A DNA stretch of 53,830 bases from an uncultured virus (IMG/VR IMGVR_UViG_3300044858_003318) (taxonomy: Duplodnaviria; Heunggongvirae; Uroviricota; Caudoviricetes), in IMG/VR virus record IMGVR_UViG_3300044858_003318; one strand, written 5' to 3'. Of this stretch, positions 1-53,830 are shown in pieces; within the stretch, counting starts at the first letter, position 1; each line of letters starts with the position of its first letter. The position numbers were made by a program, and so were the translations under genes. The notes below the pieces were generated by a model. That model searched no databases. It saw nothing but the letters and a program-made list of their open reading frames with translations, and was not told where the DNA came from.

Positions 1-1930
1 CTTTAAAGATAACCCACTGTGCATATCTTTTCTTAGCAATCCATAAACCAGATTTTGCAACATATTCTTGTTTAATTGTGAACCGATGCGAATCTGTATT
101 TAAAAATACTTTTGCATACTGGTTGTACATTGTGTTTACTTTAAGTTGTACTTCAGATGCAATTTCATTGGTTTTTTCAATCATGAATTGTTCGTCTGTT
201 TCATCGAATCCAGGATAACGATGCTGTATGAGCGGTAAACTAGAAACAAATGTTGAATCTGTGTCAGTATAAAATGCAAACTCAGCTTGTTGACCGGATG
301 CATTAATAAAGTTTGAATGTCCAATTTCTTTTTGGTAATGATTATTAATAACTTTTGCTGAAAATTTAATAATACTTTGTCCAGTTGCTGTAATAGCACC
401 AGCATTATCTAAATCGTGGAATCGAAACGTTTTAAGTCCTAATACTCCATAAAATGAATTAAGCAATACTTTTTGTGTTAACTGCATTGCATCATAAAAC
501 TTATAATCATCACTACCTACTTCATATTCATCACGCTTATCTTTAAATTCTACCCGCTCATCAAACCATTTTGCTAGAATTGTTGGTAAAAATCCTTTTA
601 TATCGGTTCGATACACCGTTCCATTGCTAGCAACTGTATATTTATTATCGGTTAACCATTGTTTAACATCTGTAATCGTTTTGTTTCCAATTTGTACCGA
701 TACCGGATCAGTTTTTAATAAACATGTTTCATCCCAATTAGCAATAACTCCGATCTTTGTTTCTGGAGATATGTTTAAACTCATAATGATACTCGGATAC
801 AGAGATGTTAAATCCAAGTCATATATCCATTTATACAATCCAGGCACCGGTGCCATTACATATGCACCTGCCAACACATCAGCTGCAGTTTCTTCTTCAA
901 TAAAACGGAATTGTTTATTTGGAGCTACATATCCATTACGTTTTAAATCTACTATAGCAGCACCATCTAGATATTTAGATGCATAATAAACATCTTCATA
1001 TGGTACATGTCCTTTATGACATATAGTCCGTGCTAAGTTTATGAACTGTAACTTTTCATCTAATTCATAAACCAAATCGGTATCTGTCATGTTGTAAAAA
1101 GCAAACTTGTGAATATCTTGTGTAAAAAGAACATCTAAATCACCTTCATATTCAACTTTACCTCGACCCAATTCTAGTTTTGCAACAGTATCTAATCGAT
1201 AATTTGGTAATTCGCTGTATGTAAAGTTTTTATATAGTTTCAAATAATCTAAACTAGAAACACCAAATATTTTCCATTTTTCCTTTTTTGGATTATAATC
1301 TACAATTCCAGCCGGACTTAATTTTTTGATGGCATTTACACCTAATACCTTTTTAGCACGACCCAATAAATATGGAATATCATATCCATCAGTGTTCCAT
1401 CCTGTAATTACAGTTGGTTGTACAGCCGCAAATATGTTTATAAATCTGGTTAAAAGATCTCTTTCGTCTCGAAATATTTCTAAAACATAACCATCGCCTT
1501 GTATTTCACGTTCTTTTATGCGATTCAGTTCGTCTAATATAAGTACTCGTCTATCATTACCAATTTTATCATAATATGCAATTGATGTTATAGCCGTGCG
1601 CGTATCATGTATAGTACTATATCCATTTTCATCTTTTGCTGTTTCAATATCAAAGAAAAAATCGCGATGTCCTTTTGATACTAAATCTGATTCATAGTAT
1701 AAATCTATCAGGGTTCGGACTTCTTCATTTAGATCAGATTCGTATGAAGCAGGATTATCTTTATGATTTCCTGGTATCTGTTTTAATGTAGTGCCGTCTA
1801 ATGATACATATGTTCCTGCAGAGTCTGGTAAATATGCATATGGTTTAAATGGAAATTTTTGATGTCCTAATTCATCATCCCACACGTGCATAGTACCGGA
1901 TTTTCTGTCATATGAAATATTTTGATACAT
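1..1930 (-). CDS. Family B DNA polymerase (T4 gp43-like), truncated at the left window edge; absent from the ORF track
   Basis: Manual translation from ATG at 1930 (MYQNISYD...) shows ExoI FFDIET, ExoII TGWNTDGYDIPY, motif A DLDLTSLYPSII, motif B KVLLNSFYG, motif C YTDTDS and KKRYA; the frame is open to position 2. Confidence 0.97.
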   Translation of the reverse strand, partial: MYQNISYDRKSGTMHVWDDELGHQKFPFKPYAYLPDSAGTYVSLDGTTLKQIPGNHKDNPASYESDLNEEVRTLIDLYYESDLVSKGHRDFFFDIETAKDENGYSTIHDTRTAITSIAYYDKIGNDRRVLILDELNRIKEREIQGDGYVLEIFRDERDLLTRFINIFAAVQPTVITGWNTDGYDIPYLLGRAKKVLGVNAIKKLSPAGIVDYNPKKEKWKIFGVSSLDYLKLYKNFTYSELPNYRLDTVAKLELGRGKVEYEGDLDVLFTQDIHKFAFYNMTDTDLVYELDEKLQFINLARTICHKGHVPYEDVYYASKYLDGAAIVDLKRNGYVAPNKQFRFIEEETAADVLAGAYVMAPVPGLYKWIYDLDLTSLYPSIIMSLNISPETKIGVIANWDETCLLKTDPVSVQIGNKTITDVKQWLTDNKYTVASNGTVYRTDIKGFLPTILAKWFDERVEFKDKRDEYEVGSDDYKFYDAMQLTQKVLLNSFYGVLGLKTFRFHDLDNAGAITATGQSIIKFSAKVINNHYQKEIGHSNFINASGQQAEFAFYTDTDSTFVSSLPLIQHRYPGFDETDEQFMIEKTNEIASEVQLKVNTMYNQYAKVFLNTDSHRFTIKQEYVAKSGLWIAKKRYAQWVIFK

Positions 1931-2164
1931 TTACTTTGTAATTTCTTTATTGTGTAATATACGAATAATTCCGTATAAATTAATTGATATGATGACAAAA
2001 CTTAATACTAGGTGACTTATATTGTTTATATATAAATCATATGATACCCAACCAATATCACCAATTATCCAAGCAATCATCGCAAACATTGGATAGCCTT
2101 TGGCATTGGAAATGTATCCTAACAAAACCAATGCCGTGCTTACCCATCCTATGAATTCAATCAT
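1931..2164 (-). CDS. Small 3-TM membrane protein (possibly half-PnuC/SemiSWEET-like)
   Basis: 77 aa with three hydrophobic segments; abuts the polB start and overlaps the groES stop. Confidence 0.6.
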   Translation of the reverse strand: MIEFIGWVSTALVLLGYISNAKGYPMFAMIAWIIGDIGWVSYDLYINNISHLVLSFVIISINLYGIIRILHNKEITK

Positions 2165-2460
2165 ACATTGGTATTTATCATAGCAATTTCTGATTCACGA
2201 ATAAGTACATATTCATCGCCATCAATTGTAACTTTTTTCTGGGATCCGATATTCCCATTGTAAATTTTAACTTGCATGCCGGGTTTTGTTGTCATTGGAA
2301 TTCGATCACCAGTATGCGTAAACAAACCATCGCCAATTGCAATGACATCACACGTTACATAATCATCCATACCAGCCATAACAATAATACCACTCGCTGT
2401 TTTTTCTTGTTTTTCTTGCTGTTTAACAAGAACTTGATCTCCAATTGGTTTCCAATTCAT
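2161..2460 (-). CDS. groES: GroES-like co-chaperonin
   Basis: KPIGDQVLV, EKTASGII mobile loop, VIAIGDG, DGDEYVLIRESEI; AAGGA upstream. Confidence 0.93.
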   Translation of the reverse strand: MNWKPIGDQVLVKQQEKQEKTASGIIVMAGMDDYVTCDVIAIGDGLFTHTGDRIPMTTKPGMQVKIYNGNIGSQKKVTIDGDEYVLIRESEIAMINTNV

Positions 2461-2475
2461 AACTTATTCCTTTTT

Positions 2476-2724
2476 TTATTTATTATATAAATTTATTACT
2501 GCATCTTTTGTTATAGCAGTTCCTAGTATTCGTCCTACTTCTATTCCATTTTTAATTATCAGCAATGTAGGCACAGTTCGTACGTTGTATTTACTGCATG
2601 TATCTGGGCTTGCATCTGCGTCAATAAATGTAATTGTCATTTGAGATTGTAATTGTTGAATTTGTGGTTTAATCATTTTGCATGGTCCACACCATTCTGC
2701 TGAAAAATAAAGTACTTGTTTCAT
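2476..2724 (-). CDS. trxA: Thioredoxin
   Basis: FSAEWCGPCK active site and VRTVPT cis-Pro motif. Confidence 0.95.
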   Translation of the reverse strand: MKQVLYFSAEWCGPCKMIKPQIQQLQSQMTITFIDADASPDTCSKYNVRTVPTLLIIKNGIEVGRILGTAITKDAVINLYNK

Positions 2725-2730
2725 TTCTTT

Positions 2731-2758
2731 ATAATATAATTAATTTCATAATTTCCAA
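2731..2758 (-). promoter_or_regulatory. Class A promoter TTGGAA-N16-TATTAT upstream of thioredoxin
   Basis: Matches a motif repeated upstream of about 8 genes. Confidence 0.55.
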
Positions 2759-2781
2759 ATGTCGTTGTCGTTGTCCACATA

Positions 2782-3558
2782 TCAAACTCCCCTTTTAGTA
2801 TCATATGCCACGATATGGTCTCTTCCTGTCATGTTATAACCATGGTTAGCACACATTTCAAATACCAACGGATACATTTTAATCAATTCGTCTCTAGTAT
2901 CACCAGCAGGCATTATGTACGTTTTATCCTTTGGAATATTATGTTGAATCCTAAACAATTCAATTTCTTGTAGATTCTCTTCAGTACCATCCCAGACTGG
3001 TTTATAGTGATAATCTGCGTGATATGCAATCATTTTATCTATCGCTTCGCTATTGAGACGGAATTTATTATGTTGCTTAACCATCTTTTCATCCGTAATC
3101 GTCCCTTGCGGTGTAGCAACGCCCACAACGGGTACGCTATTGGCAAACTTAGGACTAATAGAAAGGAGGCCAATAGGGTAATCAGTTTCAATATAATGAG
3201 AACCTTCAGTTTCAATAGTAATAAGAATATCTCTTTCATGTGCAAAATGTGTCAATTCATTAACTAGTGCTGGATGCATTGTCGGGGATCCTCCAGTTAA
3301 CATCATTTCTTTAATATGTGGATTTTCGTCGTAAATTTTAATAATATCATTGAATGTAAAAGTACCTTTTTCTGGATGAATTGAACTGTACCAGCTATCG
3401 CACCAGCCACCTTCACCAAAATAGCATCGATGAGTGCATCCGGTAGTGCGTACTGCGATTGTTGGTCTACCAAATCGGCTTCCTTCTGATTGCACACAAC
3501 GATATAATTCTATGATTGGCAATGTTTTATTGTAGTCTGTTATTCTTCCTGGCTTCAT
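2782..3558 (-). CDS. queE: 7-carboxy-7-deazaguanine synthase (radical SAM)
   Basis: ELYRCVQSEG, VRTTGCTHRCYFGEGGWCDS, LTGGSP, ITIETEG, SISPK; start moved to MKPGR (3558), which has AAGGA upstream. Confidence 0.9.
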   Translation of the reverse strand: MKPGRITDYNKTLPIIELYRCVQSEGSRFGRPTIAVRTTGCTHRCYFGEGGWCDSWYSSIHPEKGTFTFNDIIKIYDENPHIKEMMLTGGSPTMHPALVNELTHFAHERDILITIETEGSHYIETDYPIGLLSISPKFANSVPVVGVATPQGTITDEKMVKQHNKFRLNSEAIDKMIAYHADYHYKPVWDGTEENLQEIELFRIQHNIPKDKTYIMPAGDTRDELIKMYPLVFEMCANHGYNMTGRDHIVAYDTKRGV

Positions 3559-3565
3559 AAATTCC

Positions 3566-3937
3566 TTAAAATGGTAGGTCGTCATCGATTGACTCAACAC
3601 TATTGGTAACATTGGTATCTAATTTTTTAATTAATTCATCAAACTTATTTTCTAATGAATATAAACGTTCAAGTAAATAACGCAAATCAGCCTGTGCTAA
3701 TTCAGAAGCAAATGTATCACCGGGTGTAGTTTTGCCAAAGTATTCATCTAGAAATGATTTTGGATATGTTGCTACTCGATTATATTCTGGTCTAGATAAG
3801 TCTGGTGGTAGATCTTGATAAATAACATGAATATTTTTTGACTTTGCAGCTTCATACACTTTTTGACCTAGTCCACTTTCTCGAGATGCTTTACCACTGT
3901 AATCATACAGTGACATATATTGATCATTACTCTTCAT
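3566..3937 (-). CDS. Hypothetical protein with coiled coil and SSB-like acidic tail (DDDLPF)
   Basis: 123-aa ORF packed within the que cluster. Confidence 0.75.
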   Translation of the reverse strand: MKSNDQYMSLYDYSGKASRESGLGQKVYEAAKSKNIHVIYQDLPPDLSRPEYNRVATYPKSFLDEYFGKTTPGDTFASELAQADLRYLLERLYSLENKFDELIKKLDTNVTNSVESIDDDLPF

Positions 3938-3940
3938 GGT

Positions 3941-4156
3941 TTAGTTATTTGGTTTAACCGTTATTGTATATTTTCTAGTATAACTAGAATCCTCGTTTTT
4001 TACTAACACACCTAGTACTGGTATAAATTCGTTAGGATCAAACATAATTGGTGTAACAACAACACTTAGATTGGAGTTTTCTAAAGCAATTTTAATTTGT
4101 TGAGTTATTGCCATCTCATTAACTTCTACTTTCATTTGGTCTTTATTATTGTTCAT
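3941..4156 (-). CDS. Hypothetical protein
   Basis: 71-aa ORF filling the gap and overlapping the queD stop. Confidence 0.65.
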   Translation of the reverse strand: MNNNKDQMKVEVNEMAITQQIKIALENSNLSVVVTPIMFDPNEFIPVLGVLVKNEDSSYTRKYTITVKPNN

Positions 4157-4610
4157 AACTTGCTGAATTTCGTTCGTGTTCGTATACTTCTATTTTGATA
4201 GCTTTTACTCGGCCTTCTGTTTCTTCTTTTAAGAATGCATTTATTACATAATATAAATGTTCTGCAAATTTTTCACATCCAGTAGCTGGTAAAATTCTTA
4301 ATTGAATAATACCATCTTCATCCATTTGTTTGAATTTATCTAAATATGGATCATCTAATGCAACGATTGTAGTATGATCTAATAAAAATGTAAAATAATC
4401 TTTTGGAGACATACCTGCAATTTGAGTTTTAGAACGCTTCATACCGCCAAAATCCCATACCCAATTACGATGATCTAATTCTCCTTCAAACCATACTCTA
4501 AATGATACAGCATATCCATGTAAGAATTTACAATGAGTATCTTCTGCTTTCCATTGACGGAAACAAGTTGAGTAACCATCAAATAATTTTGTTGAAATGT
4601 AACGTGCCAT
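4146..4610 (-). CDS. queD: 6-carboxytetrahydropterin synthase (QueD/PTPS family)
   Basis: HCKFLHGY, WVWDFGG, LDHT, GCEKFAE, EVYEHERNSA motifs. Confidence 0.92.
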   Translation of the reverse strand: MARYISTKLFDGYSTCFRQWKAEDTHCKFLHGYAVSFRVWFEGELDHRNWVWDFGGMKRSKTQIAGMSPKDYFTFLLDHTTIVALDDPYLDKFKQMDEDGIIQLRILPATGCEKFAEHLYYVINAFLKEETEGRVKAIKIEVYEHERNSASYEQ

Positions 4611-4611
4611 A

Positions 4612-5316
4612 TTAATTATTATAACCTTTTACAAATTGATAAAATTCTGATCTTGCGTTGCCATCTTCTAAAAATGCACCAGATAATTTCGCAGTTTTCA
4701 TTGAAGCACCACCATGCTTAACTCCTCGACATTGCACACAGTTATGAGTTGCTTCAATCATTACTGCTACACCTTTATTGTTTTCGATAAGTTCATCAAT
4801 TGCGTGGTGGATAGCAACAGTTAATTGTTCTTGAATTGCACCTCGTCTGCCAAAGTGCTCAACTACTCGATTCAATTTACTTAAACCAATAACGTTGCTA
4901 TTTTCACCCGGAATATATGCAACGTGAACTAGACCCATAATAGTTTGATGATGATGGCTACACATTGATGTTAATGGAATACCTCCTTCAAACACAATGC
5001 CATCGTATCCATCACTTGGAAATGCTGTAATATCTGACATTGGTTCATATCGACCGGCCCATAAGTCATTTACATATGCCTTTGCTACTCGCCGAGGTGT
5101 ATCAGCCGAGTTTGGATCAGATTCCCATGTTACGCCTAATGCGGTTAAGAATTGACCATAATGATATGCAGCTTTATCGATAATAGCTTGTTTTTCTTCT
5201 GTAGTCAATCTAGCATCTGGACCTTCAATCGATTGTTTTGTTGCTAACTGAATAGAAACTCCATTTGCAAAGCCAGGATGCACTAATTCTAAATTTGTTC
5301 TTTGTTTCGTTGTCAT
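4612..5316 (-). CDS. folE: GTP cyclohydrolase I
   Basis: TPRRVAK, SMCSHH, GLSKLNR, QEQLT, HNCVQCRG. Confidence 0.96.
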   Translation of the reverse strand: MTTKQRTNLELVHPGFANGVSIQLATKQSIEGPDARLTTEEKQAIIDKAAYHYGQFLTALGVTWESDPNSADTPRRVAKAYVNDLWAGRYEPMSDITAFPSDGYDGIVFEGGIPLTSMCSHHHQTIMGLVHVAYIPGENSNVIGLSKLNRVVEHFGRRGAIQEQLTVAIHHAIDELIENNKGVAVMIEATHNCVQCRGVKHGGASMKTAKLSGAFLEDGNARSEFYQFVKGYNN

Positions 5317-5348
5317 AACTTGTTTTATTAATTATAATATAGAATATT

Positions 5349-6099
<751 letters not shown>

Positions 6100-6118
6100 A
6101 TTAATAAATATCTAAATA

Positions 6119-7975
6119 TTATTTTATCTCACACGCTCCACCAGCACAAGCTAATTCGCCTGATAAGTCGGTATTATCATCTAATTCAATTACTTGACTC
6201 AAATCAATATTATGAAGAGATTTCATCATGTTCTCATATGTTTCTTGAGTACAATCTTCAAATGGAGCTTGTGTATAAGTTCCGCCATCATATGGCAATA
6301 CTGATAATCCGTTATAATGATCTCTATTCTCCCACATCCATTCGCCAGCTAATTCCCATTCATCTGCTTTAAGTGAAACGGTTGCAGAAACATTGTGAGT
6401 ATTATTTCCTGATCGGTGTCCTGGTTTAACCCATTCTAGGTGTACCTTTTTAATACGATCTAATAATTGGAATGGGGATTCTGTTCTCATAATAGCGCCT
6501 TCTGGTGCTTTTTGAGGAATTGAAATAACTGCAGTGTCATGTGGACGGAAATACTCATCTTCAATAAGTTCTGGATGATTGATTGCTAGGTATGAATAAA
6601 TTGCTTCATTTTTTCCTACACGAATGCGACGAATATAATAATCATTGTGCCAAGCGTGAATACCTGATGATGTTCCTAATGCTAATGATGTCGTCCCTGC
6701 AGGCTTAACTGTGGTAGTACGAGCTGATTTGTTGATTCCAATCAATTCAGCTACCCGTACATTTTCTTCTTTAACTGCCTTTGCGGCAGCTTTCATATCA
6801 TAGCCTAACACTGTTCCAGAACCGATTCCTGTCATGGATACTCCGATAAGGGCATCTTTCTCAGTCGTACGTTTCCATACTGGACGAAGATAATGAAAAT
6901 CAGTGTAACCTGCTTGAAGTGTTCCAATAAATGCTGCTGCTCGTACTCTTGCTTCTAAATCTTCTTGTGATTCGATGTCAGACGCGTTAACTTCACATAA
7001 ATTACAGAACTGAAATGGTCGTAATGCAATTTCACAACATGGATTCGTTCCCCAATCTTTATCATTTGTTAAATAAATTCCTGGTTCACCTGCTCCTGAC
7101 AATTCAACACGTTTCCATAAATCCATAAAGAATTCTTTTGTTAATTTATGACGCATTAATGTTGCTGAATTGTTTGCACGCCCTCGTTGTGGATTATGCT
7201 CCCACCAATTACCAGATTTGCATGAAATCATTTCTTCATCATCGGCACTAAAAAGACTAATAAGAGCTGCTCTACGAATACCCCCGGCTAATACTGCATC
7301 TGCAATATGACAAACCATATCGTGTACTTCAATAGCAGTTAATTTATCGCCATCTTCTTTTGCATCTAAGATACCGGCTAATTTAATTAAACATTCTTTA
7401 AGTGGTTGTGGGCCTGGTGCTTTTCCTCCGGATGTTACTAAACGAGCACCTTTGGCACGAATATCCGAAAAATCAAATGTAAACGTAGATCCACCTTCGA
7501 AATACGATTTAACTAATGCCTTTACTGCATCAGCCCATCCTTCGATCGAATCCGCGATAAGATATCTTCGTGTTTTCTTTGGATTAGGTTTACGAATTTC
7601 AGGCAATTTTTCTACGTGATGTGTTTGAACTGAATATCCTACACCAGTACCGCCTAAAAGTAAAAACATTGCTTCGCCAAATGCTCGATAATCATCAATT
7701 GGTAAATATGCACAGTTATAAATTCGGTTAGGGGAGATTTCAATTGGTTTTCCGCCGAATTGCAAACTACGCATCGATGGTAATACTTTTTTATCATAAA
7801 CAAATTTATATGCAGCTTCAATTTCATCTCGCAAATGCGGATACTTCTTTTGATGCATTTCTTTGTTTCTCGTAACTAATTCTTCCCATGTTTCTCGACG
7901 ATTGAGCTCGGGAACATACTTTGCATACTTCATGTATACTGTAATTTCACTTAAAATTTTGTTTGAAATCTCCAT
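6119..7975 (-). CDS. nrdJ: Class II (AdoCbl-dependent) ribonucleotide reductase, monomeric RTPR type
   Basis: YNCAY, TNPCCEI, CNLCEVN, TTVKPAGT, C-terminal CAGGACEIK; no beta subunit nearby. Confidence 0.9.
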   Translation of the reverse strand: MEISNKILSEITVYMKYAKYVPELNRRETWEELVTRNKEMHQKKYPHLRDEIEAAYKFVYDKKVLPSMRSLQFGGKPIEISPNRIYNCAYLPIDDYRAFGEAMFLLLGGTGVGYSVQTHHVEKLPEIRKPNPKKTRRYLIADSIEGWADAVKALVKSYFEGGSTFTFDFSDIRAKGARLVTSGGKAPGPQPLKECLIKLAGILDAKEDGDKLTAIEVHDMVCHIADAVLAGGIRRAALISLFSADDEEMISCKSGNWWEHNPQRGRANNSATLMRHKLTKEFFMDLWKRVELSGAGEPGIYLTNDKDWGTNPCCEIALRPFQFCNLCEVNASDIESQEDLEARVRAAAFIGTLQAGYTDFHYLRPVWKRTTEKDALIGVSMTGIGSGTVLGYDMKAAAKAVKEENVRVAELIGINKSARTTTVKPAGTTSLALGTSSGIHAWHNDYYIRRIRVGKNEAIYSYLAINHPELIEDEYFRPHDTAVISIPQKAPEGAIMRTESPFQLLDRIKKVHLEWVKPGHRSGNNTHNVSATVSLKADEWELAGEWMWENRDHYNGLSVLPYDGGTYTQAPFEDCTQETYENMMKSLHNIDLSQVIELDDNTDLSGELACAGGACEIK

Positions 7976-8018
7976 GTTGTAATCTCTTTAATTTAAAAAA
8001 TATAAATGTTTATTAGAT

Positions 8019-8048
8019 AAAAAAAGGGCCGAATATTATCCGGACCTC
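8019..8048 (-). terminator. Hairpin plus U-tract between helicase and nrdJ
   Basis: AGGUCCGGA-loop-UUCGGCCCU followed by a U-run; one mismatch in the stem. Confidence 0.55.
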
Positions 8049-8067
8049 ATTTTATATAAATATGGTT

Positions 8068-9435
8068 TTATCCTAAAGTTCCACCCAAATCTTTGAATTT
8101 TTGTGCTAAATTTTTCTTCATAACATTTTCGCCTGTTTTCATAACTTGTGTGGTCTGTTTGCCTTGTGTTGTTTGTGGCTCAAAAAATTGAAATTGGCCG
8201 TTGTTTGTGTTAATTTTACTAGGCAAGGTAATGCCATCTGGGCCGAACCGATTCTTAATAACGTGACCTCTACCTGTACCTGACATTTTATCTTCAACCT
8301 TACGAGACAATGACATCAAGAAGTCAGCTACCATCACTTTTCCATATGATGATGCAATTTTATCTGCTTCAATAATATCTTCTTCTAACGCACTTCGACC
8401 TGCTTGTGATGCCGTCCAAACCGGAATATCATACTCACCTGCCATTCCTCGTAACTCCTCGTAAAGTTCTTCTAATGCCTCGTGTTTGTCCTTTTTTGTA
8501 TTGATTTTTAACAAATCACCATAATCTACAATTACAACATCTGGCTTTTTACCTAGCATAATAGTTTTTTCTAAATGAGCTTTTAATCCCATTACGCCAA
8601 CTGATTTAGTTGGAAAATATTTTACAATCAAATCACCGCGTAAACTTTTCATTTTATCTTCAACTGTGTCTTGATGATTTTTTAAGCTCTGTGCATTAAT
8701 ACCAGTTAATACCGAATCATAACGTTGTCCTACATAATTTTCATTAAGTTCTAATGTGTAATGTATTACGGTATGACCTGCCTTTACTGCATTAGCTCCA
8801 ATGTTAATTAAGAGCCATGATTTACCAATACCAGCTGGTGCCATTACTACACCTAATTCACCTGGAGCTAATCCGCCGTCCATTAAATCATCAATAACAT
8901 CCCATCCGGTTGTAATTGTATGACGCGATGCTTCGGCGTATCGAGCTGATATATTAAGTTTATATTCTAACCCAATATTAGTATCAGCACCAGCTTTCAT
9001 TGCTGTATCAATCTTTGACTTTATTTCATCATAATTTCCACGTTGCAACAAATTAACCGAATCCATAATTGCCCGTTTAATTTCCTGATTTTTACAGAAA
9101 TTAAGTATTTCATCTTTGACAAAACTTAAATCATCTGATTCCATGTATCGGAACACATCTTTAAGTTGTTCTAGTATTGCAGTTTTAAGTATAGATTCTG
9201 GACCAGATTCACTTAATGCAGTTAATCGAACTTTTAAAACATCTTTTGTTGGGGGTGTTTTATATTGTTGAAAATGATCTAAAACTGTTTCTAATACCCA
9301 ATTATTTGCATCTGATTCGAAATACTCTGGGCGAATAATATCGGCAATTTGTTGTAAAAATATTCGGTCGGTAAACATTGCTGCTAAAACTTTTACTTGA
9401 AAGCTCCAGCCATATTCCGATAGTTTATCTGTCAT
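8068..9435 (-). CDS. Replicative DnaB-like helicase (T4 gp41-like)
   Basis: Walker A APAGIGKS, YTLEL, IVDYGDLL, VWTASQ, KNRFG. Confidence 0.95.
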   Translation of the reverse strand: MTDKLSEYGWSFQVKVLAAMFTDRIFLQQIADIIRPEYFESDANNWVLETVLDHFQQYKTPPTKDVLKVRLTALSESGPESILKTAILEQLKDVFRYMESDDLSFVKDEILNFCKNQEIKRAIMDSVNLLQRGNYDEIKSKIDTAMKAGADTNIGLEYKLNISARYAEASRHTITTGWDVIDDLMDGGLAPGELGVVMAPAGIGKSWLLINIGANAVKAGHTVIHYTLELNENYVGQRYDSVLTGINAQSLKNHQDTVEDKMKSLRGDLIVKYFPTKSVGVMGLKAHLEKTIMLGKKPDVVIVDYGDLLKINTKKDKHEALEELYEELRGMAGEYDIPVWTASQAGRSALEEDIIEADKIASSYGKVMVADFLMSLSRKVEDKMSGTGRGHVIKNRFGPDGITLPSKINTNNGQFQFFEPQTTQGKQTTQVMKTGENVMKKNLAQKFKDLGGTLG

Positions 9436-9441
9436 AAACTT

Positions 9442-9470
9442 ATTATATAATAGTTATGTATAAATTCCAA
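9442..9470 (-). promoter_or_regulatory. Class A promoter TTGGAA-N17-TATAAT upstream of helicase
   Basis: Exact 17-nt spacer, sigma70-like. Confidence 0.65.
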
Positions 9471-9471
9471 G

Positions 9472-10530
9472 TTATTTTTTATGTGTTTGTTGTGCAAATG
9501 CATTTAGTGATAACCATGTATTATTTAACCAATCTGGTAAATTTTTCATAGTTGACCACATTTTGTCTTCCATGAATAATCTTTGAAATTCCATTTTGTT
9601 CATCATTGGAATCGGCTGATCTAATATACCTCGAATTACCGTAGCACTCTGAGCTGGAATATCTAATAATTTAATATTCATTAAACGATAATTCTTATCA
9701 ATAGTATCCTGATTTTCTAGTATTTTACCATATGTTTTTGATTCATTTAAATTATTAGTGCATTTATTAAATAATGCATCTAACGTAAACTCAGTAGTAT
9801 CAGCAAGTTCGGGTAATGTTTTTATAATTGTCTTTGGACCTATTCCAGATACCCCGGGTATGTTGTCAGAGGTGTCGCCTGTAAATGTTCGATAAATAAC
9901 ATAGTTATTTGGATGTACTCCAAATTCATCTAATAATGCTTGTTCGTCATACATTTTCTTTTTGATAGGCGACCATACTTGAATTGTAGGACTTATTAAC
10001 TGATAAAAATCTCTATCCGTTGAAACTATGGTAATTTTTTTAGAAATACCTTGATACATATCAGCAATATATGCAATCGTATCATCTGCTTCGATACCAT
10101 CAATTGAAATAAATGTTACTGGTAAATTATCTAGATATGATACTAATCGAGAAAATTGCCAACGCATTGCTTCCTGTTCATCTTCAATTGTAGCAAATTG
10201 TTGATGATCGTGTCTACGTAAACGTGTTTTATTTGCTCGATTACCTTTATAATCGCCGTAAATCTTTCTGCGACGAGCAGATCCGCCTCTACCATCAAAC
10301 ACGATAACTAACCGAGATGGTTTAAAATCTCGAACTACTTTACCTATTGAAAATAAAAATCCAGTAATTCCTCCGATATGATCACCATCTTCATTTGTAG
10401 ATGGAGTTGCTCCAAACGCTCTAATAAAGGTGTTTAGCCCATCAAGCACCATAATATGATCATTGACACTTGATGGACTATTTTCCTTTTCTTGTTGTAA
10501 CTGTTTGAATAGCTGTTGATACCTGTTCAT
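9472..10530 (-). CDS. 5'-3' exonuclease/flap endonuclease (T4 RNase H / PolA N-terminal-like)
   Basis: LDGLN, VFDG, YKGNR, EADD, STDRD, GDTSDNIPGVSGIGPKT. Confidence 0.95.
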   Translation of the reverse strand: MNRYQQLFKQLQQEKENSPSSVNDHIMVLDGLNTFIRAFGATPSTNEDGDHIGGITGFLFSIGKVVRDFKPSRLVIVFDGRGGSARRRKIYGDYKGNRANKTRLRRHDHQQFATIEDEQEAMRWQFSRLVSYLDNLPVTFISIDGIEADDTIAYIADMYQGISKKITIVSTDRDFYQLISPTIQVWSPIKKKMYDEQALLDEFGVHPNNYVIYRTFTGDTSDNIPGVSGIGPKTIIKTLPELADTTEFTLDALFNKCTNNLNESKTYGKILENQDTIDKNYRLMNIKLLDIPAQSATVIRGILDQPIPMMNKMEFQRLFMEDKMWSTMKNLPDWLNNTWLSLNAFAQQTHKK

Positions 10531-11693
10531 TAAGCTTCTTCGTCTATAACCTCATCTGTAATAATTACGTCATCAATACCGCCATCGATACCAGCTTGAT
10601 ACTTAAAGATATACGCATCGCATATTCTTTTATACAATCGATCTTTAATCTCTGGTTGATTGATTACCTTATCTACAAATGTTTTTGATTGAAATTTAAT
10701 TTCTCCAAATACTTCTCCAGTTTCAATATCAGTGTCATCTAATGTATAATGAGCTCCTGATTGTTTTACTAGATTGTATTTTTTCATTGTTTCAAGCCAT
10801 CCACCATAGTTATCAATACCACTATCATAATAGATGTCATAGTTGATTTTTCGATGCGGAGGACCCATTCTGTTTTTCACTACTTGTACTTCAGTCTTAC
10901 TTCCTACCACTTGTTCAACGCCTTCAACTTTGGCTTTAATCATTCCAGTATTCTTAAGACGAAGACGTACAGATGCATGAAATGGAATCGCTTTACCACC
11001 CGATGTTGTCCACGCATCGCCGAATGATACCCCTAATTTAGTTCGTAACTGATTAGTCATAATCAAACAAATTCTTTCTCGTGCAATCCAGTTAGTTACC
11101 TTACGCATTGCTTTTGATAGAATAATTGATTTACTGGTAGCATATCCATCTTTGTCATATTCAGCAGCCATTTCTATTTTTGTAGATGCACCCATAATAG
11201 AGTCAACAATAATAGTAACGAGACGATCTTTATCTGATTTACGTACCTGTTCAACAATAGTTTCAATTGTTTCAAAAATTTCTTCTACTGTTTCTAATGG
11301 AACATATAACATTGATTTCAAATCAATTCCAATAGCTGACATAAATTCAGCACTAGTTGCTGCTTCTGTATCAATATAAACTGCTAATCCACCTTTTTTC
11401 TGTGTTTCTGCAGCTACATGAGATACTAATAAAGACTTACCTGATGCTTCTAATCCGGTAACTTCAGTTATCCGACCTACTGGGAATCCTCCGTTCGATC
11501 GGTTTGAAATCGCTAAATCGAGCATATCACAACCAGATGAAATCCATTCTGTTACATTGCTTGGTGAATCAGCATCTCCTTCTAAAAAGAAAGCTGTTTT
11601 AAGAGCTTGCCCTTTAAATTGCTTGTTAATGCTATCAGCTAATGTACTTGCTAATGAGTCTTCCAGTTCCAGTTTGCTTTTACTCTTTGCCAT
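10530..11693 (-). CDS. recA: RecA/UvsX-like recombinase
   Basis: GRITEVTGLEASGKS, YIDTE, IVDS, TNQLR, TTSGGKAIPFHASVRL. Confidence 0.95.
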   Translation of the reverse strand: MAKSKSKLELEDSLASTLADSINKQFKGQALKTAFFLEGDADSPSNVTEWISSGCDMLDLAISNRSNGGFPVGRITEVTGLEASGKSLLVSHVAAETQKKGGLAVYIDTEAATSAEFMSAIGIDLKSMLYVPLETVEEIFETIETIVEQVRKSDKDRLVTIIVDSIMGASTKIEMAAEYDKDGYATSKSIILSKAMRKVTNWIARERICLIMTNQLRTKLGVSFGDAWTTSGGKAIPFHASVRLRLKNTGMIKAKVEGVEQVVGSKTEVQVVKNRMGPPHRKINYDIYYDSGIDNYGGWLETMKKYNLVKQSGAHYTLDDTDIETGEVFGEIKFQSKTFVDKVINQPEIKDRLYKRICDAYIFKYQAGIDGGIDDVIITDEVIDEEA

Positions 11694-11706
11694 TTATAAC
11701 TCCTTC

Positions 11707-12483
11707 TTAATTAAAAAGATCATTGAATGCTGATGCTACGTCATCAACTTTACCTGCTACTGGCTTTGCAGCTTTTGCTGGTGTTGAAACGCCTTGTGCC
11801 TCTTCTTCTTCATCAGCTGCTACATCTGAATCTGCATTTTCAGGATTCATCCATTCTGTTAATGCAACTTCTAACTCTTCATAAGTTGGTTCAGGAAATA
11901 TGTCAGTAATTACTGGTTGATTCATAATCTTTTCAGCAATTGCTTTATCTTCTGTTGCTGGCTGTGTGTTTGGTTTCACTCGAATTGCAGTTTTTGGAAA
12001 TGCACCACCTTCTGCAGGAGTAAATTCTACATCAATATCACGACCATTCATTAAATCTGTAATGTCTCCATAGTCTGGATCAGAGATAATTGATAATAGT
12101 TCTGCGTAGATAGTTTTACCAAATCCCCAAAACTTTACACCTTCTGCTTCTTTACCGCGCACGATAACAGGTACATAAGTTCTCATTTTAGGCTCAATTT
12201 TACGACCCATCATCCATTCATCCTTATCGCCAGTTTTTTTTAGTTTGTCTGAAAACTCTACGATTGGATCTGCATTGCCGAATGAGATCGGTGATAACAT
12301 TGATCTTTTGCCAATGTCGTAATGAAAATACAATTCTAAGAATGGATTGTCTTTTCTGTGCACATATGGCACGATACGGATTCTTGTTTTACCTGCTTCA
12401 GGTTTCCACAAATTGTTTTTCTTTTCATCAGTTTTGTTCAACTGATTGAGTTTTGCCTTTATGGCATCTAAATTTAAGCCCAT
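11707..12483 (-). CDS. Single-stranded DNA-binding protein (T4 gp32-like)
   Basis: WKPE..RIRIVP, GVKFWGFGKT, DITDLMNGRD, acidic C-tail; adjacent to recA. Confidence 0.88.
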   Translation of the reverse strand: MGLNLDAIKAKLNQLNKTDEKKNNLWKPEAGKTRIRIVPYVHRKDNPFLELYFHYDIGKRSMLSPISFGNADPIVEFSDKLKKTGDKDEWMMGRKIEPKMRTYVPVIVRGKEAEGVKFWGFGKTIYAELLSIISDPDYGDITDLMNGRDIDVEFTPAEGGAFPKTAIRVKPNTQPATEDKAIAEKIMNQPVITDIFPEPTYEELEVALTEWMNPENADSDVAADEEEEAQGVSTPAKAAKPVAGKVDDVASAFNDLFN

Positions 12484-12532
12484 TGGTTAAATCCTTTTTT
12501 AATTGGTTAATAAAATATAAAATATTAATTAC

Positions 12533-12560
12533 ATTATAAGTAATTAAATCGTTAAATCAA
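12533..12560 (-). promoter_or_regulatory. Class A promoter TTGATT-N16-TATAAT upstream of SSB
   Basis: Variant of the repeated motif. Confidence 0.5.
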
Positions 12561-12587
12561 AGTAATTTGTTAAGTTTTTTTTTGTTT

Positions 12588-13088
12588 TTAAAATAAATAA
12601 TCCATAATCGTAGAATCACTTATTCCATATTTTGTAGCAATATCTTCATCCTGTATTTCTACATTTTGAATATCACCATCTTCATCATATGTAACTGTCA
12701 AATCGATAGTATCGGTACCAACTTTAAGTTCACAGTCAAATGTAATGTCGGATACTAATCTGGTTTGATCATATGCACCAGTTGGATCATTTTTACTTTC
12801 AATATCTTGTTTGATGTCGTTCACAATATCTTGAAATGTATTTTTATCATCAATTCCAGATCCTTGAAAATACATAGATGTAATACCAGAAATGTTGGTA
12901 TCATAATCAACTCGGTTAATATGAAGTTTTAAATTCTTAGGATCAAACATTGGATTACCTGTTCGAGGATCTCGATTGGCACCATCGAATCCTAATTTAT
13001 TTTCCAAATCACTTAAATCAGCTTCGTGTAGATTTTTTGTATTAAAACGACGCATATTTTCTGCTAGGATGTTTTCTAGTTTTTTCAT
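12588..13088 (-). CDS. Hypothetical acidic protein with N-terminal ILAE..NLHE leader
   Basis: 166-aa ORF. Confidence 0.8.
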   Translation of the reverse strand: MKKLENILAENMRRFNTKNLHEADLSDLENKLGFDGANRDPRTGNPMFDPKNLKLHINRVDYDTNISGITSMYFQGSGIDDKNTFQDIVNDIKQDIESKNDPTGAYDQTRLVSDITFDCELKVGTDTIDLTVTYDEDGDIQNVEIQDEDIATKYGISDSTIMDYLF

Positions 13089-13094
13089 AATTAC

Positions 13095-13520
13095 TTATTT
13101 TGAAAATCGATATGCGTAACTGCTAGTATCGCCGGATTGGATTGCATATGCGTGTTGTAACATACGATTAAGATTATCTCTTACATCTCGGTAAGTTCCT
13201 TGCCATCCGCTATATGTTTTTGAATATGGATATAATTCTAAAAATGCATTTATAAAATCCATAGTAGTCGCACTGCCAGGCGTTTTATCTTTATAGATTG
13301 ATAACAAATCCATCACATCATTTTTAAACTCAGCCATATCAATACGAGCTCGTTTTATTCTAGAATAGTTTTGTTCTAGTTTAGATAAAAAACTATCCTG
13401 TATTCTTTGATCTGCTTCGGCATCTAATCCAGTCGTTTTACCTAATTGTGCTGGCGACTTATAATCAGCAGGATTCCATTTCTGCTCATCTTCTTTTAAT
13501 AAATGTTTTAATTTTAGCAT
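13095..13520 (-). CDS. Hypothetical protein with N-terminal MLKLKHLLKE leader
   Basis: 141-aa ORF; class B motif at 13540-13547 and AGGA upstream. Confidence 0.8.
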   Translation of the reverse strand: MLKLKHLLKEDEQKWNPADYKSPAQLGKTTGLDAEADQRIQDSFLSKLEQNYSRIKRARIDMAEFKNDVMDLLSIYKDKTPGSATTMDFINAFLELYPYSKTYSGWQGTYRDVRDNLNRMLQHAYAIQSGDTSSYAYRFSK

Positions 13521-13546
13521 AGTTATTCCTATTACTTATATAAATA

Positions 13547-13933
13547 TCAATTCCAAGTAATTTTCTTAAAAAATACCAATCCAACAACACGATATCCAGC
13601 ATCATCTGTTAATATAAATGAATTTTGATATTTACTCCAATCCAATTGATATGTTTTATCTAAAACTCCGTTATTAACCGTTCGTATAACTTCATTAAGT
13701 GCATTAACCGTATACAAGGTATTTGTTTCTTTTTTACGGTGTATGCTTATTGTGTTTTGTCCTCTGCGACCAGAATCGATAGCATTGTATGTGCAATACA
13801 AATTGTCTGCATGATCTTCGTTTGCAAATACAAATATTCGACGTTCTGGAATCTCGTAGTTATGTTGTATGTATTCGGATATAATGTTTAAATCCGTTTT
13901 ATGTGCAAATGTGCAAAGTAGTTGTGTTTTCAA
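13547..13933 (-). CDS. Hypothetical protein
   Basis: 128-aa ORF overlapping the upstream stop (ATGA). Confidence 0.8.
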   Translation of the reverse strand: MKTQLLCTFAHKTDLNIISEYIQHNYEIPERRIFVFANEDHADNLYCTYNAIDSGRRGQNTISIHRKKETNTLYTVNALNEVIRTVNNGVLDKTYQLDWSKYQNSFILTDDAGYRVVGLVFFKKITWN

Positions 13934-15180
13934 AGTTCATATTCCTCAGTTATATCCGTATCGCTTAAATCAATTTTATCTGAACCAATTGCCGTTTCTA
14001 TTATACGTATTTTTCCGGCATCTATAACTACATATCTAAATTCGTTTGTAACTCGTATACGATCTTTTCTAAAAACAATAAATTGTAAATCGTTACCTAT
14101 AATTGAATCAACAGCTTCTTGTAAATCTACATCTAACATTTCTGGTTGTCGTACGTATTTTAATCGACGAAGTTCTGTGTTAATATATGTAATGTCCTGA
14201 CTACCATCATCGATAGGCTTAATAGTTACTGATCCATCAATTGTTTGTTTTAATGGCTCAATTGACATTTCTATAGGAGTAGCATTTGGTCCGCGTAAAA
14301 TAACATTAGTATATCCTTGTATTTCAGAATTTAATAAGTTAGCTTCTCGATAAAATTGCATTAAAAATTGTTTATCTTTCATATTTAAATTTCCAGCTAA
14401 AATAAATGTGCGCCGATCATCTAAATATGCAATAGAATTTAACAACGATTCGTTAAAATATTTATGAAATTTAAATTTTGGGTTTTCAACAGTTCCTCGT
14501 AATTGATCTAGACGTTTCAAAGTTGTTACTATTTCATCCCAAAATTTAAATCTAGTAACACTAGCTTTAGTACCCAATCGAATCGATTTAGCATTTCCTT
14601 TCCCACCAGTATAATCTTTTATTTCATAGGATCGTCCATTTGCTGTCATATCAAATGATACTCCGCTGCCGTTTATTCGTGATCCTTTGATTAAAGATGC
14701 TAATAAAATTTCACCTTTTCCTATACCCTTAGGTTCTAATTTGAATAAATCATGTCCAATGCCGGATTTGAAGTTTATAGTATTTAACTCATCCTCTGTA
14801 ACATCATTCAATGTATATAACAAAGAAGCAAACATTACAGATTGTTCCGAATTCAATTGATTTAAAAAATTTAAAGTTATAGCATCTGCTTCAGTTGGTA
14901 ATAAATTTAAAAATTCTCGAAATTCATTGGTTTTATTTGCTTGTTGAATTGCATTAATTAATAATTGATTTTCGATAGAATCAAATTGTATAGATTCAGT
15001 AACGAGTTGTTTAACGTTACCTCGAGCTCGTTCTACAATCAGTCGTGCTTCGTCTGGAGATATATTTACCACTTCTAATAAAACATCATATAATGTCTCA
15101 TAATCTTTAGATGCAGTAGGATATCCTTTTGGTAATCGATAACACCATTCTGTTAATATTAAATTAATGTCTATGTTCAT
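13930..15180 (-). CDS. Hypothetical protein with putative PD-(D/E)XK nuclease core
   Basis: GKGEILL ... SFDMTANGRSYEIKD; class B motif at 15203-15210. Confidence 0.6.
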   Translation of the reverse strand: MNIDINLILTEWCYRLPKGYPTASKDYETLYDVLLEVVNISPDEARLIVERARGNVKQLVTESIQFDSIENQLLINAIQQANKTNEFREFLNLLPTEADAITLNFLNQLNSEQSVMFASLLYTLNDVTEDELNTINFKSGIGHDLFKLEPKGIGKGEILLASLIKGSRINGSGVSFDMTANGRSYEIKDYTGGKGNAKSIRLGTKASVTRFKFWDEIVTTLKRLDQLRGTVENPKFKFHKYFNESLLNSIAYLDDRRTFILAGNLNMKDKQFLMQFYREANLLNSEIQGYTNVILRGPNATPIEMSIEPLKQTIDGSVTIKPIDDGSQDITYINTELRRLKYVRQPEMLDVDLQEAVDSIIGNDLQFIVFRKDRIRVTNEFRYVVIDAGKIRIIETAIGSDKIDLSDTDITEEYEL

Positions 15181-16499
15181 AACGAGATTGTTTTCATTTT
15201 ACTATAAATATTAGCAACTTTCACTTTTACTGGAAAATTACCTTGTTCCAATGCCTGTTTTATCTGTGGTATGAGTTGTTGAGCTTCTTCAAATTTACTG
15301 TCTATCAAAATACTATCATACGTGTACAATATGAGTTTAGTTTCATAGTCGTGTAATATTTGTTGAACTGTTTGTAATTTTTGCACAGATACCTCCGTTT
15401 CCATTGCTTGTAAATAATAGTTAAACACTTTGTTTGCGGTTGGATTTGAAATCATATCATGTGTAATTTGTCGTTTTAAAATCGGTGTTTCTATTCGCTT
15501 TTTTGTTTTCCAAGTATTCCATAATGAATAAATAAAATCATTTACCTTAGCAAAAAATGGAACGGATAAAAATTCTCGATCGATTCCACCATATAACAAA
15601 CGAAATGTTATTTGTTTGCTTTGTTCGTATTGTTCTTCTGTTAATTGTTCAGTGTCAAAATAGAACCGGCCAAAATATTCATGCACAGATCCAGCCGGTA
15701 ACTCATATCCAATTATCCTAGCAATCAATCTAACATGATATGCATCAAAGTCCATTTCCACTAATGCTCCATTATCAAATCTGCTACAAAATGCTGCACG
15801 TGTACCATCTTCTTTGTTCATTGCAGCAAAATTGAATCCTCGAGCTGCATTACTAGGTCGACCCGTAACCGTGTGATAGTTATAACTTGAATACACTCGA
15901 CCAGCATTAACTAAATCTGGCATACGGAATGTTTCATTAACAGCTAATCCCGTGCTTTCAATTTCAGCAAAAACTTTAGGATATATTTCATTGAACCGTA
16001 AATATGAAGTTGACAGTTCGGCATTCATACACATCGGCCAAGCATATTTTCTAATTTTCTGACACATAGCTAAATGTTGTTGTAATGGCACAATTGCATT
16101 AACATGTGCTAATGTTTGATGACGTCGCCAATAAAATGAATGAGCCGTTGTTGGATAATGTGATTCATCATATGCTTCATTGTATGTATACCACCATAAC
16201 GTCTTTATATCCAATACGGCATCATTTCCTCCGATTTGAAGCCAGGTTTTCTTGTCATGGACAAATATATTGCGTAATGCTAAAAAGTCTGGCAATCGTT
16301 TTGAAAACCCGGTTATCTGTTCTGTATGCCGGATTGGTATTAATCTTTCTACATCATCTTCAGTATAAATATAAATTGCAATAACTGGATTAATAACAGG
16401 ATGTAATACTGGACTTGATAGTATTGGTATTAACAGAGTTCGCTTCTGTGCACAGTATTGCAATATTGCATCAATTTCATCTGCATGATCCGTTATCAT
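15177..16499 (-). CDS. Minimal family A DNA polymerase
   Basis: TGRPS, motif A EMDFDAYHVRL, motif B KQITFRLLYGG, motif C LYTYDSIL; only 440 aa. Confidence 0.88.
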   Translation of the reverse strand: MITDHADEIDAILQYCAQKRTLLIPILSSPVLHPVINPVIAIYIYTEDDVERLIPIRHTEQITGFSKRLPDFLALRNIFVHDKKTWLQIGGNDAVLDIKTLWWYTYNEAYDESHYPTTAHSFYWRRHQTLAHVNAIVPLQQHLAMCQKIRKYAWPMCMNAELSTSYLRFNEIYPKVFAEIESTGLAVNETFRMPDLVNAGRVYSSYNYHTVTGRPSNAARGFNFAAMNKEDGTRAAFCSRFDNGALVEMDFDAYHVRLIARIIGYELPAGSVHEYFGRFYFDTEQLTEEQYEQSKQITFRLLYGGIDREFLSVPFFAKVNDFIYSLWNTWKTKKRIETPILKRQITHDMISNPTANKVFNYYLQAMETEVSVQKLQTVQQILHDYETKLILYTYDSILIDSKFEEAQQLIPQIKQALEQGNFPVKVKVANIYSKMKTISL

Positions 16500-16505
16500 A
16501 CATTA

Positions 16506-16534
16506 AATATAAGAAAAATATTTCAATAAAACAA
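16506..16534 (-). promoter_or_regulatory. Class A-like promoter TTGTTT-N17-TATATT upstream of the PolA-like gene
   Basis: 17-nt spacer in an intergenic gap. Confidence 0.45.
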
Positions 16535-16536
16535 TG

Positions 16537-17145
16537 TTATTGATTAATATCTGCAGGTACCACGTAATCCGAGTCAGAATAATATTGTAATAAATCAGTA
16601 AAGAATGTAAATATATCAGGAATCGATTCTTGTAACTTGGTTAGTGTTTCTAAGTTTTTAGTGTATACACCTGGTTTTAATACGCCACCTTCATATACAT
16701 CGGTAGTTGGTCCGGAGATATACCATTTAAACTGAAATGCTTGGTATAAATTATTATCTATTTGCCGAGCAATCCATTTTGTATATTGACCTGAATCGAT
16801 TTCGGTTATTAAATTTTTATTTAACTGATATAAAATATATCTAGTAATGAATCCAGCTGTACGATCTGCTTCTGTGATTGTTGGTATACTAGTTACCGGC
16901 GGATCAAATTTTGTTTGTACAGTTTTTATTCTTTTGTACTGTTTCGTTAACTCGGATTCAAATACTATAGCAAATAATTTGATTGATGTTTGTGGATTCC
17001 ATGTTGCACCAGAAAATACTTCACCGGTAGTGTATGTATGATATGGACCTATATATTCTTTCTGAGCTGAATTCATTAACTCAGATCCAGTAGTATATAG
17101 ATTTTTAGTAATCTGACTTGGGGTGTAATGTAAACGTTGTCTCAT
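16537..17145 (-). CDS. Hypothetical protein, probably baseplate-associated
   Basis: 202-aa ORF translationally coupled to the hub gene. Confidence 0.7.
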   Translation of the reverse strand: MRQRLHYTPSQITKNLYTTGSELMNSAQKEYIGPYHTYTTGEVFSGATWNPQTSIKLFAIVFESELTKQYKRIKTVQTKFDPPVTSIPTITEADRTAGFITRYILYQLNKNLITEIDSGQYTKWIARQIDNNLYQAFQFKWYISGPTTDVYEGGVLKPGVYTKNLETLTKLQESIPDIFTFFTDLLQYYSDSDYVVPADINQ

Positions 17146-19211
17146 TCTAATATCCGAACTCTAGGTACACATCTAATTTTAGTAGTCCAATCGCCAGTGT
17201 TTGAAACTTCATGTGTAACTGCCATTATAGTAAATACAAATGCATCTGTATATCTTCTCGGTAACCCAGCAAATGTTAAAACATCTCCATATTTAAATCC
17301 ATTAATACCATCAATTGTAAACTCTAATTCCATTGGAAACACAGTTTTATTACGTTGTATCGATTTTTTAATATCAGGCGTAAAATATGATATATATTGT
17401 TCTAAAACTTTAGCAAATGTTTTTTTAAGTACCGGGTCATCTGGTCTTTTTGAAAAAGTATTTTTAACAGTAGCCAAATCTTTGAGTGATTGTTCGTGAT
17501 TAGCTCGCCACTCTTTTTCTAATTCAATTCTTTGCGCTTCAGTTCCATATATATATCCGTTATATGCAACTTGTTTCTGTGTACCGGTTGCCCCAGATGT
17601 AATACCAAAAATCATATTTTTAATTGAATTCGGTACATTTGATGTTAGTGAAAAATCACGAACTACTGATTGGCCAGTTTTTGATGTAAATATTGGAATT
17701 TCAAATTCTGTTACAACTCTGTCTGAATCAACATAATTTACATCAGTATATAATAAAGCATCTGGAATTATAGGATCTTGCACTAACACCATACGTATAG
17801 CATTGCCAGTAGAAGTATATATTATATTACTTAATTTATTTAAAAAATGTCTAATAGATAAATCTGGTTTTTCTTGTGCGGACATTTCATTAATAATGTT
17901 TTGTATAACATCAATGTTTATGTATATTCGAGATGGATATGATACCCCAGCTGACCCTGCTATTACAGAAAATCCTTCTGATTGTGGGTTAACGTTTGGA
18001 AACATTTTTAATGGGGAATCGGGTGGCCCAGCTGGGGTAACTTCAGGAACATCAGCCGTAGTTCCGAATATCACAGCTTCGCCTAATGGAGGTTGTGTAG
18101 TTATATCATAATTATATACATCAGTCTTAATACCGTTGGTGCCAGACCATAACAATATATTTTCTGGATCTGCTGATACTATTTTTTCATAAAAATTACT
18201 TAAACATACCGAATCATTACATACTATTCGCGATCCGACACGTTCTAATGCAAATGTATTAATATAGTTAATTAAATATCCTAAAGTTATTAAACGATGT
18301 TGATGTGGCGAATTAGTATTTCCTATTTTATATGGCACTCCAACTAATAAACCTTGATCTTTAGTTCCGGATGTTATTTGCTCAAATTCTATATTCTCTT
18401 TGCCAGTTTCTTTGTATGCTTGAATAATATCATCAATTTGTCTCGATAATCCGGCGTACAAATCGCTAACTTGATTTTCAACATCTTTACCACCAGATCC
18501 GCTATTTTTAGTTTTTACTGAATTCTTTATATAAAGCTGAACCTCTGCATATGTGTTACTAGTACCTATAGCTTCGATTTGCAATTCAACCGTACCAGCT
18601 GGTGTGTATGAAAATGTAAAATTTGATATACGTCCTTGAAAATAAAATTCATTCATGTTTTTTAGACGTTCTAAATCTACATTTGGATATAACTTTGTCA
18701 AAGTTTGTGTGCTAGGCAATTCTAAATCAGATAATTTTGTATTTGTAATAACAGCTGTCTCTGGATGTGCAATTACTAATTGAATGTACCGACCCGGTGC
18801 ACAATATATACGTTCAATTTCATTTAAATCAGTTGTTGGATCCGGAATACTAATATCAATCGTAGTCTTATTCATATAGAATTTAGATTGATCATAAAAA
18901 CCAGTATTTACATTTGTTATAAATGGAGGTATACGGTGCGCCGGTCTAATTCTATCATTTAAAAATCCTTCCGGACCTGATGGCATGTATGCTTTAGATA
19001 CCACTGAAGCTCCACCTAAAATACCATAACCATCAAATGGTTTAGAATCTTTTTGTGGTCGGGATTCATATGCAGTTAATTCAACATTTGCAATTTTTTC
19101 CAACATAAATTGCATAGCAGCAGTAGTTCGATCTATAGAACCAGCTCGGCCTCGAGCATTTAATTCAGCTCTTAAATTAGGATTAACTTGTGAATAAAAT
19201 ATAGCACTCAT
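17142..19211 (-). CDS. Putative baseplate hub protein
   Basis: C-terminal ELEFTIDGINGFKYGD...AVTHEVS..DWTTKI pattern typical of hub proteins; follows the LysM and tube-initiator genes. Confidence 0.6.
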   Translation of the reverse strand: MSAIFYSQVNPNLRAELNARGRAGSIDRTTAAMQFMLEKIANVELTAYESRPQKDSKPFDGYGILGGASVVSKAYMPSGPEGFLNDRIRPAHRIPPFITNVNTGFYDQSKFYMNKTTIDISIPDPTTDLNEIERIYCAPGRYIQLVIAHPETAVITNTKLSDLELPSTQTLTKLYPNVDLERLKNMNEFYFQGRISNFTFSYTPAGTVELQIEAIGTSNTYAEVQLYIKNSVKTKNSGSGGKDVENQVSDLYAGLSRQIDDIIQAYKETGKENIEFEQITSGTKDQGLLVGVPYKIGNTNSPHQHRLITLGYLINYINTFALERVGSRIVCNDSVCLSNFYEKIVSADPENILLWSGTNGIKTDVYNYDITTQPPLGEAVIFGTTADVPEVTPAGPPDSPLKMFPNVNPQSEGFSVIAGSAGVSYPSRIYINIDVIQNIINEMSAQEKPDLSIRHFLNKLSNIIYTSTGNAIRMVLVQDPIIPDALLYTDVNYVDSDRVVTEFEIPIFTSKTGQSVVRDFSLTSNVPNSIKNMIFGITSGATGTQKQVAYNGYIYGTEAQRIELEKEWRANHEQSLKDLATVKNTFSKRPDDPVLKKTFAKVLEQYISYFTPDIKKSIQRNKTVFPMELEFTIDGINGFKYGDVLTFAGLPRRYTDAFVFTIMAVTHEVSNTGDWTTKIRCVPRVRILE

Positions 19212-19510
19212 CTAGTTGTATTTACTGTTTGTATTTGTTGTTGTATACCAGTGATATCTGGAATACGTAATCGTGTATTAGGAGGGGCAATCAATGATCC
19301 TTTACCTAAACCATTTGCAGATGCAATAACATACCATAAAGTAGCATCATTGTAGAATCTATATGCTAATAAATCTAAGCGTTCTAACGATGTAACTTGA
19401 ATATACACATCATTATTAGATATAGCTGGTACCGGAATAATCATTGTATCTTTTCTCCGGCGACCATTTGAGTCCTTTATCGTTTTAGTATTTGAGTATC
19501 GATTTGCCAT
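19208..19510 (-). CDS. LysM/gpX-like baseplate protein (T4 gp53-like)
   Basis: RLDLLAYRFYNDATLWYVIASAN..LRIP. Confidence 0.85.
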   Translation of the reverse strand: MANRYSNTKTIKDSNGRRRKDTMIIPVPAISNNDVYIQVTSLERLDLLAYRFYNDATLWYVIASANGLGKGSLIAPPNTRLRIPDITGIQQQIQTVNTTR

Positions 19511-19547
19511 ATTATAATCCTCTGTTTAATATATATTTTTATAAACA

Positions 19548-21425
19548 TTATCCACCAACGCCAGGTTGGTTTTCTGTTGTTATACTAGCACGATTAGCAG
19601 CTCGATTTTCAGCTATTTTTTTAGCTTTCTCATCAGTTTGGTTTGTACCAAAATCACTTAACCAATTATCGCCACCTTCTTTTGGAATTCCTAGATCATT
19701 ATATTGTTTAGCCAATGAATACATACGTCCGCCTTTTTCAGGAAGATAATCAGATATAACATGTAATCCTAGTTGAACTGAAACTTTATGTGGTACTTGC
19801 ATCATTGTGCTATCTTGTTCTATGTTAATTTCCCAGGTAGTATCAGAATCCATAAATGTATATTGTAATGATGTAATTACTACCGGCTGTTGGACTAATA
19901 AATCACCAATTGTCATTCGTAGCCATGGACCTTTCATTGCTATTGTATCACTCGAATAATCAGGAGTAGTATATGCTGCTAATGCATTAATCTTACGATA
20001 CATCGGTTTCATTTCATCACGGGATGTAGCAAACATTGTGAATGATAAACTAACATCGCGAGAATATCCGGTATAAATGTAATTAGGGTCAGCACGACCA
20101 ACCATTTGAACTGCATCCCAGGATGGCGAATGACTATCAGAAAATGAATCTATTGTAGCTCGAAATACCATGATATCATCAACAGCATCTTCTGCTCCAT
20201 TGTGTAATTTAGGACCAGTAAAATAAAATTTTATAAAATCTTGTGTTAAATCGGTAGCATTTAATATATTTGAAATAGCATTCCACGTATCACTTCCATT
20301 AAATAGTTTAGGTTTCCACTGATATACTTGTGATAATTTTCGTTGACTGAAATCAATAACATTAATTTTATCACCTCTAAATTCAGTAGATAACTCTATA
20401 GGATTAAATGTAGGGATCCATTTACCTTTTGTACTTAATTTACCATCAGGTCCTATAGATGGTATAGGTGACCAATTTGTAGCAACTTGAGTTCTTGCTG
20501 TGAAATCTCGTCGTTGAGCATTAGTATCACCGTGATTACCAAATCCATATACTGACTCTAAATTGAATAATGTATATGCACCCCCTGGAGCTGCAGATGT
20601 TGCAGCAAATAATCCACTAATTGCAGAAGATTTAATATTTCCGCTAAATAAATTTCTAGCAGCTGCAGCAGCACCATCTATTCTAACATCATCTACGCTA
20701 AATACATATCCTTTAAACGTTCGAAAGTCTTTATATTTAGTTAATGACCATTCTTCTATTTCTTTTTTACGCGTGAATGGCATAATAGAATATGGTGTTC
20801 CTAAGTTTTCACTGCGAGTATCATCATCTAAACTTAATTTAAATATTGTAGAAATTGCAGTACTGGATAATTGATGAGTCATTGGAGTACCAAGACCAGC
20901 TGTAATTCCGACTAATGCATTTCTAATTGCATTTTTAAATATGGATCCCGGTGGTGTATTACCAATATTTTGCACAATATCAGCTCGTGTACGATATGTA
21001 AATCCGCTTGGATTAGATAGAGTTGAATTGTCGCCATTTGCAGACGGACCTAACACAATTTCTGGTGTATTAAATGGTACTGCGTATGAATATTGTGATA
21101 ATGATAATAAAATTCCGCCTGGAGTTGGATATTGTTTCGATACTGGACGAAATGAACTGTCAATAGTTGTTAAATAAATAGCACCTTCATATTCAGATAC
21201 CGTACCAATTGGAAATTGTGTATCAGAATATTTTTCTCGTCGGATTCCTATAGGAAATGGTGGAGGAGGAAATTCTGTGTCTGAATATTTCGATGGCTCT
21301 GCTGTATTTGGAAATGGCGGTGGCGGAAATTGTGTATCAGAATATTTTGATTGCCCTGCTGCCGGCGTAAATGGCGGAGGAGGAAAATTCGTACTGGAAT
21401 ATGGATTTTGATATGTATTTGACAT
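19548..21425 (-). CDS. Putative tail tube initiator (gp48/gp54-like) with Pro-rich N-terminal repeats
   Basis: C-half FRATIDSFSDS..W...GRADP.YIYTGYSRDVSLSF..P.LRMTIGDL; lies between tape measure and LysM genes. Confidence 0.65.
   Translation of the reverse strand: MSNTYQNPYSSTNFPPPPFTPAAGQSKYSDTQFPPPPFPNTAEPSKYSDTEFPPPPFPIGIRREKYSDTQFPIGTVSEYEGAIYLTTIDSSFRPVSKQYPTPGGILLSLSQYSYAVPFNTPEIVLGPSANGDNSTLSNPSGFTYRTRADIVQNIGNTPPGSIFKNAIRNALVGITAGLGTPMTHQLSSTAISTIFKLSLDDDTRSENLGTPYSIMPFTRKKEIEEWSLTKYKDFRTFKGYVFSVDDVRIDGAAAAARNLFSGNIKSSAISGLFAATSAAPGGAYTLFNLESVYGFGNHGDTNAQRRDFTARTQVATNWSPIPSIGPDGKLSTKGKWIPTFNPIELSTEFRGDKINVIDFSQRKLSQVYQWKPKLFNGSDTWNAISNILNATDLTQDFIKFYFTGPKLHNGAEDAVDDIMVFRATIDSFSDSHSPSWDAVQMVGRADPNYIYTGYSRDVSLSFTMFATSRDEMKPMYRKINALAAYTTPDYSSDTIAMKGPWLRMTIGDLLVQQPVVITSLQYTFMDSDTTWEINIEQDSTMMQVPHKVSVQLGLHVISDYLPEKGGRMYSLAKQYNDLGIPKEGGDNWLSDFGTNQTDEKAKKIAENRAANRASITTENQPGVGG
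21210..21402 (-). repeat. Four copies of a (K)YS(D/S)TxFPPPPF peptide repeat (the fourth truncated)
   Basis: YSSTNFPPPPF, KYSDTQFPPPPF, KYSDTEFPPPPF, KYSDTQFP. Confidence 0.9.
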
Positions 21426-21435
21426 TTTATTAATC

Positions 21436-23109
21436 CTATATTATATTCGTGTTATTCATTACTGAATTATCTAATATTTGTAATGAAGATCGAATTTTTT
21501 GACCATCAAATACATTGGTTACATGAAAACTCATTCCTTTTAATGCTGCAGCTACAGCAGATCCAACAGATTCTCCAGAACCATTTCCTCGCGATCCGAC
21601 TGCGTCCCGAATACCTGGCATAGCTAATACATCATCTCGGCTATCTAATGCAAATGATCCAAATGGCCCTGACACGACAGTACCCGCGGATGCTGGTATA
21701 AATACATCTTGTTTAGGGGTAGTATTTAATGGCAATGTGTCCCGATCTTGCCTGGTTGTTATTCCTTTTATATTTAATAAATCTACAACGATACTACCAA
21801 CATTCATTAACCCTATAGCAGTGCCGATTATTCCAGATCCTTTATTAATTGCCTGATTTGCTAGTTTACCAGCACCAGCATAAGTAGCGTCAGATGCAGC
21901 TTGGAATCCTGTATTTAGTTTTTTAACTTCTTCAGAATAATCTCCAAGTGCATCTATTTGTGCCTTAACGTTTCGATCTAGTTGTTGCACTTGCTGTGAA
22001 CGTTCATCGCCTAATTTAATCTGCTCTTCAAAATTCTTACCATTAATTACTGTTGCATCGACTTGTGCGTTAATAAGTTTTAAACTATCTTCATGTGTTA
22101 GTTTTTGAGCTTTTAATTGTTCATACATTTTAAATGCATCATCTACCGATATACCTGCTATATCATTAAAACGTTGTTGTAGATAGACATTATCTCGCAA
22201 GTCATCACCATATTTTTCAACCAATCCTGCATATAGTTCAACTTGACGATTTGCATCTTGCGCAAGTACAGCTTTTTGCATTTCAACTGCAAAATCTTCA
22301 CCTTTTTGTGTAGTTAATTCTTCACCCGTTAATAATTGAAATTCTAGTTGACCAGCAATTGCGCTTTCTACATCTAAAAATTGTTGTGCACCATCTGTAA
22401 GAGTTGATAATGATGTACCTAATAATTTTGTTTTAGCCAATGCTAGGCCTAGTTGGTGTGGCATTCTGCCGAATGTAACCCGTTGTTTTGCTTCTAAATC
22501 AGTAAACGAATCTAATATATCTGTCATTGCACCTTCATAGCCTAACTTTTCTAAAGATGCAGCTACATCAGCAAATTGTTCTGCTGACTGCTCGAATGTA
22601 ATACCCATATTAGAATATAATACTGTTTGTGTACGAGCAAAACTTTCATTGGCTTCTGCGGTTAATCCTAATCGGTTTCGCAATGCTTCACTTTGTTTCA
22701 ATAACATTGCACCAGCACCGGTAGTATTATTATATATCTTAGTAGTGCCAACAAATAAATTTCTTAATTCAACAGCATATTGTTTATTCTTTTGTGAATT
22801 AGTTCCTAATTCGCGTGATATTTTATCAATTTTAACACCAAATTTAGCAGCGTTTTCTCCATTAATATTAAATCCTTCTGATAACTCTTGATTTAGATCT
22901 TGAAGTATTGATAAATTTTGTACTACTCCACTAATCTGATCTGCTAGTTTACCAAATACATTTAAACGGATAATTTCATCGCCGCCGACTTTATATAAAT
23001 CAAATACCTGTTTAAGACCAGCTGTTACTTGGCTTAATGGATCAACTGCCTGTCCATGCCTTGGTTGTTGTTTTAAGCGACTAATTAGTTGATCTCGATG
23101 CAAATTCAT
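21436..23109 (-). CDS. Putative tape measure protein
   Basis: Ala/Gln/Leu-rich helical 557-aa protein directly after the tail chaperone pair. Confidence 0.65.
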   Translation of the reverse strand: MNLHRDQLISRLKQQPRHGQAVDPLSQVTAGLKQVFDLYKVGGDEIIRLNVFGKLADQISGVVQNLSILQDLNQELSEGFNINGENAAKFGVKIDKISRELGTNSQKNKQYAVELRNLFVGTTKIYNNTTGAGAMLLKQSEALRNRLGLTAEANESFARTQTVLYSNMGITFEQSAEQFADVAASLEKLGYEGAMTDILDSFTDLEAKQRVTFGRMPHQLGLALAKTKLLGTSLSTLTDGAQQFLDVESAIAGQLEFQLLTGEELTTQKGEDFAVEMQKAVLAQDANRQVELYAGLVEKYGDDLRDNVYLQQRFNDIAGISVDDAFKMYEQLKAQKLTHEDSLKLINAQVDATVINGKNFEEQIKLGDERSQQVQQLDRNVKAQIDALGDYSEEVKKLNTGFQAASDATYAGAGKLANQAINKGSGIIGTAIGLMNVGSIVVDLLNIKGITTRQDRDTLPLNTTPKQDVFIPASAGTVVSGPFGSFALDSRDDVLAMPGIRDAVGSRGNGSGESVGSAVAAALKGMSFHVTNVFDGQKIRSSLQILDNSVMNNTNII

Positions 23110-23134
23110 ATAAATCGTACTTTATTATAAATAT

Positions 23135-23368
23135 TTACAATGGAGATTTTACGATAGGTTTTTTAGAAGCAGACGCTTTGGCTTTCTTTTTCTCATGACG
23201 TTGTTTATCTTCTTCAATTATCTGATTGACTTTATTGATCCAGAATCTACGTAAATACACTGGCATACTGTATAAATCAGACCATGTCCATCGACCTTGA
23301 CCAAACCAAACTAGATTGAATAAAGATTCATGAAGTTGTACGCGGTCTTCTGGTTTAAAACCAAAAAA
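23135..23368 (-). CDS. Downstream (GT-like) half of the tail assembly chaperone, probably reached by frameshift
   Basis: FFGFKPEDRVQLHESLF..WTWSDLYSMPVYLRRFWI; the ORF-track Mets lie deep inside the upstream gene. Confidence 0.6.
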   Translation of the reverse strand, partial: FFGFKPEDRVQLHESLFNLVWFGQGRWTWSDLYSMPVYLRRFWINKVNQIIEEDKQRHEKKKAKASASKKPIVKSPL

Positions 23369-24116
23369 GGTCTGCTCCAATTTGAAACATTGCAGTGAAG
23401 GTGTCCCCATCTTCACCTTCGAATTCATATTCTAATACAACACTCGGTGTATTATCACTCATATAATTCCGGAATTTTTTAGATTCAGATGCTAAAAATT
23501 TATATCGAATGAAATCATCAATGTCTGTTTTTGATCGAGAATCATTAACTTGACAAATAGTATGTTCTAAAAATTTTGAAATAGATAAATCTACATTATC
23601 ATTGTTTAACAAAAATTTAAATTTTAATTTAGTTCCATTTGTTAGTTCATAATCAAATTCACCATTTTCATCAGAAACTAAATTGAATTCTGAATGTTTT
23701 AATTTGTTTAAATCGACAATGCGTTGCAACGTGTTACTTGTTTTAGGATTTGTTACTTGAACTGGATAATCCTTTCCGTAACTTAATATACGGGCTGAGA
23801 TAATCAATCCATTTTTGTCTACGCGCGAAATAGTTGAATAATCTACAGGAGTTACTATCAATGATTCTAACAATTTATCTAATACAACGCCTTCTCGTAT
23901 ATATGATGGATTAGTTAGAATATCTTCATCATATGCTGTCATGTACCGCATTTCAATAGTACCATCACGTAATGGATGATCTTTTGGATATACCATTCCG
24001 TTGCTAACTAAACGAATTAATTCGCTAGGAATACTGCTTCGTTTGCTGTCTTCATACTGTTTTTTAGCAAGTTGTATTAAATCTTGATTGGTTACTCGAT
24101 CTGTCATTGCACTCAT
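23355..24116 (-). CDS. Tail assembly chaperone / T4 gp26-like hub assembly protein
   Basis: LVSNGMVYP, EMRYMTAYDEDIL, ARILSYG.DY; start 24116 has AAGGAG upstream. Confidence 0.75.
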   Translation of the reverse strand: MSAMTDRVTNQDLIQLAKKQYEDSKRSSIPSELIRLVSNGMVYPKDHPLRDGTIEMRYMTAYDEDILTNPSYIREGVVLDKLLESLIVTPVDYSTISRVDKNGLIISARILSYGKDYPVQVTNPKTSNTLQRIVDLNKLKHSEFNLVSDENGEFDYELTNGTKLKFKFLLNNDNVDLSISKFLEHTICQVNDSRSKTDIDDFIRYKFLASESKKFRNYMSDNTPSVVLEYEFEGEDGDTFTAMFQIGADLFWF

Positions 24117-24158
24117 TATTCTCCTTATAACTTCTTTTAAATAAATATGTTTGAACAT

Positions 24159-24184
24159 AAAAAATGGGGACAACTGCCCCCATT
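24159..24184 (-). terminator. Intrinsic terminator after the tail tube gene
   Basis: AAUGGGGGC-loop-GUCCCCAUU plus U-run. Confidence 0.8.
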
Positions 24185-24203
24185 AAATAGTATAATATCA
24201 ATA

Positions 24204-24719
24204 TTAGTATTGAAGAATTGCGTAATCATATTTAAGCGTTAATTCAATCATCATCGCTTCTTCTGTTCCCCAATCCATGTTTCCAAAGTTTGCATCTGAA
24301 ATAAATGCTCCTTTTAAAGTCCAGTTTTCAATTTTTTCACCTAATGCTGATAATGCATAAAATTCTAAATCGCGTTTATAATCAGTAGAATATCCATCTC
24401 TACCAGTTAATGATTCGTGGTGGAAACGTACCCATTCCATTACTGCCTGAGCGCCTTCTGATGTAATTGGATCATATATAGATATCGAAACATCACTCCA
24501 ACGAGATTTTCCTTTAACTTTTCGGTCAATATTGATATGATCTAGAACAATTTCACCATTTGTTATAGTAGGGCGAGCTGCAGCTTTAACTAGATATGCC
24601 GGAATATTTGTACCTGCTAATTGCATAATAAATCTATTGGCATATTTCGGTTCCCACGAAAACGCACTATTAAATAAATCATTCTGACTAATATCAGGTA
24701 AAGTTGGTGTTAATGCCAT
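24204..24719 (-). CDS. Tail tube protein (T4 gp19-like)
   Basis: EPKYANRF, RPTI, KGKSRWSDV, WTLKGAF, LTLKYDYA; follows the sheath gene. Confidence 0.92.
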   Translation of the reverse strand: MALTPTLPDISQNDLFNSAFSWEPKYANRFIMQLAGTNIPAYLVKAAARPTITNGEIVLDHINIDRKVKGKSRWSDVSISIYDPITSEGAQAVMEWVRFHHESLTGRDGYSTDYKRDLEFYALSALGEKIENWTLKGAFISDANFGNMDWGTEEAMMIELTLKYDYAILQY

Positions 24720-24761
24720 TTGGTATCCTTCATTACTTTTTTATATAAATATCAGCAAAGT

Positions 24762-24790
24762 AAAAAAGGTAGAACCGAAGTCCTACCTTT
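24762..24790 (-). terminator. Intrinsic terminator with cUUCGg tetraloop after the sheath gene
   Basis: AGGUAGGAC-UUCG-GUUCUACCU-UUUUU. Confidence 0.9.
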
Positions 24791-24810
24791 TAATGATTAG
24801 ATTTAAAATA

Positions 24811-27303
24811 CTATTCTGGGAAACTTGCTCCAGTAGGTTGAATATTGAAATCTAAAATAATAAATTCAGCCGTACGTGTCGGTTGAAGGAAGATTTGACC
24901 ATATAAAATATTTTGATCAATCAAATCTGGTGTATTATTTGAAGAATCCATTACTACACGGAATGCAAATAATCCTTGTTTAGCTTTTACCTGATCTAGG
25001 TATGGATTAACAATTGACAAGAAACGTAAACGTGTTGCATCAGTGTTTTGTTCAAATACTAAGTATCTAGTAGATGATGCAATAAACTTCTTCACAGTAA
25101 GCAGTAAACGACGCACATTTACTCGGTCTAATGCACTTGGAATTCCTTGTAGAGTCTTTTGCCCCCAAATACATACTCCGTCGTTAGGGAAGTTGGCAAT
25201 AGGGTTTACGCGAGCTTCATACAATGTGTCCCGATCTGATTGATTCAAGTTAGTATATACATCTGATACTGTGGTTAAACCACCGCGTGTCAATCCAGCT
25301 GGTGCATACCATGGTGCGGCAACAGAATCGTTAAATGATAACACGCCTGGTACTACAACGGATGGTGGAACCCATAATGGCACATTTTTAGCAGGATTAA
25401 CTATTCTAACCCATGGCCAATATGTTGCAGTATAATTTGTATCTAATGTGGTAACATTATTAACCACGGTAGGAATTGATTCTGTTAATCCGTTTGAATC
25501 CATTACATAGAATGCATCTTGACGAGTTTCTACCATGTTAATTGCTGCACTAGTTACAATGCTGTGTTCGCTATTAATAATACCAGGGGTTACTAACATG
25601 TTAATGTCATAGTAATCAGTATCACTTAGCAATGCAAATGCTTTGTTATATGCTTTTGTTCCAGCTGTGCTTGTACCTGAACAATTGAATCCAAATGTGT
25701 TGTCATTTGTAATGTATTGTCCTGAGTATTTTTTTAGGTTTGGTTTAGCCCCATCAAATCCGCCTTGCATCGGTACAATGAACTTACGTGTACTAAGTGC
25801 TACGTTAGCTGTAAAGTATGAATTACCTGTTGTCAATGCTGTTTCTAAACTTCCGGAATATGGTGATGTTGTTGTAGGAAAACCTGCAGCTGCATCTTGA
25901 TTCACATTACCTAAATAAAAGTCAGTGTTACTACCAGTTACTGAACCAGATGTTGGTACTGGTGCTAAGTAATTCAAGTTATTAACATTGCTAAAGTTAA
26001 ATCCAAAATAGTTATTTGCGTTGTATGTAGTTACAACTTGTGATGTTAGATATGTAGTAGCAGTTAAGTTAACAGAACCAGATGGCATCGGTATTGGTGA
26101 ATTCAACGCACGGAATCCAAATGGAATCAAACTTTTATCATTTGTTTTTGTTTCAACACCAGTTGTTACTTCTACTCGGATGTATTTTGAAAGGTTTGGA
26201 TATGCACCGTAACGAACAATTTTATTATCATCTGACACAATCTGATAACGATCTCCAATTACCCGAGAGATGTATCTAGATGAATCTGGATTTAAATTGA
26301 CATTTTGAAATACTTCAACAATATCAGGATTTCGGTCTGTGTCTTGAGATGAATATGGTGAGTTTGGAATATTATTAGTATTAACTCGTCGAACTTCCAC
26401 AGTAAATGTACCATATCCAGATGGATCAGAAACTTCAGCTGAAGTACGTACATCTCGAATACCAACTTTAACCTCATGGTTAACTGATGTACCATCTGCT
26501 AATGCATAGAAACGGAACAAGTCTTTAGATACAACTCCTACTTTTTGTGATGTTATCCATGGAGTAGCAGCTTTACCATCTAAATTACCATAATCAGTTA
26601 GCAATTCATAGTTTGAAATTATTGCTAGTTTCGTAGTAATATTGCCTGGATTTGCAAATGCAGCAAATGCAGTCGGATTTTCATACAATACATATGCTGG
26701 ATAGTCTACCGATTTAGGACCAGTTCCAAATACTTTAGCTAAATAGTTATTAGCATTTGGATTAATAGAAGCGGATATCGCAGTATCTTGTGATACTAGG
26801 AATGATCCATCAAATCCAATGGCAGCATCGGTTGATGCAACTGCACTAGATCCGGATATTTTAATTGCAAATGATCCTGACCCAGCATCAGTTAACACTG
26901 AATTTTCAAATATTGGTGTAGCACCATCTGCTTCTACTGCTTGCACTGGATGAAGTACATGTGTTACTACTTCTACTTTAGATGCGCCAGATCCCGAAGC
27001 TGCAATGATTGCTAATGCTCCATTTGTTAATTTATACCCATCTTCATATAAAAGACGAGTTACTGTGATTACACTTCCGTTACGTAAATAATCTTGAACG
27101 ACAAATGGCACATATGAATCATCTGTATATGATCCAAATGTTGCTACAAAATCGCTATAATTTCTTATTTGCGTAGGAATTAGTGCTGGTCCTTTCACAG
27201 TTGGACCTACTATTGCTGCACCTATTGCAGCAACGCCACCAGCTAAAAACGATTGATCTACTTCGTTCGTAAATACGCCTGGTGACACAATTCTTTCTGC
27301 CAT
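24811..27303 (-). CDS. Contractile tail sheath protein (T4 gp18-like)
   Basis: SPGVFTNE, WYAPAG..RG, WGQKTL, DRVNVRRL, PTRTAEFI. Confidence 0.97.
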   Translation of the reverse strand: MAERIVSPGVFTNEVDQSFLAGGVAAIGAAIVGPTVKGPALIPTQIRNYSDFVATFGSYTDDSYVPFVVQDYLRNGSVITVTRLLYEDGYKLTNGALAIIAASGSGASKVEVVTHVLHPVQAVEADGATPIFENSVLTDAGSGSFAIKISGSSAVASTDAAIGFDGSFLVSQDTAISASINPNANNYLAKVFGTGPKSVDYPAYVLYENPTAFAAFANPGNITTKLAIISNYELLTDYGNLDGKAATPWITSQKVGVVSKDLFRFYALADGTSVNHEVKVGIRDVRTSAEVSDPSGYGTFTVEVRRVNTNNIPNSPYSSQDTDRNPDIVEVFQNVNLNPDSSRYISRVIGDRYQIVSDDNKIVRYGAYPNLSKYIRVEVTTGVETKTNDKSLIPFGFRALNSPIPMPSGSVNLTATTYLTSQVVTTYNANNYFGFNFSNVNNLNYLAPVPTSGSVTGSNTDFYLGNVNQDAAAGFPTTTSPYSGSLETALTTGNSYFTANVALSTRKFIVPMQGGFDGAKPNLKKYSGQYITNDNTFGFNCSGTSTAGTKAYNKAFALLSDTDYYDINMLVTPGIINSEHSIVTSAAINMVETRQDAFYVMDSNGLTESIPTVVNNVTTLDTNYTATYWPWVRIVNPAKNVPLWVPPSVVVPGVLSFNDSVAAPWYAPAGLTRGGLTTVSDVYTNLNQSDRDTLYEARVNPIANFPNDGVCIWGQKTLQGIPSALDRVNVRRLLLTVKKFIASSTRYLVFEQNTDATRLRFLSIVNPYLDQVKAKQGLFAFRVVMDSSNNTPDLIDQNILYGQIFLQPTRTAEFIILDFNIQPTGASFPE

Positions 27304-27347
27304 TAAATTACTCCTATGATTTGTTTATTATAAATATAATGCTAATG

Positions 27348-27620
27348 TTACTGACCAACAGGAGTAAATGTGCCGGCAGCAATATTTATTTCACCGTCTC
27401 CATACCGCTCTTTAAGTTTTTCTAGTAAGGATGATTCATCATTTCGTAATTTATCAAATCGAGCTAATAATTGAGTTTCTTGTTCAGCAAGTTGTTCTAG
27501 TTGCCGTTTTAATAGTTGTTTTTCAATTGATACATTGCCGATGTAAGATGCAACCTCAGAAAACCCTGTTCGTAACTCTTGTATTGCATCTAAATGTTCT
27601 TTGTCTAATTTTCGTGTCAT
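27348..27620 (-). CDS. Small coiled-coil protein (candidate fibre chaperone)
   Basis: 90 aa, heptad-rich; has its own class A promoter. Confidence 0.7.
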   Translation of the reverse strand: MTRKLDKEHLDAIQELRTGFSEVASYIGNVSIEKQLLKRQLEQLAEQETQLLARFDKLRNDESSLLEKLKERYGDGEINIAAGTFTPVGQ

Positions 27621-27638
27621 ATGTAACCGTTTCTTGAT

Positions 27639-27667
27639 ATAATAAGAAGTATTTATATAAAATCCAA
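27639..27667 (-). promoter_or_regulatory. Class A promoter TTGGAT-N17-TATTAT
   Basis: Exact 17-nt spacer. Confidence 0.6.
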
Positions 27668-27668
27668 A

Positions 27669-27905
27669 TTACCAACTAGTAATTATTATGATTCCAGATC
27701 CGCCATAACCACCTTGACCACCAGTGCCTGTTGTATTTCCTATTAAACTTCCGCTTAATCTTAAACTTCCTGTTAAAGTAAATGAGCCAGACACAGTTAT
27801 ATCGTATGCTTCAACTTTAGTAAAAGCATCAATTGATTGGGTAACATGCCAAGCATCAACTTGTTCTCCAGTTACTATTCCAGTTTTAGATAAAACTTTA
27901 GCCAT
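27669..27905 (-). CDS. Very short fibre-like protein, possibly internally deleted
   Basis: N-terminal anchor-like segment with ITVSGS/LTGS motifs joined directly to GGQGGYGGSGIIIITSW. Confidence 0.6.
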   Translation of the reverse strand: MAKVLSKTGIVTGEQVDAWHVTQSIDAFTKVEAYDITVSGSFTLTGSLRLSGSLIGNTTGTGGQGGYGGSGIIIITSW

Positions 27906-27930
27906 TTAGTTTTATTATAAATATTAAATT

Positions 27931-28167
27931 TTAAAGCATTTCAACATCATTTATGTTGATAGAGAAATCACTTACAGATAGTGTATCTCCATCCAATGTA
28001 AAATCTGTTCGATAGTCTAAAGGTGTACCTGCAGGTATATTTGAAGTGTCGATTTTTAATCCATATCCTGCTCCATCAACATAAACATTGATGATTTGGT
28101 TGTAATCAAAATCAACTAATTCAACTGCTGTTAAAGTTTTGTCTTGTAAAAATTCTTTAAGTGTCAT
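27931..28167 (-). CDS. Hypothetical acidic protein
   Basis: 78-aa ORF. Confidence 0.7.
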   Translation of the reverse strand: MTLKEFLQDKTLTAVELVDFDYNQIINVYVDGAGYGLKIDTSNIPAGTPLDYRTDFTLDGDTLSVSDFSININDVEML

Positions 28168-28185
28168 AAATTTAATTGTTTTACA

Positions 28186-30417
28186 TTAATATATATATGG
28201 CAAAATTATACGTACAACGTTGTTAAAACCAGATCCTGTAGGAACAAATGTAGTATCTATAGTACCATTTGTATTTAGTCTTGCAATTCGGTTTACTGTT
28301 GAGCCTGAATATGTAGTAAATCCTCCACCTATTAAGATTTTTTGCGTTTCTGGGTCTAATGTTATGTTGGATACTTCTCCATTAGCTCCAGACCCTACAT
28401 TGAATGTTGCATCTATAGTACCATTTGTATTTAGTCTTATAATTCGATTTGTTGATGAACCGGAATATGAAGTAAATGATCCCCCTGCTATAATTTTTCC
28501 ATCGGTTTGGATTGCTAATGAGGTTACTGAGTTATTTCCGAATCCAGTTCCTATATTGAATGTTGTATCTAGAGTACCATTTGTATTTATTCTTACAATT
28601 CGATTTATGTTTGAACCAGAGTATGAAGTCAAGGCCCCACCGGCTATTATACGGTTCGAAGAGTCGATAGCTAATGCATTTACAGTATTGTTAAATCCAG
28701 TTCCTACGTTAAACGTAGCATCTATAGTACCACTTGTATTTAGTCTTACAATTCGATTTATGTTTGAACCAGAATATGAAGTGAAATCACCTCCAGCTAT
28801 TATTTTATTATCTGTTTGTATTGATAAACTACTAAGACCACCACCAAAACCAGTTCCTATACTAAATGTAGTATCTCTAGTTCCATTAGAATTAATTCGA
28901 GTTATTCTGTTCTGTGTTGAACCAGAGTATGAAGTAAATGATCCCCCTGCTATAATTTTTCCATCTGTTTGTAATGTTAATGAATTTACAGTACTGTTAA
29001 AACCATTTCCTATGTTAAAAGAGGCATCTATACTTCCGTTAGGGTTTATTCTAGTTATATAATTTCGAGATGATCCTGAATAATATGTAAAAGTTCCACC
29101 AGTTATAATTTTTCCATCAGTTTGTGCTTTTAGGTCGCGTATATTAAACCAAAACCCATTAGAGGCTATTATACTATTAGAAGTAGTGCTGCCAGTAGTA
29201 TTTAAAAAGGTTAATGAATCTATATTATTCCCTGTGAAATTACCTCCGACAACAATATTATTATTAGGTAGTTGTAATATTATATTTGGACGAGTAGATG
29301 AATTTATCCCATGATTAAAAGAAGTATCTACAGTACCATCAGTGTTTAATCTAATAGTTCTTACAGCTAACGATCCTGAGTATGAGGTAAATTGACCTTG
29401 TATTAATATTTTTCCATCAGATTGGATTCCAATACTATCTACTGTTGGTGTAACACCACCAATTCCAGTTCCTATATTGAATGTTGTATCTAGAGTACCA
29501 TTTGTATTTAGTCTTACAATTCGATTTATGTTTGAACCAGAGTATGAAGTGAAATTACCTACAACTATTACTTTATCATCGGATTGAATTGCTAATGAAT
29601 TTACCTCACTATTAAATCCAGTTCCTATATTGAATGTTGTATCTAGAGTACCATTTGTGTTTAGTCTTACAATTCGGTTTATTGATGAGCCTGAATATGA
29701 AGTGAAATTACCTACAGCTATTACTTTACCGTCGGATTGTGACACCATATAATTTGCTTGGCCATTTAATCCGCTGGTGCCAACATTATAAGTTGTATCT
29801 CTTGTCCCATCAGTATTCAAACGTATTATACGAGTTGCACCGGATGACGAGCCTGAATATGATGTAAATGCTCCAGAGGCTATTATTTTATTATCTGTTT
29901 GTATTGATAAACTACTAAGACTACCGTTGAAACCAGTTCCTATATTAAATGTAGTATCTCTAGTTCCATTAGAATTAATTCGAGTTATTCTGTTCTGTGT
30001 TGAACCAGAATATGAACTTAATGATCCGCCAGCTATTATACGACCCAATGAATCTATACCCAATGTAACTACACCACTATTAAAACCTGTACCTATATTA
30101 AATGTAGTATCTCTAGTTCCGTTTGTATTAATTCGGGTTATATATGGTTGGGATGATCCTGAATAGTTAAGGAATATACCTCCTAGTACTAATTTATCAT
30201 CAGATTGTATGCTATAAGTGTATACAGTGCCATTTAAACCGTCACCTTGATTAAAATTACTAGCCTGGGATCCACTTGAATCTAAAACTCTAAAATATGG
30301 GTTGGTATTAGTAGCATATGTATTAAAATCACCTCCTATATAATAACCATTAACTATTATCCCAGGGGTTGGTAGTACTAAAGATAAAGGTTGAATAAAT
30401 GCAAATGGTGTAAACAT
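28186..30417 (-). CDS. Delta-60-repeat beta-propeller protein (about 14 repeats), probable receptor-binding/adhesin protein
   Basis: Repeats of about 52 aa: IQ.DGKII.GG.FTSYSGS..NRI.RLNTNGT.DTTFNIG. Confidence 0.9.
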   Translation of the reverse strand: MFTPFAFIQPLSLVLPTPGIIVNGYYIGGDFNTYATNTNPYFRVLDSSGSQASNFNQGDGLNGTVYTYSIQSDDKLVLGGIFLNYSGSSQPYITRINTNGTRDTTFNIGTGFNSGVVTLGIDSLGRIIAGGSLSSYSGSTQNRITRINSNGTRDTTFNIGTGFNGSLSSLSIQTDNKIIASGAFTSYSGSSSGATRIIRLNTDGTRDTTYNVGTSGLNGQANYMVSQSDGKVIAVGNFTSYSGSSINRIVRLNTNGTLDTTFNIGTGFNSEVNSLAIQSDDKVIVVGNFTSYSGSNINRIVRLNTNGTLDTTFNIGTGIGGVTPTVDSIGIQSDGKILIQGQFTSYSGSLAVRTIRLNTDGTVDTSFNHGINSSTRPNIILQLPNNNIVVGGNFTGNNIDSLTFLNTTGSTTSNSIIASNGFWFNIRDLKAQTDGKIITGGTFTYYSGSSRNYITRINPNGSIDASFNIGNGFNSTVNSLTLQTDGKIIAGGSFTSYSGSTQNRITRINSNGTRDTTFSIGTGFGGGLSSLSIQTDNKIIAGGDFTSYSGSNINRIVRLNTSGTIDATFNVGTGFNNTVNALAIDSSNRIIAGGALTSYSGSNINRIVRINTNGTLDTTFNIGTGFGNNSVTSLAIQTDGKIIAGGSFTSYSGSSTNRIIRLNTNGTIDATFNVGSGANGEVSNITLDPETQKILIGGGFTTYSGSTVNRIARLNTNGTIDTTFVPTGSGFNNVVRIILPYIY

Positions 30418-30420
30418 AAC

Positions 30421-31233
30421 TTATATCATATTTCTTACAGAACTTAAAAATACTGTTGTTGAATCAAATGTAATCATTGTTACAATATCAATTGCGTTTG
30501 ATATTTGTGAACCAGTATATGCAGAACCACTTGGTTGATCAACGGTAGATGGAAAACTTACTGTACCTGTTCCAGCTGAACCTTGATTTACTCTAATATT
30601 GACTGTTTGTCCTGGTTGTAGGTTAGTTGGGTTAATATGGGTGTTTGCTCCATTTACTAAATTTAAAATAAAGAAGTTACCAAAAGACATATTAAGTGAA
30701 GCAGTATTTGATGAAATGGAAAGTGTGGATACATTTCCACGTAATGAACCAGTTATTACTTGACTTCCTGTTATAGTTAATGAACCAGTTATAAGAGTAT
30801 TACCTGTTGAAGTAATACGCATTCGTTCAATTGATGAATCTGAATTAGAAGGTAAAGTAGTAGAGGGTGAAGTGCTAAATATTATATCATCTGCATAAAA
30901 ATTCGTTCCAGCATTATGATTAAATTCTATTTTTGAAGTAATATTATTACTAGATCCAAGATCATAACCATGACCTATTTTCATAGATACTGGGGCTGAA
31001 TTAGTTCCAATTATATTTGGTTGGGTTGAGGTTGTAGATATATGAAGACTATGAGCTGGGGTAGTTGTTCCAATTCCAACTATTCCACCAAATGAAGCTG
31101 TTGAAGCATTCTGTGTAATTGAACCTGTAATTACTACTTGTTGATTAAGTGGGTTGACAAATGAAGCCGTAGATGCAAATGAAGCACTCTCTGCTGTTAT
31201 TTGAAAACCGTTTATTTTGCTTACGTTACTCAT
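30421..31233 (-). CDS. Tail fibre-like structural protein
   Basis: VGIGTTTP, ERMRITSTGN, ITGS repeats, C-terminal VNQGSAG...DIVT domain. Confidence 0.75.
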   Translation of the reverse strand: MSNVSKINGFQITAESASFASTASFVNPLNQQVVITGSITQNASTASFGGIVGIGTTTPAHSLHISTTSTQPNIIGTNSAPVSMKIGHGYDLGSSNNITSKIEFNHNAGTNFYADDIIFSTSPSTTLPSNSDSSIERMRITSTGNTLITGSLTITGSQVITGSLRGNVSTLSISSNTASLNMSFGNFFILNLVNGANTHINPTNLQPGQTVNIRVNQGSAGTGTVSFPSTVDQPSGSAYTGSQISNAIDIVTMITFDSTTVFLSSVRNMI

Positions 31234-33392
31234 ATCTCATACCAATCGTTAGATGGGTTAAATTTCATTATCCAATAGTCAGGTGTTGTTGCGCTGTTGT
31301 AGTACATATGGCCTACCACTCTCACATATCCTGAGGTTGGTTTAGTTGTAGTAAGGGATGACTGTGATCCGGTTAAATATACAGGCATACCGTAAAAGTT
31401 ACTTCCTCTTACATATGGTACATCTATAATAGCAGATGAGGTTGTTACAGTAACTATTCCATCTATTAAGATACCACCTCTAACGTACCCATTAGTACAA
31501 ATTCCTAAAAGTTTTGTAGTATTATCTGTTGATTGGTCTGCTAGTTTCCATACACCATCTGTATCTAAAAATACAGTATTTGATGCTGTTACTGCCAAAT
31601 CAATATTTGGGCCAACCTCTATAAGTTTACCAGCAAAATTAGAAGCTATACTACCAAACCCGGTTGTGGTTGCAATAAATTCATCTTGAGAAGTTTCATT
31701 TGAAATTTCAATAGTAGGTCGATAATTTACTATATTAAGTCCAGAAGTACCACTCCAGTCTATTGATGGATTACCTCCGGTGTCGTCTGCTCGACGGTTT
31801 TCCCAATTTATAGATGTGTTACCTGACGAATCGAGATTAACTCTGTTTGTCCAATCACTTGATATATTACCGGCAGTATCTAATAAATAACGGTTCTGCC
31901 AATCAATTGATTGAAGTTGGGTTGTATCATATGAAATACGATTTTGCCAATCTACGGAACTAATATTACTATCATCTGTTAATGTACTAGTTGCAGTATC
32001 TAGTTTAACATTAGTTCCATTATTTACAGAAAATGATCCAGTAACTCCTAAGCTTCCAGTTATCTGTGCTGAGCCAGTGTATGGGAATACCGGAGCATAT
32101 GATGCTGATGTTGCGAATGATGCGGTACCTAGTAGTGACCCTGTAAATGAAGTTGCTGACAAACTTCCCGTTAATCCGTATGATCCGGTAAGCTGTCTAC
32201 CACTAATCCAAACGCTTCCAGATTTTACTAATATATCACCAAAGGATGATGTAGTTGTAGTTTCTCTAACATCATGTAACTCCCCAATCTCCCATCCATT
32301 TGATATATGCGTAAATATAGATCCTACGGTATTATGCACCCTAACAATATATCCTAATAGTACTGTATGTTGTGGTGCTTGTGGCTGTGTAGTTGTCCAT
32401 CCACCTGGGGTGGTTGGTGATAACCAAACTGGCGATCCGCCTATTGTACCACTGGTATTTATGTTATTAATAAATCCAAATGTAGTAACATAACCTTCAG
32501 CACCAGATAATATAGATTCTGCAGTAAATCCTAAAGTTGTTGCTGAATATCCATCAGTCGTACCAATCGCTCTGTTAACCGAAGGTCTATTTCCTTGTGA
32601 CCCGGAAACAAAAACTACTTCTCCTTTGTTTAAGGTAGTTCCTGTATTATTAAAAACCAATACAACATTTTCTTGACCTAACTCTACATTAACGTTTCCG
32701 CCCTTTAACATTAAGTCTAACGTGCCGGCGCCATCATCCCAACCTAATTGCCCAACTTGAGTTACTCCACTCGCAGTTGTGTAAAAGTGTATGCTGTTAG
32801 GATTGAAGATAGAACCAGATATGTTAAACGATCCAGTCATAGTAAGTGCTGAGCCGTCAAAGGTTAAAGCCGCTTCTCCGTTTAATTCTGGAGAGGTTCC
32901 GGTGGCTGTAATCAATCTGTTATTGACATTTGTACCACCGTTAAATGTAGCTCCGCCACCAGAACCTGATAGTAGATTTGTTCCAGCACCTCCGGCTGCA
33001 GCTGTTAGGTCAATGTATGCTCCTCTTGCAGCCCCTCCTTGTTCAAAAAATCGAATTTTATTTTGATACACATCAATGGTAACACCACTACCAGTAAGGG
33101 ATGTATTAGTAACCGGTTTGTTTAGCAGTATTTCTCCACCTTCATCTCCCGATTGATAAAGTACACTTAATTTAGAACCATCAAATGTTAGTAATGATTC
33201 AGCATTTAATGTGCCATCTCCGTTAGCAGTTAACACTCGAGTGTCTGCATCATTCGATATAGCAGGTGTTATGTTAGAAGCTGTTAGAGAAAATGAGGCT
33301 GTCCCAAGTAGAGACCCAGTTATACTAGGCGAATATAAAGAATTTAATGCAGCATCCGATCCGGATACTATGACTTTTTTCCATGCTGGCAT
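31230..33392 (-). CDS. Tail fibre/appendage-like structural protein
   Basis: MPAWKKVIVSGS N-terminus shared with 33882..34925; TGS/ASF motifs; S(I/V)DWxNR repeats. Confidence 0.75.
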   Translation of the reverse strand: MPAWKKVIVSGSDAALNSLYSPSITGSLLGTASFSLTASNITPAISNDADTRVLTANGDGTLNAESLLTFDGSKLSVLYQSGDEGGEILLNKPVTNTSLTGSGVTIDVYQNKIRFFEQGGAARGAYIDLTAAAGGAGTNLLSGSGGGATFNGGTNVNNRLITATGTSPELNGEAALTFDGSALTMTGSFNISGSIFNPNSIHFYTTASGVTQVGQLGWDDGAGTLDLMLKGGNVNVELGQENVVLVFNNTGTTLNKGEVVFVSGSQGNRPSVNRAIGTTDGYSATTLGFTAESILSGAEGYVTTFGFINNINTSGTIGGSPVWLSPTTPGGWTTTQPQAPQHTVLLGYIVRVHNTVGSIFTHISNGWEIGELHDVRETTTTSSFGDILVKSGSVWISGRQLTGSYGLTGSLSATSFTGSLLGTASFATSASYAPVFPYTGSAQITGSLGVTGSFSVNNGTNVKLDTATSTLTDDSNISSVDWQNRISYDTTQLQSIDWQNRYLLDTAGNISSDWTNRVNLDSSGNTSINWENRRADDTGGNPSIDWSGTSGLNIVNYRPTIEISNETSQDEFIATTTGFGSIASNFAGKLIEVGPNIDLAVTASNTVFLDTDGVWKLADQSTDNTTKLLGICTNGYVRGGILIDGIVTVTTSSAIIDVPYVRGSNFYGMPVYLTGSQSSLTTTKPTSGYVRVVGHMYYNSATTPDYWIMKFNPSNDWYEI

Positions 33393-33405
33393 ATTATACT
33401 CCTAC

Positions 33406-33467
33406 CATTGTGGTTAGATACATACACTTATGCCGTGTATATGCCTACTTCCTTGCGGCCTACAATG
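33406..33467 (-). ncRNA. Candidate structured 5' leader RNA (three-way junction)
   Basis: P1 CAUUGU(A)GG/CCACAAUG; P2 CC-GCAA-GG; P3 UAGG.AUAUACAC/GUGUAUGU.UCUA; lies between a class B motif and an AGGAG SD. Confidence 0.65.
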
Positions 33468-33484
33468 ATTTATTAATAAATATA

Positions 33485-33670
33485 TTAACGAGGTTTTTTA
33501 CTGGTTTGTTTAGAATCCATTTGTTTAGCAATTTCTGCAATCTCTGATTCTAATTTAACCTGAAGTGATGCAATAGTTTTAGCATCTTTACCAGTAATAG
33601 TGATTACATCTAATGATTGTCGTAAAATACTAATTTCTTGCGGTGTTAAATCTATAGCAAATAAATCCAT
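33485..33670 (-). CDS. Small helical hypothetical protein
   Basis: 61-aa ORF that resembles its upstream neighbour (LT..E...L...L....ITG.....  pattern). Confidence 0.7.
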   Translation of the reverse strand: MDLFAIDLTPQEISILRQSLDVITITGKDAKTIASLQVKLESEIAEIAKQMDSKQTSKKPR

Positions 33671-33672
33671 AA

Positions 33673-33861
33673 CTATTTAGTTTGTTCGGTGTATTGATTT
33701 TGTAATTTGATTACCATATTATAAAACAATTCAACTTGTTCGCCGGTTAATGTGGATGTACGTAACATTGTTAATAAAAATTCTAATTCAGAAGTATTTA
33801 ACTGATTTACGGATTGATTAGCTTGATGTGCCGGTTTATTTATTTTATTTATGATACCCAT
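33673..33861 (-). CDS. Small helical hypothetical protein
   Basis: Start moved to MGIINK (33861) to avoid overlap; class A promoter upstream. Confidence 0.7.
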   Translation of the reverse strand: MGIINKINKPAHQANQSVNQLNTSELEFLLTMLRTSTLTGEQVELFYNMVIKLQNQYTEQTK

Positions 33862-33868
33862 ATAACTT

Positions 33869-33897
33869 ATTATATATAATATTACGCATAAATCCAA
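33869..33897 (-). promoter_or_regulatory. Class A promoter TTGGAT-N17-TATAAT
   Basis: Exact 17-nt spacer; overlaps the end of the upstream gene. Confidence 0.6.
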
Positions 33898-34925
33898 ATA
33901 TCACCTGCCGTAGATGTATACATTGCACCTTGAACTGCAAACTCACCAGTTACTGGTTTAGTAGCACCATGATTTGCTTCAGTAAATAAATATGGTACAA
34001 ATGAACCACTAACTCCTCCAGCAGATGTCGGATCTAATGCATTGGTAGTATCAGTGACACCGGATTGGAATCCCCAACGATCTGTTGCTGCATCAAATCC
34101 ATATGCAATGTTACCAGCAGCATCCGAACCTCTATCGATAATAATACCACCATCACTTGATGCAGCAGATCCGGATGCTAACAAGATAAATTTATCTTCT
34201 ACATATAAATCTTGAACATTAATAAATGTAGTAGTACCATTAACAGTTAAATCTCCAGTTACAACTAAACTATTATTTACTGTAGTTGTACCAGAACCAG
34301 CGCCTAAATTTAATGTTGTTGCTGCACCAAATGCGTTAACAGTAGTAGCATTGGTATTAAATACGGTGGCGGTTGCGGCGGTTGTAGTAATATCGCCGCC
34401 ATTAACTGCTGCATCACCGGTTAATGTCAATCCTACAAATTGTGGCGAATCGCCAGTTTCTAAACCTAAATCGATAGTCGATCCTGCTACACCGTTTGTT
34501 GTAAGTACAGCTTGTCCTTGACCCGGCGATGATAATACAGATGATGACACAATACCAGCTGGTAATTGAGCTGAACCAGACCAGACACCTGATCCGTTAA
34601 GGATTTGTGCTTGTGTTATAGATCCGCCTAATGAAACAGAAGTTCCTGCTATTGTAATAGATGAATTTGTTAAGCTAGCATTTGGGATACTACCGAGAGT
34701 AAATGTGATAGTGTCTGTAGTTGCATTTCCAGTAATATCTAATCCAGCACCAGATGATGATGCAAACGTTAATGTGTCAACGGATGAATCTGCAATTACA
34801 GAAATGCCGTTAATAGACATAGTAGCAAATGTATTTTGTTGTGTTACCGCGGTTAAATATCCAGCATCATTATTAAGTTGTGATATATTACTACCGGATA
34901 CAACTACCTTTTTCCAAACTGCCAT
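33882..34925 (-). CDS. Fibre-like structural protein
   Basis: MAVWKKVVVSGS, ISQLNNDAGYLT, GDLTVNGTTT..VEDKFI motifs typical of phage fibres. Confidence 0.78.
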   Translation of the reverse strand: MAVWKKVVVSGSNISQLNNDAGYLTAVTQQNTFATMSINGISVIADSSVDTLTFASSSGAGLDITGNATTDTITFTLGSIPNASLTNSSITIAGTSVSLGGSITQAQILNGSGVWSGSAQLPAGIVSSSVLSSPGQGQAVLTTNGVAGSTIDLGLETGDSPQFVGLTLTGDAAVNGGDITTTAATATVFNTNATTVNAFGAATTLNLGAGSGTTTVNNSLVVTGDLTVNGTTTFINVQDLYVEDKFILLASGSAASSDGGIIIDRGSDAAGNIAYGFDAATDRWGFQSGVTDTTNALDPTSAGGVSGSFVPYLFTEANHGATKPVTGEFAVQGAMYTSTAGDIWIYA

Positions 34926-34976
34926 TTTATTCCTTTACTATATTTTTTATAATAAATATGTTAAAACTTAAATTAA

Positions 34977-35291
34977 CTAATCCAATCCTACAAAAAACGA
35001 ACCTGATGTAAAATATATTCCGCCATTCGGTGCTGGATTTGATAATTCTGCTGATTGTGTTGCTACTACAATAACTCGATCAGATTGTATTTTAAACAAA
35101 TCAATGCTAGCAGATTTAACTAAAAATAAATCATTAACTGTGTTAACTTGAGCTATAACGCTACCACTAATAATTCTAAATGATTCACCGCCTCCACCGT
35201 TTGCGACGTAAGATGCTGTTAATGCAAAACTAGAAGATATATCATAAAGAGATCCGGTACGTAATTGTCCTGGTTTAAACTGCCTTGCCAT
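34977..35291 (-). CDS. Small structural protein (SGS/TAS-rich)
   Basis: Start MARQFK at 35291 overlaps the upstream stop (TAATG). Confidence 0.7.
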   Translation of the reverse strand: MARQFKPGQLRTGSLYDISSSFALTASYVANGGGGESFRIISGSVIAQVNTVNDLFLVKSASIDLFKIQSDRVIVVATQSAELSNPAPNGGIYFTSGSFFVGLD

Positions 35292-36511
35292 TATTGCCAT
35301 CTCCCATTAATAACAACGCTATCTAATGTATCAATAGTATAACCTAAGCCTATAGTATCAAAAACAATAGTTTGTGTTGATGATAATGATGGTGTCCATG
35401 TATAAAGAGCTTTATCGATATATTGGCCGTTTATATAAACATTAAATTCATTTTTAGTTGCAGCAACTGTTGTTACTGAATTATATGCAGCTGAAGCTGT
35501 TACAGTTACAGTGTTATTTGAAACATATACTGCTGTTTTATCGGATAAATTAGTCAAGTATGCCATTACTTCTGCATTAATTGTAGCAGTAGTACCTCCA
35601 GATACTGAAACCGACCCACCGTTTGCTATATATCCGCGGCTTTGCATTAATGCAGGTGGAACTACTGTTGATGCAAATATATCTTCAGAAACATCGACTA
35701 CTTGATCGAATGAAAGTTTTTTAATAGAAAACATTTTTCGAAGTGTGGATCTACGTGCTTCTTGTTCAGATAGCAATGTACCTAATACAGTTAATGGTAT
35801 AGTAGCTCTAACTAATCGGTCTTCTCCAACAGTGTTAACTGTTTCGAATGATACTGACCCTAATGTTGTTGAAAATTTATTGTTTTCGTTACCCCACGCA
35901 AATCGCCCATATGGCATTATTTGATCGACCAGTGAATTCATTTGTGTGGTAAAATCACACCAAAGTAGCATGTCATATTCAACTGTTACGTATTTAGGAA
36001 TATCTACAACATATACTTTTTCTGATGGCTGTGGGTTATTAATTGGAATTGGAAACAATTCATCTTGATATCTGGAACGTTCATTGTATTTGGTTTTATA
36101 AATCCGTACGTTTTCAGATTGTGGTCTGTTAACATCCAATGATTTAACAGAGTCTCGTTCAACCATAGAGTTACGTTTCAACATGATTACCGGAGATTGT
36201 AACATTCCTTTTTCATCGCGTAAATATCCTAATCGACGCACATTGTCCCATTTTTCACCATTTGAAAAAATTACTGGTACATTGATAGTTTGACTATTAG
36301 CTGTTACTTGAGGCTGTATTTCGTTGTCAATAAACCATTTAATTGCAAAGTCAATATCATAAATATTTCGTTTTGCTGTACGTATTATGTCATCATCTCG
36401 TCGAATTTGTTCTGCCCGATTCAAAAACAAATCATTTCCTAATCCTTCTGTTTGTGTGGGATTGGGTTTATTTGTTTTTCGATCAATATTTTGTCTATTT
36501 AATCTAGGCAT
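35291..36511 (-). CDS. Tail terminator / sheath stabiliser (T4 gp15-like) with C-terminal extension
   Basis: VPVIFSNGEKW, P.IMLKR, IPKYVTVEYD..QMN.LVDQI; follows the neck genes. Confidence 0.7.
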   Translation of the reverse strand: MPRLNRQNIDRKTNKPNPTQTEGLGNDLFLNRAEQIRRDDDIIRTAKRNIYDIDFAIKWFIDNEIQPQVTANSQTINVPVIFSNGEKWDNVRRLGYLRDEKGMLQSPVIMLKRNSMVERDSVKSLDVNRPQSENVRIYKTKYNERSRYQDELFPIPINNPQPSEKVYVVDIPKYVTVEYDMLLWCDFTTQMNSLVDQIMPYGRFAWGNENNKFSTTLGSVSFETVNTVGEDRLVRATIPLTVLGTLLSEQEARRSTLRKMFSIKKLSFDQVVDVSEDIFASTVVPPALMQSRGYIANGGSVSVSGGTTATINAEVMAYLTNLSDKTAVYVSNNTVTVTASAAYNSVTTVAATKNEFNVYINGQYIDKALYTWTPSLSSTQTIVFDTIGLGYTIDTLDSVVINGRWQ

Positions 36512-37029
36512 TAAAATCCTTTATATGCAAAATTGTTATTTCCACCTCTTCTGATATTTGTGATACCTGTTGGTGTTTGTCGTGTTGCATGAGCATCACA
36601 TAGAACAGACACACTATAACCATGTTTATCGCCGTTTGGCCAAGTGTCTGGATTTTTACCCGTAAAATACTGATTAGCATCTACGTTATCAAGTTCATAA
36701 TATTCATTGTCCCAGAATATTATATCACCTACTTCAGGATAAAAATCAGCTCGTTCTAATATATCACGCGTTATTGCAAATTGTGCCGTACGAGTATATG
36801 TATGACCGTAATCATCCATAACAGCATTTTTAGTTTCTTTTGTGATTAAACATGGAATTAAAATTGAATCATAATATGATTTTGATTCAGATTCGCCATA
36901 TACATTTGAATCGCTTCGTTCAACAATTAATTTGAAAAATTCAATTTCAGTGTCTATTATGGAATTTAGTAGTTCTGCATTGATTGATGCTAAAAATTTT
37001 GCGTCCCGCATTCCGCCAAAAAGTGCCAT
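36511..37029 (-). CDS. Neck/head-closure protein (T4 gp14-like)
   Basis: NVYGES, YPEVGDIIFWDNEYYE; position between the gp13- and gp15-like genes. Confidence 0.75.
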   Translation of the reverse strand: MALFGGMRDAKFLASINAELLNSIIDTEIEFFKLIVERSDSNVYGESESKSYYDSILIPCLITKETKNAVMDDYGHTYTRTAQFAITRDILERADFYPEVGDIIFWDNEYYELDNVDANQYFTGKNPDTWPNGDKHGYSVSVLCDAHATRQTPTGITNIRRGGNNNFAYKGF

Positions 37030-37037
37030 ATTTACTC

Positions 37038-38276
37038 CTATCCAACATATATTTTCAATGGAACTTTTGCTAAAATTTCATGCATCTGAGTTGATTCAGC
37101 ATTTTGTCGTGTTAGCATTTGTTCTTTTGTCAATTTATCTAAAAATTCTCTCAACTGCGTTATTAATGCATCTTTTTCCGATTGTCCCTGTGAAATTAAA
37201 TCTCCACCGTTCAATGTAACTTCGGAATTAGGTATTGGAATTGATGAATATTTATTACGTACAAATCCTAACATTTCTTTTACAAGTGCAGCACCATATT
37301 TAATTATCCAAGATCGCCCCATATCATTAATGCTACTGTATGTTTGATATGTATATGGTATATTAGATGCGTCACTCACAACGCCGTTTAAAAGTGCTGT
37401 ATTACCAAATAATAAGGCATCCTTATCTTTTTCATCGGCAAATATATATTCTACCCATACTTGACCATAGAATATAGTAGATGCTGAACTACCGGTGCCT
37501 GATGTTGGTATTGGATAAAACTTAATATCATCGCCATGTATTTCAAATGAATAATGAGACTTACGTACCTGGTCATTGAATTCAATCGATTGTAGTCTTA
37601 ACAAATCTGCATGTATTGGCATCATCATGAAACTAATAGAAGGTGAAAATCCTCCAAAGTTAAATGAATCTAAAAGTTGTTGCGATCCTAATCCAGTACC
37701 AACAAATGGATCAAAATATCTAACAATTGCTGGCGGTGGTGTATGTAATACTCGTTTAATTTCAATTGAGCTAGTTGGAGATAATGATGATGATTCTGCT
37801 GCTAATGATGAAGATACAGCTGCGCGCATACTATATGTCTGCTGACCAGGAATCATATCTATCTGTACTTTTCTCCATTTTACAGTACCACCAGAATCAG
37901 CTTCAGTACCATATGCTCTAGATAGTTTTGTAATGTATCCTAAAGAGCTTCCAACTACTGCTCCGGTAAAACCTTGCGGACCTAAGAAGCTAGATCCGGT
38001 TTGGATACCCAATGTACTCATCAAATTGTTAGTTATATTAATTTGATTGATTTGATTTGAGTATTCTATAACAGCAGCTTCAAATGCAGTATAAAAATTA
38101 ACATCAACTAATTCAACATCCATAATAGGATATCCAACATGTTGTGCTGCATATTTAGCAAATCGATCGGCTTGTTGTTGAAATAATGGATCTGTATCAA
38201 AAAATCCAAATGGTGTAGATCCAGTTGTAAATGAAGAAGAACCGGGCCATATGGGCTTTGATACACTATAATCCAT
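37038..38276 (-). CDS. Neck/adaptor protein (T4 gp13-like)
   Basis: GYPIMDVEL, WIIKYGAALVKEMLG.VR.KY, VTLNG. Confidence 0.8.
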   Translation of the reverse strand: MDYSVSKPIWPGSSSFTTGSTPFGFFDTDPLFQQQADRFAKYAAQHVGYPIMDVELVDVNFYTAFEAAVIEYSNQINQINITNNLMSTLGIQTGSSFLGPQGFTGAVVGSSLGYITKLSRAYGTEADSGGTVKWRKVQIDMIPGQQTYSMRAAVSSSLAAESSSLSPTSSIEIKRVLHTPPPAIVRYFDPFVGTGLGSQQLLDSFNFGGFSPSISFMMMPIHADLLRLQSIEFNDQVRKSHYSFEIHGDDIKFYPIPTSGTGSSASTIFYGQVWVEYIFADEKDKDALLFGNTALLNGVVSDASNIPYTYQTYSSINDMGRSWIIKYGAALVKEMLGFVRNKYSSIPIPNSEVTLNGGDLISQGQSEKDALITQLREFLDKLTKEQMLTRQNAESTQMHEILAKVPLKIYVG

Positions 38277-38301
38277 TATGTTTCCTTTTTATATATAAAT
38301 A

Positions 38302-38967
38302 TCAATACGTCTCATTTAAGAGCTTTAAAATTTCATCTAATGCTTCATGTCGATGATTATCTAACAATATAATTTCATTCACAAATCTAGACTTAGTTAA
38401 TTTAGGAACTTCATGCACTGCCGAATCATTTGTAAATTTTAAATCTATCTGATATTTATCGCCAGTTAATATCATTAAACTGTCTTTACCTAATCGAGAC
38501 AACACCATTTGTAATTGTTGTTTGGTTAAATTCTGAAATTCATCCACAATACAAATTGCATGATCAAAAGTACGTCCTCGGAAATGTGCTAAAGAAACCA
38601 ATTCAATGTTTTCTTCTTTTTCCATTTTTTCCAGTATATCCGGTTTATTGTATACCTTACGCATATTGCTTCGAAGCGGCACTAACCATGGCTCCATCTT
38701 TTCATTCAATGAGCCGGGTAAAAATCCATTATCTTCATTTGATACGGTAGGACGTGTTATAATGATTTTGTTTATTTGTCGTTTAAAAAACATATCCAAA
38801 GCAATTTGGACTGCTAACAAGGTTTTACCAGACCCAGCTTTACCTAGTATAAAATTGAATGGTGTTTCAATAATTTTTGCTTTTGCTAGTTTTTGTTCTT
38901 CTGATAATGTTATTGAAAATTTAATGTCGTTCTTCGGTGGAGTTTTCTCCTTGTTTGATGTTGTCAT
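38302..38967 (-). CDS. phoH: PhoH-family ATPase
   Basis: GKAGSGKT, ITRP, GFLPG, RGRTF, VDEFQN, GDKYQID. Confidence 0.95.
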   Translation of the reverse strand: MTTSNKEKTPPKNDIKFSITLSEEQKLAKAKIIETPFNFILGKAGSGKTLLAVQIALDMFFKRQINKIIITRPTVSNEDNGFLPGSLNEKMEPWLVPLRSNMRKVYNKPDILEKMEKEENIELVSLAHFRGRTFDHAICIVDEFQNLTKQQLQMVLSRLGKDSLMILTGDKYQIDLKFTNDSAVHEVPKLTKSRFVNEIILLDNHRHEALDEILKLLNETY

Positions 38968-38989
38968 AGTAACCTGTTTTAAGTTAAAA

Positions 38990-39265
38990 TTAAAATAATT
39001 TTGTAAGTGTAGATTCTCGAAGTGTCATGTCTTTAAGTGTTTCAATCTTACCTAAACAGGCTTGACGGATAGCTTTAAACGTGTCATGAGGAGAATGAGG
39101 TGTCATTACTTTGATGGTAATTAATTCTTTATCTGGACCTAAGTCTTGTTCGATATGAACCATTAATACCAAACTAATTGCTCGTATACGATCTAATACA
39201 TCGACTAAACGACCATCATATCGTATAATTGTTTGCATTGAATACTTGTTATAAGGTACTGCCAT
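38990..39265 (-). CDS. Hypothetical protein
   Basis: 91-aa ORF with class B motif upstream. Confidence 0.75.
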   Translation of the reverse strand: MAVPYNKYSMQTIIRYDGRLVDVLDRIRAISLVLMVHIEQDLGPDKELITIKVMTPHSPHDTFKAIRQACLGKIETLKDMTLRESTLTKLF

Positions 39266-39296
39266 ATTATTTCTTTTAATATAAATATTGAACAGT

Positions 39297-39324
39297 AAAA
39301 AAGGGTGACCGAAGCCACCCCTTT
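39297..39324 (-). terminator. Intrinsic terminator with cUUCGg loop after the major capsid gene
   Basis: GGGUGGC-UUCG-GUCACCC-UUUUUU. Confidence 0.9.
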
Positions 39325-39346
39325 CCTATTCGTTAAATATTAAATA

Positions 39347-40996
39347 CTATAGAGTATCTAATCCACGTACATATACCTTCCCATAAAATTCGGGGCGGAC
39401 CACTTTCTTCGCGTAACGTGTCATAACACCTTTACGTGGAGTGAAGTTAACTGGATCGTATACCAACGGAGTCATGATAAGTGGAATGTATGGGCTAAAT
39501 ACAGCACCTGTTTCTAGGAACTGTGCTCCACGGAATCCCATAAGGATTACATTCTCTTTCATGTATGGGTTTTTGTAAACTGTGTAACGGTTATTGATTG
39601 CACCAATTTTTTGTACACCAGCTGCAAATTCCATTTTAGTTCCATCTGTGTCAGCAGCAAATCCTGGGATAGACTCAAGGATAGTTGCAACAGCAGGAGA
39701 AGTTACAAGGAAGTTAGCACCACCACGCAATGTTTTTTGGTGAATTTTATTAGATACTTTTTGAAGTTTAGTACCTAATGTTTGGAACCAACCACCTTGA
39801 GTGTTATAGAAACCACCAGTAGTAGTAGAAGTTTGAGTGAAACCAGTTCCGTTCCATACTTCGTTGTTAACTGCTGACCAATACTCAGTTGTTGGAGCTG
39901 CTGCGATCAACATGTCAAGGATCTCAAGATCGATTTCCATTGATACATACTCAGAAAGCATTGAAGTCAATTCAGCTTCAGCATCAATTGAGTGGTAAGC
40001 ATTAAGGTCTTGAGCAAATTCAGGAGTCCAAACTGCTTTCAACTTACGTGTTTTAGCAACAATTGGTTCTGATTGCATTTCAAGATTGATTTCTGGGATA
40101 TCAATATCAATACCAGTATTAATACCTGTGTTAGCAGAAGATCCTTTAAATGGATTTTTATCTTCAAAATCACCTCTAGTAATATCAGTAGGTTGTTTGC
40201 TATAATTCAATTTGAAATTAGATGCACTAATTGCAGTTTGAATTGCAATTGCTTGAGTTGCAGTTACAACGAATGACGCAGTGTAGTTGCTAGTAATTGT
40301 TGAGAAAGCTTGTACCGGTACAATTTCTGTGTTAGCAGAACCAGAACTAAGTGTAAATGCACGAACTGCATATAAATCAGCATCTGTTGGTACGTTAACT
40401 GTAACAACTTTATAATTTGATGATCCGTTTGTAAAATCTGAATCGAAATTTAAAGATGCAGATGATGGTGCAGAACCAGTTGCTGCAGTTACTGTCGAAC
40501 TAACGTTATGAATTGAATATCCAAAACGACCTGCTCCATAAAGACCTCCAGCTGCGTCAGATCCAGTTGTAGTAACACCAAACATTGAATCTAATGCATT
40601 AGGATTTCCAAATGGATCACCTGTACGGTTCAAGTTGTCATCATCGAATCCTGGTTGTGCTGTACCATATTTGAAATCAAGATAGAAAATAAGTCCTGAT
40701 GGCAAGTTCATTGGTTGAACTGAAACGAATTCTTTAGCTGCAAATTCAGCAAAGATACGACGTACCAATGGAAGAGCTACACCAGCCCATTCTTCAGATC
40801 CTGCAGCAACACCCGTAGATGATGCTTCTTTTACTAATTGACGTGCTTGGTTTTCAAGCAATTGAGCCATACCTGCTTTTTCGGTTTCGCCCTTAAGACC
40901 TTCTAATAGACCGGTCTTTTCCCATTTTGCTGCTAACGCTTTTGCTTGATTTCTTTGTACAAAATCGTTAGTTTGCAATAAATTTGAAATACTCAT
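39347..40996 (-). CDS. Major capsid protein (T4 gp23-like)
   Basis: KWEKTGLLEG, LPLVRR, VQPMNLPSG, KTRKLKAVWTPE.AQDL.A.H..DAEAEL, GVMTRY. Confidence 0.98.
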   Translation of the reverse strand: MSISNLLQTNDFVQRNQAKALAAKWEKTGLLEGLKGETEKAGMAQLLENQARQLVKEASSTGVAAGSEEWAGVALPLVRRIFAEFAAKEFVSVQPMNLPSGLIFYLDFKYGTAQPGFDDDNLNRTGDPFGNPNALDSMFGVTTTGSDAAGGLYGAGRFGYSIHNVSSTVTAATGSAPSSASLNFDSDFTNGSSNYKVVTVNVPTDADLYAVRAFTLSSGSANTEIVPVQAFSTITSNYTASFVVTATQAIAIQTAISASNFKLNYSKQPTDITRGDFEDKNPFKGSSANTGINTGIDIDIPEINLEMQSEPIVAKTRKLKAVWTPEFAQDLNAYHSIDAEAELTSMLSEYVSMEIDLEILDMLIAAAPTTEYWSAVNNEVWNGTGFTQTSTTTGGFYNTQGGWFQTLGTKLQKVSNKIHQKTLRGGANFLVTSPAVATILESIPGFAADTDGTKMEFAAGVQKIGAINNRYTVYKNPYMKENVILMGFRGAQFLETGAVFSPYIPLIMTPLVYDPVNFTPRKGVMTRYAKKVVRPEFYGKVYVRGLDTL

Positions 40997-41020
40997 TTTT
41001 GTTTTCCTTTTTTTTAATGT

Positions 41021-41992
41021 TTATAGCAATCCTGCTAATTTTTTCCAACGGTTAGCTAATTCAAACCCTTCAGATAAAACTTGTGTTGTTGCTTTGCTAG
41101 GAGCTGTTGTTGCAACTGCTTTAGATGCATACGACTCTTTAACTACACGTTTTTTAACTGGACGAGTGAATGATTCAGCCAATGTAGTGAATACTAATTT
41201 AACTTCTCTCGTTGTTCCGGCACGATCAAAATTTTCAATTACTTTCATTTTTTGAGTTTCGTTTAACTCAAAGTTACGGAACAATTTGTTTGTGTAAAGA
41301 AGTTTTGCATTTAAAAGATTAACTTCAGAAAGAATAGACTTAAGTTCATGAACCGTACGGTAAGCTTCTTTAAGTTCTTCTTCTTTAGCTTCCATTTCTT
41401 CTTTCATGTGATCTGCCTCTTCATCTTCTTCTGCTTCTTCCTCTTCACGTAAGATTGCTTCAATGATAGAATCGATATTTTCAGACATCATTTCATCATC
41501 TTCGTCAGACATATAGCCATCTGCAACGATTTCTTCGTCAACATCTGTTTCCATTTCTGGTTCTGTTTCCATTTCTAAATCGCCTTCAAGCTCACGAATG
41601 ATTGCTTCTAAATTTAGATCTTCTTCACCCTCTTCAGAAAATTCATCAGCTTCAATTTCTGCAGGTACGTCTGCCGGCATTTCTTCGTCAGCTGGTTCGT
41701 TAATTTCATAATCATAAGTTTCATCACCTACTGAAAATGAAATGTCATTGTCAACCCACTCAACTCCTTCGCCTTCGCCTTCCATACCAGCGTCAACATC
41801 CATTGAATCCATTTCTACATCCGCTTCCATCGCATCTTCGTCAGCCAATTCATTTTCGATTTCTGTTGCCAGCATCTCTTTAATTCTTGGTGCGAAAGCT
41901 TCTTGAAGCGCAAGTTTTGCGTTTGCTAATGCAGTTTCTTTAACAGCACGTGCATCAGCGATTGCTTCTTTTAGCAAATCTGATTTTGCCAT
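41021..41992 (-). CDS. Prohead scaffold/core protein (T4 gp22-like)
   Basis: Very acidic coiled coil immediately upstream of the capsid gene; several L/I/V-x-E sites. Confidence 0.85.
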   Translation of the reverse strand: MAKSDLLKEAIADARAVKETALANAKLALQEAFAPRIKEMLATEIENELADEDAMEADVEMDSMDVDAGMEGEGEGVEWVDNDISFSVGDETYDYEINEPADEEMPADVPAEIEADEFSEEGEEDLNLEAIIRELEGDLEMETEPEMETDVDEEIVADGYMSDEDDEMMSENIDSIIEAILREEEEAEEDEEADHMKEEMEAKEEELKEAYRTVHELKSILSEVNLLNAKLLYTNKLFRNFELNETQKMKVIENFDRAGTTREVKLVFTTLAESFTRPVKKRVVKESYASKAVATTAPSKATTQVLSEGFELANRWKKLAGLL

Positions 41993-42017
41993 TTGTTTCT
42001 CCTTAAATTTTTTTTTT

Positions 42018-42098
42018 GGAAGTAAGATTATTATGAATCTTAATAGAATATTTTTTATACATCTAAACGCTATATAATAAAAGAAAATAGCGTATTCT
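42018..42098 (-). promoter_or_regulatory. Candidate structured 5' leader of the scaffold/capsid operon
   Basis: Stems ACGCUAU/AUAGCGU, AGAAUA/UAUUCU and UAAGAUU/AAUCUUA between a class B motif and an AAGGAG SD. Confidence 0.5.
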
Positions 42099-42130
42099 TT
42101 AATAAATATATCAATGTATTAAAAAACAGT

Positions 42131-42161
42131 AAAAAAGCCCCAACTTTTTTGTTGAGGCTTT
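42131..42161 (-). terminator. Intrinsic terminator after bS21
   Basis: AAGCCUCAAC-loop-GUUGGGGCUU-UUUU. Confidence 0.85.
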
Positions 42162-42184
42162 AAATTATTATATTTTCGTGTTTA

Positions 42185-42427
42185 TTATTCGTTTGCTGAT
42201 TTTATACGTTGAATGTATGCAGCTTTGGTTTTTTGCTGACGATTTGTTACACTAGGTTTAATATATTCTTGTTTGTCTTTAACCCGATTCAATATGTTAG
42301 CAGATTTTACTTTACGTTTCCATGCCTTTAATGCATGTGCTAAATCCATTGCTTCTGTACCTACTACATTTATAGCTAAAGAATTACCAGGAACAATTTG
42401 TTGATGTTGTTTTTGTTTTTTACTCAT
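42185..42427 (-). CDS. rpsU: Phage-encoded 30S ribosomal protein bS21
   Basis: ALKAWKRKVK...EYIKPSVTNRQQKTKAAYIQ matches the bS21 pattern. Confidence 0.88.
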   Translation of the reverse strand: MSKKQKQHQQIVPGNSLAINVVGTEAMDLAHALKAWKRKVKSANILNRVKDKQEYIKPSVTNRQQKTKAAYIQRIKSANE

Positions 42428-42436
42428 ATAACTTGT

Positions 42437-42889
42437 TTATTTTTTAACTTTAAATTTAAATTTAGCAATTCCCGGAGACTGTGATATATAACCTTGTATT
42501 CTCTGTGAATCTTTATACGGATCCGTACCAATTCTAAAATATAGATATCCAGCTACTGCACCAGATGATGTTTTGTATAAATCTTTTGTAATTAGTTCAA
42601 ATCCTTTTTTCTTTGACCAATCAATAATATCCATCATTGTTTGTTTTGCTGTTGCCGGATCAGCAAATAACATTCGTACGCCGCCTTGATAATCAGTAAT
42701 CTTATTAACTAATTCTGCTTCTTCTAATTCAGTATTTTCTAATTTAACATCTAATCCCTGATCAGTCATTTTTTTAATATCAGGTGCAGGTGTTGTTTTC
42801 GGTAAATGTACAGATCCTTTTTTATTATTAATTGATGTTTGTTCAGTTAATCCAAAAAAGTCACGATATAGTTTTTTTAGTTTATTCAT
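42437..42889 (-). CDS. Hypothetical protein
   Basis: 150-aa ORF co-transcribed with bS21. Confidence 0.8.
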   Translation of the reverse strand: MNKLKKLYRDFFGLTEQTSINNKKGSVHLPKTTPAPDIKKMTDQGLDVKLENTELEEAELVNKITDYQGGVRMLFADPATAKQTMMDIIDWSKKKGFELITKDLYKTSSGAVAGYLYFRIGTDPYKDSQRIQGYISQSPGIAKFKFKVKK

Positions 42890-42903
42890 TTTATATTACC
42901 TTA

Positions 42904-42932
42904 ATAATAAAGTATTTTATACTAATTTCCAA
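42904..42932 (-). promoter_or_regulatory. Class A promoter TTGGAA-N17-TATTAT for the 150-aa gene and bS21
   Basis: Exact 17-nt spacer in an intergenic gap. Confidence 0.62.
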
Positions 42933-42933
42933 A

Positions 42934-43311
42934 TTATCCAACGCGGAAGTATCGGTTTAAATGCTGTCCAATATCTTCATATGCAGCTTCTAATCGTTGC
43001 TGTAATTGGTTTATTTCTTTAGAAGTAGCTTCAAATACTTTAAAAGCTTCCGTTAAACCTTTCGCATGACGACTTACAGTTACATTATCAAACCAGTCTT
43101 TATCTTCGGTCATTATTCGTTGTGATTTGTCAACGATACCACGTACGCGTTCCGTTAAATCTTTTAGTTTTCCACTTCCATATACCGATTCACCTAATGC
43201 AGAAAAATTTGCTACATCTTGCATAAACTGGCGTTTTTCTTCTTTTGTTAATGCTACTTCTTCTTCGCCAGTCATCATTTCTAAAATTCTTTTTAAATTC
43301 GGTGTATTCAT
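42934..43311 (-). CDS. Hypothetical helical head-cluster protein
   Basis: Start moved to MNTPNLKRILE (43311), just after the protease stop, with AGGA upstream. Confidence 0.78.
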   Translation of the reverse strand: MNTPNLKRILEMMTGEEEVALTKEEKRQFMQDVANFSALGESVYGSGKLKDLTERVRGIVDKSQRIMTEDKDWFDNVTVSRHAKGLTEAFKVFEATSKEINQLQQRLEAAYEDIGQHLNRYFRVG

Positions 43312-43312
43312 A

Positions 43313-43942
43313 TTATATCCTACATTTTCCATCTTCACACAATATAGATGTGATAATGTTATTAACATTTGCGTATTTATTTGTTGTTTGATTTTTATTA
43401 ACAGATTCATTCATTGATGTTGGTCGCATAAATGCACCGTGGGTTGATGGATTTGATACAAAGTCCCAACATATTAATTCAAAATCCTCTTGAACTTCTA
43501 CTGCTGACTCGTTACGTAATTCCTTTACAGATCCCAATCCTCGCGATGATATTCCCAATGTAATTCCCGCTCGGAACAACTCTTTAAGAATTTTACCAGA
43601 TGGCGTATCTAATACTTGAACTGTACCATGTAGATCATCACCACTCCACCAAATTTTAAGAATATTGTGTGACACATTATTCAAGTTAACTACCGATGAT
43701 TCTGGATGATCTAATTCACCTAATGCTCTATGTTGATCAATATATTCTCGTTGATATCTCTGGCACTCTCTATGTAATATGTTTTTAGGATATATTCGTC
43801 CATTTTGATTTTTAGCACCAGCTCTTTGTAAAACTCCTTCAACTACAAAACCACCTGGTATTCCATATGCAGCCCCATTTGATTCATTTAATGAACCAAC
43901 CGGTTTAAATGGCATATATTCTACAATTAGTTGTTTTGACAT
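43313..43942 (-). CDS. Prohead core protease (T4 gp21-like)
   Basis: NQNGRIYP, ALGELDHP, VSH, TPSGKIL, GISSRGLGS, WDFVSNPS. Confidence 0.96.
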   Translation of the reverse strand: MSKQLIVEYMPFKPVGSLNESNGAAYGIPGGFVVEGVLQRAGAKNQNGRIYPKNILHRECQRYQREYIDQHRALGELDHPESSVVNLNNVSHNILKIWWSGDDLHGTVQVLDTPSGKILKELFRAGITLGISSRGLGSVKELRNESAVEVQEDFELICWDFVSNPSTHGAFMRPTSMNESVNKNQTTNKYANVNNIITSILCEDGKCRI

Positions 43943-43943
43943 A

Positions 43944-44804
43944 TTATTCCCCTAATGATCTTATTCGTTCTGATATTTTTATTAATCTTTCTGATATTTT
44001 TTGTAACGCTTTTGTTGTCGCTGGTCCATATGATGTAGATGTTACACCAGATTCTGTTTTTAATTTTGTATTGTAATTAACCAACGTTTCAATTTCAGAA
44101 AGTTTTTTTGCAATTTCTTGTATTGTTTTCTTAACTTTAACCGAAGGTTTTATATCTTCAGATTTAAAGTTTCGATAACTTTCAATTAACTGTTCATATT
44201 TTGTTTCTATCACTTCATTAACAGTTAATGTTTTATGTTTTTTAGTAGCAGTACCTGGTTTTCCTACTAAATTTTTTGATGGATATTCATAATCAGAATG
44301 TTGCCAATCTTTACCATCAACTGCAAATGGAAATTTAGAATTATATTCTTCTTCCTCAGACTCAGGTTTTTGATACTGATCGTTATCTGTAAATGGATCG
44401 AATTTATATGTTGGTGGGGTATTTACTGATTCATATCTAGCTTGTTTACCACGCCATTTGCCTGGTTTAGCAAAAGCAGCTGGTGTATTAAATCCAGCAA
44501 CTCCCCCAGTTGTTGACATTTCATCCAATGAAATATTATGATCGATAATTTCAATATTTTGTTTAATAAACGTGTCATATAGATCTTGTATTTCTTCTCC
44601 ATTAAATGAAGCATATACATTAGATCCATATGTAGTAATTTCATTAAAACTTCTAGCAATATCCGCATATGTTTCTAAAGCTCGTTTAGCATCACGTACT
44701 GCTACTTCGATGTAGTTTGGCTCATCTAAACTAGACTTTAAATTTTCATGAACTGAATTTAATTCTAAAAATTTATCTTCAATTTCTTTAAGAAATGACC
44801 TCAT
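43944..44804 (-). CDS. Hypothetical head-cluster protein (candidate core/internal protein)
   Basis: 286 aa; multiple LxE sites (SLDE|P, SLDE|M, LIE|S). Confidence 0.78.
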   Translation of the reverse strand: MRSFLKEIEDKFLELNSVHENLKSSLDEPNYIEVAVRDAKRALETYADIARSFNEITTYGSNVYASFNGEEIQDLYDTFIKQNIEIIDHNISLDEMSTTGGVAGFNTPAAFAKPGKWRGKQARYESVNTPPTYKFDPFTDNDQYQKPESEEEEYNSKFPFAVDGKDWQHSDYEYPSKNLVGKPGTATKKHKTLTVNEVIETKYEQLIESYRNFKSEDIKPSVKVKKTIQEIAKKLSEIETLVNYNTKLKTESGVTSTSYGPATTKALQKISERLIKISERIRSLGE

Positions 44805-45655
44805 GAATGAATCCCTTTTAATTCGTCTATCAAATCAAAATAACGAAGTAATGATAAAATATGTGATTCTTTAATAGATTTCATTGTTTCAACATTACAT
44901 AACATTTCAGATAGTTTTGTTACTTTTATTTTAGTAGCAGGATCTGAGATATGCTTTGCTTGTGCAGCTAAATCTTTTTTAATAACAGGAATAACATGTT
45001 GTATATATTCCTTTAAAGCAGTAGTATCATTAACATTTGTAATATATTTGTTTAATAAACGTTTCTGAGATTCGGATAATACTGAATATTTTTTATTAAA
45101 TTTATCTACTAACATTTGATATGCTAACAAACGCATATCCTTAGATTGTGATTCAAATGTTTCGAGTATATTGTCTTTTTTTACATGGGTACGTTGTTCT
45201 GATATTAATCCATGTGTAATAATTACATTTTTACATTCTAGCAATTGTTTTGGATTATGAGTTTCATCATGTTCGAACAACATGTTAATAGATGCTAAAA
45301 CTTTGTAATTATTGATATGCATTTTTGCCATATCTGAAAAAACAAATTTTTCTGAAATTTCTTTTACTAAATTATATCGTTGTCGCTTTAATGCACTTTG
45401 ATTTAATTTAGAGTGTGCAGATTTTACTGTACGTACATAATCTAATGCCTGAGCTTCACTTTTAAATTGCTCTTTAATTAACGTGTTATACAAATGCAAT
45501 TCTTTTGCTAATTCAGTATTACGTCCAAAGTATTTTTTAATTATATCAATTGTAACCGATTTATCAGAAGATAATGTTTCAGATGTTAATTTTCTTACTA
45601 ACATTTCAAATAAAATACCCGTATTTTTATATTTCGAATGTTTTAATTTTTTCAT
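44801..45655 (-). CDS. Hypothetical helical head-cluster protein
   Basis: 284-aa ORF between portal and protease. Confidence 0.8.
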   Translation of the reverse strand: MKKLKHSKYKNTGILFEMLVRKLTSETLSSDKSVTIDIIKKYFGRNTELAKELHLYNTLIKEQFKSEAQALDYVRTVKSAHSKLNQSALKRQRYNLVKEISEKFVFSDMAKMHINNYKVLASINMLFEHDETHNPKQLLECKNVIITHGLISEQRTHVKKDNILETFESQSKDMRLLAYQMLVDKFNKKYSVLSESQKRLLNKYITNVNDTTALKEYIQHVIPVIKKDLAAQAKHISDPATKIKVTKLSEMLCNVETMKSIKESHILSLLRYFDLIDELKGIHS

Positions 45656-45699
45656 GTTTTATACGTTGCCCCGAATCTTTTAAATAAATATGTTTATAA

Positions 45700-47532
45700 T
45701 TATAAAATGTTATTTTCATCTAGTATAGTTCCAGAATCTTCATCTTGTTTATTATTAGAATTTAATGTCTCAGTTATAATAGATACACTATTTCCTTTTA
45801 CAGACTGTAATTTTTTTACAAAACTTTCAACGGCAATTGTAGAACTATTCCGGAAATTTGGATCTGGCTGAAATGCTGTTTTTTGATTTTCAGGATCAAA
45901 CGCTTGATCGATTTCTTTTTTACCAGTAACATCCCAACCAAACGCGTTTTTATGCTGACCTGATTTAATTCCTTCTTTTGGACGACCGCCTTTGTCTTTT
46001 TCTTCAACTTCATTAGATGACATATGAACCGTTGCTAGATCGTGTGGAGTTCCAAATGATACACCTGTTATTGCCGGATCATTACCTTCTTGTTCAATCT
46101 GATTTTGTCGGAATCTTAATTTAAGATCTTCAATAACATTGGTTCTTTCTTGTAACCATTGTTCTTCGGACATATTAAATATAAATTCGTAAATGTATTG
46201 ATCTGATACTAATTTTGAATCTTTCATTGCGTTTGCTAATGTTATCTTTTCATTCATTAACGCAACTTTTTGTTGATCATAAATAATAGATGGAGCTGTT
46301 AATTGTAATTCAAAACCGACTAAATCCTCTCCTTCAAATCCTTGAGCGTACAAATGCACAATTGCAATTTTAGTTAATTCAGAAATTACAATTTTTTGTA
46401 TTCGTTCAATAGTTCTAGCAAAACGAATATCCATTGATGCTAATGTAGATTTTCCTTCAACTGCTTCTGCATATCCTAAGAATGGTTTAGGTATTTTTAA
46501 AGCAGCCATCATTTTGTCTTTGATGTATTCAATATCATCCATTCCAGTAAATGTCATACCTGGTAATGTATCTATTTGCGTAGATGACTGTCCTCCTCGA
46601 ACTGGTAAGTAATAATCTTCCAACATGTTATTAAGATTAAAACGTAAATTGTAATTACCTGTTTGTGGATCGATATGTGGAATTTTTTTCATTTTATTGA
46701 TAATTTGTTCCATGAAAGAATCAACTTCATTTGGTGGAATATTACCAATATCTATTTTGAAAATACGTTTTTCAGGTGCTCGCATAATACGATGTATTAG
46801 CATAGCATCTTCCATCATCATTAATTTCTGAAACTCTTTACGAGCTCCTTCGAGCATAGATCTACCATATGGTAAAAAATTTGAATCGGATAACATACGA
46901 AAATGTGCAATTTCAAACACATCATATTTCATTTGTTCCGATGCAATATTTTTAAATTTAATTTCATACTCACCAGTAGCTTCATTATATTCTTCCCAAC
47001 GTTCCATTTCATAACTAGAAAATGGACGAGCATTGATAATTCCATACTCTTCAGCAATATCTAATTTTAAAAAGAAATCACCATATTTAGTTAAATTACG
47101 TATCCATGCCCATAAATTAAATTCAATGTTCAATACATCATAAAATAAATTATATAATATTTTTTGAATGTTCGATTTATTAGATTTAATTGTTAAAATT
47201 TCACCAAACTGATCGGCTAATGTAGATTCGTCAGAATAAATATCTAATGCTGAATGTATAATTGGATCTTTATCCATCATTTCATAATCAGCATAAAGTT
47301 GCATACGATTCTGATGCATATAATAGTTAGAATCATATCCACCCATTCCACCTACACGATGTTTATTAGCACCATGCAGTCTAGTATATCTGTCGGCTAT
47401 TTTACTTTGACCTAAATTACCAGAGCTCTGTAATCTATTGGTATCTACAATTCGTAATTGGTCTTTACCATATGCACGGACAATTACATTAGTAGTAAAT
47501 AGATTTTGTAAACGTTTTCTTAATGACGCCAT
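45700..47532 (-). CDS. Portal protein (T4 gp20-like)
   Basis: PYGRSMLE, MEDAMLIHRIMRAPEKRIFKIDIGN, EDYYLP, IDTLPG. Confidence 0.97.
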   Translation of the reverse strand: MASLRKRLQNLFTTNVIVRAYGKDQLRIVDTNRLQSSGNLGQSKIADRYTRLHGANKHRVGGMGGYDSNYYMHQNRMQLYADYEMMDKDPIIHSALDIYSDESTLADQFGEILTIKSNKSNIQKILYNLFYDVLNIEFNLWAWIRNLTKYGDFFLKLDIAEEYGIINARPFSSYEMERWEEYNEATGEYEIKFKNIASEQMKYDVFEIAHFRMLSDSNFLPYGRSMLEGARKEFQKLMMMEDAMLIHRIMRAPEKRIFKIDIGNIPPNEVDSFMEQIINKMKKIPHIDPQTGNYNLRFNLNNMLEDYYLPVRGGQSSTQIDTLPGMTFTGMDDIEYIKDKMMAALKIPKPFLGYAEAVEGKSTLASMDIRFARTIERIQKIVISELTKIAIVHLYAQGFEGEDLVGFELQLTAPSIIYDQQKVALMNEKITLANAMKDSKLVSDQYIYEFIFNMSEEQWLQERTNVIEDLKLRFRQNQIEQEGNDPAITGVSFGTPHDLATVHMSSNEVEEKDKGGRPKEGIKSGQHKNAFGWDVTGKKEIDQAFDPENQKTAFQPDPNFRNSSTIAVESFVKKLQSVKGNSVSIITETLNSNNKQDEDSGTILDENNIL

Positions 47533-47579
47533 ATTTTCTTTTTAATATAAATATAACTAGTTTTAGATCTACTTGTTTT

Positions 47580-49160
47580 TTATCGAATAAGCCAAGTTAA
47601 ATCTTGATCGCCATCGCCTGGATTCCAATTCCATCCACTATCTTTTTGAGATGTTTTACCGGTATAAATAACTGTATCAGTTTTTTGAAATGATGATAAA
47701 GCTCGTTTATTTAAATCAATTCCTTGTTGACGTAGTTTTAGCGCGGTGTCTCGTAACCAAAGTGTGATAGCAAATGCCATAACTAAATCGTCATTATATC
47801 CTTGTTGTGATTGTGCTTTACCATTTAACCAAATAAACACTAATAGTTCTTGTATAAGCCTTTTACTACGAATAATAGGGGTTTTTTGACGCATATACAT
47901 TTCTAAGGCAGATATCATTAATGGTCGTGTTCTGGATGTTGTAGACACACCTGGTACCATTTGTGTTTTATCTTTCATATCATAACCTTTACGAAGTTGT
48001 ACATCAGCATCAGTATATCCATCGTCTTTGTATGTATAATGTAAATTTTGATATCCTCGATCTAATGCTGGCTGTATTGCTGCCCAACCAATATTTGCAT
48101 TTTCTATTGCTAGCAATGCATTATTCCATTCCGTAGCTACAGTTACAAGCATATTACCAAATTCATTCGGTGGAATTTTACCTTTATATTCGGCAACTTG
48201 ACGTACTGATTCTACATCAAATATTTGAAAAGTAGAAAAGTCAGCTCCATCGCCTCGCGCGACGTCAGCTACTACTATATAATCACGTGCGTAGTCTGGA
48301 TATTCCCAAACCCAATAATTGCCATCAAACCCACGTTTTTCTATTGGATCTGAACAATTTGCATCATATTCTAATAATAATGGACCATCAACAACAGTAT
48401 GTCCCGAACTTACAAAGTCACAATCACATTCTTGTGCAGCTCCCCGTTCACCTAAAAGCTGTGTTTGTTCATTACGCCATTGCTGATCTCGTTCTGGATG
48501 CACTGTCCAATGCAGTTTAATTGTGTGAAAGCCATTAATATCAGCTTCAGCATCTGCCCATGTTTGATGAAACCAGTTACCAACGCCATTGGGTGTAGAT
48601 AATACAATAGCACCACCACCCGTTGATAGAGTTGCTTGTGATGCTATCCATATTTCTTCAATGTTTCTAATAAAAGCAGCCTCATCCACAATTAATAATG
48701 ATAATGCTTCTGATCGAGCTCCGGTGGTTGCTGATGATACTGCTTTAATCTGCGAACCATTTTTAAATTTTAAAGACAATTTATTGTCTGCTTCAACTGT
48801 ACCTTTAAGCCAACTTGGTAAATTGTCATGCATCACTCGCACTTTAGTTACTAAGTTTTTTGCTACTTCTTGCGTAGTGGCAATAACAAGCACATTGAAA
48901 TCTTCTGCAAATAACATGCTCCATAAAGCAAAGCCAGCTGATAATGTTGATATACCTAACTGCCGAGATTTTAAAATAACATTGTATCGATTATCTCGCA
49001 ATTCAGTTAATGAATCTTCCTGAAATGGAAACAGATTAAATTTAATCTTACCCCGTTTTGGATGTTGGATATAACAATAATTACGCATAAAGAATACAGG
49101 ATCTTTAGCACACATCATGTACTGTTGCTGTATTATTTGCTTTATGTTAGGTTGCGACAT
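47580..49160 (-). CDS. Terminase large subunit (T4 gp17-like)
   Basis: KSRQLGIST, LIVDEAAFI, LSTPNG, ADVARG, NDDLVMA. Confidence 0.97.
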   Translation of the reverse strand: MSQPNIKQIIQQQYMMCAKDPVFFMRNYCYIQHPKRGKIKFNLFPFQEDSLTELRDNRYNVILKSRQLGISTLSAGFALWSMLFAEDFNVLVIATTQEVAKNLVTKVRVMHDNLPSWLKGTVEADNKLSLKFKNGSQIKAVSSATTGARSEALSLLIVDEAAFIRNIEEIWIASQATLSTGGGAIVLSTPNGVGNWFHQTWADAEADINGFHTIKLHWTVHPERDQQWRNEQTQLLGERGAAQECDCDFVSSGHTVVDGPLLLEYDANCSDPIEKRGFDGNYWVWEYPDYARDYIVVADVARGDGADFSTFQIFDVESVRQVAEYKGKIPPNEFGNMLVTVATEWNNALLAIENANIGWAAIQPALDRGYQNLHYTYKDDGYTDADVQLRKGYDMKDKTQMVPGVSTTSRTRPLMISALEMYMRQKTPIIRSKRLIQELLVFIWLNGKAQSQQGYNDDLVMAFAITLWLRDTALKLRQQGIDLNKRALSSFQKTDTVIYTGKTSQKDSGWNWNPGDGDQDLTWLIR

Positions 49161-49541
49161 TTATTTTAAATATTGATTGATAATTACGCCAGTAAATAAC
49201 GTAGTTAAAATACCACTACCAAACCAAATTGCTTTATTATCAAACCATTTTGGCTGTAAACGCTTTTCTCGTTCAACATATAAATTTATATTTTTCTGTA
49301 ATAAATCTATTTGTTGTGTTTTATATGATAATTGTATTGAATCTAATTCAATTAATTTACTTTGTTTATCAATTAAAAATTCTTGTTCTATTATGATATT
49401 ATCATTTATATCAATAACTTTGTAAAGTGAATCGAGTGTAAATGAAATATCTAATATTTCTTGTTCCGTAAAACAAGTATCATCAACTTCTTGTGCAAAG
49501 CAAGAAATGGGAAATATTAATAATAATAATAAACGTTTCAT
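49161..49541 (-). CDS. Exported coiled-coil protein with C-terminal hydrophobic segment (candidate spanin component)
   Basis: Signal peptide MKRLLLLLIFPISCFAQ; C-terminal AIWFGSGILTTLFTGVII. Confidence 0.55.
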   Translation of the reverse strand: MKRLLLLLIFPISCFAQEVDDTCFTEQEILDISFTLDSLYKVIDINDNIIIEQEFLIDKQSKLIELDSIQLSYKTQQIDLLQKNINLYVEREKRLQPKWFDNKAIWFGSGILTTLFTGVIINQYLK

Positions 49542-49543
49542 AA

Positions 49544-49888
49544 CTATTTCTTTTTAGGTTTACGACCTCTGCGTGTTTTATTTAAAATATTTTCTTTTGC
49601 AGCTTGTACCGTTTTAGCTTCTTCTACAACAATATTTTCTTTTTCATGTTTTAACTCTTCAATTGTCTGTTCATGTTGTTCAATTTCTGTTTTAACAGAT
49701 TCTCGTTGTTCTTCTATAACATCAACTTTACCTTGCAATTGATTAACTTGTTGCGTGTTGTCATCAATTTGTTTTTTTAGTTTATCCGATTTTTTATCAG
49801 AATTTCGACGCGATGTTACTGCAAATATTCCGATAATTGCAATAATTGCTCCTACTAGTATTGCCCAATATTTTTTAATCATTTTCAT
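49544..49888 (-). CDS. N-terminal TM plus coiled-coil protein (i-spanin-like)
   Basis: WAILVGAIIAIIGIFAV followed by a long heptad region; start 49888 has GGAG upstream. Confidence 0.55.
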   Translation of the reverse strand: MKMIKKYWAILVGAIIAIIGIFAVTSRRNSDKKSDKLKKQIDDNTQQVNQLQGKVDVIEEQRESVKTEIEQHEQTIEELKHEKENIVVEEAKTVQAAKENILNKTRRGRKPKKK

Positions 49889-50522
49889 TTGTTTCTCCAT
49901 TTAATTTTGTTAAAAAGTTTTCTTTAAATTTATCAAATTGTTTTTGTATTGTTTCTTCAAATTCCTCAGAAGTCATACGAGCTGACCATGATTCTTTTTC
50001 GCCGGCCGAATTTGTTACGAATTCAGATGCTTGAGTATATGCTTGTTTTAACATAGCAACATCTCGTTCTGCAGAAGCTAACCAAGCTAAGGCATTTTCA
50101 CGAATTTTTGTCTGTTCATATTCTGTATATTTGCCAGATTTTTTTAATTCATGTTCCATTTCAACCACACAATCAAAACACATTCCATGTATTTTTTGCA
50201 TTTTTTGATCTATGGGATGTTTACCTAAACATGTACATGTTTCTTTACGGCAATTAGGAAATGAACGAACTTCGTCTCGAACTTCTTGCAATACATCACT
50301 GCTTTTTGTTTTTTTAATTCGAAACCCATCTCGTTGTTCGATTACATGGGTAATTCCGGTTGCAGAATCAGTTTCTTCCCAAACGTCTCCTATTAAACGT
50401 TTTCGATTTTTTTCAGCAGTTTCATTTGCATCAGAAAATCCAATGGTCTTTTTTGTTTGAAACTTGTGATTACCTTCCAACATTTGTTGAACGGCTTTAA
50501 TGTTTTGTAACTTTTTTGACAT
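49875..50522 (-). CDS. Hypothetical protein with Cys cluster (possible Zn-binding)
   Basis: PNCRKETCTC...HGMCFDC. Confidence 0.75.
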   Translation of the reverse strand: MSKKLQNIKAVQQMLEGNHKFQTKKTIGFSDANETAEKNRKRLIGDVWEETDSATGITHVIEQRDGFRIKKTKSSDVLQEVRDEVRSFPNCRKETCTCLGKHPIDQKMQKIHGMCFDCVVEMEHELKKSGKYTEYEQTKIRENALAWLASAERDVAMLKQAYTQASEFVTNSAGEKESWSARMTSEEFEETIQKQFDKFKENFLTKLNGETNEND

Positions 50523-50526
50523 ATAA

Positions 50527-51381
50527 CTATTTTTTAGATTCTTTTTCTGAGCCTAATCTTTCTAATTTATTAATTGCGTATGTACGTAATAATTGGAAGA
50601 AGTTTTTAGAATCATCATATTCTAATTCATTGGTTGCTAATTTAATTACATTAGCAATTGCTTTGATTTTTTCTACTGTACCAGGCATCATTTTTAATGA
50701 TTGAACAAAACGATCGGTATCCATTGTTTTTTTAGTTTCTGGATCGACTTCTGGTTCAGGTGTTGTTTCGGCTGTAGCAGGCTCTTCAGTTGGTGTTGCA
50801 GCAGTTGGATCGGCAGCAGGTGTGGGTGTTGCAGTCATATCTGGTGCTGCAGCAGGTGTTGCAGTAGGTGTTGCAGTCGTATCAGTAGCTTCTGGTGCTT
50901 CTGGTTCGGTTGGTGTTGCTTCTGGTTCTTCTGTCGGCTGTTCTTCGTCAGTTGGTGGTGTTGCTTGTTCTGCTAATACTTTGTTAATTTTTCTTCGAAT
51001 ATATTCACGAACAATTTGTTCTTTTTGTTCTCGAGTTAAATTTTCAATTTTATCTTTTAACACATCCGCAGTTTCTTTTTCTTCTTTTTCAGAACGTTTA
51101 TTTAGTCGTTTTGCTGCAGTTTTAGGATCATACTCACCATCTTCAATTTTTGTATAAAGACGATCATCAGCATCATACTTAATATCCAATTTACCAGTAT
51201 CAACAACTTCTTTATCCGTTTTACGTAATACACCTAATTGTTTATCTTTGGTAGATTTTGGATTTAATCCTCCATCTTTATCATCCATTGTATAATCTTT
51301 AAGATCTTTACGAGCTTTTGGTTTTTGTGATTTTTCTAGATCTTTTGGAGCTTTATACTTGCTTTTATGTTTTTGAGCCAT
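50527..51381 (-). CDS. Hypothetical protein with Pro/Thr/Ala/Glu linker
   Basis: Lys-rich N-half, KVLAE site, low-complexity linker, helical C-domain; class B motif upstream. Confidence 0.8.
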   Translation of the reverse strand: MAQKHKSKYKAPKDLEKSQKPKARKDLKDYTMDDKDGGLNPKSTKDKQLGVLRKTDKEVVDTGKLDIKYDADDRLYTKIEDGEYDPKTAAKRLNKRSEKEEKETADVLKDKIENLTREQKEQIVREYIRRKINKVLAEQATPPTDEEQPTEEPEATPTEPEAPEATDTTATPTATPAAAPDMTATPTPAADPTAATPTEEPATAETTPEPEVDPETKKTMDTDRFVQSLKMMPGTVEKIKAIANVIKLATNELEYDDSKNFFQLLRTYAINKLERLGSEKESKK

Positions 51382-51409
51382 TTTAAATTATCCTATTTTT
51401 ATATAAATA

Positions 51410-53830
51410 TCACCGTGCGTATTTTAATACGCCTAATATCTGATTCACTGGTGCAAATGCTCCTGTCATCTTGTATGTGTTACCTTGATATGTAAATACT
51501 ATGCCTTCAGACGGTACAATTGAATCAAATCCTCCTAACTTCTGAATTCTACGAAGTTCTGACTCTAATTTACGTAACGTATCTTCATTTGGAGATCCTT
51601 GTAAATCTTTAATCAATTGTGATAATTCGGATTTAATTGCTTGCACAGTTCGGCTAGGATTTGCTGCTAAGAAATTAGATGCATTTTGCAATACTAATAC
51701 ACCTAAACGTAAAAAGATTGATTCAAACGGTTCTAAGTTTTGTTTACGATATTGTTTAAAATCTTTTTTATCAAATGCATCAACCCATGCAACAAATTCC
51801 GGATTATCAATTTGTTTTTTAAGTACTGATATATTTGTAGATTTATTATCAAATGCCCAGCGCTGGGTTAATGTTACTAAAATATCATCCGGTATTTCGT
51901 ATCCTACTTCATTTGCTTTTGTTTGTATTACATCACGCCACCATGCTTTATGATAATCACTTAACAAATCCGTATCTTTTAATCCATACTTGTCTCGAAG
52001 TTGATCAATTTCATTATAAAATGCTGCTTGTTGATCTTCAAAATCATATACACGCCCTAGTTTAATACGTTGTGGCGGAATAAATGAAAATGTATTTTGC
52101 ATATGAGCATTTGCATCTTGTATGATTTTTTGCATCATTGCACCACCGGTTAAGTCAGTTTCAACAACATTGCCTTTTTCATCATATTCAACTAAGTTAT
52201 GAAACTGAAGATGTGCTTTATCATATGCAATTACATTTTTAGTTGCTGGATAAATAATTTCCATGTTTGCAAATACTCGGCCGTTTTTAAATATACGTTC
52301 TAATTCTCCAGCTGGTAATGAAGATAATGCAGCAGTAATATCTTGTGCCATTTCCCGAAATGCATCTACTACTAGTTTATATCCTTCAGCTGCCTCAGCT
52401 CCATTTTTCTGAATTGCTTCCTGATATTTACGTTCGAAATCTGCAATCAACTGATCAGGTGTCATTGGATTAATAATAGTACCTTTATTTCTAGCAAAAC
52501 CAGGCTGTCCGTTTTTCCAGGTAAACTGAATATTTTGCCCATCTGTTTTTTCTGTTACAGCTTGTTCAATATCTAAACGACCTGATAATGCTCTAGATAC
52601 AATTTCCCGAACGTCATTAAATGTTAATCCATGATCATCCCATGGATGTGCCATATGTCCTGCAGCACCACCTTCAGACAATATACCTCCAGTTTTTAAA
52701 CGAGATTCGATTGTATATATAATATCTTCTGGATTATTTGACTGCCATCGTTTTCTTTGTTTTTTAATTGTCCGCGGAATTAATTCAATCACTTTTTTAC
52801 TAGGATTCCATTGCAGCATGAATGGCATATGAATTGGAATATCAAATTGATAATCAGAACCAACACCGTTTGGTCGATCTAAATGCAATTGTCTAGCAAT
52901 TTTATCTCCATATTCATTTGCTAAATCTTCGAAAAAATCTCGGAGTTCATCTGTATAAATAGGTGCTTCGTTTCTTGGGTCATTTAATCGATCGATAAAA
53001 TGCGTAAACTTGCCTTGAAAATCTACATCAATTCCATAATGTCTAAAAAATCCATCAACTGCTGATTCTATAGATGCCAATTCGGACCGTGTTATATAGT
53101 TTTCTTTAATTATATTTTCTACTAATTTAGCACCATATACTGTTTTATGAAAATCATCAAAATCATATACAAAATCTTTGCCTCGATGTTTATCTAAAAA
53201 TGCACGTAATTTTTTAATTTTATCAGCATGATGTTTTTTTTCACGTGGAAACATCATTGATTCAACAACAGAATCTACATCTTCTTGTAAATTGTTTAAC
53301 CACCAATCTTTAGTAAATAATGATTCTTGCATACCAGTTAATAGTTGCCAAACATTTTTTACTTTAGCTTCATCGTATTGTGGATATGATGCTCGAAATG
53401 TTTCATAATCATTATTAGCTAATGCCGTTCGAACAACAGTTGCTGAAACCGGTTCACCATTACGATATTGCATTGGATCTACATTAACATTTAATTCTAT
53501 TGCATCTATACCGGAGGGAATCGTACGGCCTTTTTTGTCTCCGATAGTTGCGTATTTATCTACATTTGGGATAAAATCTTTTGCACGAACATAATCATCA
53601 CCTTTAGCCGATGCAGCCATTGCATACCGACCAGTCACATCTTCTGGAAGTGCAAATAAGTATTCATATGCGGCCGTTATAGGAGAATTAAATTCTGTTG
53701 GTTGTATTTCAATATTAGGATTATCATTTAAGATATTAAACATTTCAATTGTTTTATCTCGGGTAATTCCATCTCGTTCTTTAGGACCAATTAAAAGTAT
53801 AACACGATCTACATCTGCAGATTGTGCATA
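51410..53830 (-). CDS. Multidomain protein: cytidyltransferase-like N-domain, HFIDR domain and ligase-like KxDG (DUF6267-like) domain; 5' end lies beyond the window
   Basis: Frame is open from 53743 to the window edge (YAQSADVDRVILLIGPKERDG); VSATVVR, HFIDRLNDPRN, GHMAHP, EKTDGQN, EGIVF, KMTGAF. Confidence 0.75.
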   Translation of the reverse strand, partial: YAQSADVDRVILLIGPKERDGITRDKTIEMFNILNDNPNIEIQPTEFNSPITAAYEYLFALPEDVTGRYAMAASAKGDDYVRAKDFIPNVDKYATIGDKKGRTIPSGIDAIELNVNVDPMQYRNGEPVSATVVRTALANNDYETFRASYPQYDEAKVKNVWQLLTGMQESLFTKDWWLNNLQEDVDSVVESMMFPREKKHHADKIKKLRAFLDKHRGKDFVYDFDDFHKTVYGAKLVENIIKENYITRSELASIESAVDGFFRHYGIDVDFQGKFTHFIDRLNDPRNEAPIYTDELRDFFEDLANEYGDKIARQLHLDRPNGVGSDYQFDIPIHMPFMLQWNPSKKVIELIPRTIKKQRKRWQSNNPEDIIYTIESRLKTGGILSEGGAAGHMAHPWDDHGLTFNDVREIVSRALSGRLDIEQAVTEKTDGQNIQFTWKNGQPGFARNKGTIINPMTPDQLIADFERKYQEAIQKNGAEAAEGYKLVVDAFREMAQDITAALSSLPAGELERIFKNGRVFANMEIIYPATKNVIAYDKAHLQFHNLVEYDEKGNVVETDLTGGAMMQKIIQDANAHMQNTFSFIPPQRIKLGRVYDFEDQQAAFYNEIDQLRDKYGLKDTDLLSDYHKAWWRDVIQTKANEVGYEIPDDILVTLTQRWAFDNKSTNISVLKKQIDNPEFVAWVDAFDKKDFKQYRKQNLEPFESIFLRLGVLVLQNASNFLAANPSRTVQAIKSELSQLIKDLQGSPNEDTLRKLESELRRIQKLGGFDSIVPSEGIVFTYQGNTYKMTGAFAPVNQILGVLKYAR

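Follow-up and report, generated by a model that had tools for sequence, protein, structure and literature searches.

The pseudoknot of the Escherichia coli rpsO (S15) message covers the initiation region of that gene. In this operator, a fold with a pseudoknot is stabilised by a protein and represses translation (available text of PMC3985624). Bacteriophage T4 carries a series of inhibitory structures and operators, including hairpins at genes e, soc, 49 and I-TevI, a pseudoknot at gene 32 and a hairpin at gene 43 (described in the accessible sections of PMC3014915). Coupling of two genes through RNA unfolding is described for f1 VII-IX, MS2 coat-lysis and rpmI-rplT (accessible sections of PMC12548453), and the glutamine-I (glnA) riboswitch is a three-way junction of about 60 nt with a GGAAGU run at the P2/P3 junction that faces AA, as in the RNA described here. 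Conserved RNA controls have barely been catalogued for the structural genes of phages.

The leader RNA analysed here lies in a window of 53,830 nucleotides, the whole stretch of DNA that we examined, from the uncultured virus IMGVR_UViG_3300044858_003318. Like the structures of T4 e, soc and similar genes, it is a phage mRNA structure placed beside a ribosome-binding site, with the Shine-Dalgarno (SD) sequence and/or AUG apparently sequestered and a late-promoter motif nearby. Transcripts from the late promoter of T4 gene e begin inside the structure and so lack its 5' arm (PMC3014915, accessible sections), whereas here the whole fold follows the motif, with 5-11 nt between the motif and P1 in most copies, which, with start sites placed according to the motif, argues against a switch of the e/soc type. 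The phage leader further differs from the T4 operators in its conserved three-way core, its exchangeable, putatively masking arms and its target, a virion fibre gene. Unlike rpsO and other ribosomal-protein leaders, it matches no Rfam leader and precedes a gene that is not ribosomal, and mimicry of rRNA was not seen, as there was no model match in the host-type genome G001. The element probably works like a translational operator of the T4 or rpsO type, and belongs to no Rfam family. Its parts, and the motifs on either side, are as follows.

33476-33483, minus strand: ATATTTAT, probable phage (late) promoter element (from motif counts; promoter function deduced)
33404-33469, minus strand: three-way-junction leader RNA, the entire element including the 2-bp extension of P1 (folding; match to model R1, 59.7 bits; covariation)
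33459-33469, minus strand: P1 5' strand, with outer helix 33469-33462, 1-nt bulge A33461 and inner GG 33460-33459 (inner pairs counted, outer pairs covarying)
33451-33458, minus strand: P2 hairpin CC-GCAA-GG, an arm that varies across the family (counts in 85 gene-selected copies)
33447-33450, minus strand: junction AAGU, conserved core, facing AA 33415-33414 (counts in the same 85 copies)
33416-33446, minus strand: P3 arm, with AG/CU, 2-nt 3' bulge, GC/GU and distal stem (counts and register comparison)
33428-33434, minus strand: P3 loop GGCAUAA, whose GGCAUA complements the start-codon region (sequence; loop class in 81/83 long-P3 copies)
33404-33413, minus strand: P1 3' strand (CC plus ACAAUGGU), with the SD directly after it (folding)
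33399-33403, minus strand: SD-like AGGAG (sequence)
33388-33393, minus strand: UAUGCC, comprising base -1, the start codon and the opening CC of codon 2; proposed to form a pseudoknot with the P3 loop (by complementarity)

The window belongs to a virus record of 159,977 bases, and its genes include T4-like capsid, portal, sheath and replication genes as well as a bS21 gene (phrog_21469; 42185-42427, minus strand); the phage itself also encodes a sigma-70 factor. Freshwater Bacteroidetes are the predicted hosts of bS21 phages (PMC9723584, in the text available), and the ribosomes of Bacteroidota-type hosts are normally SD-blind (PMC7797042, likewise in part). The cultured relatives found for the N-terminus of the fibre gene were four records, all of Flavobacterium phage immuto. 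The element is one copy of a conserved RNA in T4-like, bS21-encoding phages related to immuto.

The original prediction, a GC-richer island of 62 nt folding on the coding strand, agrees with what we calculated: minus-strand 33467-33406 folds as P1/P2(GCAA)/AAG/P3 at -16.7 kcal/mol (z -2.2; 4/200 shuffles as good), its GC content is 43.5% compared to 33.7% in the window and 12% in the upstream flank, and ATATTTAT, at 33483-33476, does end 8 nt upstream of it. The proposed layout holds for P1, P2, the junction and the tip of P3. P1, however, gains two further pairs that extend it to 33469/33404 (z -2.9 for the extended element), so that it abuts the AGGAG at 33403-33399 instead of stopping 2 nt before it, and in the homologues the base of P3 adopts another register (AG/CU, 2-nt 3' bulge, GC/GU). 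The opposite strand folds worse (z -1.15). Folding as good as that of the element occurred in 88/7682 sampled 62-nt windows, and z drops to -0.9 once the flanks are included; we therefore rejected folding energy as proof of an element, and since it is unexceptional the case rests on conservation and covariation.

Leaders were selected by their gene only, by searching viral contigs for its coding start; this gave at least 123 loci and 94 distinct upstream regions. The element was present upstream of 85 of these 94 distinct starts among the matches listed. The nine starts that lack it directly follow a gene end that resembles, by eye, that of the 107-aa gene of the window, and so appear to belong to the first paralogue. 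In the 85 copies, again among the matches listed, the inner P1 pairs were GG/CC in 83 and GA/UC in 2; the base of P2 was CC/GG in 81, CU/GG in 2 and CU/AG in 2; the junction was AAGU in 83 and GAGU in 2, with the facing AA in 85/85; and the base of P3 was GG/CC in 53 and AG/CU in 32, with no mixed pair. The 2-nt 3' bulge of P3, variable in sequence, occurred in every one of these copies. The aligned leaders thus show a nearly fixed junction core, consisting of a bulged N-GG/CC, CC/GG, AAGU, RG/CY, the 2-nt bulge, RC/GU and AA, around which the arms vary freely. The AAGU/AA junction is possibly a module of the bulged-G/loop-E type, within which the invariant U33447-A33415 pair could be non-canonical. 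GNRA loops are common in the family.

Covariation was assessed in a MAFFT alignment of 99 rows, comprising the window and 98 of 113 distinct elements; the 15 others, one of which is identical to the window copy, were set aside as near-duplicates on visual inspection. The parser that delimited the elements required the inner P1 pairs, the first two P2 pairs and three outer P1 pairs, leaving P3 pairing free, and all 85 element-bearing leaders of the gene-selected set passed it, so that its constraints removed none. Double changes were found in 16 of 21 pairs, including outer P1 pairs, and 93.7% of cells pair; none of 500 shuffles reached this level, and slid controls paired at 31-45%. Pairing is therefore retained across homologous leaders. 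A tree-aware test of three pairs, for which the upstream family-B protein supplied a weak tree (233 rows, 68 columns), counted 3.7, 4.7 and 6.0 independent pairs with concordant changes and none with opposite changes (median p 0.125, 0.06 and 0.03). G-U pairs far outnumber A-C combinations (189 versus 12), which suggests that the conserved molecule is RNA of the sense strand. At the P3 tip of the long-P3 copies, C-G is replaced by U-A in 2/81. Phage immuto has a single copy, with the GA/UC change; the fact that this cultured phage (NC_055915.1) carries a copy with a compensatory change makes the question of fibre stoichiometry directly testable.

Searches against known RNA families agreed with the earlier statement that the RNA is not a recognised riboswitch or ribozyme. 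Rfam 15 covariance models gave no match in the window at the gathering threshold and none on the element at E<=10, where two weak matches lie outside it; the homologue L074 gave no Rfam match either, and known self-cleaving ribozyme cores had no Rfam match on the window, the element or L074. A tRNA/tmRNA scan returned nothing, and a sigma-70 promoter scan returned only chance-level matches. The RNA has no U-tract, as had been noted, and a search for intrinsic terminators (GC stem plus U tract) found no site in 33200-34000, consistent with the view that it is not a terminator. We found no paper describing the motif; six core 10-mers had no match in four supplements of PMC10690425, although the alignment archives of that paper (mmc2, mmc4 and mmc5) may hold the RNA as an unnamed candidate. 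The leader RNA is real, widespread and uncatalogued in Rfam.

Selection by the RNA only, using stricter patterns, returned 7 GTDB matches, at least 120 metagenome matches and two sets of at least 120 viral matches. A looser pattern produced mostly chance matches in GC-rich DNA and was rejected; only matches with P1 were kept. The 350 new loci comprise 284 distinct elements, and among the matches listed the next ORF begins MP.W in 266 and MP.Y in 4 (270/284). Seven of the remaining elements precede another ORF and seven precede none that is callable; five of the former lack P1 and are thus chance matches. The element is single-copy, with one model match and no other copies in its genome, and across the family 12-33 nt almost always separate its end from the AUG. 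In the 151 genomes of the phylum to which the host-type genome G001 belongs, two weak matches were found, both inside coding sequence, and G001 itself had no model match; as a chromosomal element the RNA was not found. Hundreds of aquatic Bacteroidota-type phages have this three-armed RNA, as defined by sequence, ahead of that same fibre gene. An RNA that covaries, occurs once in its genome and is tied to one gene at a fixed distance from its AUG bears out the proposal of a cis-regulatory structured RNA, while the fixed position makes the other option offered, a small structural RNA, less likely. Three of the seven GTDB pattern matches (L275, L277 and L279) are real, each ahead of an MP.WKK gene; the MAG contigs that carry them bear the titles Pelagibacter, Bifidobacterium and Flavobacteriales and are probably phage contigs binned with bacteria. 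In one further locus, L465, the fibre gene apparently starts with GUG, 5 nt after the core.

The gene downstream of the RNA and its neighbours are listed below.

31230-33392, minus strand: 720-aa mosaic fibre gene (MPAWKKVIVSGS...), the proposed regulated gene (domains of relatives; N-terminus matching the immuto 'putative tail fiber-like protein'; model folds)
33485-33670, minus strand: 61-aa small gene, conserved upstream neighbour, family A (no named family)
33673-33861, minus strand: 62-aa small gene, conserved upstream neighbour, family B (translation; family comparison)
33882-34925, minus strand: first paralogue, with the same N-terminal motif (MAVWKKVVVSGS) and no RNA, an internal control (one model match in the genome; phrog_6002 virion structural protein)

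The 720-aa product had no sequence match in Pfam, PHROG or PDB (PDB 0). Among 8000 scored sequences, 1450 were mosaic relatives, some of which contain PF05658, PF13884, PF01391 or PF09956, which we take to be the YadA-head, S74 chaperone, collagen and DUF2190 domains. In a structural model of modest quality (pLDDT 69, pTM 0.38), the folded domains best match capsid-decoration proteins and the base of the phi29 head fibre (best E 7e-4, the only match at E<=0.001). The product is thus very likely a fibre, as had been predicted; its assignment to the tail fared less well, since the model best resembles capsid-decoration and phi29 head-fibre folds, and the fibre may belong to the head, neck or tail. 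The consecutive fibre genes at 34977-35300, 33882-34925 and 31230-33392 (minus strand) have matching end and start motifs, with G.(I/M)Y.. at the C-terminus and WKKV.VSGS at the N-terminus. Of 199 loci whose upstream DNA extends for 600 nt or more, 176 have family B there, and 187 have one or both of the small proteins. Both proteins look helical and are without a named family, and an Atlas search with the 61-aa protein returned unnamed viral clusters only; they are candidates for fibre chaperones or for the RNA ligand. In L009, L178, L331, L500 and L557 (L302 is incomplete), a free-standing HNH-like ORF is inserted after the first three fibre codons and has acquired the RNA leader as its own. 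The new start of the fibre gene overlaps the HNH stop, and W-R-K replaces W-K-K in 5/5 complete cases; the W-R-K start is possibly a cleavage-resistant allele.

To relate the fold to the start site, the 322 distinct elements were divided by arm length. Of the 319 with a spacer below 60 nt, 83 have a long P3 (the class of the window copy), 66 have a long P2, 170 are short, and none has both long arms. The P3 loop is GG(C/U)A in 81/83 long-P3 copies; in the window GGCAUA (33434-33429) is complementary to UAUGCC (33393-33388), and we infer a pseudoknot between the P3 loop and the start codon, based on this complementarity. In this class, base -1 is U in 66/73, compared to 109/236. In the long-P2 class the loop is of the UGGCA, UGGCG or UGGUA type, or one change away, in 64/66, which is complementary to UGCCA, and codon 2 is CCA or CCG in 66/66 compared to 224/253 others. 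An anti-AUGCC loop is thus conserved in both classes, each on a different helix. A scan of loop complementarity along the leader peaks at the AUG, with values of 14.6 (8.0 +/- 0.85) for long P3 and 12.7 (7.4 +/- 0.66) for long P2, the long-P2 loop being fixed to its GG-bearing hexamer; the match had been noticed before it was tested, and as the loops are near-identical within each class the peak amounts to only two or three observations. Loop variants (C>U, A>G) retain wobble pairs with the start region, and spacer length tracks P3 length (rho 0.49). In L155 and L215, a different loop, CUCACU, faces AGUGAG before the AUG.

Several results do not extend this pattern. The short class (168/317 copies, including immuto) has no loop-start complementarity (6.33 versus a baseline of 6.35), its P1 ending a median of 10 nt from the AUG compared to 15 nt in long P3. 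No double compensatory change between loop and target was found: seven GGCAUU loops still face U at -1 and seven GGCAUA loops face a non-U base, and one loop pair is broken in the long-P2 copies L334, L379, L385 and L418. On the weak tree (68 columns, 233 rows) the link to U at -1 was not significant (2.0 changes in the same direction, 0.1 in the opposite; p 0.5). Loop-AUG pairing makes up 11% of the nested ensemble of the window copy. As separate observations, L297 and L363 have a 57-nt spacer ending in a hairpin paired directly over AUGCCU, and in L032, L062 and L067 the junction and the AUG are separated by 118-126 nt with conserved stems of their own, the last covering the start region; this spacer is possibly a second structured element.

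The classes also differ in the motifs around the fold. Of the 59 coding-strand copies of ATATTTAT, 43 lie outside long ORFs; the other strand has 8. The motif precedes 83/83 long-P3, 137/166 short and only 4/64 long-P2 copies, mostly 5-11 nt ahead of P1. We infer from these counts that it is an element of the phage sigma, in which case transcripts would begin near the 5' end of P1 and include the whole fold. GGAG occurs in 60/66 long-P2 copies, and in 51 of the 62 long-P2 copies with an SD it begins inside P1. The SD was rejected as a feature of the family, since GGAG was found in 15/85 gene-selected leaders among the matches listed. In the window, SD-like motifs precede 39/173 long ORFs compared to 4 in a control window, which is unusual if the host is SD-blind. 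As in the coupling systems, P1 of long-P2 copies starts at the upstream stop (0 nt past it in 38/55 promoter-less copies) and buries the downstream SD. In the class of the window, P1 begins at least 13 nt past the upstream stop in 73/74 copies with the promoter-like motif between, indicating that coupling is not the general trigger of the family.

We propose, with a probability of roughly 0.65, that the RNA is a cis-acting translational operator that acts as an off-switch for the fibre gene. The structure is conserved, lies in cis and is placed at the initiation region of one particular gene, and start-codon structure lowers initiation in F. johnsoniae (PMC6847099, in the text available). The transcript would start at about the 5' end of P1 and carry the whole fold, and the folded RNA would block initiation. 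In the window copy, P1 would abut the SD and the P3 loop would pair with UAUGCC over the start codon as a loop-strand pseudoknot; other lineages would use the P2 loop together with burial of the SD in P1, a loop against the -12 to -4 region, or a short spacer. In the promoter-less long-P2 class, a ribosome terminating on the upstream gene may melt P1, which would constitute translational coupling. The core is most likely held by a protein, judged by the tie of the RNA to one structural gene and its absence before metabolic genes, which make a protein the likeliest ligand class. Candidates for this protein are the fibre, a partner in its assembly and either of the small proteins encoded upstream; by stabilising the off state, it would match fibre output to assembly. 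Neither RegA nor another known RNA-binding repressor was found by Pfam among 170 proteins, a scan that reached down to ~70 aa outside the window and covered all but several small ORFs within it. One conserved core would thus serve several ways of hiding the start site, in phages that bring bS21 into hosts whose ribosomes normally ignore the SD.

In a bolder reading, which we consider rather unlikely, the fixed core acts as a sensor, whether as the aptamer of a new riboswitch or by detecting unassembled fibre or chaperone as a measure of assembly state, and lineages repeatedly added start-masking platforms to it. If so, the phage would set the number of host-recognition fibres per virion by the conditions of the infected cell.

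The fold could instead promote initiation, as a translational enhancer or re-initiation element that brings the upstream stop or an A/U-rich tract to the start, or recruits ribosomes in SD-ignoring hosts. The exact start of P1 at the upstream stop in those 38 of 55 promoter-less long-P2 copies and the fixed distance to the AUG fit this idea, and T4 genes 25 and 38 gain initiation through intervening structure (PMC3014915, accessible sections). We regard it as unlikely, since the SD lies downstream of the fold or within P1 and not upstream, promoter-bearing classes have little RNA upstream of P1, and anti-AUG loops and hairpins over the AUG fit masking better.

The compact near-invariant core, variable arms and downstream platform form a riboswitch-like anatomy, and AAGU..AA resembles part of the glnA E-loop (23-GAAGUAA-29 / 50-UGAAGC-55; PMC5393176, in its available portion). 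A small-molecule or ion riboswitch, related or similar to glutamine-I and tuning the fibre to host state, is nevertheless improbable. Only AAGU/AA is kept and the full E-loop (AAGUA/GAAG) with A-G pairs is missing when set against that account, the A-G position of the glnA E-loop being a covarying Watson-Crick pair here; the inner GG/CC helix and the bulges of the phage RNA are in turn absent from glnA. The glutamine pocket (C1:G59 pair, G22 and C58; PMC6698751, available text) has no conserved counterpart, as the base of P1 is variable and AU-rich. By its sequence, then, the RNA lacks these features of glutamine-I. It also lacks an Rfam match at E<=10 and was never seen before the nitrogen-metabolism genes of glutamine-I or other metabolic genes, 270/284 copies among the matches listed preceding MP.W or MP.Y and the phylum of G001 yielding only the two weak coding-region matches in 151 genomes. 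Should the core bind a small molecule, it would represent a new riboswitch class.

A fold at the 5' end of the transcript, typically 5-11 nt after the promoter-like motif, would suit a stabiliser or processing signal that controls how long the fibre mRNA lasts and not its translation. This role is decidedly improbable, given that the long-P2 class, with the motif in 4/64, retains the fold, that other motif-led late genes have no copy, and that a plain hairpin would suffice, leaving the anti-AUG loops unexplained. Small self-cleaving ribozymes occur in phages and combine, as here, a fixed core with variable arms; a ribozyme or free structural RNA is very improbable for an element with no Rfam ribozyme match, one gene, one distance and no terminator after it. 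An element acting as DNA, for instance a site at which mosaic fibre genes recombine or are exchanged, would suit the mosaic downstream gene and the HNH genes inserted right behind its first codons, but is scarcely credible against the sense-strand excess of G-U over A-C (189 versus 12), the common GNRA loops and the poorer folding of the opposite strand (z -1.15).

Some features of the phage genome are recorded here in their own right. Genes for GTP cyclohydrolase I, a radical SAM protein and a TGT-like protein lie at window positions 2782-5316 (minus strand) and at L630:3979-5226, which suggests 7-deazaguanine DNA modification, and immuto is mentioned in a preprint on this modification, in the part available. 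The genome also contains a large glycosyltransferase and sugar-biosynthesis cluster together with a PAS-domain protein (L630:10699-18638, L631:3184-10533 and L631:10923-12035).
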